From NCBI RefSeq assembly GCF_003324675.1, contig NZ_CP030918.1:2370001-2402000 (forward strand): a stretch of DNA of 32,000 nucleotides, given 5' to 3'. Below the pieces are notes generated by a model. The model was not told where the DNA came from, made no database searches, and saw only the letters and a program-made list of their open reading frames with translations. Source of the DNA: Paracoccus suum. GTDB lineage: Bacteria; Pseudomonadota; Alphaproteobacteria; Rhodobacterales; Rhodobacteraceae. Below are positions 1 through 32,000 of this stretch, piece after piece. Position 1 is the stretch's first letter; each line of letters begins with the position of its first letter. The translations under genes were made by a program, and so were the position numbers.

Positions 1-28
1 CCAGGGTGTAAACACGGTCTCCATCGGC

Positions 29-241
29 TCAGGCCCGGCAGGTCTTGACGCCGAGCACGGAATAGACCGGGCAGACACGGGTCACGGCAACGACCAGCAT
101 GACGAGCCCCACGACAGCCGCGCCGTATTTGAGCAGCGCGCCTTCGAAGAGCGGCAGACCGCTCAGAAACGCGAGATAGAGAAGCGCGAGGCCAAGGGCG
201 GCCCGAAAGATACGATCGACGGTTCCAACATTGACGCTCAC
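29..241 (-). CDS. small inner-membrane protein, DUF2892/YgaP-like
   Basis: 70-codon ORF with GTG start at 241 and GGAGG 7 nt upstream. Hydrophobic helices plus a C-terminal CPVYSVLGVKTC motif typical of DUF2892. Confidence 0.6.
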   Translation of the reverse strand: MSVNVGTVDRIFRAALGLALLYLAFLSGLPLFEGALLKYGAAVVGLVMLVVAVTRVCPVYSVLGVKTCRA

Positions 242-296
242 GGCAGATCCTCCAGGATAAAAGCTGTCTGACGAATATAGCTTTGCCGCACAAGCT

Positions 297-315
297 TCAG
301 TGACATTGTCACTGA
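297..315. promoter_or_regulatory. perfect 9-1-9 palindrome TCAGTGACA-T-TGTCACTGA, candidate operator
   Basis: Read directly. Centred about 65 nt upstream of the GTG of the 29..241 gene. A 17/19-identical copy lies at 1544..1562. Confidence 0.5.
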
Positions 316-361
316 GCGCAGGAAAAGTCCGTCGCCGGAGGCCGCGTGCGGGCCGTGTCGA

Positions 362-1027
362 TCAATCGCTCTCGGCGAGTCGCTGCAGGCTTTCGCGGGC
401 GAGCAGCCGGACCCGACCGCGCGCCTGGCTCACGAACCCGCGTTTCTGGAAGTCCTGCAGGACGCGGGACACGACTTCGCGCGCCGTGCCCAGCTCCCGG
501 GCGAGGTCGTCATGCGTCGCCGATACTTCGACAGCCGTGCCGGAGAGAGCGAGCAGCCTTGCCGCGAGGCGCACGTCGATCCGTCCGAAGGCCACCTCGT
601 CCACGACATGCAGGAGATCCAGCAGACGGCGCGAATAGGCCGCAAACACGAACTTGCGAAAGGCCGGTTCCTCCGCCGCCAGCAGATCGAAGGTCTCTTG
701 CGAGAGCGCAACGGCAACGAGCGCCGTTTCCGCCACCCCCTCGGCGTTGTAGGCCTCTTCGGCCAGCATGCAGGCCGTCGTCAGCACGCAGCTTTCACCC
801 GCCTCCACCCGGTATAGCACGATCTCCCGCCCCGACTCGGCCGTTTGCGAGACCCGGAGCGTTCCCTCGACCAGAAACATCAGGTTGTCGGGACGATTAT
901 CGGGGCTGAAGACGGTCTGGCCGCGCGCGTAGCGTGCGACCTGTGCACTGGCGAGCAGCCTGTCGCGCACCGTCCGGGGAAGACCGCGCGTACCCTGGAA
1001 CCGTTCGGTCCAGTCGCCGATGCTCAT
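362..1027 (-). CDS. Crp/Fnr family transcriptional regulator
   Basis: Start MSIGDWTERF at 1027 overlaps the upstream stop (ATGA). Has a cNMP-binding-like beta-roll (LMFLVEGTLRV..GREIVLYRVEAGESC) and a C-terminal HTH (THDDLARELGTAREVVSRVLQDFQKRGFV). The longer 287-aa ORF is a GC-rich extension. Confidence 0.8.
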   Translation of the reverse strand: MSIGDWTERFQGTRGLPRTVRDRLLASAQVARYARGQTVFSPDNRPDNLMFLVEGTLRVSQTAESGREIVLYRVEAGESCVLTTACMLAEEAYNAEGVAETALVAVALSQETFDLLAAEEPAFRKFVFAAYSRRLLDLLHVVDEVAFGRIDVRLAARLLALSGTAVEVSATHDDLARELGTAREVVSRVLQDFQKRGFVSQARGRVRLLARESLQRLAESD

Positions 1028-1494
1028 GTCGCGCTCCGCGTCGGCGCCGGGGCGCCTTTCTCGACGGTCGCGATGCGCCCCAAGAGCTGATCGCGATTGG
1101 CGGAAATGTCCGCCAGCGTGAGATCGTCGAGGACCGCCATGAACGCCCGGGTGGCCTCGTGGAGGCCCCGGGACAGCCGGCAAACCCCGATGAGGGGGCA
1201 TGTGTTCGACGCCGGATTGAAACATTCGACAACATCGAGCGGCCCCTCGGTCAACCTGATGACGTCACCCACGACGATCTCCTCGGCCGGACACGCAAGA
1301 CGGAACCCGCCGCCCCGCCCGCGCTGGGTCTTGACGAAGCCGGCGCGCCCCAGCTCGTGGACGATCTTCACGATGTGCGGCCGGGCCAGCCCATGCACCC
1401 GCACCACGTCATCGACGCGGATGAGATCCGGCGCCCTGAGTGCGGCAAGTTGAAGCGATCGAAGCGCGTAGTTGGAATATGCCGTGAGCTTCAT
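1024..1494 (-). CDS. Rrf2 family transcriptional regulator, NsrR-like (three-Cys Fe-S ligand motif)
   Basis: MKLTAYSNYALRSL N-terminal wHTH typical of Rrf2. Cys cluster ECFNPASNTCPLIGVCRL resembles the NsrR/IscR cluster ligands. Confidence 0.85.
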   Translation of the reverse strand: MKLTAYSNYALRSLQLAALRAPDLIRVDDVVRVHGLARPHIVKIVHELGRAGFVKTQRGRGGGFRLACPAEEIVVGDVIRLTEGPLDVVECFNPASNTCPLIGVCRLSRGLHEATRAFMAVLDDLTLADISANRDQLLGRIATVEKGAPAPTRSAT

Positions 1495-1543
1495 CTATGT
1501 CTCCCGATGAAACTTCTACCCAGCATATAACTTTTTTGCAAGC

Positions 1544-1562
1544 TGGGTGACAATGTCACTGA
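1544..1562. promoter_or_regulatory. second copy of the GTGAC-N3-GTCAC palindrome (TGGGTGACAATGTCACTGA), candidate operator
   Basis: Perfect core at 1547..1559. Lies in the middle of the 119-bp divergent region, about 59 nt from the Rrf2 start and about 61 nt from the peroxiredoxin start. Matches the 297..315 site (reverse orientation) at 17 of 19 positions. Confidence 0.5.
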
Positions 1563-1613
1563 ACGGCACGGCGAGGCGCGGTATCTGCCGGGCAACCCAC
1601 GAAAGGAAACATC

Positions 1614-2246
1614 ATGCCTCTGCTTCTCGGAGATATCGTTCCAGACTTCACCGCTGACACGACGCTCGGACCGATCTCGTTCCATGACTGGATCGGGGAT
1701 GACTGGGCCTTCTTCTTCAGCCACCCGGCGGACTTCACGCCGGTCTGCACCACCGAGATGGGCCGGACATCGCAACTCAGCGCCGAGTTCGACAAGCGCG
1801 GCGTCAAGCCGATCGGGCTCAGCACCGACACGGTCGACGAGCATCTGAAATGGATCGAGGATGTGAACGACACGCAGAACACGAGGCTGCGATTTCCCAT
1901 CGTCGCGGACCCGGATCTGAAGATCGCGCGGCTCTACGACATGATCCATCCGGCCCAGTCCGAGACCGCCGCCGTGCGCTCGGTCTTCATCATTGACAAC
2001 GCGAAGAAGCTGCGCCTGACGATGACCTACCCGATGAGTGTCGGGCGCAATTTCGATGAGATCCTGCGCGTGATCGACGCCTTGAAGACCGGTGACGCCA
2101 TGGGCGTGGCGCTGCCTGCAGACTGGCGTCCCGGCGACGAGGTCATCATCCCGACGTCGATCGACGACGTCGCGGCGAAGGGTCTCTTCCCGCAGGGCTG
2201 GACGACGCACCGTCCCTACTTGCGAACCACGCGCCTGCAAGATTGA
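1614..2246 (+). CDS. 1-Cys (Prx6-type) peroxiredoxin
   Basis: MPLLLGDIVPDF...WAFFFSHPADFTPVCTTE peroxidatic-Cys motif. GGAAAC-type RBS upstream. 210 aa. Confidence 0.9.
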   Translation: MPLLLGDIVPDFTADTTLGPISFHDWIGDDWAFFFSHPADFTPVCTTEMGRTSQLSAEFDKRGVKPIGLSTDTVDEHLKWIEDVNDTQNTRLRFPIVADPDLKIARLYDMIHPAQSETAAVRSVFIIDNAKKLRLTMTYPMSVGRNFDEILRVIDALKTGDAMGVALPADWRPGDEVIIPTSIDDVAAKGLFPQGWTTHRPYLRTTRLQD

Positions 2247-2279
2247 TTATTGTTCACAAACGAGAAGGATAGAGACAAC

Positions 2280-2711
2280 ATGAGACGTTTTGCATTCGCG
2301 GCGCTGGCCTTGGTGGGTCTCGCCGGAGCCGCGCAGGCGCAGGAAGCGCCGGAGTTGGTGACGGTCCTTGCCTCGGGAGACGCGCAAACTCAGCTGATGG
2401 GCATGGTTCTGACCATGCAGGCGGTTCAGCAAGGTGCCGAGGCACACATCCTGCTCTGCGGCCCGGCCGGCGACCTGGCCCTGAACGATGCCCCCGCCTC
2501 GGTGACCGCTCCGCAGGAGCCGCAGGGCATGAGCCCCCAAGGGCTGATGCAGAAGATCATGGAAACCGGCACCCAGGTCGAGGTCTGCGCGATCTACCTG
2601 CCGAACAAGGGCGCAGGTCCTGAGGTCTTGCTCGACGGAATCACCCCCGCTGACCCTGCGGCAATGGCCGCGCGGCTGCTGACGCCGAACGCGCGCATCC
2701 TGTCCTTCTAA
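2280..2711 (+). CDS. small secreted protein, possibly DsrE/DsrF-like fold (function tentative)
   Basis: ATG at 2280 gives signal peptide MRRFAFAALALVGLAGAAQA-QE. The mature part has a Rossmann-like alternation with conserved Cys (HILLCGPAG, VEVCAIY). Sits between prx and cydA on the same strand. Confidence 0.55.
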   Translation: MRRFAFAALALVGLAGAAQAQEAPELVTVLASGDAQTQLMGMVLTMQAVQQGAEAHILLCGPAGDLALNDAPASVTAPQEPQGMSPQGLMQKIMETGTQVEVCAIYLPNKGAGPEVLLDGITPADPAAMAARLLTPNARILSF

Positions 2712-2768
2712 ACCGCGCCCAGCGGGCGGCCGCGCCGCCCCTCCTACCGCCACCTCGGAAACCAACTC

Positions 2769-4217
2769 ATGCTCGCCTCCTTCGACGCAGTGCTCCTGGC
2801 CCGCATTCAGTTCGCCTTCACGGTGAGCTTCCACTTTCTCTTCCCGGCCTTCACCATCGGCCTCGCGAGCTACCTCGCGGTGCTCAACGGGCTGTGGCTC
2901 TGGACGAAGGATCACAAGTATCTCGATCTCTTCCGCTATTGGGTGAAGATCTTCGCGCTGGCCTTTGCGATGGGCGTCGTGTCGGGCATCGTGATGTCCT
3001 ACCAGTTCGGCACGAACTGGTCGGTTTTCTCCGACAAGGCCGGGCCGGTCATCGGTGCACCAATGGCCTACGAGGTGCTCTCGGCCTTCTTCCTGGAGGC
3101 GGGCTTCCTCGGGATCATGCTGTTCGGGCGCGAGCGCGTGGGGCCGGGTCTGCACATGGCCGCGACCGCAGCAGTGGCCTTCGGTACGTTTTTCTCGGCC
3201 TTCTGGATTCTCAGCGTGAACAGCTGGATGCAGACGCCCGCGGGATTCTCCATCGATCCGGACACCGGCCAGTTTCTGCCTGAGAACTTCTGGGAGATCA
3301 TCTTCAATCCCTCGTTCCCCTATCGCCTCATGCACACGGTGACGGCCGCCTACCTGACGACGGCCTTCATCGTGGGCGGCGTGGCGGCCTTCCACCTGTT
3401 GCGCCGCCGGCGGCGGGGCGAGGCAGTGTCCGAGGCCACCAAGACGATGTTCTCCATGGCGATGTGGATGGCTGCCATCGTGGCCCCGGTGCAGATCTTC
3501 CTAGGAGATCTGCACGGGATCAACACGCTGGAACACCAGCCCGCCAAGGTCATGGCCATGGAGGGCCACTATGAAAGCCATGACCACGGTGCACCGCTCT
3601 ATCTGTTCGGGATCCCCAATGACGAAACGCAAACCCTCGATTACGCGGTCGGCATACCGAAGCTGTCTTCGCTGATCCTCAAGCACGACCTCAATGCTCC
3701 GCTGGACGGTCTCGATACGATCCCCGACGACGAACAACCGCCCGTGGGCATCGTCTTCTGGTCCTTCCGTGTCATGGTCGCCGTGGGCTTTGCCATGCTG
3801 GGCATCGGAGCGTGGTCGCTCTGGGCGCGCTGGCGAGGGCGCCTCTTCGAGGCGCCGTGGCTGCACCGCGCCGCCCTGGCCATGGCGCCCTCAGGGTTGA
3901 TCGCGGTCCTGGCCGGATGGATCACCACCGAGGTCGGACGCCAGCCCTATACGATCTACGGGATGCTGCGCACGGCTGAGAGCGCGGCACCGCTCGACGC
4001 GGCTGCCGTCGGCACCTCGCTCATAGCCTTCATCGTGGTCTACTTCGCCGTCTTCGGCGCAGGCACCTTCTACATCATGCGTTTGATGAGCCGCCCGCCT
4101 GTCTTCGACGAACCGCGTCTCAAGGACGTGACCAAGGGACCAACTCGCACGGCCGGCATCACGCCGGCCATCGAGGAAGCCATGCGGCGCCCGGACGCCG
4201 CCCATCCGGGGGAGTGA
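2769..4217 (+). CDS. cydA: cytochrome bd-type ubiquinol oxidase subunit I (short Q-loop, CIO-like)
   Basis: LARIQFAFTVSFHFLFPAFTIGL N-terminus and the GWITTEVGRQPY motif. 482 aa, multi-TM. Confidence 0.9.
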   Translation: MLASFDAVLLARIQFAFTVSFHFLFPAFTIGLASYLAVLNGLWLWTKDHKYLDLFRYWVKIFALAFAMGVVSGIVMSYQFGTNWSVFSDKAGPVIGAPMAYEVLSAFFLEAGFLGIMLFGRERVGPGLHMAATAAVAFGTFFSAFWILSVNSWMQTPAGFSIDPDTGQFLPENFWEIIFNPSFPYRLMHTVTAAYLTTAFIVGGVAAFHLLRRRRRGEAVSEATKTMFSMAMWMAAIVAPVQIFLGDLHGINTLEHQPAKVMAMEGHYESHDHGAPLYLFGIPNDETQTLDYAVGIPKLSSLILKHDLNAPLDGLDTIPDDEQPPVGIVFWSFRVMVAVGFAMLGIGAWSLWARWRGRLFEAPWLHRAALAMAPSGLIAVLAGWITTEVGRQPYTIYGMLRTAESAAPLDAAAVGTSLIAFIVVYFAVFGAGTFYIMRLMSRPPVFDEPRLKDVTKGPTRTAGITPAIEEAMRRPDAAHPGE

Positions 4218-4222
4218 GAACA

Positions 4223-5254
4223 ATGCCGATCGCAGAAGGGGTCGCATTCGACCTAACCTTTGTCTGGGGCTTCCTTATCGCCTTCGCCGTGCTCATCTAC
4301 GTGGTGCTCGACGGATTCGACCTCGGTCTGGGCATGCTTTTCGCCGTTGAGCCCGAGAGGCGCCACCGCGACGTGATGATGAACTCGGTTGCCCCCGTCT
4401 GGGACGGGAACGAGACTTGGCTCGTTCTTGGGGGCGGAGGCCTCTTTGCGGCGTTCCCGCTAGCCTATGCGCTGATCCTGCCGGCGCTCTATGCGCCGAT
4501 CATAGCCATGCTGCTGGCGCTTATCTTTCGAGGGGTTGCCTTCGAGTTTCGCTGGCGCACCGAGCGTTGGCGTGGTGTCTGGGACGTTGCCTTCATCGGC
4601 GGCTCCGCGGTGGCCGCTCTCAGCCAGGGCATCGCACTCGGCGCGCTCCTCCAGGGCATCACCATCGACAAGGCCGCTCGGGCCTATGCAGGCGGCTGGT
4701 GGGACTGGCTGACGCCTTTCTCGGTGACGGTCGGTTTGGCCGTCATGGTTGGCTACATGCTCCTCGGGGCGACTTGGCTCATCATGAAAACCGATGGCGA
4801 GCTTCAGGATCGTATGCGTACCCGCGCTTGGATCCTGGGCGTCGCAACGGTTGCGTTCATCGGCGCGGTCAGCCTTTGGACTCCGTTCTTGCAAGAGGGA
4901 TACTTCGTGCGCTGGTTCGCTGGCACCCGCATCTTTCTGGCCGTGCTGGTGGGCGCCGCGGTCCTAGGCCTCGCGGTCCTCATGTTCCGGGCTCTTCACG
5001 TGCACCGCCACGACTACTGGCCCTTCATGCTGGCGTTGGCGATGTTTGGTCTATGCTTCGTTGGTCTCGGCATCTGCATGTTCCCCTATATCGTCCCGAC
5101 CGAGGTCACACTGTGGGAGGCGGCCGCCCCTTACAGAAGCCAACTCTTCATGATCATCGGCGCGGGCATCCTGATCCCGATCATCCTCGCCTATACTGGC
5201 TATGCTTACTGGGTGTTCCGGGGGAAGGTCGATCCCGAGGCGGGGTACCATTGA
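4223..5254 (+). CDS. cydB: cytochrome bd-type ubiquinol oxidase subunit II
   Basis: VLDGFDLGLGMLF motif, multi-TM. ATG 4223 has GGGGAG upstream. An alternative GTG at 4214 overlaps the cydA stop. Confidence 0.88.
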   Translation: MPIAEGVAFDLTFVWGFLIAFAVLIYVVLDGFDLGLGMLFAVEPERRHRDVMMNSVAPVWDGNETWLVLGGGGLFAAFPLAYALILPALYAPIIAMLLALIFRGVAFEFRWRTERWRGVWDVAFIGGSAVAALSQGIALGALLQGITIDKAARAYAGGWWDWLTPFSVTVGLAVMVGYMLLGATWLIMKTDGELQDRMRTRAWILGVATVAFIGAVSLWTPFLQEGYFVRWFAGTRIFLAVLVGAAVLGLAVLMFRALHVHRHDYWPFMLALAMFGLCFVGLGICMFPYIVPTEVTLWEAAAPYRSQLFMIIGAGILIPIILAYTGYAYWVFRGKVDPEAGYH

Positions 5255-5364
5255 TGTCCAGTCGATCCCGATACTCGCGCTGGCTGTGGTTCGTCGGATT
5301 GTGGATCGCCAGCGTTAGCGCTCTGGCCATGATCGCTTTCGTGATCCGCCTCGCAATATCTTGA
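5254..5364 (+). CDS. 36-aa single-TM peptide following cydB (DUF2474/CydX-like accessory peptide)
   Basis: ATG overlaps the cydB stop (TGATG). Sequence MSSRSRYSRWLWFVGLWIASVSALAMIAFVIRLAIS has a basic N-terminus plus one TM. Position matches known small cyd-operon peptides. Confidence 0.55.
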   Translation: MSSRSRYSRWLWFVGLWIASVSALAMIAFVIRLAIS

Positions 5365-5785
5365 TTGGCGACCGCTTGTTGACCTTGAAAGAAGACTGAG
5401 TGCACCGGTTTATGCCCGTCGTTGTCATGATGTCGATCATGTTGCTCCTGCCATGGGGTGCATTCAGTCCGAACGACGCCAAGATCGGCGCACGAGACCT
5501 TTCCGTCAGAACGACAGTTGTCGCGTCGGACGTCCATGTAGCAACGCCACACCGGAAATGCCGTCTCGGTTCCCTGCCGGGATCGCCCTGTGGTCCGGAC
5601 CTTGCGGCGAACGTGCCCACTTTGGCAGATACCCACGGGCCTGCCGCCGCTACTCTGATCTTTCGATACAGCGAGTGGCTTGGCGACGATCTTGGCCGGA
5701 TACCTCGAACGGGACCTCCCCGACTTTCGTGACCGATCCCGCGCCCCAATGCGCAGCTTCAGTCACGATAACAAGGACAAGTCCC

Positions 5786-6484
5786 ATGCTCACACGTCGC
5801 ACCTTCGCTGCCCTCGGGGTGGCTGCGGGCCTCTCTGCCTGCGCCCGGCCCGAGACCGCCATCGTAACACGAGCGGTTCCGCCCCAACCGCAATATCCCC
5901 CGCTTCCAGACTTCTATGGCGCCATCACGGATGAGCCATATCCCGTGCCCGCGATTCCCGAGGGTTCAATTGCACCGGAATACTGGCGCCAGGAGGTCGA
6001 AAACCGGTGGCCTGGGCATGCCAGAGGCACGATCATCGTCGATCCGGACGCGGCCATGCTTCACTTCGTGGAAAGCCCGCTACAGGCTACGCGCTATGGC
6101 GTAAGCGTCGGTGCGGCGGGCTTTTCATGGGAAGGGACGGCACGCCTTCAGTTTTGTCGCCAATGGCCGCGCTGGAGAGTGCCCGACACGATGATCGCTC
6201 GCCAGCCGGAGCTTGAACCATACTCCGTGGCGAACGGCGGCATGGACCCGGGCGCTGGCAATCCGATGGGCGCCCGAGCTCTCTACCTGTTCCAGAACGG
6301 TGTTGACACGCTGTACCGTGTCCACGGGGATGCCTCTCCGAGAGAACTTGGCCGGGCGGTGTCGTCCGGCTGTATCAGGATGCTGAACCAGGATGTGATC
6401 CACTTGCACGAACGGGCCGTGCACGGAGCGTCAGTCATCGTTCTGCCGTCGATGAAGGCAGAAGGCTTTGCAGAACTCTACTGA
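5786..6484 (+). CDS. L,D-transpeptidase (YkuD domain) lipoprotein
   Basis: MLTRRTFAALGVAAGLSAC lipobox. Catalytic region YRVHGD...SSGCIRMLNQDV. Confidence 0.85.
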   Translation: MLTRRTFAALGVAAGLSACARPETAIVTRAVPPQPQYPPLPDFYGAITDEPYPVPAIPEGSIAPEYWRQEVENRWPGHARGTIIVDPDAAMLHFVESPLQATRYGVSVGAAGFSWEGTARLQFCRQWPRWRVPDTMIARQPELEPYSVANGGMDPGAGNPMGARALYLFQNGVDTLYRVHGDASPRELGRAVSSGCIRMLNQDVIHLHERAVHGASVIVLPSMKAEGFAELY

Positions 6485-6589
6485 TCACCCATGGTGAGAG
6501 TGATGTGCCCCCGATCACAAGAAGATGGGGATTGGGGGCAACAGATGGGCTGGGTCGGGCAGCGACCTCGCCTATGCCCTTTTGATCGA

Positions 6590-7264
6590 TCACCGCCTCC
6601 CCCGCTTCCAATCGTCGAGGCGGGCGTAGATCGTGACCGCGATCCCGCCGAGAGCCACGGCGATGAATACCCAGCGCAACGTGTCGAGATACGGGACCAG
6701 CGGCAGGATGGCGGTCTGGGTCTCCGCCAGGACGCTCTGCGCGACCTCGACCCCGGCTGCGCCCAGCGTCGCCACGCCAGCCGCGCCACTGCCCTTCATG
6801 GTGCGGCTCTGCGCCAAGACTTCGCGCGCGGGCGGCGTCTCAGCCGCAAAGGCAGTCTCCCGGACCGGGAACCGCTCGCCCCACTGCCGCGCGGGCCCAA
6901 GGTCGACGTGGATGAACCCCGATCGCGGGTAAAACCCGAAGCCGAGGAACCCGACCGCGCGCGCCGCGGCCTCGAAGGCCACCGGATCGTGGTTCGCCAT
7001 GGCGATGTCGAAGGCGGCGCCGTCGAGGTGCTTGGAGCGGGTCGCGCCGCCCACGGCGCGGTTGTGCTCGGGGCTGCGGTAGGCGGAGCGGACGATCAGC
7101 GGCTTGCCCAGCCGGTCGCGCAGCGCCTGCAGCTTGTCGAGCGCGGGTTCGTTGACCAGCAGCTTGCCGGTGCCCCGGCAGGCGATCTCGGCCGGGCTGA
7201 AATTCCGCCAGCGCCAGGCACTCTCGGGCACATCGCGCCAATGGCGGTGGAAGGTCGTGGTCAT
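6590..7264 (-). CDS. peptidase M15A-type endolysin with C-terminal transmembrane segment
   Basis: SAYRSPEHNRAVGGATRSKHLDGAAFDI and GFIHVDL zinc-ligand motifs. C-terminal WVFIAVALGGIAVTIYA hydrophobic helix. GGAGG RBS. Confidence 0.8.
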   Translation of the reverse strand: MTTTFHRHWRDVPESAWRWRNFSPAEIACRGTGKLLVNEPALDKLQALRDRLGKPLIVRSAYRSPEHNRAVGGATRSKHLDGAAFDIAMANHDPVAFEAAARAVGFLGFGFYPRSGFIHVDLGPARQWGERFPVRETAFAAETPPAREVLAQSRTMKGSGAAGVATLGAAGVEVAQSVLAETQTAILPLVPYLDTLRWVFIAVALGGIAVTIYARLDDWKRGRR

Positions 7265-7425
7265 GGGGGGCCTCCGAAAACGAGTTGTCGGCCCCTCGCA
7301 GGGCTCGGTGCGTTCGCCGTTCGGGAGGGTCCACTGGACCTTCTCGTCTGCCTTTCAGGCAGACCACGGCTCACCCCGCCACGAGGGCGGGTCATTGCGG
7401 GCTGATGAATGGGGATCGGGCGCGG

Positions 7426-7713
7426 CTAAGGGCTGCCGCCGAAAATCTTGAGCTTGATGGCGATGCCCGCGAGCAGCGCCAGCATGACGCCGGTGGTGAT
7501 CATGCGGACAGCGGTCTGCATGGCCGTCCGCCGCACCAGCCGGATGCAGTCCACCAGGGAGCGCAGATCGCGGATGTCGAGCGCGGCCTCGTCGCCGTCG
7601 AGCCCGACGTCGGCGAGCGCCCGCTTCGCGCCTTCCTCGGCTGCCCGCGTCAGGATCGCCTCGAACTCGGCGTCGGGCATGCGCACGAAGCCCTCGGATC
7701 GGGGTGGTGTCAT
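7426..7713 (-). CDS. small membrane protein, holin candidate (DUF6127-like)
   Basis: 95 aa with a GGGAG RBS, a soluble N-terminal part and one C-terminal TM (ITTGVMLALLAGIAIKL). Lies immediately upstream of the endolysin. Confidence 0.45.
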   Translation of the reverse strand: MTPPRSEGFVRMPDAEFEAILTRAAEEGAKRALADVGLDGDEAALDIRDLRSLVDCIRLVRRTAMQTAVRMITTGVMLALLAGIAIKLKIFGGSP

Positions 7714-7732
7714 CTGATGCTCCCTCTACCGC

Positions 7733-8809
7733 TCAGCCGACCTTGCAGCCCCAGAAGGACGTGTGATCGGCAGCGAAGTAGCCGTCCGCGACCCGGAAAT
7801 ACCCCTGCAGCTCGACGGTATCGCCTGCGGTCAGCGGCACCATGGTCTGCAGCCAGATCGCGGTGGCGAGCGAGACATGGGTCGCGGAGATTTCACCGAG
7901 GGAGCCACGGATTTCAGTCGTGCCGTTCAGCACCAGCCGCCCCCGCATGCGCGCGGTCGTGCTGGCATTGACCTTGTAGAGCAGCGTCGCGCCGAAGAGG
8001 TAGGTGCCGTCCGCGGGCGCGACGAAATGGTTGTTTGCTGCGTCGAACGCCCCCTGGTCGTTGTAGTCGGTGTTGTTGAGGCCAATCTTCGTCCAGGTCC
8101 CGATGGCGACGTAGTTGTCGTAGTTCGTGTAGGCCTTGAAGCGCGGTAGCCGCGGCTGATCGACGATGCCGTTCGCGTTGTCGACGCTCAGCCCGTCGAA
8201 GAAGGTGCTGCCGTCGGCCGAGACCGCGAGGCGGAAGCGGTCGGAGCCGAATAGCCCCACGAGCGCCTTGGTCACAAAGTTGGTCTGGAGTGTCAGCCCG
8301 AGATCGTCGCCCGCAGCTTCCTTGTTCATGGTGTAGAACAGGTCGCCGGTGCCTCCCTCGGCTATGGTCCTTGCGGTCCAGAGCGCGGCGTTGAGCTTGG
8401 CCGAGAACGGGTTCGAGGCATCCGCCGTCGTGCCCAACCCGAGTAGCGCCATGTTCTGCAGCGCGGTCGGCGTCGTGCCGACCCAGCCCGTGCCGTCGTA
8501 GACCAATAGCAGGCCCTCGTCCTCGACCCACGCCCGCCAACCGGTCCGCGGCGGCAGACGCAGCCAGGCGCCATCAGTCCAGAGCGCGACGTTCAGGTCC
8601 CAGCCTGCCCAGTCGCCCGTTGCGGCGGAAGCGACGATGTATCGGTCGCCATCGACCGGAGAGCCGGGCGGCGCCGTCAGATCCCGGTCGAGCACCGAGA
8701 GCTGGACGAGCCCGTCGAGGATCCGCAGCGCCTCGTTGTGGGTGACATGCTTCTGGGCCTGCGCCGCCAGGATGTAGGGCAGCAGGAGATGGGTCGTGGT
8801 GTCGGACAT
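7733..8809 (-). CDS. tail fibre / receptor-binding protein: N-terminal DUF2793, C-terminal C1q/TNF-like jelly-roll
   Basis: N-terminus LLLPYILAAQAQKHVTHNEALRILD...GDRYIV...GDWAG is DUF2793-like. C-terminus FVAPADGTYLFGATLLY...LVLNG...GDTVELQ...HTSFWGCKV follows the gC1q pattern. Confidence 0.7.
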   Translation of the reverse strand: MSDTTTHLLLPYILAAQAQKHVTHNEALRILDGLVQLSVLDRDLTAPPGSPVDGDRYIVASAATGDWAGWDLNVALWTDGAWLRLPPRTGWRAWVEDEGLLLVYDGTGWVGTTPTALQNMALLGLGTTADASNPFSAKLNAALWTARTIAEGGTGDLFYTMNKEAAGDDLGLTLQTNFVTKALVGLFGSDRFRLAVSADGSTFFDGLSVDNANGIVDQPRLPRFKAYTNYDNYVAIGTWTKIGLNNTDYNDQGAFDAANNHFVAPADGTYLFGATLLYKVNASTTARMRGRLVLNGTTEIRGSLGEISATHVSLATAIWLQTMVPLTAGDTVELQGYFRVADGYFAADHTSFWGCKVG

Positions 8810-8819
8810 GGGATGGCCT

Positions 8820-11800
8820 TCAGAATGTCAGCGTGACGGTCTCGGGCGCGCCCCGCCCGACGAGGGCGGAGAGCTGGAAGATGCGGACGGTGAGGCTCTC
8901 GCCGGGGTCGAGCGGCGCGCCCCAGTCGGCGGTCTGCTGAGCGGCGGAATAGACCGCGCTGGTCGTGGCGGTGCTCAGCACCCGCTTCACTGTGGCGCCG
9001 TCGAGAATCTCGACCTCGTAGCCTTCGAGCTCCTCGGCCAGCGGCACCTCAAGCCCGCCCCAGCTGTCGGCCGCGAGTGCCCGGGATCGGCGGGTCCAGC
9101 GGATGGTGAGATCGCCGGGGCTGCGCGGTGCGCGCCATGGCTGTTCGACATGGGCGACCGAGAACGGCCGCAGTCCGGCGCCCGCGGGCGTAAATGCCTG
9201 CGCGACATAGGTCTCGTCGCTGACCGGACGGCTGGCCGGGCCGATGCGCCAGTTCCACGGGATGCCGAGATCGGCCTCCGCGATGGGCAGTGACGCCAGC
9301 GCAGTGTCCAGCACGACGACTCGCGCGCCCGCCGGCACGGGGTTGCCCATGGCGCCTTCCGTGCCGCGCTGGCCGCGTAAGAGCCGGGTCAGCCGATACC
9401 GGCCGGGCGCGAGCAACTCGGCCGCGCCTGCCTGCACGATCTCCCAAGCTCCGGGCGTGCTCTCGATGGCCAGCGCATTGGCCCCACCGAACAGCGTCAG
9501 ATCCGTGACGCTCTCCAGCGTGCCGGTCAGCAGATCGACCACCAGCGCATTGCCGAGGTCGAAGCGCGATGTGGGGCCCGCGAAGAAGTCGGAGAACAGA
9601 GTCCCGATCCGGGCGCGGCTGCCGAACGTGGTCAGCAACTCGAAGCCATCGGTCGCGGGGCTGCGGAACACCGCCATCTCACCCGGCCAGGGAACGGCGT
9701 GCGCGGCGACCAGTGGCCGGTGTGCGGGCTGGTCCTCGGTCAGCTGCGGCAGGTCCATCAGCAGCGCGTCCGGCGCGCCGAACACCACGGCCCGCGTCAG
9801 CGACGCCGCGCGGGGATCGCCGGGCGGGAGGTCGTAGGTCGCGCGGTCCTGTCGGACCGCCTCGATGCCGCGCGCCTCGGCGTCGGCGATGGAGACCAGC
9901 CGCAGATCGACCAGCCGCCCGTCATGCTCAAGCCGGATCGCGTCGGCCGGATCGAGCGCGAGGCGCGAGGACGGCAGACGGAACGCCGCCGTCTCGCGCC
10001 CCACCCACGCCTCCATCAGCACGCGGCGGCAGCGCCGCTCGGCTTCCTCGGGCGGCACCGCCATCGGGAAGCTCTCCGAGGCGATCCGGGTCGTGTCCAC
10101 CGTGATGCGCCGCGCCTCGACGAGGGCGGCGTCGTAATCCTCGTCGGCGCGGGCGATCTGCCACTTCAGCGCCTGCGGCAGTTCCGTCTCCTGTCCCCGC
10201 GTCAGCTCCAGCACCTCGCCTTCGCGGCCCGCGACCAGATCGTCGGGCGCGAGGGTGGCGACGGAGGCCCGGCCGCGCATGATGAAACGGATCACGCCCT
10301 CGGTCTCCACGGCGTCGAAGCCGAAATGCCGCGAAAGCGTGGTGATCGAGGCGCGCGGGCTTTCGAGCGCCGTGATGGCATAGCCCTCGACCGCGCCCCA
10401 GAGACCGGTGACGTCGATGCGGGCTTCGGGCAGCCCGGCGCGCAGGCAGAGGTGCCGAACGAGTGCGGCCAGCGACACAGCGCCAAGCCGCCCGGTGAGC
10501 CAGTGCCCCAGCCGCCAGTTCGCCCCGTCCGTCCAGACGTCGGTCAGCGCCGGGAAGAAGGGATAGGGTCGTGCGTCCCAGGTCCAGGCGGCGCATTCGG
10601 GCAGATGCACCATCCGGCCGCCGTAGACCGATGACAGCGGGTTGTTCGCCGGCGTGCCCCACCAGAGATACGTCGCCTCCAGATAGGCGCGCTGGATGGC
10701 GTCATCGCGCCAGCCCCGCGAGAAATGCGGCGTGAAGCTCTCGGACGACTTCGGATCGAAGAAGACGTTCGGCTGGTTCGTGCCCCGGTCGATGGCGGGA
10801 CAGCCCAACTCGGTGAACCAGATCGGCTTGGACTCGGGCGTCCATGCCGTCGGCGTGCCGCTCTCCACCCCGCCCGGTCGGTCGTAATGCGCGTTTGACC
10901 ACCAGGCGCGCAGATCCTTGTAGCGGAAGACCCACGGCTTGGCCGCCGCACCGTCGGTGATCGGGGTCCGGACCTGCGCGGTTCGATCGGCGGCGCTGGC
11001 GTAGAACCAGTCGAAACCCTCGCCGCCCGCGATGTTCCCCTGCAGGTAGGGCCGGTCGTAGATCGCGGGCCAGCCCTCGGCCGCGTCGGCATGTTCGAAG
11101 CCGTCGCGCCAGTCGGAGAGCGGCATGTAGTTGTCGATCCCGACGAAATCGATCTCGGGATCGGCCCAGAGCGGGTCGAGGTGGAAGAACACATCGCCCG
11201 AGCCGTCGCCCGGCTGGTGCCCGAAATACTCCGACCAGTCCGCCGCATAGCCAATCTTCGTCCCGGCACCGAGGATAGAGCGGACATCCGCGAGCAGGTC
11301 CCGATAGGCCTGGACCGCCGGATAGGTGCTGGCGCTCGAGCGGATCGTCGTCAGCCCCGGCATCTCGGTCCCGATGAGGAACGCATCGACCCCGCCCGCC
11401 GCCGCGCAGAGGTGGGCATAGTGCAGTACCATGCGGCGCAGGCCCCAGTCGCCGGGCGTGCCGGTCCACGAAACCGTCTGACTCGAGACGCTGAAGCTCG
11501 CGGGCGTGGCTGCGCCGAACAGCGCCGCGACCTGGCTTGCCGCCGTGGCGGTCTTGTCGACCGAGCCCGCGTAGCCAGCGGCAGGCGAACAGGTGATCCG
11601 CCCCCGCCAGGGGAACGCGGGCTGGCCGGTCTCGGCGGCGTTGTCGGAATACGGGTTCGGCAGCGTGTTGCCGGGCGGCACGTCCATCAGGATGAAAGGA
11701 TAGAAGGTGACCCGCAGCCCGCGCGCCTTCATCTCCTGGATCGCCTGCACCACCGCGAAGTCGGACGGCGTGCCGCCATAGACGGGGCGATCCTGATCGT

Positions 11801-12785
11801 CACGGCTGACGAGGAAGGCATTGGCGCGGCTGACACCGTTCACCGACCAGCTGGCGGGCGTGGTCGACTTGGCCGACACCTCGACGCCCGGCCGCACCTT
11901 GCAGGATCCCGCCCGCAGATCGTCGCCGAACCACGCCACCACGAGGCTGACGCTCTCGACCGCGGGGGCCATCGCCTGCAGCCGGTCCAGCGCCTCCACC
12001 ATGTCCGTGGAGTCCGCCAGCGCGTTCAGGTTCTCGGGCACCGTTGCGCCGTCATCGGTCTTGCGGATGGCCTGCGTGGCATAGGTGAACTCGCCCGAGG
12101 CCGGGATCATGGTGACGGCGCGGGTCAGCCCCTCGGCGGTGTCGGGATCGGCGAGTGGGCGGAACACCTCGAAGGAGAGTTGCGGCAGGCGGTTGCCATA
12201 GGTCGAGAGCGCCAGCTCCTCGAAGACCACATAGGCGGTGCCGCGATAGGCGGGCGTGCTGGCCGCGCCCATCTTCGCCGCGATGAACGGATCGGCAGAC
12301 TGTGCTTCGTCGCCAGGATACCAGCGCCAGGTGACGCCGGAGAGGTCCATCGGCTTGCCGTCGGCCCAGATGCGGCCGATCCCGGTGATCGGGCCCTCGC
12401 AGAGCGCCACGGCGAAGGAGGCGTAGTAGAGATACTCGGTCGTCTTGACCTTGCCGCCTCCGCCGCCCTTGCCGCCACCTTGGGTGGTGGTCTTCGTCTC
12501 CTCGCGGAAATCGGTCGCCCAGATGATGTTGCCGCCCATCCGCATGCGGCCATAGAGCCGCGGGATGACCGCGCCTTCGGTTGCGGAAGTGATGCGCAGC
12601 GTGTCGAGCCGCGCGCCCTCGATGCGCTGCGTGGGCGCCAGCGACGAGATGATCCAGCTGTCGACGACCGAGCCGATGCTGGAGCCGATGAAGCCGCCGA
12701 TGGTGGCGGCGCTGACGCCGAGGATCGCGCCGCCGATCGAACCGCCAATGGCGGCGCCAGCGGCACCGAGAACAAGCGTTGCCAT
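8820..12785 (-). CDS. host-specificity / baseplate multidomain protein (RcGTA g15 megatron-like, gpJ analogue)
   Basis: 1321 aa, placed after the NlpC/P60 gene as in RcGTA-type tails. Gly-zipper hydrophobic N-terminus (GAAGAAIGGSIGGAILG...), central glycoside-hydrolase-like region, C-terminal beta-rich region. Confidence 0.88.
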   Translation of the reverse strand: MATLVLGAAGAAIGGSIGGAILGVSAATIGGFIGSSIGSVVDSWIISSLAPTQRIEGARLDTLRITSATEGAVIPRLYGRMRMGGNIIWATDFREETKTTTQGGGKGGGGGKVKTTEYLYYASFAVALCEGPITGIGRIWADGKPMDLSGVTWRWYPGDEAQSADPFIAAKMGAASTPAYRGTAYVVFEELALSTYGNRLPQLSFEVFRPLADPDTAEGLTRAVTMIPASGEFTYATQAIRKTDDGATVPENLNALADSTDMVEALDRLQAMAPAVESVSLVVAWFGDDLRAGSCKVRPGVEVSAKSTTPASWSVNGVSRANAFLVSRDDQDRPVYGGTPSDFAVVQAIQEMKARGLRVTFYPFILMDVPPGNTLPNPYSDNAAETGQPAFPWRGRITCSPAAGYAGSVDKTATAASQVAALFGAATPASFSVSSQTVSWTGTPGDWGLRRMVLHYAHLCAAAGGVDAFLIGTEMPGLTTIRSSASTYPAVQAYRDLLADVRSILGAGTKIGYAADWSEYFGHQPGDGSGDVFFHLDPLWADPEIDFVGIDNYMPLSDWRDGFEHADAAEGWPAIYDRPYLQGNIAGGEGFDWFYASAADRTAQVRTPITDGAAAKPWVFRYKDLRAWWSNAHYDRPGGVESGTPTAWTPESKPIWFTELGCPAIDRGTNQPNVFFDPKSSESFTPHFSRGWRDDAIQRAYLEATYLWWGTPANNPLSSVYGGRMVHLPECAAWTWDARPYPFFPALTDVWTDGANWRLGHWLTGRLGAVSLAALVRHLCLRAGLPEARIDVTGLWGAVEGYAITALESPRASITTLSRHFGFDAVETEGVIRFIMRGRASVATLAPDDLVAGREGEVLELTRGQETELPQALKWQIARADEDYDAALVEARRITVDTTRIASESFPMAVPPEEAERRCRRVLMEAWVGRETAAFRLPSSRLALDPADAIRLEHDGRLVDLRLVSIADAEARGIEAVRQDRATYDLPPGDPRAASLTRAVVFGAPDALLMDLPQLTEDQPAHRPLVAAHAVPWPGEMAVFRSPATDGFELLTTFGSRARIGTLFSDFFAGPTSRFDLGNALVVDLLTGTLESVTDLTLFGGANALAIESTPGAWEIVQAGAAELLAPGRYRLTRLLRGQRGTEGAMGNPVPAGARVVVLDTALASLPIAEADLGIPWNWRIGPASRPVSDETYVAQAFTPAGAGLRPFSVAHVEQPWRAPRSPGDLTIRWTRRSRALAADSWGGLEVPLAEELEGYEVEILDGATVKRVLSTATTSAVYSAAQQTADWGAPLDPGESLTVRIFQLSALVGRGAPETVTLTF

Positions 12786-12794
12786 GTCGGGGTC

Positions 12795-13229
12795 TCAGCG
12801 TTGCGGAAACAGAAAGGCGAAGGCGATGCGCCGCCGCCAGGATGGGGTGAGCGGTTCCTCGATCACGCCGAGCCGCTCATAGGCGTGGAGGAAGCTGTCG
12901 GGACAGGTCAGGATCCCGACATGCTTCGCGATCGCGCGGGGCTTCATGCGGAAGAGGACCAGCGCACCGGGACCGGCCTCGGCGGGCGACACCTCGATCA
13001 TCATGCGTCGCGCGCCCTCGGCCAGCACCTCGCGGGGTCCAGTCTCGCCCCAGTCGCGGCTGTAGGGCGGGATCGGGAACGGCTCGGGGCCGACGACCTC
13101 GCGCCAGACGCCGCAGGCGAGCCCGAGGCAATCGCAGCCGACACCGCGCAGGCTGGCCTGGTCGTGGTACGGCGTGCCGAGCCAGGCCCGCGCAATGGCG
13201 ATGACGCGGGTGGGATCGGCGGAGGTCAC
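12795..13229 (-). CDS. NlpC/P60 family tail-associated cell-wall peptidase (RcGTA g14-like)
   Basis: GTG start overlaps the upstream stop (GTGA). ARAWLGTPYHDQASLRGVGCDCLGL catalytic Cys and AKHVGIL His motif. Confidence 0.85.
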   Translation of the reverse strand: MTSADPTRVIAIARAWLGTPYHDQASLRGVGCDCLGLACGVWREVVGPEPFPIPPYSRDWGETGPREVLAEGARRMMIEVSPAEAGPGALVLFRMKPRAIAKHVGILTCPDSFLHAYERLGVIEEPLTPSWRRRIAFAFLFPQR

Positions 13230-14110
13230 AGCACGGACCCTTCGTGCCCGCCATCCTTGGTGGCGTAGCGCAGGACCGCGTCCTGGCCGGGGATGTGCGG
13301 GAAGCCACGGAAATTGGCGGTGTTGGCGAACTTGGCGCCGCACGTCTCCATCCGCTTGTCGCAGCCCGCGCGGATGGTGAAGGCGTCGCCCTCGGCGATC
13401 GCACGCACCGGCGCCTCGAGCAGGGTCAGCACGGCGATGCCGTCCGTCACGTCATGGCCCAAAACCTCGGTGCGCCGCCCCGCGTTTCCGCCGCTGGTCC
13501 ATTCGATGGTGCCGAAGGTAAACCAGCCAGACGTGAATGCGCCTAGCCCCGAGGCGGTGAAGGCCCGGTCGCGCAGGAGATCGATCACCGCGCCTGTGCC
13601 CTTGAAGGCCGGATCCTCCAGATCGACGCCGCAGCGCGCGTCGCCGAGCGCGGCGTCGCAGGTCGCCTGGAAGGTCCGCCCGACCGTCTGGCCGAGCACA
13701 TGGGCGAGCGAGCGGACCTCGGCGACGAACGCCAGCCGCCCGCGCCGGATCTGGCCGATGGCGCCGCGCCGCATCAGCACGCGCTGGCCTGTGTCCGCCC
13801 AGTTCGCCCGCCAGACTTCGACCTCGGCGTTGTCCCAGCGGCCGTCCAGGATGTCGGTCTCGGTGATCCGGTCGGAGGTCAGCACGCCCTCGGCGTCCTG
13901 CGCATCGACCGACAGGTCCGAGCCGGAACGGACCTCGGAGGCCGTCAGCCCGCTCTCGGGCTCGAAGTCGGTGCCATCGAAGGTCAGCGTCCGGTCGTGA
14001 TCGGTGAAGCCGAAGCTCACGCCATCGGCGCGGGCGATCCGCCAGCACCAGGCGAGCGTCGTCGTGCCCTCGTCGAGATGGGCCTGCAGGGCGGGATCAA
14101 GGGTCTTCAT
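13226..14110 (-). CDS. tail hub protein, DUF2163 plus BR0599 C-terminal domain (RcGTA g13 / lambda gpL analogue)
   Basis: Start MKTLDPALQAHL overlaps the upstream stop (ATGA). Four Cys in two pairs (CDAALGDARC, CDKRMETC) as in gpL-type Fe-S proteins. The 600-aa ORF is a spurious extension. Confidence 0.85.
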   Translation of the reverse strand: MKTLDPALQAHLDEGTTTLAWCWRIARADGVSFGFTDHDRTLTFDGTDFEPESGLTASEVRSGSDLSVDAQDAEGVLTSDRITETDILDGRWDNAEVEVWRANWADTGQRVLMRRGAIGQIRRGRLAFVAEVRSLAHVLGQTVGRTFQATCDAALGDARCGVDLEDPAFKGTGAVIDLLRDRAFTASGLGAFTSGWFTFGTIEWTSGGNAGRRTEVLGHDVTDGIAVLTLLEAPVRAIAEGDAFTIRAGCDKRMETCGAKFANTANFRGFPHIPGQDAVLRYATKDGGHEGSVL

Positions 14111-14733
14111 CGGCGCAGTTCCAGAAGCGGAATGGTGGTGATCGAGCCGAGCCGCTCGAGGTCGAGCGTCACGTCGAGCACGTCGGTGTCGAAGCGGACG
14201 GGCACGTCGAACTCGAAGCCCGCGGTGATCGCGACGCCAGCGCCCGGCGCGCCGCTGAAGGTGACGACGCCAGTGGCGGTGTCGACGGACCAGCCGGAGG
14301 GCTGCTCGACCCCGGCGAGCGCTATGCGCACGGTTCCGGTCACCGGCTTGGCGATGGCCCGCGTCCAGGATTGCGCACCGGAGGCGTAGCGCTTCACCAG
14401 CTGGAAAGCGGTGGTCGTGCCATCCCCGGTGCCGATGGCCTGATCGGTCGGCGATGGCGTGCCCGAGGGCAGGCAGGACTTGTGGTCGCCCCAGTCCTTG
14501 AAGCGGAAACCATGGAGGCGACCGTTGCGCGCCTCGAAGAAGGACACCACCGCCGCCAGATCGTCGGCGCGGCGGATGCCGTAGGCGACATCGTAGCGGC
14601 GGCGGCTGTTCGCCCAGCTGGCGTTGCGTTCCTCGTCGCCCGAGGCGAGCTCGACGATCTGGGTGCGCCGCTCCGGGCCGCCCCGCGCGCCCCGGCTGAC
14701 GTTGTCGGGAAACCGGACCTCGTGAAACGCCAT
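14107..14733 (-). CDS. distal tail protein, DUF2460 (RcGTA g12-like)
   Basis: MAFHEVRFPDNVSRGARGGPERRTQIV N-terminus typical of TIGR02217-type proteins. ATG 14733 overlaps the tape-measure stop (TGATG). Confidence 0.85.
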   Translation of the reverse strand: MAFHEVRFPDNVSRGARGGPERRTQIVELASGDEERNASWANSRRRYDVAYGIRRADDLAAVVSFFEARNGRLHGFRFKDWGDHKSCLPSGTPSPTDQAIGTGDGTTTAFQLVKRYASGAQSWTRAIAKPVTGTVRIALAGVEQPSGWSVDTATGVVTFSGAPGAGVAITAGFEFDVPVRFDTDVLDVTLDLERLGSITTIPLLELRR

Positions 14734-17150
14734 CACATGCCTCTCCGCCCGAGCGACACCGCGCGGGCGATGTCGGCCGCGACCTGCGTGCGCGATTGCC
14801 GGAAGCTTTCGGCGTCGCGGGCCATGATGGTGACGTTGACCCCGCCGCCTGCGCCGTAGCTCTGCACCTCACGCCGCGACAGCACCCGCTCGCCCCGCTG
14901 CAGGATCGCGGGCACCTCGTCGTGGCGAAGTCCGGCCATGCCGCCGCCATGCATGCGCGGCGCGGCAGCGAAGGCCATGGCCGGGACCATGCGCGAGGGT
15001 CCGGCCGATCCGACCATCCCGCCCGCATGCAGGACGTTCGCGAAGATGCCGCCCGCGCCGGAGAACACGCCGGAGAGCGCGTTTGCGATCGGCCCGAGGA
15101 TGAACCGCCGCGCCGCCAGTTGGGCGAGATCGGCGAGCAGCGAGGTGACCAGATCGCGGAAGTTCAGCTTGCCGGTCTTCACGAACTCACCGACCGCGTT
15201 CTCCGCCGACTGGAAGGCGCCGACGAGGCTCTGGCCGATATCGCCGCCGATCTCGCGCGCCTTGCTGGCGTAATCGGACAGCGCCGCTGTGACGGCCTGC
15301 CAACCCGTGACGGCAGCCTCGGTCGCGGGCTCCGCTGCCGCAGCGGCAGCTCCGGCCGCCGCACCTGCATCCGTCGCGGCGCGCCCGGCATCGCCGAGCG
15401 CCGTCTCCAGCCGCTCGGCAGCACCCGTGGCCTCGGTCAGCGCATCCGCGCGCGCCTCGTCGGTGCCGCGCACGGCATCGCGCAGCGCCTGCCAGCTTTC
15501 CAGCGGCGCGCGGGCACCTTCGGCCAGATCGCGCGCGGCCCCGTGATAGACGTTCGCGGATTCGAGCGCGCGGTTCGCCGCCTCGGTCAGACCGAGATCG
15601 GGCGCGCTGAGCGGGTTGTCCTCGAAGGCCCGGTCGAAGGCCGCCTGCGCCGCTGTCGTGGCGGCACTGGCCGCGCCCTCGAAACGGTTCTCGATCTCGC
15701 CGAGGTCGAGGTCGGGCACCAGCGAGATGCGGCGTTCAGACCCGAGCGCTTCAAGCCCCTCGTTGATGCCGCCAATGAAGCCGTTGATGCGCGAGACCAC
15801 GCCGTTCAGCATTGCCTCGACGCCATCGACCAGGCTGTTGGCCGCCTGGAACGCCAGATCGCCGATGGCGGCCGGCAGCAGGCCCCAGATCGCCTTGATC
15901 GCCTCGTAGGCGCCCTCGAAGGTGTTCGCCGCCGTGTTCCCGAAAGCTACGACGCTCTCGATGGCGCTCTGCATCCCGGAGGCTGCATCGGCCTTGAGAT
16001 CGAAGAACATGGCCGTGGCGGCTGCACCCGCCGCAGCAGCGCCCATCTTTATCCGTTCCCAGACCTCGACCGCGACGTCCTTCAGGAGCGACATCGCTTC
16101 TCCGAAACCGCCCGCGCCGGAGACGAGACGGGTGAACTGGTAGACGAGCTCGCCCGCGCCGACGATCAGCGCGCCGATACCGGTGCGGATCAGCGCCCCA
16201 CGCAGCACGACCAGCGCCGTGGCAAGCCCGCGCACAGACAGGGCCGCAGCGGCCATGCCAGCGACCCAACGGCCCGCGAGGAAGGCCGCGAAGGTGGCGG
16301 CATAGGTGGTCAGGCGGCCGATGTTGTCGAAGAGACCGCGGATCGCGATGCCAAGCGGGCCGGTGCGGCTGGCGACCGCCGCCATCGCGTTGGCGACGGC
16401 TTCCAACGCCGGAGCCGCGGCAACGGCCAGCTGGTTCGACAGACCGCGCCAGATCAGCCCAAGCCGGGAGATCGCATCGTTCGTCCGCTCGATCTGATCG
16501 GCATCCTGCTCCGAGACGACAACGCCGAAAGCAAGCACGTCCTCCGTCGCCTGGCGCAGCGTCGCGGTGTCGATCCGGCTCATGGCGATCGAGCCTTCCT
16601 CGCCGAAGAGCTGGCCTGCCACGGCCGCGCGTTCGGCGGCGGGCACGAAGTTCTCGATGGCGGCGTTGATCGCGCCGACCCGCTGGTCCAGCGGCAGGGC
16701 GATCAGTTCGTTTGCCGAGAGCCTCAGTCGGTCCAGCGCGTCGGCGGCAGGGCCGGTCCCGGCGGCCGCCTGGCTGAGACGACGCGTCAGATCCTTGGTC
16801 GCCTGCTCGATGCCGGACATCGAGACGCCCGCCAGTTCGCCCGCCCGCTCCAGCGTCTGGATCGAGGCTACGGTGGTGCCGAGCGACTGCGCGAGTTTGG
16901 CCTGCGCATCGACGGTCTGCAGACCGGACCGGATCATGGCCACGCCAGCGGCGGTCGCGGCGGCAACTGCGGCAGCGGCAGCCACTGCTACACGGCGAGA
17001 AAACGCCGCCAGCCGGGTGTTCGCCGCCTCCATCTCGCGGCTGAGCCGGCCGAAGCCTCGCGACCCGGCCTCACCGACACCTTCCAGCTCGGCGCGCACC
17101 TGTCGGCCGCCAACCGCAGCAAGGCGGACAGAAACGCGCTTTTCAGCCAC
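14733..17150 (-). CDS. tail tape measure protein
   Basis: 805 aa, Ala-rich helical, long hydrophobic mid-section. GTG start. Lies directly after the chaperone/frameshift pair. Confidence 0.9.
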   Translation of the reverse strand: MAEKRVSVRLAAVGGRQVRAELEGVGEAGSRGFGRLSREMEAANTRLAAFSRRVAVAAAAAVAAATAAGVAMIRSGLQTVDAQAKLAQSLGTTVASIQTLERAGELAGVSMSGIEQATKDLTRRLSQAAAGTGPAADALDRLRLSANELIALPLDQRVGAINAAIENFVPAAERAAVAGQLFGEEGSIAMSRIDTATLRQATEDVLAFGVVVSEQDADQIERTNDAISRLGLIWRGLSNQLAVAAAPALEAVANAMAAVASRTGPLGIAIRGLFDNIGRLTTYAATFAAFLAGRWVAGMAAAALSVRGLATALVVLRGALIRTGIGALIVGAGELVYQFTRLVSGAGGFGEAMSLLKDVAVEVWERIKMGAAAAGAAATAMFFDLKADAASGMQSAIESVVAFGNTAANTFEGAYEAIKAIWGLLPAAIGDLAFQAANSLVDGVEAMLNGVVSRINGFIGGINEGLEALGSERRISLVPDLDLGEIENRFEGAASAATTAAQAAFDRAFEDNPLSAPDLGLTEAANRALESANVYHGAARDLAEGARAPLESWQALRDAVRGTDEARADALTEATGAAERLETALGDAGRAATDAGAAAGAAAAAAEPATEAAVTGWQAVTAALSDYASKAREIGGDIGQSLVGAFQSAENAVGEFVKTGKLNFRDLVTSLLADLAQLAARRFILGPIANALSGVFSGAGGIFANVLHAGGMVGSAGPSRMVPAMAFAAAPRMHGGGMAGLRHDEVPAILQRGERVLSRREVQSYGAGGGVNVTIMARDAESFRQSRTQVAADIARAVSLGRRGM

Positions 17151-17825
17151 TGGAATGATCCATTTGTTCGTTGATCTTCGCCACCATCACCGCCTCGATC
17201 ACGGGCAGCAGTTCCGCCATGGCGAGCGGCGGCACGCCGAGCGCGTCACCGAGTGCCAGCGCCGCCGACATGTCCCAGCCGATCACCGCGCCGGGGAGCA
17301 CGCGGAGCTGGCCGCCGAGACGGCCGACCAGGTCCCGGACCTGCCAACCCTCATGCGTGAGCGGCCGGTTCAGCCGCGCCGGGCAGTCCGGGCAGGCTTG
17401 CGCGCGGCCCTCGTAGGGTGCGCAGGCTTCGCAGTATCGCTCGCCCCCGCCGAAGGACCACTCGGCGAGAGCGCGGAGGCGTTTTTTTCCTGTTCCAGCA
17501 GCAGGCCCTTGGAGACATAGGTCAACTGGAACGCCTCGAAGATCGGCCAGACATCGAGGAGCGCATCGATGGCCTCGGGGCTCGGGTCGATAGACTGGCC
17601 GTCGGCATCGCCGATGCCCTCCCAGGCGAGCACCGCCCGGCGCGCCAGTGCCTTGGCGAAGGCGACGGCGCGCTCCTCGTCAGATGCCTCCTCCGGCACG
17701 GTCTCGACGACCGGGTCGCTGCGTGTCGCCACCATCAGCGCTGTGGTCAGCGGGCGCAGCTGCACCCGGACGCCGGGGACGAGATCGTGCCAGCGTGGGG
17801 CGTTGGTCAGGTCGAGCGTCAGCAT
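17143..17825 (-). CDS. tail assembly chaperone -1 frameshift fusion (gpGT analogue), predicted
   Basis: A -1 slip at A_AAA_AAC (17487..17481) opens a stop-free 112-codon frame. It ends at TGA 17145..17143, overlapping the tape-measure GTG (17150). Checked codon by codon. Confidence 0.65.
17370..17825 (-). CDS. tail assembly chaperone (gpG analogue, zero-frame product)
   Basis: Start MLTLDLTNAPRW overlaps the tail-tube stop (TGATG). Acidic protein between the tube and tape-measure genes. Contains the slippery heptamer. Confidence 0.75.
   Translation of the reverse strand: MLTLDLTNAPRWHDLVPGVRVQLRPLTTALMVATRSDPVVETVPEEASDEERAVAFAKALARRAVLAWEGIGDADGQSIDPSPEAIDALLDVWPIFEAFQLTYVSKGLLLEQEKNASALSPSGPSAGASDTAKPAHPTRAARKPARTARRG
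17481..17487 (-). other. programmed -1 ribosomal frameshift heptamer A_AAA_AAC
   Basis: Zero-frame codons are GAA AAA AAC (E K N), so the X_XXY_YYZ phasing is correct. Plus strand reads gtttttttcc. Confidence 0.65.
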
Positions 17826-18763
17826 CAGTACGTCTCCACGTCGTTCACGAGGGTGGCGGTACACATCCGGCCGACGACGCTGTCGCGGGCGGCCTGCCAA
17901 TCGAAGGTCGCCTGCACGCCCTGCGGCCCGGAAATCTCGATCCGCGGGCGCGGCAGGTAGACGGCGTGGACGGTGAAGGTGAAGCTCTCGCCGGAGGGCA
18001 GCGCGTAGCCGAACTCGAGCTTGCACGGATCGCCGTTGATCGCCTGCGTCACCAATGTGCTGTCGGCGAAGCGGACCTCGATGGACCCGGTGAGCGCGGC
18101 GATGGACGGGTCCGCGCCGTCGATGCGGCCATCGTTCCGGATGGTCTCGATCCGGTCGAGGTTATTGGCGTAGGTGATGTCGGCCGAAATCACGTTGCCG
18201 AGGGCCGATCCATTCCGGGTGATCGATCCGTTGAAATGGCCGAACCTCTTCAGCTCCAGCGCGGCGGGTGTGCCGGCGCTAGAACTCGTGCCCACCGTCT
18301 CGCCCTGCGCGACCAGCCGTGCCGTTGCAGTCAACAGGCCCGAGCGCTGCATCTGCCAGGTCATTTGGTCGAGCACGCAGCCAGAATACATGGCAAAGCG
18401 CGGCACTTCGGGCATGCCGGTCTCGATGGACATGCTGGGCAGTGTCCACGCCCCCGACTGGAACTCGTGAGTCCAGGGGCCGGTGCCGGTGGTGGTTGGT
18501 GCGCCAAAGGCCGCCTTCAGCCAGAAGCCAAAGGCCTCCGCGTCGAGCGGCACGACGACATCGCCGTCGGCCGTCACCGCGTCCTTGATCGGCGCCAGCG
18601 GATCGCGGCCGTAGCCCAATAACTCCGAGTTCAGCAGCGGCTGTTCCGCGCCCAGCGAGGTGCTGGCGAAGGGCATCTTCGTGAAACCGCCGACAGGCGG
18701 CGTGCCATAGGTCGTCTCGAACGCAAGCGCCATCTGCGCCCGCGCCCCTTGGGCTCTTGCCAT
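17825..18763 (-). CDS. major tail (tube) protein
   Basis: 312 aa with AGGAG 6 nt upstream. Beta-rich. Position upstream of the chaperone and tape measure. Resembles Rhodobacterales phage tail tube proteins. Confidence 0.75.
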   Translation of the reverse strand: MARAQGARAQMALAFETTYGTPPVGGFTKMPFASTSLGAEQPLLNSELLGYGRDPLAPIKDAVTADGDVVVPLDAEAFGFWLKAAFGAPTTTGTGPWTHEFQSGAWTLPSMSIETGMPEVPRFAMYSGCVLDQMTWQMQRSGLLTATARLVAQGETVGTSSSAGTPAALELKRFGHFNGSITRNGSALGNVISADITYANNLDRIETIRNDGRIDGADPSIAALTGSIEVRFADSTLVTQAINGDPCKLEFGYALPSGESFTFTVHAVYLPRPRIEISGPQGVQATFDWQAARDSVVGRMCTATLVNDVETY

Positions 18764-18810
18764 CGTGTTCTCCTTGATGGTGTCGAAGCACGGTTGCGTT
18801 CGGTCAGGCC

Positions 18811-19272
18811 GTGCCGCACATAAAGTTCATGCGCAGTACTCGTCCCAACTCCCTGCTCAGTGTTTTCGGTCGGTCGATCATCACCAGTATGATCGTTTCT
18901 CTCGCGATCGTGGTTCTTTCGGTTGGCCCCGTCTTGGGACAGACGAATACCGTGAGCGGCGCGGTGCGCTACGTGACGGACGGCGACACCTTCTCACTTC
19001 GCGGCGTTGAACGGCCAATCCGTGTCTGGGGCCTCGACGCTCCGGAGCGCAACGAGCGCGGCGCTTCCGCAGCGACGTCTACTCTGCGGCGGCTGGTCGC
19101 CGGACAAAGCCTGACCTGTCGCGTGCACGATGTCGACCGGTACGGACGGATCGTCGGGCAGTGCTTCCTCGCCGATGGCCGCGATGTCGCGGCCCAGATG
19201 ATCGCTGCCGGAGTGGCCCGTGAATACTGCTACTTCTCGGGCGGCTACTACGGAACCTGTCGCGGCAACTGA
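18811..19272 (+). CDS. secreted thermonuclease (staphylococcal nuclease/SNase homologue)
   Basis: TDGDTF, WGLDAPE and DRYGRIVG motifs match SNase Ca/catalytic residues. N-terminal signal or anchor (IVSLAIVVLSVGPVLG-QT). Start uncertain (GTG 18811, ATG 18829, ATG 18889). Opposite strand to the phage operon and lower GC. Confidence 0.8.
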   Translation: MPHIKFMRSTRPNSLLSVFGRSIITSMIVSLAIVVLSVGPVLGQTNTVSGAVRYVTDGDTFSLRGVERPIRVWGLDAPERNERGASAATSTLRRLVAGQSLTCRVHDVDRYGRIVGQCFLADGRDVAAQMIAAGVAREYCYFSGGYYGTCRGN

Positions 19273-19281
19273 CCGTCGGCT

Positions 19282-19701
19282 CTACCCAAGCGGGTCGGCC
19301 GTGGAAAAGTGAAGCATAACGGGGATCACCGCCGCCTTGAGGCTCGCGGCACCCTCGACTGGCAGGTCCACTACCCGCGGCGCTTCAGCCTCGACCCAGT
19401 CGCAGAGCCCGCCCAGCGTCCGGTCGGCGGCGAGTGCTGCACCGAGGCCGGCTACCAGCGTGTCTAAGGCAGCGTCACGGTCAGAACCCTGAACGACCGC
19501 CTCGATTTCGGCGCGGTGCTGGTAGTGATACCGCAGGGGCGACAACGTCACCTCCGGCTCCCCCGGCTCGCCGTCGCGCAAGATCATCAGGCCATCGGCC
19601 GGCACGCGCTCGGGCAGCACCTCGCCTCGAAGCGCGGTGGCGGGCAGTACCGAGAGTCGCGCGTGCAGCGCGGCGAGGATGGTTTCGCGCGGTGTGGGCA
19701 T
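19282..19701 (-). CDS. tail terminator / tail completion protein (DUF3168-like), tentative
   Basis: 139 aa, high GC, minus strand, between the neck genes and the tube gene. Sequence style matches small siphovirus neck/terminator proteins. Confidence 0.5.
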   Translation of the reverse strand: MPTPRETILAALHARLSVLPATALRGEVLPERVPADGLMILRDGEPGEPEVTLSPLRYHYQHRAEIEAVVQGSDRDAALDTLVAGLGAALAADRTLGGLCDWVEAEAPRVVDLPVEGAASLKAAVIPVMLHFSTADPLG

Positions 19702-19737
19702 GTGGTATTCGAACCCTGTTCCAGAGTAGGTTGAGGC

Positions 19738-20640
19738 TTGAAATATTTGAAGTTTGGCGAACTCCCGAAGTTTAATTCCACCACGGTGAAGGCTGCCTCA
19801 GAAAAGATTTCTGCGGCGATCAAGCTCGCTGAGCCTCATGCCGACCGCGCTCTTGATTGGGGACGAAGGCAGCAAGAGAGGGCGAGTTCGCACTTGCCGA
19901 ACGCCAGCGCGATTGAAGCATGGGCGCGGAAAAACGCAGAGCGCTATGACTGGCGCCCGAGGCCGGTATCGATCTCCTTGGAACATCTCGAGGAAACGCT
20001 CACGCAGATCGTATCAGCAATCCGCCAGACATCCGACCGAAGATCTCGGCTTTTCGTCAACGCGGTCATCGGCAAACTTGGCGGTGTTTTAACCGTGGGC
20101 GGGATCTCAGGCCTTGTCACCACGTTTGGCGCAGCATCAACTGGCGCGGCCTTAGCTACCCTGCATGGTGCCGCCGCAACGTCGGCGCTGCATTTCTGGA
20201 TAGGTTCTCTGGTCGGCGTTGGGGCCGTAGGCGGCAGCCTCATGTTGGTGGCAGGCGGTGTGGGCGCCGGAATTGCCGCAGGTTTTTGGGGCAAACGGAA
20301 GCTCTTTGGCAAGGCGCGTTCCGAAGTCGACTTGCAGGAGCATGAGAAGGCTATCCTTGTAGCATGCGTAACGCTGATCAACGCGACAAAGCAGCAACGA
20401 CAACTGAGCCAGACAGCCTCATCTGCAGAGATGCGGCTTGTCGCAGAACAAGTGCTCATTCCGCTGGCGAACCAGATCAACCAGCACTGGGATGATGCTT
20501 CCCTCAAAGAGAACGGAAAGTCCGAATGCGAACCATTCACGCGAAGACTGGCCTACCTGCAACGGCGCAAGCTCGATCAGTGCAGGGCCGAACTGGGCCG
20601 GATCGCGCTGGCAGCGATGGAGAAGGACGCGGCGGCCTGA
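19738..20640 (+). CDS. hypothetical membrane protein with central glycine-zipper hydrophobic core (cassette protein A)
   Basis: Maximal ORF of 300 codons. Only non-ATG starts are available (TTG 19738; TTG 19747 with GAGG 9 nt upstream; GTG 19786; TTG 19894). About 90 aa are Gly/Ala-rich and TM-like, flanked by helical charged regions. Lower GC. Confidence 0.55.
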   Translation: MKYLKFGELPKFNSTTVKAASEKISAAIKLAEPHADRALDWGRRQQERASSHLPNASAIEAWARKNAERYDWRPRPVSISLEHLEETLTQIVSAIRQTSDRRSRLFVNAVIGKLGGVLTVGGISGLVTTFGAASTGAALATLHGAAATSALHFWIGSLVGVGAVGGSLMLVAGGVGAGIAAGFWGKRKLFGKARSEVDLQEHEKAILVACVTLINATKQQRQLSQTASSAEMRLVAEQVLIPLANQINQHWDDASLKENGKSECEPFTRRLAYLQRRKLDQCRAELGRIALAAMEKDAAA

Positions 20641-20711
20641 CCCGAAGCGCTGCGGTCGTCGTTGCTGTCACCCTGCAGCGCCTGCTCGATGAACCCACTC
20701 GCTCCTGGTCG

Positions 20712-21350
20712 ATGGAAGAGGAACTTGTTCTCGATGCCGTAAGGCGGTCGGCGACGAACCTGAACGGTGCCACGACAGAGGAACTGGCCGCTTACATCTC
20801 TGAGCTCAATCCCGAACAGCTTCGAGGCGTCGTGTCCAACGTGAAGGGCATCTACCACGAGTTGCTTTTCGTCCATGCTGAAAACATCGACGCAGATGAC
20901 GTTGCCGCGCGGGTATTCGAGGCGACCAACCATCCCGGCGCAGATGTGGAGTTCATTGTTGACGGTGATGTCATCCATGCCGTTCAGCTAAAGGCAGTCG
21001 CCTCGCCAGCCGCGATCTTTGAGCATCTTGCCCGCTATCCGGACATCGAAATTGTCGCGACGGAAGAAGTGGCGGCTGTCGTTTCCGCTGCAAGTGGTTC
21101 AGGTTTCTCGAATGCGGCGATATCTGGCGATGTTTCACGCGTGTTCACCGAACTGCCGGGAGACAGTATGGCGGTCGAAATCGCAGAAGGTGCTGCAGCC
21201 TCCGCTCTGTTGGCGGGAGCCATCTCTGCGGCTCAGGTTCTGCGATCCGGCAAGGTTTCCCGGCAGCAGTTTGCGACGGCGTTTGGCGACGTTTCCGTAG
21301 GCGTCATAACGGCGACAGCATTGGACGTTCTCCTCGACGGACTGGCCTGA
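20712..21350 (+). CDS. hypothetical protein with Mrr/PD-(D/E)xK-like core and Ala/Gly-rich amphipathic C-terminus (cassette protein B)
   Basis: First ATG after the stop of A. E50 (YHELLF), D78 (HPGADVEF) and Q92-x-K94 (HAVQLKA) are spaced as in Mrr-type nucleases. The stop is 2 nt from the convergent phage gene stop. Confidence 0.5.
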   Translation: MEEELVLDAVRRSATNLNGATTEELAAYISELNPEQLRGVVSNVKGIYHELLFVHAENIDADDVAARVFEATNHPGADVEFIVDGDVIHAVQLKAVASPAAIFEHLARYPDIEIVATEEVAAVVSAASGSGFSNAAISGDVSRVFTELPGDSMAVEIAEGAAASALLAGAISAAQVLRSGKVSRQQFATAFGDVSVGVITATALDVLLDGLA

Positions 21351-21352
21351 TT

Positions 21353-21979
21353 TCAACGCCCCTCCACCCAGTTCGCCACGATCAGCCCCGGCACGCTGTC
21401 CAAAGCCCGGTCCGCGTCCCGCGCCAGATCCAGCCGCTTCGGCAGCTTGACCTGCGGCACCAGCAGGAAGATCGGCACCGTCGTGCGTCCGCGACCGGTC
21501 TTCGAGCGTGACGCAACCCCAAGCCCGCGGCTGTTCAGCCGGCCTTCGGCCACCAGCAGGCTCGGACCGAGCCGGCGGTAGACGAAGCGGAGACGCAACC
21601 CACGGCGGCGTTCCCATTCGCCGGGGGTGATCTTGGCGCCGCGCAGACCACGGCCGGCGGCCTCGGTCGGGATCGCGAGCCAGAACCCGTCTTTCGAGCG
21701 GATCAGCGGGCCGGTGTCGTGGGCCCCGACGACGACCGGGGCCTTGGACCAGACCAGCGCCGCGGCGTTAAGGCTCTCGCCGGCCTTCGGGTAGGTCTGG
21801 CTCCGGATCGAGTTGGCGAGCCGTCGGCCGAGCCCCGCACCAGTGATCTGCCCGCGCCAGGCGGTCTTGAGCCCGGTCCCGGCTTCGCGCATGGCAACTG
21901 TGACGGCCTTCTCGCCGGCCTTCACCTCGGCGGCCATGGCGGCGACGAGATCGGGGGTGATGTCGAGCTTCAGCTTCAT
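21353..21979 (-). CDS. phage neck/head-completion protein (HK97 gp10-like / DUF6441-like), tentative
   Basis: Start MKLKLDITPDL at 21979. The 455-aa ORF upstream part is shadow. Position follows the head-tail joining gene. Confidence 0.55.
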   Translation of the reverse strand: MKLKLDITPDLVAAMAAEVKAGEKAVTVAMREAGTGLKTAWRGQITGAGLGRRLANSIRSQTYPKAGESLNAAALVWSKAPVVVGAHDTGPLIRSKDGFWLAIPTEAAGRGLRGAKITPGEWERRRGLRLRFVYRRLGPSLLVAEGRLNSRGLGVASRSKTGRGRTTVPIFLLVPQVKLPKRLDLARDADRALDSVPGLIVANWVEGR

Positions 21980-21984
21980 CGCTG

Positions 21985-22296
21985 TCAGGCCGGGCGCAGG
22001 TCCACGGTCCAGACGAGCCGCTCGCGGTCGCGGACGGGTTCGCCCTGGATGAGGAAAGCCTCGCCGTCGATCTCGATGCGGTCGCCGGGACGGGGCTGGG
22101 GCACCTCGGCGAGGCGCAGATCCAGCCGGGTGGTCTCCGACCAGATGCGCGCGTCGCCGAAGTGCGTGACGTCGTCGGGCCGGCGCAGGATCGCGCGGAC
22201 CAGCGCGGGTGCGCCGCCCTCGGCGGTGTAGACGACGTCGCGCGCGAGATGCGCATCGGCGAAGAGCGCGTCGAGGGCGGCGGCGAAGGCGGTCAT
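21985..22296 (-). CDS. head-tail joining protein
   Basis: Start MTAFAAALDALF overlaps the capsid stop (TGATG). About 103 aa. C-terminal GDRIEIDGEAFLIQGEP..D...LVWTVDL pattern as in phage head-tail joining proteins. Confidence 0.65.
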   Translation of the reverse strand: MTAFAAALDALFADAHLARDVVYTAEGGAPALVRAILRRPDDVTHFGDARIWSETTRLDLRLAEVPQPRPGDRIEIDGEAFLIQGEPVRDRERLVWTVDLRPA

Positions 22297-23309
22297 CAGG
22301 TCCGCCTTGCCGAGCGCAGAACCTGCGGCCGGGTGCAGATCGGCAGCGGGTTGCTCTCGATCTCGAGCCGCACCCACTCGTCGCGATCCCGGTCGGGGAT
22401 CGTGCGTGCGTAGAGCGGCTGGCCGAGCGTGTTGACGGTCTCGAAGGTGTCAGCCGGGGCGTAGTAGATCTCGAAGAGCCCCTCGATGCCCTCGGGATAG
22501 AAGAACGCCTTGTCGGTCGGGACGGTGAAGCCCACCCCGCCCCGATAACGGCGGAAGGTGATGCCGCCGAAGCTGACCTCGTCGGCCACCCGGCCGCGCA
22601 GGTCGGCCGCGGCAGCGGTGTTGAGGTAGGTCTCCCGCACCTCCTTGTGCGCCACGAGATCGGCGAAGAAGGCCGAGCCGCATTCGGCGCGCACCTGCAC
22701 GGCGCCGGCCGAAAGCCCACCCATCGAGTCCTCCACGCTCTCGATCAGCGCCTGGCAGCGCTTGCGGAGCGCCCCCGAGGCCGGGCTTGCGTTGTCGAGG
22801 TCGAAGTCGATCTCGGCCGCCGGAGAGATGCCGAACTCGGTGAAGTAGTTCACCACCGTGGCGTGGTCCTTCGGGTCTTTCACCAGCCCCTGGATGCCAT
22901 TCAACAGGTGGTACTCGAAGGTCGTCTCGGCGTCCTGGCGGAGTTTGCGAAGCCGATACGCGACCTCGGTCTGCACCTGCTGGGTCGCGCTCTCCGAGCC
23001 GAAGTCGCGCACCGATTGGATCTCGGAGGCCCAGAGCACGTCCTGCTTCTTGAACTGTCGGCAGACGAAGGCGCGCATCTCGCGCCGGTCGGGCACCTGC
23101 TGCTCGTAGGCCGAGCCGCGCTCCGAGAACGGGATCAGCGAGAGCGTGCCGTCCCGGCTCTCGATCACGACGGTGCGGGAACGCACGCCGCGCGGGCTGA
23201 AGAGGTTCGAGCCCGAGAGCAACGCGGGCTTGTAGGGGATGTTCTCGAGAGCGCGGGTGAGCTCGACGATGGTGAAGGCATCGCCTTCGAAGATGTCCAT
23301 GGTGGCCAT
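22296..23309 (-). CDS. major capsid protein, lambda gpE family
   Basis: Start MATMDIFEGDAFT with GGAGG RBS. 337 aa. Follows the decoration gene as in lambda D-E. Confidence 0.88.
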   Translation of the reverse strand: MATMDIFEGDAFTIVELTRALENIPYKPALLSGSNLFSPRGVRSRTVVIESRDGTLSLIPFSERGSAYEQQVPDRREMRAFVCRQFKKQDVLWASEIQSVRDFGSESATQQVQTEVAYRLRKLRQDAETTFEYHLLNGIQGLVKDPKDHATVVNYFTEFGISPAAEIDFDLDNASPASGALRKRCQALIESVEDSMGGLSAGAVQVRAECGSAFFADLVAHKEVRETYLNTAAAADLRGRVADEVSFGGITFRRYRGGVGFTVPTDKAFFYPEGIEGLFEIYYAPADTFETVNTLGQPLYARTIPDRDRDEWVRLEIESNPLPICTRPQVLRSARRT

Positions 23310-23334
23310 GAGGATGCCTCCTGTCGGGATTGGG

Positions 23335-23700
23335 TCAGCGAACGAGGATGCCCGCGGCGAGCAGCGCCGTATGGGCGGCCGCGATCTCCCCCTCGCTGGG
23401 CGTACCCGCGAAGACGAGGTCGTGGCGGTTGACGATGGCGGGACCGCGGAGGACCGCGACGGCCGGTGCGTCGCCACCGGACGCATCCGCCTTGCCCCAG
23501 AGCACGGCGACGGCGGTCTCGGTGCCGTCGACGGCCGCCGGGTCGTGTGCGGCGTACTTGTCCGACGCAGTGATCTTGCCGAGCACGGTGCCGGGCTCGA
23601 GGGTGCCCGCGGCGACGGTGATCGTCTCGCGGGTGTAGTCGCGGAAGGCTTCCCAGACGAGGAAGCCCCCGGGGTGCGTGCCTTCGACGAGCGTGGTCAT
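23335..23700 (-). CDS. head decoration protein (gpD-like)
   Basis: 121 aa. Lies between the protease and the gpE-type capsid gene. Sequence style matches gpD family proteins. Confidence 0.75.
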   Translation of the reverse strand: MTTLVEGTHPGGFLVWEAFRDYTRETITVAAGTLEPGTVLGKITASDKYAAHDPAAVDGTETAVAVLWGKADASGGDAPAVAVLRGPAIVNRHDLVFAGTPSEGEIAAAHTALLAAGILVR

Positions 23701-23704
23701 GGTG

Positions 23705-24727
23705 TCATCCTTTCAGCTTGAAGGTGCGGGCGACGATCTCGCCCCAGGGGCGCGCGGCCGAGGAGCGACCGGGCTGCGGGTGATGGGGCGCGATCTCGGG
23801 CTCGGCCTCGGCCTTGATAGCGAGGAGCGCGGCGCGCACCTCGTCGAGGCTGGTGTCCTGCTCGAGGAAGCGACCGGCCATCTGCGGCTGGCCCGCGAGA
23901 CGGCAGAGATCGACGACGGCCCGGGCATGCCCGATGGCCTGCGCGCGGATCGCGGCGGGATCGGGCGGCTCACCGGTCGGCCGCGGGGTTTCGGTGGGCG
24001 GCTCCGAGGTGTCGGGAACGGCCTGAGCGTCCTCGGCGTCCGCGACCTCGTCGCCTTCGGCGGCATCATCGGTATCCTCTTTCGCTTCGAACTCGGCGCC
24101 GTCGGCCGCGTCGTCTGTCTCCGGCTCAGCCTCGACCGTTTTGACCAGCACCGGCGGCGCATTGCGGAAGCGCCCGATGTCGAAGTTCGCGGCGATCCGG
24201 ACAGGCTCGATCAGCCGGTCGGCGAAGCCCTGCGCCACGGCGTCACTCGCGTCGAACCAGGTCTCGGCGGCCATCAGCGCGGAGACCTCCTCAGTCGTCC
24301 GGCCGGATTTCGCGGCGTAGCCCGAGACGAGGCTGCCCTTCACCTTGTCGAGCGCCTCGGCCATGGCGCGCATGTCCTCAGCCGTCCCCATCACGAGGCC
24401 GGCCGGGTCGTGGATCATCAGGAAGGCGTTCTCGGGCATGACGATCTCGTCGCCCGCCATGGCGATGTAGGACGCGGCCGAGGCGGCGATGCCGTCGATC
24501 CAGACCGTGACCGTGCCTTCGTGCCGCTTGATCGCATTGTGGATCGCGACGGCGTCGAACACCGAGCCGCCGGGGCTGTTCAGCCGCAGATCGACCGGCG
24601 TGCCCTCGGGCAGTGCGCCCAGTTCGGCCAGAAAACCCTTCGCCGAGTCCCCGTAGGCGCCGATCTCGTCATAGATCGCCACTTCCGCACCGGTCCCCCG
24701 GGCGCGGATCGCATACCAGCTTGCCAT
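23705..24727 (-). CDS. ClpP-like (S14) prohead protease with C-terminal scaffold-like acidic tail
   Basis: Start MASWYAIRA at 24727. LNSPGGSVFDAVAI, GIAASAASYIA (Ser) and LMIHDP (His) motifs. Acidic, Pro-rich C-terminal half. Confidence 0.85.
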   Translation of the reverse strand: MASWYAIRARGTGAEVAIYDEIGAYGDSAKGFLAELGALPEGTPVDLRLNSPGGSVFDAVAIHNAIKRHEGTVTVWIDGIAASAASYIAMAGDEIVMPENAFLMIHDPAGLVMGTAEDMRAMAEALDKVKGSLVSGYAAKSGRTTEEVSALMAAETWFDASDAVAQGFADRLIEPVRIAANFDIGRFRNAPPVLVKTVEAEPETDDAADGAEFEAKEDTDDAAEGDEVADAEDAQAVPDTSEPPTETPRPTGEPPDPAAIRAQAIGHARAVVDLCRLAGQPQMAGRFLEQDTSLDEVRAALLAIKAEAEPEIAPHHPQPGRSSAARPWGEIVARTFKLKG

Positions 24728-24731
24728 GTCG

Positions 24732-26252
24732 TCACTCCTGTTCGGTGGCCGGATCGGTCGCCGCGGCGCCGTCGTCCGTATCGTTGCCGGCGCCATTGCC
24801 GGGCTCGGCCCGCGTGGCAGGCGTCGCGCGGGCGCCCTGCGTCCCGCCGGGGCTCGTGCGGTAGCGCAGGCCGAGACCTGTCGCGCGCGCGGCGTCGGCG
24901 GCGTTCTCGCGGTCGACCTCCTCGACGTCGTAGCCGGTGGCTTCGACCACCTTGCGCCGCGAGGTGATGCCGGCCTCCATCGCCAGCACCTGCGCCTGGA
25001 TGTCCTTCAGCGGATCGACCCAGTCCCAGCGCGGCGGGATCCATTGGACCGGCCGCGCCGTCGCGGGATCGGCATCGAGTGCGCCCGACAGCACCGCAGT
25101 TTCGAGCCAGCGCTGCCACACTGCCCGGCAGAGCTGGTGCACGATCACCCCATGCTGCAGCTGGCCGATGCGGCGGCGGAACTCGACGAGCTCTGCGCGC
25201 AACGACGAATAGTTGGCCTGCCGCACATCACCAGTCACCAGGTGATAGGGCAGCCCCAGCGAAGCGGAGACCGCCAGCAGCGTGCGGTACTGGAACGCTT
25301 CGTAGCCGCCGCCGACATCCGCCGGGGACGAGAACTTCACGTCCTCGCCTGGCAGCAGCACCTGCATGGTTCCGGGCTCGAGGCTGGCGATGGCCGCGCC
25401 GTCGAGATCCGCCTCGGCCTCGCCCATCATGGGCTCTTCCGGCGCGGTCTTGGTGATGAAGCCCGCGAACATCGCCGCGGTCTTCTTCCGGTCGAGCTCG
25501 GCGTCGTCGTACTGGTCGAGCAGGAACAGCCGCACCATCGCCGGCGCGATATGCGGCAGCCCCCGGATCTGGCCCGCGTCGATCGGCCGGTAGATGTGCA
25601 GCACGTCCGCCGCCGGCACGCGCACCGTCTCCGGGATGACCGCCCCCTGATCGGTGCTATCGCCGGGGTGGCGGCGGCGGAAGTGGTAGGCCACGCGCCG
25701 TCCGATCCCGTCGAACTCGATCCCGCAGCGGATGCGGTTGCCGTTGGCCGCGGCTTCGGTCTTCTCGAACGGCAGCATCTCGGACTGGAGAAGCTGCAGC
25801 TGCAGCGGGACGAGCAGTCCGTCTTCGGCGCGTCTTGGGCGCAGCCGGACAAAGCACTCGCCCGCGACGAACATCTCGCGCGTAACCATGGCCTGCAGGC
25901 CGTAGAAGTCCGTCAGCCCGTCCGCATCGGCCTCGTCGGTCCAGGCGAGCCAGAGCCGCTGGACACGGTCGCGCAGATCGGCGTCCCCGATCAGCGAGGA
26001 CGGCTTGATCCCGTCTCCGACGAGGTTCGCGGCGAAGGCCTCGCAGGCGTTGGCGGCATAGCCGTTGGTCACGACCAATTCGCGAGACCGCGCCAGGAGC
26101 CGCGGCCCGCCCGAGGCGACCAGCGCGTTGATGTTCTCGAGCGGCGGGTTCCAGCCGCGCAGCCGGCGCTTCGCCATGGCGCCCTCAAGGCGGGCGCGCA
26201 CGGAAGCGGGGCCGCCGGCGGACCGGCGGCGGAAGCGGTCGAAAAGCCCCAT
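24732..26252 (-). CDS. portal protein, lambda family
   Basis: 506 aa, after gpW and terminase. GYAANACEAFAANLVGDGIKP region typical of the lambda-type portal. Confidence 0.9.
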   Translation of the reverse strand: MGLFDRFRRRSAGGPASVRARLEGAMAKRRLRGWNPPLENINALVASGGPRLLARSRELVVTNGYAANACEAFAANLVGDGIKPSSLIGDADLRDRVQRLWLAWTDEADADGLTDFYGLQAMVTREMFVAGECFVRLRPRRAEDGLLVPLQLQLLQSEMLPFEKTEAAANGNRIRCGIEFDGIGRRVAYHFRRRHPGDSTDQGAVIPETVRVPAADVLHIYRPIDAGQIRGLPHIAPAMVRLFLLDQYDDAELDRKKTAAMFAGFITKTAPEEPMMGEAEADLDGAAIASLEPGTMQVLLPGEDVKFSSPADVGGGYEAFQYRTLLAVSASLGLPYHLVTGDVRQANYSSLRAELVEFRRRIGQLQHGVIVHQLCRAVWQRWLETAVLSGALDADPATARPVQWIPPRWDWVDPLKDIQAQVLAMEAGITSRRKVVEATGYDVEEVDRENAADAARATGLGLRYRTSPGGTQGARATPATRAEPGNGAGNDTDDGAAATDPATEQE

Positions 26253-26256
26253 CGCC

Positions 26257-26472
26257 TCAGAGCCCCTTCGCCGTCGTCACGCGCACCTGCCGGACGATCC
26301 GCCGCCCCTCAGCCGCGGCGATCTCGCGGTCCAGCGCCTCGATGGCCCGGTCGATCTCGGCCACGCTGCGATAGTCCACGGTCTTGCCGTCATAGCTGAC
26401 CCGCGCCACGCCCGAGGACCGCTGCGCGGTGAGCGCGTCGCGGCGGGCGCGGAGCTCTGCGGCCGTGGCCAT
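26257..26472 (-). CDS. head-to-tail joining protein gpW-like
   Basis: 71 aa between terminase and portal. Pattern LxxRRDAL....GV.RVSYDGKTVDYRS..E. Confidence 0.7.
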   Translation of the reverse strand: MATAAELRARRDALTAQRSSGVARVSYDGKTVDYRSVAEIDRAIEALDREIAAAEGRRIVRQVRVTTAKGL

Positions 26473-26475
26473 GGA

Positions 26476-28470
26476 TCACCTCATGTAGCTCGAGCGCACC
26501 GTGCGCCGGCGCTGCATCGGTCGTGTCGGGACGGACGGCGCCATCGCCGCGCCGTCCGTTGGCCCGTCCTGCTTCGCCACCCCGAGCTGCGCTTCCAGAT
26601 CAGCCCACCGCGCCTCGGGCCAGCGATCCGCCCCGAGGATCCACGCGGCCGCGCGGGCATAGACCCGGGTGTCCAGCGCCTCGTTGCGCTCGCGGAGCTT
26701 CTGCCATTCGAGCCGCGTGAAACCACGCTTGCCCTTCACCGTCACCAGCTGCTCGGCGGTCAACTGCTTCAGCCATTCGCCGTCCGCCCAGTCCGGCAGG
26801 TGGATCGTGCCGGGCGGGCACAACGCGCCCGCCGCCTGTTCTTCCCTCGTCGGCCGGTCCTGCCGCAGAAAGCGATAGGTCTCGGCCTTGAAGGTCGATG
26901 TGGCCACGGTCCAGAGCCGGGCCCCGCGCCGCAGCCGCTTGCCGGCGATGGTGGCATCGACATAGGTCGGCCCGGTCACCGGGCTCGTCCGGGTGAACCC
27001 CTCGACGCCCTTCACCGGCGCAACCTGCGCAAAGCCCACCTGCCGGGACCAGGCATAGACCGCGCTGGTCTCGTAGCCCGTGTCGATCGCGAGCCGGGCG
27101 AGCGTCATCGTCTGGCCTGAGGCGTGCGTCCATGTCCGGCCGAGCAGGTCGGTCAGCTGCTGCCAGCAGGCCGGATCGCCGGGCCCGCCCTCGAGCACGA
27201 GATGATCGACGAGCCAGCTTTCCAGCCCGCGGCCCCAGGCCCAGACATCGACCTCGATCCGGTCCTTCTGCACGTCGGCGCCCGCGGTCAGGAACAGCCC
27301 GCGCTCGGGCACCGTGGCCGGGGCCCATGCCTCGCGCCGGTCCGCCAGGCGCTGCCAGTCGGGCGCTTCGCCGGTCTCCATCCAGGTCTCGCCGAGGATG
27401 GTGTTCCGGAACGCCCGCATCGCCTCGTCGCTGCCCCGTGCCGCCTCATGCGCCCGCGCGATCCGCTGCCAGCTGAGCCAGCCTACCGGCGAATAGAGCG
27501 CCGAGAGGTGGTAGCCGACCGTGGTTGGATCGGCGGTCGTGGCGGTCGCCCGCCATTCGCCGCGATCGAGCATCCTCGTCTTGTGGTGCTCGGCGATGGG
27601 CCGCTCGCAGCCCTCGCAGTGATATTCCGCCGTATCCGGCCGCCACTTCTCCCAGCGCAGCCGCTCGAACTTCAGCCACTGCATCGCGTCGCAATGCGGG
27701 CACGGCACGAAGTACCGCCGCTGGTCGGAAGCCTCGAACTCCCGCTCGATCCGGGAGAGCCCGCGGATCGTCGGGGTCGAGACCAGGAACACCTTGCGCC
27801 GATGGGCGAAGGTCAGAGACCGGGCTTCCGCCAGCGTGACCGGATCGCCTTCTTCGTCGGCCGAGGCCGGATAGGCGTCGACCTCGTCGAGGAAGATGTA
27901 CCGCGCCGGAGTGGACCGCAGTCCGACCGCCGAGTTCGCGCCCGTCATGATCAGGATGCCGCCCGCGAACTCTTTCGACAGCATCGTGTTGCCCGCGTCG
28001 CGGGACCGGGCCGGCTTGACCCGCTCCCGCAGCTCGGGGCTCTCGTCGATCAGCGGGTCGATCCGCTGGCGCGAGTTGCGCTTGGCCAGTTCCACCGTCG
28101 GCTGGACCGCCAGCATCGGGCCCGGCGCCTGGTGGATGACGAAGCCGATCCAGTTGTTGCCGGCCTCGGTCGCGCCGACCTGCGCGGCCTTCATGAACAC
28201 GATCCGCTGTGTCGGGTCGCCGGGCGAGAGCCGGTCCATGATCTCGCGCATGTAGGGCGTGCGCGCGGTCCGGTACTGCCCCGGCTCGGCCGAGGCCCGC
28301 GACGCGAGTTTCCGGTGAAGGTCCGCCCAGCTCGAGACGGTCAGGTTCGGGTCGGGCCGCAGGCCCCGCGACCAGGCGCGGATCAGCGCAGCGGCGCCGT
28401 CGAACCCGAAAACATCGTCATCCAAGCCCGGGTCGGATCTCCGCGAGGCTGTCGAGCTGGGCGCGGACAT
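26476..28470 (-). CDS. terminase large subunit, GpA family
   Basis: 664 aa. Walker-A-like FMKAAQVGATEAG, CPHCD zinc motif and overall GpA layout. Overlaps the small subunit gene by 53 nt (an alternative TTG at 28425 would shorten the overlap). Confidence 0.92.
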   Translation of the reverse strand: MSAPSSTASRRSDPGLDDDVFGFDGAAALIRAWSRGLRPDPNLTVSSWADLHRKLASRASAEPGQYRTARTPYMREIMDRLSPGDPTQRIVFMKAAQVGATEAGNNWIGFVIHQAPGPMLAVQPTVELAKRNSRQRIDPLIDESPELRERVKPARSRDAGNTMLSKEFAGGILIMTGANSAVGLRSTPARYIFLDEVDAYPASADEEGDPVTLAEARSLTFAHRRKVFLVSTPTIRGLSRIEREFEASDQRRYFVPCPHCDAMQWLKFERLRWEKWRPDTAEYHCEGCERPIAEHHKTRMLDRGEWRATATTADPTTVGYHLSALYSPVGWLSWQRIARAHEAARGSDEAMRAFRNTILGETWMETGEAPDWQRLADRREAWAPATVPERGLFLTAGADVQKDRIEVDVWAWGRGLESWLVDHLVLEGGPGDPACWQQLTDLLGRTWTHASGQTMTLARLAIDTGYETSAVYAWSRQVGFAQVAPVKGVEGFTRTSPVTGPTYVDATIAGKRLRRGARLWTVATSTFKAETYRFLRQDRPTREEQAAGALCPPGTIHLPDWADGEWLKQLTAEQLVTVKGKRGFTRLEWQKLRERNEALDTRVYARAAAWILGADRWPEARWADLEAQLGVAKQDGPTDGAAMAPSVPTRPMQRRRTVRSSYMR

Positions 28471-29002
28471 GGGCCTCCAGAACCTTCTGCATCAGCGCCG
28501 CCTCCACCTCGCACGCGTCCCCCAGCGCCGCGGTGAGCTCCGAGGCCATCAGCGCCGCGACGCGCGCCGGCCAGGTCACCCACGCATCGCGTTCGTCGCG
28601 CGCGAGCCGGAACATCAGCGTCTCCGCCCGGGCGCGGTCGACCAGTTCCCCCTTCAGCTTCTGCAGCCGGATGCGCCGCTCCTGCGCCTTCAGCACCTCG
28701 TTCGCGGTCTTGGCCTGCAGGAAGGTTGTGCCGCCGCCCACCGCCGGAACAGCCAGCCCCTGTTCGCGCAGCGTGTCGCCGACGGCGGCTACGGCAGCCT
28801 CGGGGACGGGCTTCAGCTTCGGCGCGGGCGGCTTTCTCGTCTTCGACGGGTCCGTTGTCTCGGCCCGTCTAGCATCGCTGGCCGCCGCGTTGATGCTGCC
28901 GTCGGGATAGAGCACCAGCCGCTCGGCCGTCTTCGCCTTCTGGATCGCGCCCCGCGACAGCCCGACATGCGCGGCGTACTGGCGCTCGCTCATGCCCTGC
29001 AT
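28418..29002 (-). CDS. terminase small subunit candidate with N-terminal HTH
   Basis: MSERQYAAHVGLSRGAIQKAK HTH, then a coiled-coil region. First gene of the late operon, immediately upstream of the GpA gene. Confidence 0.6.
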   Translation of the reverse strand: MQGMSERQYAAHVGLSRGAIQKAKTAERLVLYPDGSINAAASDARRAETTDPSKTRKPPAPKLKPVPEAAVAAVGDTLREQGLAVPAVGGGTTFLQAKTANEVLKAQERRIRLQKLKGELVDRARAETLMFRLARDERDAWVTWPARVAALMASELTAALGDACEVEAALMQKVLEAHVRAQLDSLAEIRPGLG

Positions 29003-29032
29003 CGACGGCTCCGATTATCATTTAGGATCATG

Positions 29033-29051
29033 TGCTTATCGAGTTGATAAG
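29033..29051. promoter_or_regulatory. palindrome GCTTATC-N5-GATAAGC in AT-rich divergent intergenic region
   Basis: Read directly. Lies in the 111-bp gap between the small terminase start (29002) and the plus-strand gene at 29114. An adjacent ATCAT-N7-ATCAT repeat is present. Confidence 0.35.
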
Positions 29052-29113
29052 CCTCGCGGACAGAGCGAACGTCCATCCCACAAGGACGATGCAACTCACC
29101 CGGAGCCACCACG

Positions 29114-29386
29114 ATGACCACCCGCCTGAACCCGATCACCACCCCGCGCTTTGAGGCCCGCGCCGAGAAGGCGCGCCGGAACAAGGAGGCGGCATTGGCC
29201 GCCTTCATCGGCAAGAAAGCCGAGATCGACGCGATGCTCGCGCGCCTGCAGGCGCTCAGCGACGACCATTTCAACTGCGCCCCCGACGAGGCGGGCTGGG
29301 CCATGGTCGGCACCCTCGAACACTACGCCAGCCTCCTGAAGCGCATTACCGACAGCGCCTTCGGCGAGGGCGAGCACGCCCGCTGA
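29114..29386 (+). CDS. hypothetical phage protein
   Basis: 90-aa helical ORF with good codon bias. No recognisable motif. Confidence 0.5.
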   Translation: MTTRLNPITTPRFEARAEKARRNKEAALAAFIGKKAEIDAMLARLQALSDDHFNCAPDEAGWAMVGTLEHYASLLKRITDSAFGEGEHAR

Positions 29387-29523
29387 TCTCCGGCACTGCA
29401 GGAACTCCCGCCGCGCGCCCTGCGCGGTGAGCCCGAACCGTGGCCCCAGTGGGGCCGCGTAAGTCGGGCGAACGGGTCGTAGAAGGCGCCGCATCACGCG
29501 GGCCCGAATACGGAGACGACCCC

Positions 29524-30114
29524 ATGACCAAGCTTTCCGACACCCAGCTCGTGATCCTCAGCGCCGCCGCGCAGCGCGAGGACCGCAACGTCCTGCCGCT
29601 CCCCGGCTCCCTCCGCGGCGGCGCCGCCGCCAAGGTGGTCGGCGCGCTGCTGAAGCGCGGGCTGATCGCCGAGACCACGTCCGACAGCCGGGCCAAGGCC
29701 GACGCCGCGCTCAACCGAATCTGGCGCAACGACGAGGACGGCAACGCCATCCTCCTGCACATCACGGACGCGGGCCTTGCCGCCATCGGCGTCGAGCCGG
29801 AGAGCGGCGACAGCGCGCCCACGGGCGCCGAAGAGGCGCCGAGCGCGGAGACCCCTCAGGACGCTCCCGCCGCGGCCGGCCCCGCGCCCAAGGCGCGCAC
29901 ACCGCGCACGGGCACCAAGCAGGCGAAGCTGATCGAGATGCTCCGCACCGAGGGCGGCGCGACCATCGACGAGATGGTCGCGGCCTTGGACTGGAGACCG
30001 CACACGGTGAGGGGTGCGCTTGCCGGCGCGCTAAAGAAAAAGCTCGGTCTGACCGTCACCTCGGAGAAAGTCGAAGGAAGAGGGCGCTGCTACCGCATCG
30101 AGGACGCCGTCTGA
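29524..30114 (+). CDS. DUF3489 domain protein (winged-helix-like C-terminus)
   Basis: Start MTKLSDTQLVILSAAAQRED. C-terminal TKQAKLIEMLRTEGGATIDEMVAALDWRPHTVRGALAG motif typical of DUF3489. Confidence 0.7.
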   Translation: MTKLSDTQLVILSAAAQREDRNVLPLPGSLRGGAAAKVVGALLKRGLIAETTSDSRAKADAALNRIWRNDEDGNAILLHITDAGLAAIGVEPESGDSAPTGAEEAPSAETPQDAPAAAGPAPKARTPRTGTKQAKLIEMLRTEGGATIDEMVAALDWRPHTVRGALAGALKKKLGLTVTSEKVEGRGRCYRIEDAV

Positions 30115-30314
30115 TGCCGCGGTACAGGGTCAAGATCACCCGTGCCGTCACCGAAAGCACCCGCGTGACCGTCGAGGCACTGTCCCCGGAGGCGGCGCAA
30201 GCCGTCGCCTTCGTGGCGCTGGCCGACATGGAGGACGCCTTCTGGAACCTTGATGAGGGTTCGTGGAATGCAGGCCCCGCCTACATCACGGCAGTCGAGC
30301 CTGCCGATGTGTGA
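30114..30314 (+). CDS. hypothetical protein
   Basis: 66-aa ORF coupled to the upstream gene by a TGATG overlap. Confidence 0.45.
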   Translation: MPRYRVKITRAVTESTRVTVEALSPEAAQAVAFVALADMEDAFWNLDEGSWNAGPAYITAVEPADV

Positions 30315-30323
30315 TGCCCGGCG

Positions 30324-30533
30324 CTATCGCCAACGCTCGAACAGTCGTCGCAGCAGGTAACCCCGCGCCAACGACACGCCGACGAAGGCGAGGCCGATGC
30401 TCAGATGCTCCGCGATTCCAGTCTCGATCCCGAACCACGGGAACACCACGATCTGCGTTGCGATGGCCAAAACGTAGCCGACGACAACGTTTGCCGCGGC
30501 CTCGACCATCGACATGATCCGGCTCTGCTTCAT
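30324..30533 (-). CDS. small two-TM membrane protein
   Basis: 69 aa with two hydrophobic helices. The start overlaps the stop of the methylase gene. Confidence 0.55.
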   Translation of the reverse strand: MKQSRIMSMVEAAANVVVGYVLAIATQIVVFPWFGIETGIAEHLSIGLAFVGVSLARGYLLRRLFERWR

Positions 30534-31519
30534 CGCAGGCTCTCCAGAAACGCCGTCACGAACTCCGCCGCGAGCGACGGAACGATTGCATTGCCGTAGC
30601 CCCGCAGCAGCCCCATGCGACCGGGTAGCCCATCAGCCAGCGGGAATGTTCCGGGCTCAACGGGCCGCCAGCGGTCATCGCGGCAGAGGAGCCAGTCCGG
30701 ATCTCGCCAGACGCCGTCCGTCGCATTGGCCCCGGCAGGGTCGGCGCCATCGACCAGTCCACCAGCTTCACCGTCCTGCGGCTCGCATCGGTGTTGCCGG
30801 CCGCGTTGTATCGCTTCGTGGCGGGCGAGCCCGCCATCGCCGTCGGCCAACCCGCCAGCCAGACCTGTCGGCCGAGCAGCGCATTGATCGGCACCGACCG
30901 GCATTCCGATCCGTCCTTGTGATCCCTCGCCGAGGCCGTCGCCCAACCCGCGAGTGACTGCGTCCAAGGCGACGGCGCCGAAGAACAGGCGTTGGCGGAT
31001 GTGCGGCGCGCCGATGCCCGCAGCCGGCAGATCGGCCGCCGCGACGGCGTAAGATGCCGCTTCCAGGTCAGCCGCCAGAGCGTCGAACCACGCCCAGCCA
31101 GTCGGGCCCTCAACTGCCGCGCGAGACTTTCTGCCAACCGGTCCGAGCACTGCCGCGCTCGCGACCTGCTCGCCGAAGACGAGCTCCGGGCGGCAGGCTG
31201 CGACGAGCCGCAGGAATGCCGGGGCGAGATGGCGGTCATCGTCCTGTCCCTTGCGCTGCCCGGCCTGACTGAAGGGCTGGCAGGGCGGCGAACCGGTCCA
31301 GACGGACAGATCGTCCGCTACGCCCGCGAGTCGCAGCGCATATGGCCAGCCGCCGATGCCGGCGAAGAAATGACATTGCGCGAAGCCGCGCAGCTCGGTG
31401 GGCTCCACCTCGAGGATGGACCTTTCGTCCACTTGGCCCGCGGGCAGAAGCCCGGCCGCGATCAGTTCCCGCAGCCAGGCGCAGATCGCGGGATCGGCAT
31501 CGTTGTAGTAGACGGCCAT
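30530..31519 (-). CDS. DNA (cytosine-5) methyltransferase; the middle of the gene shows a frame anomaly (see findings)
   Basis: Start MAVYYNDADP overlaps the upstream stop (TGATG). Motifs FFAGIGGW (I), PPCQPFS (IV), FGEQV (VI), RQRLFF (VIII) and GYGNAIVP (X) are all in this frame. Confidence 0.75.
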   Translation of the reverse strand: MAVYYNDADPAICAWLRELIAAGLLPAGQVDERSILEVEPTELRGFAQCHFFAGIGGWPYALRLAGVADDLSVWTGSPPCQPFSQAGQRKGQDDDRHLAPAFLRLVAACRPELVFGEQVASAAVLGPVGRKSRAAVEGPTGWAWFDALAADLEAASYAVAAADLPAAGIGAPHIRQRLFFGAVALDAVTRGLGDGLGEGSQGRIGMPVGADQCAARPTGLAGGLADGDGGLARHEAIQRGRQHRCEPQDGEAGGLVDGADPAGANATDGVWRDPDWLLCRDDRWRPVEPGTFPLADGLPGRMGLLRGYGNAIVPSLAAEFVTAFLESLR

Positions 31520-32000
31520 CAGGCGGCTGCATCGGCCTTGTCGCCCAGCCGCTCGGCCTTCACCTCGGCGAAAATCCGGCCGTCGCCGTCGAGGATCGCC
31601 TCGCGCCCGGTGTCGGCCTGCCAGCGTTCGACGGCGACATCGACGTAAGCCGGGCTGATCTCCATCGCGAAGACGCGGCGGCCATTCGCTTCGCCCGCCA
31701 TGATCTGCGAGCCGGAGCCCGAGAACGGCTCGTAACAGAGGCCGCCGCGGGCGACGTGCTGGCGCATCGGGATGCCGAAGGCGTCGAGCGGTTTCGGCGT
31801 CGGGTGGTCGGGGCGCTCGTCCTTCGTGAAGGACGGCATTTCCCAGGTCGAGGGGAGCGTCTGCTCGGCCACCTTCGGCGGGCGGTTCGGGCGGCGCCAA
31901 CCCATGAAGCAGGGCTCGTGCTTCCAGAGGTAATGCGAGCGGGTGAGAACCCCCCGGTCCTTCACCCAGATGATCTGCTGGTGCACGAAGGCGCCCGCCT
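31519..32000 (-). CDS. beta-class N6-adenine/N4-cytosine DNA methyltransferase, N-terminus outside the window
   Basis: DHPTPKPLDAF followed by YEPFSGSGS (FxGxG SAM motif). The ORF stays open to the window edge. Confidence 0.8.
   Translation of the reverse strand, partial: AGAFVHQQIIWVKDRGVLTRSHYLWKHEPCFMGWRRPNRPPKVAEQTLPSTWEMPSFTKDERPDHPTPKPLDAFGIPMRQHVARGGLCYEPFSGSGSQIMAGEANGRRVFAMEISPAYVDVAVERWQADTGREAILDGDGRIFAEVKAERLGDKADAAA

Follow-up and report, generated by a model that had tools for sequence, protein, structure and literature searches.

A foreign two-gene cassette in a prophage cargo hotspot of Paracoccus suum is a new variant within a candidate defence family

The genes that prophages carry as morons include HK97 gp15 and lambda rexAB. 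A precedent for whole sites devoted to such cargo is given by the P2/P4 prophage hotspots (PMC9122126). Among defence proteins, SNIPE is a GIY-YIG nuclease that sits in the membrane, cleaves phage DNA as it is being injected and is built from a single-pass transmembrane segment, a DUF4041 domain and the GIY-YIG domain (PMC13190303). A different nuclease fold is used by the short-pAgo system SPARDA, whose DUF4365 (DREN) domain is a PD-(D/E)xK nuclease with its active site at Q62/K64 (PMC10810196). Finally, PDC-M72 and PDC-M09 are phage-defence candidates of PADLOC, described as two-gene, same-strand cassettes that lie inside BREX, DISARM or type I RM loci, with the PDC-M72 cassette defined as FAM_01979>>FAM_01904 (Payne et al., bioRxiv 10.1101/2024.01.29.577857). 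We found no characterisation of PDC-M72, PDC-M09 or Paracoccus prophage morons in the literature, and no experiment on the protein family described below.

In the window, the stretch of 32,000 nucleotides of P. suum DNA analysed here, two plus-strand genes that we call A and B break the minus-strand tail-gene cluster of a prophage (Table 1). An earlier note on this DNA had placed two plus-strand open reading frames between a neck gene and a tail-terminator-like gene, and this arrangement, its tight junctions of 36 nt and 2 nt (the latter, at 21351-21352, separating the stops of B and the DUF6441 gene) and its hand counts of G+C (27/60, 33/60 and 41/60) proved exact. Contrary to the note, the virion operon has a further interruption, for the plus-strand SNase gene breaks it a second time. 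The G+C content of the cassette is 0.584 versus 0.705 in the structural genes, and its GC3 is 0.62-0.64 versus 0.80-0.90. The note had argued that the junctions leave no room for a terminator; a consensus scan, which is crude for Alphaproteobacteria, found neither terminator-like nor sigma-70-like sites on either side of the cassette; an alignment of the region 5' of A across sister prophages likewise revealed no clear shared promoter.

Table 1. Features of the A-B locus, with positions numbered from the first nucleotide of the window
Feature	Position	Strand	Details
SNase gene	18811-19272	+	Between tube and terminator genes
Tail terminator gene	19282..19701	-	phrog_4204, 1.1e-40; one kept flank of the cargo hotspot
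Divergent gap	19702-19737	.	36 nt, between tail-terminator start and A start
Gene A	19738..20640	+	300 aa, TTG start; identical to WP_162784749.1, 'hypothetical protein'
Hydrophobic Gly/Ala-rich core of A	20047..20289	+	Residues ~104-184; two segments with KD19 ~1.7-1.8
Gene B	20637..21350	+	237 aa from CTG overlapping the TGA of A; corresponds to WP_114076587.1, 'hypothetical protein'
N-terminal 25 codons of B	20637..20711	+	LTRSAAVVVAVTLQRLLDEPTRSWS; kept at the protein level, absent from the 212-aa call
Predicted core of B	20811..21074	+	alpha-beta-beta-beta-alpha-beta (AF2); region matching PADLOC PDC-M72B
Conserved H74-E75 of B	20856-20861	+	Core residues
Conserved D103 of B	20943-20945	+	Core residue
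Conserved Q117-L-K119 of B	20985-20993	+	Core residues
C-terminal Ala/Gly-rich helix pair of B	21162..21347	+	Weakly hydrophobic; KD19 maxima 1.5-1.7; pLDDT < 45
DUF6441 neck or minor tail gene	21353..21979	-	PF20039, 1.6e-51; other kept flank of the hotspot

Comparison with related phages and prophages places the cassette among a large and changing set of inserts. The DUF6441 and tail-terminator genes are directly adjacent in the isolated relatives RcKemmy and Sc-Yong805-1, and across 71 sister contigs, all close IMG/VR relatives, this exact junction is empty in six, holds A-B in one and holds other inserts in 64. In those 64 contigs the cargo ORFs of at least 100 aa fall into 68 protein clusters, and the cargo includes hydrolases, a chromate transporter, an EamA transporter, a decarboxylase, GNATs, the toxin types HipA_C and RES, and many unknowns. 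Cargo fills the space from the stop of the DUF6441 gene to the ATG of the terminator gene, with no conserved intergenic sequence or repeats at these boundaries. The junction is a hypervariable cargo hotspot in a Rhodobacterales siphovirus-type prophage, and A-B is a genuine moron, compositionally foreign cargo, just as the earlier note had held. In common with the P2/P4 hotspots and the gp15 and rexAB morons, variable foreign genes, in many cases encoded on the other strand, separate conserved phage genes, a single site can take many different cargoes, some of them serve defence or exclusion, and some combine a membrane protein with a cytoplasmic partner. Here, in contrast, the carrier is a Rhodobacterales siphovirus with a lambda-like head and a GTA-like tail, the site lies between DUF6441 and the tail terminator, and the cargo is mixed, metabolic genes included. 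No homology of A or B to RexA, RexB or gp15 appeared in a PADLOC model search.

The location bears on two readings of function. The first is that A and B are virion, assembly or lysis components whose genes happen to lie on the other strand, for which one could cite their place inside the neck and tail module and weak holin-like matches of A (E >= 0.08). This reading is extremely improbable, given the absence of any PHROG match and the foreign composition, and it is effectively refuted by distribution: B is absent from 50,697 GenBank phage records, A-B is absent from 70 of the 71 sisters, and 67 of 78 species loci of the pair lie outside any phage structural context. The second is the view that a moron position in a prophage is itself a sign of defence. 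It proves to be weak evidence, because the same hotspot carries so much else, from hydrolases, transporters and a decarboxylase to toxin-like genes and unknowns, and much of this is non-defence cargo.

The predicted products of the two genes offer more to work with. A was expected to need a TTG or GTG start, and it does: its first ATG is codon 168, and TTG 19747 and GTG 19786 are in-frame alternatives to the start in Table 1. RefSeq annotates all 300 aa of A and GenBank the last 132 aa only. Its predicted layout has helical domains at the N and C termini and a Gly-zipper transmembrane hairpin between them, with basic clusters on either side of the hydrophobic core (RRSR before it, GKRKLFGKAR after it). 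The glycine-zipper-like core that had been proposed for A is borne out by its hydrophobicity profile, and this transmembrane region is the best-conserved part of the protein. Searches of A against Pfam, NCBIfam and PHROGs returned nothing significant, the weak Pfam matches being to holin-like and membrane families, and a Foldseek search of its AF2 model against the PDB gave no hit with E < 0.08 and no likeness to known pore formers.

Gene B is longer than it had appeared. The earlier note, in agreement with NCBI, began it at ATG 20712 for a product of 212 aa; the start instead lies upstream, for a product of about 237-256 aa, as indicated by the 25 codons ahead of that ATG, in which pN (0.09-0.17) is far below pS (0.56-0.66). 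In relatives B starts with a TTG, GTG or ATG that overlaps the stop of A. Here the corresponding position reads CTGA and has no canonical start codon, and the canonical alternatives are GTG 20580 (256 aa) and ATG 20712. At this overlap, termination of A and translation of B are probably coupled.

Whether B is a nuclease can be judged from its conserved residues and from comparisons of fold. The E50, D78, Q92 and K94 singled out in the earlier note (E75, D103, Q117 and K119 in the 237-aa numbering) are present and among the best-conserved positions family-wide: in an alignment of 65 diverse B-family sequences Q117 is invariant and E75, D103 and K119 are each kept in at least 90%, and E144 is near-invariant as well. 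The parts of a PD-(D/E)xK signature can be recognised, namely a conserved acid and QxK on successive strands and a helix-borne Glu, which the AF2 model places at the start of E104-108, at the end of E111-117 and in helix H59-83. In its order of elements the modelled core runs alpha-beta-beta-beta-alpha-beta, with a pLDDT of only ~57-79; the two AF2 models are mediocre overall (mean pLDDT 58 and 64), with transmembrane and C-terminal parts poorly predicted. The pattern formed by E75, D103, QxK and E144 resembles a catalytic site.

The comparisons of fold yielded no significant match to a nuclease. No significant match of B was found in Pfam, NCBIfam or PHROGs, and the commonest weak Pfam match of its family is DUF4365 (6 of 65 members; best E 0.028, not significant). 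In the only alignment from an hhalign comparison of the B family with a Mrr_cat alignment built from relatives of E. coli Mrr, D103 and QLK fall on the D and QAK of Mrr, at a probability of 0.27%. The best BFVD matches of B carry the names restriction endonuclease and PD-(D/E)XK but are weak (E >= 0.08), a Foldseek search of B against the PDB gave no significant nuclease match (E >= 0.4), and PDB sequence searches found no nuclease. The matches that those sequence searches did return, to FabI, annexin and designed helical repeats, were judged compositional because they aligned via the Ala-rich C-terminus of B. Thus, of the Mrr-type PD-(D/E)xK core proposed earlier, the residue motifs stand, whereas the fold has no significant profile or structure match. 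B shares with DUF4365 and with the Mrr_cat type IV restriction enzymes the D...QxK variant of the PD-(D/E)xK site, with no significant similarity to either; it differs from SPARDA in having no APAZ or Argonaute partner, from Mrr in having no Mrr N-terminal DNA-binding domain, and from both in its own N-terminal helical domain and C-terminal hydrophobic hairpin. The earlier description of a membrane protein paired with a nuclease-like protein fits the hydrophobicity profile of A and the conserved motifs of B.

These same features could be assembled in another way. In an abortive-infection system, A would be the effector, its Gly-zipper helices oligomerising into a pore that depolarises the cell in the manner of RexAB, and B would be a sensor or regulator whose polar residues bind a ligand or nucleic acid and do not cleave DNA. 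The conservation of the Gly-zipper region, which is common to A and the PADLOC model PDC-M09A, agrees with this, as do the weak holin-like and membrane-family matches of A and the want of a significant nuclease match for B. We nevertheless regard abortive infection as quite unlikely, because the near-invariant E75, D103, QxK and E144 of B resemble catalytic residues, no more than two clear hydrophobic segments can be seen in A, which does not look like a known pore former, and PADLOC gave no match to RexA- or RexB-type models.

The PADLOC candidate models also place both proteins in a family context, although the earlier note had recognised neither as a named family. B matches PDC-M72B with an E of 1.7e-32 over profile positions 3-164 of 193, that is, over most of its length, and fused A-B relatives match PDC-M72B too. 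A matches PDC-M09A with an E of 5e-11, only through residues 123-229 in its Gly-rich transmembrane part (profile positions 117-231 of 282). There was no hit at E <= 1 of A to PDC-M72A or of B to PDC-M09B, and the PADLOC system rules would therefore call neither PDC-M72 nor PDC-M09. What sets the window apart is that it joins an M09A-like protein with an M72B-like one, and on these profile matches A-B is a new variant within a candidate defence family.

Outside P. suum, A and B travel together. Of 78 species loci, drawn from Alpha-, Beta- and Gammaproteobacteria and Bacteroidota, ~68 have A immediately 5' of B, and 62 of the 149 top B-family representatives examined (~40%) are single A-B fusion proteins. 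Clustered at 50% identity, the B family falls into at least 1015 groups, its spread with A across phyla is patchy, and both genes are under purifying selection (dN/dS 0.06-0.23; 0.11-0.23 for A alone). By raw co-occurrence, recurrent island neighbours of the pair are GmrSD, type I RM, AbiJ, NERD, Mrr and ATPase genes; copies also occur beside integrases, transposases and conjugation genes and on prophages and integrative/conjugative or ICE-like elements, and some sit among housekeeping genes. In one clade an AAA_21 ATPase of 583 aa is linked to the pair and may be a third component. A-B is a mobile two-gene module, and in many other bacteria a single fused gene.

This distribution weighs on two further readings. 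One is that the pair is lysogenic-conversion cargo with no part in defence, membrane-associated and acting for instance in envelope stress or in DNA uptake or processing, and merely co-housed with defence genes. The metabolic and transport genes and GNATs in the same hotspot would suit such a role, as would two genomes in which A-B has a stable place between ilvB and an MFS gene and defence genes are absent from its neighbourhood, and PDC-M72 and PDC-M09 are themselves defence candidates only. We consider it unlikely in view of the recurrence of A-B beside restriction, Abi, GmrSD and ATPase genes and on integrative/conjugative elements, its patchiness across phyla, and the detection of its relatives in the first place through their embedding in BREX, DISARM or RM-I loci. 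The other is an addiction module that stabilises its carrier, one protein being toxic and the other neutralising it. A compact operon with overlapping stop and start, carriage on prophages, on ICE-like islands and beside transposases, and HipA_C and RES cargo in the same hotspot might all be expected of a toxin-antitoxin pair. We down-weight this classical reading to very unlikely because A-B fusions are frequent, which is atypical of such pairs; the proteins are moreover large (237-300 aa), and neither matches known toxin or antitoxin families.

The best explanation of the locus as a whole is that A-B is mobile cargo encoding a membrane-tethered nuclease that guards the host against foreign DNA, a reading to which we give a probability of roughly 0.5. 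The Gly-zipper hairpin of A would insert the protein in the inner membrane and leave its two helical domains on the cytoplasmic side, and B would dock on A or, in fused relatives, be covalently tethered to the membrane. Using E75, D103 and Q117-x-K119, B would act as a Mrr/DUF4365-like PD-(D/E)xK nuclease, and during infection the complex may cut foreign DNA at the membrane or close to it, thereby protecting the host of the prophage or island. The proposed logic, in which a nuclease domain in the cytoplasm is held by an anchor in the inner membrane, is that of SNIPE: the tether would spare the chromosome and put the enzyme at the site of DNA entry. SNIPE that lacks its transmembrane segment is toxic and breaks chromosomal DNA. 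Because tethering would keep the nuclease off the nucleoid, A-B would therefore be a functional analogue of SNIPE. The likeness does not extend to sequence, as neither A nor B has SNIPE-type Pfam or PADLOC hits, and A-B differs in its Gly-zipper hairpin, unrelated helical domains and PD-(D/E)xK-like core. Of the interpretation put forward in the earlier note, the foreign cargo, the pairing of a membrane protein with a nuclease-like one and the recurrence in islands with defence genes are supported, whereas the nuclease fold has no significant match and the prophage position is weak evidence for defence. On what can be read from sequence, A-B is a plausible candidate for an anti-phage system.

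More tentatively, A-B and its fused relatives may form a widespread, uncharacterised family of membrane-tethered QxK-type PD-(D/E)xK nucleases directed against incoming phage or plasmid DNA at the inner membrane, and the junction may then be an unexploited hotspot with more new defence or lysogenic-conversion genes among its dozens of unknown cargo families. Whatever A-B does, the DUF6441/terminator junction offers a ready catalogue for new accessory genes. If A-B has no phenotype, the locus is one further hypothetical moron. To our knowledge, phage defence in marine Rhodobacterales has scarcely been studied. If A-B protects against phage, it would give this group a tractable prophage-borne system, unite PDC-M72 and PDC-M09 in one mechanistically interpretable family of membrane anchor and QxK nuclease, and provide a second, unrelated case of defence at the site of DNA entry, the principle on which SNIPE works.

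The window is part of the Paracoccus suum chromosome, and between about 8.8 and 28.5 kb its minus strand carries the structural module of a siphovirus-type prophage, whose virion genes were assigned from domain and PHROG matches together with the Pfam annotation of one sister contig. Because the genes for cytochrome bd and an L,D-transpeptidase-like protein belong to the host, the tail end of the prophage is placed near 7.7-8.8 kb; a 358-aa ORF there matches a PDB chain that its depositors named 'Ribonuclease III'. Two plus-strand ORFs, A and B, lie between the DUF6441 and tail terminator genes. The earlier note took this pair as the sole interruption of the virion operon. The break is real, but a gene of the SNase/thermonuclease family between the tail tube and tail terminator genes is a second opposite-strand moron. 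It is found in only some sister prophages (e.g., contigs L087, L092, L095, L101, L106 and L109), and the N-terminal hydrophobic signal or anchor of its product suggests that the nuclease may be exported. In one sister prophage that has both A-B and the SNase gene, an IS110-family transposase gene (L005, 1003-1944, plus strand) lies beside the tail tube gene.

Positions of the prophage and host features discussed
Feature	Position	Strand	Remarks
cydA (cytochrome bd subunit I)	2769-4217	+	6.7e-79; host gene
L,D-transpeptidase-like gene	5453-6484	+	host gene
358-aa ORF	7733-8809	-	PDB chain 8gtc_S, 1.6e-13
Tape measure and GTA-like distal tail genes	structural module	-	
Phage_tube_2	17825-18763	-	
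SNase/thermonuclease-family gene (AXC50266.1)	18811-19272	+	PF00565, 5.8e-10; PADLOC C3a212 'SNc+LTD', 7e-7
Tail terminator	19282-19701	-	
A	19738-20640	+	300 aa, TTG start
B	ends 21350	+	
DUF6441 gene	21353-21979	-	
Phage_attach	21985-22377	-	
Major capsid protein E	22296-23486	-	
GpA-like terminase, portal, ClpP-type protease, HDPD decoration protein	structural module	-	

The anatomy of the cassette as first described is largely right: hand counts of G+C (27/60, 33/60 and 41/60) are exact, the gaps of 36 nt and 2 nt at its edges were reproduced, and A lacks an early ATG, the first being codon 168. G+C is 0.584 in the cassette versus 0.705 in the flanks, and GC3 is 0.62-0.64 versus 0.80-0.90. 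A sequence scan of the cassette and its edges detected neither a terminator-like nor a sigma-70-like site, in agreement with the claim that its gaps hold no terminator. Public annotations of A conflict: GenBank AXC50268.1 (DRW48_11655) comprises only the last 132 aa from the first ATG, the version also given by metagenome gene callers (contigs L003-L005), whereas RefSeq WP_162784749.1, 100% identical to our A, is the complete 300-aa protein from TTG. B, originally read as 212 aa from the ATG at 20712, is longer. Homologues with identities as low as 55% retain the 25 codons 5' of that ATG (LTRSAAVVVAVTLQRLLDEPTRSWS), which behave as coding sequence (pN 0.09-0.17 versus pS 0.56-0.66). In relatives the start codon of B, which is TTG, GTG or ATG, overlaps the A stop codon (TTGA, GTGA, ATG-TTGA); at this overlap (20637-20640) the window reads CTGA, as do several sister copies. 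The conserved codons and this overlap thus suggest that B would be either re-initiated at the non-canonical CTG by translational coupling (237 aa) or translated from the GTG at 20580 (256 aa).

Sequence comparisons indicate that A and B probably constitute one functional unit. When one genome per species was screened in a pattern-limited scan, 128 species proved to encode a B relative; at about 68 of the 78 loci kept, which come from Alpha-, Beta- and Gammaproteobacteria, Bacteroidota and one Chlamydiales MAG, the gene immediately upstream, in the same orientation, encodes an A relative. An exhaustive profile search extended the B family to 1015 cluster representatives (E <= 0.001), and 62 of the best 149 are A-B fusions of 440-660 aa, in which the N-terminal part matches the A profile (transmembrane region and C-domain) and the C-terminal part is B. 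Both genes are under purifying selection resembling that on the flanking virion genes (dN/dS 0.06-0.23). The fusions speak against an addiction module, a reading we consider very unlikely.

Both proteins belong to families already catalogued as candidate defence genes, contrary to the view that neither family is recognised. B matches the PADLOC model PDC-M72B (1.7e-32) almost end to end, A matches PDC-M09A (5e-11) in the transmembrane region only, and the fusions match both models. These models come from two-gene candidates, PDC-M72 (FAM_01979>>FAM_01904, 31 occurrences) and PDC-M09 (FAM_02775>>FAM_02807, 380 occurrences); no paper naming either was found in the literature searched. Since A does not match PDC-M72A and B does not match PDC-M09B, the pair fits neither system definition and is a related combination unlisted in PADLOC.

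A-B occupies exactly the DUF6441/terminator junction of the same prophage lineage in 11 of the 78 species loci, in all 10 IMG/VR contigs with B and in metagenome contigs L003-L005, and its carriers include Sagittula salina, a P. denitrificans MAG, Paracoccus sp. p4-l81, Yoonia vestfoldensis and Tabrizicola. At these loci, identity is 54-95% for A and 69-100% for the flanking virion proteins. The DUF6441 and terminator genes are directly adjacent in two isolated relatives, Rhodobacter phage RcKemmy and Synechococcus phage Sc-Yong805-1, and B was found in none of 50,697 GenBank phage records. Of the 80 IMG/VR contigs whose DUF6441 proteins are closest (81-97% identity; set L087-L166), 71 have both flanks. 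A-B is clearly not kept in all these relatives as a piece of the structural operon, an outcome that the earlier note had named as refuting: the flanks are adjacent in six, A-B is present in one, and 64 hold other inserts (461-3239 bp). Insert G+C is 0.48-0.67 (below 0.64 in all but two) versus 0.61-0.72 in the flanks; the boundaries are abrupt, and no conserved boundary or intergenic sequence was found. Of the 79 cargo ORFs that are 100 aa or longer, 43 run against the virion genes and 36 run with them; together they form 68 clusters, most without a Pfam or PADLOC match. Recognised domains include alpha/beta hydrolases, chromate and EamA transporters, a PLP decarboxylase, HipA_C, RES, NYN, QueC, a CdiA-CT RNase A-like toxin, GNATs, PadR and YkuD, and the few PADLOC matches are QueC, PDC-S31, a type IV REase, DrmC-like, NYN and ZacB. 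The junction is therefore a hypervariable cargo hotspot. Because it accepts any accessory gene, including non-defence cargo, position alone is no argument for defence. The same variety favours the alternative that A-B serves an accessory function other than defence, a reading we regard as unlikely.

The remaining species loci lie outside phage structural regions. A-B is a genuine moron, and its distribution excludes a virion or lysis component. Elsewhere it occurs, for example, in an island that also holds GmrSD_N-SLFN, AAA_21, transposases and two integrases; in a MobA-containing island, where AAA_15/21, AbiJ and DUF2513 are immediately 5'; downstream of UvrD and NucS_C, GmrSD_N and YgjP-like genes; and with an integrase two genes 3'. 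In two different metagenome-derived genomes (L178, 9123-10738; L180, 8964-10591), it lies between the acetolactate synthase large subunit (ilvB) and MFS genes with no mobile-element or defence genes nearby, and at this shared chromosomal site looks like a small, stably inherited islet. The commonest Pfam matches of 147 immediate neighbours at about 55 non-phage loci are phage integrase (7), DEAD/ResIII (5), T4SS coupling protein (3) and Fic (3), followed by NERD, Methylase_S, HSDR_N, Mrr_cat, SWI2_SNF2 and HNH (2 each). PADLOC matches among them include SoFic, PDC-S24, PDC-S02, type I S and R subunits and mad3/mad5, and housekeeping enzymes also occur. As raw counts, these give the usual picture for a gene of mobile and defence islands. 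A divergent 583-aa AAA_21/AAA_15 ATPase lies just upstream of A-B in L013 (6954-8705), L015 (6972-8720) and L182 (7011-8762), all on the minus strand, and is partial in L022 and L045. It is 78-100% identical between loci, occurs in an A-B clade 60-67% identical to the window and is absent from the window itself; it could act as a third component or be a single-gene system that travels with A-B. L179 encodes a 676-aa AAA_15/21 protein and AbiJ close to A-B.

The AF2 model of B (mean pLDDT 58) comprises a confidently predicted N-terminal helical domain, a core of helix, three strands, helix and strand, and, at the C-terminus, an Ala-rich helical hairpin that is poorly predicted. Q117 and T142 (237-aa numbering) do not vary among 65 diverse members of the family, and K70, G71, H74, E75, G101, D103, L118, K119 and E144 are kept in at least 90%. 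The residues first singled out as a PD-(D/E)xK core, E50, D78, Q92 and K94, correspond to E75, D103, Q117 and K119 and are thus strongly conserved. Their predicted placement, with Glu carried by a helix, Asp opening strand 2 and QxK closing strand 3, follows the layout of the Mrr/DUF4365 'D...QxK' variant, whose active site in DUF4365 is Q62/K64 (PMC10810196). No formal test of the nuclease fold is significant. Pfam, NCBIfam and PHROGs gave no significant match, PDB sequences gave compositional matches only, and Foldseek E-values were at least 0.4 against PDB and at least 0.08 against BFVD, where the second- and fourth-ranked hits carry the labels 'restriction endonuclease' and 'PD-(D/E)XK'. 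DUF4365 is the commonest weak Pfam match of the family (6 of 65 members, best E 0.028), and hhalign gave the Mrr_cat profile a probability of 0.27%, the sole alignment being in register at D and QxK. Overall, we find a nuclease fold in B fairly probable. The profile of the C-terminal half of B (residues ~150-237; 21084-21347) also matches de novo designed helical-repeat proteins in PDB (E to 3e-11), which we judged to be a compositional likeness of Ala-rich helical hairpins and not homology.

A is modelled as all-helical (mean pLDDT 64), with two strongly hydrophobic Gly/Ala-rich segments (residues ~105-129 and 153-184) preceded by RRSR and followed by GKRKLFGKAR; the positive-inside rule would place both soluble helical domains in the cytoplasm. 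These segments might form a pore in a Rex-like abortive-infection system, which we consider unlikely. We put the probability that A-B has a defence or exclusion role at about 0.5, and hold the mechanistic details less firmly. In this candidate prophage-borne defence module, A would anchor in the inner membrane and bind B, a putative QxK-type PD-(D/E)xK nuclease. Because B is permanently tethered in the fused relatives, it would work at the membrane, not after release, and the complex might attack foreign DNA entering there while tethering spares the nucleoid. SNIPE, a membrane-bound GIY-YIG nuclease, has been shown to work in this manner (PMC13190303); it is unrelated to A-B, and the likeness lies in the proposed logic of a membrane-tethered nuclease.

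To judge from the libraries searched, four observations are new: the pairing of A with B, the series of fusions, the revision of B's start and the prophage hotspot. The cargo of this hotspot in Rhodobacterales prophages is a possible source of new accessory or defence genes.
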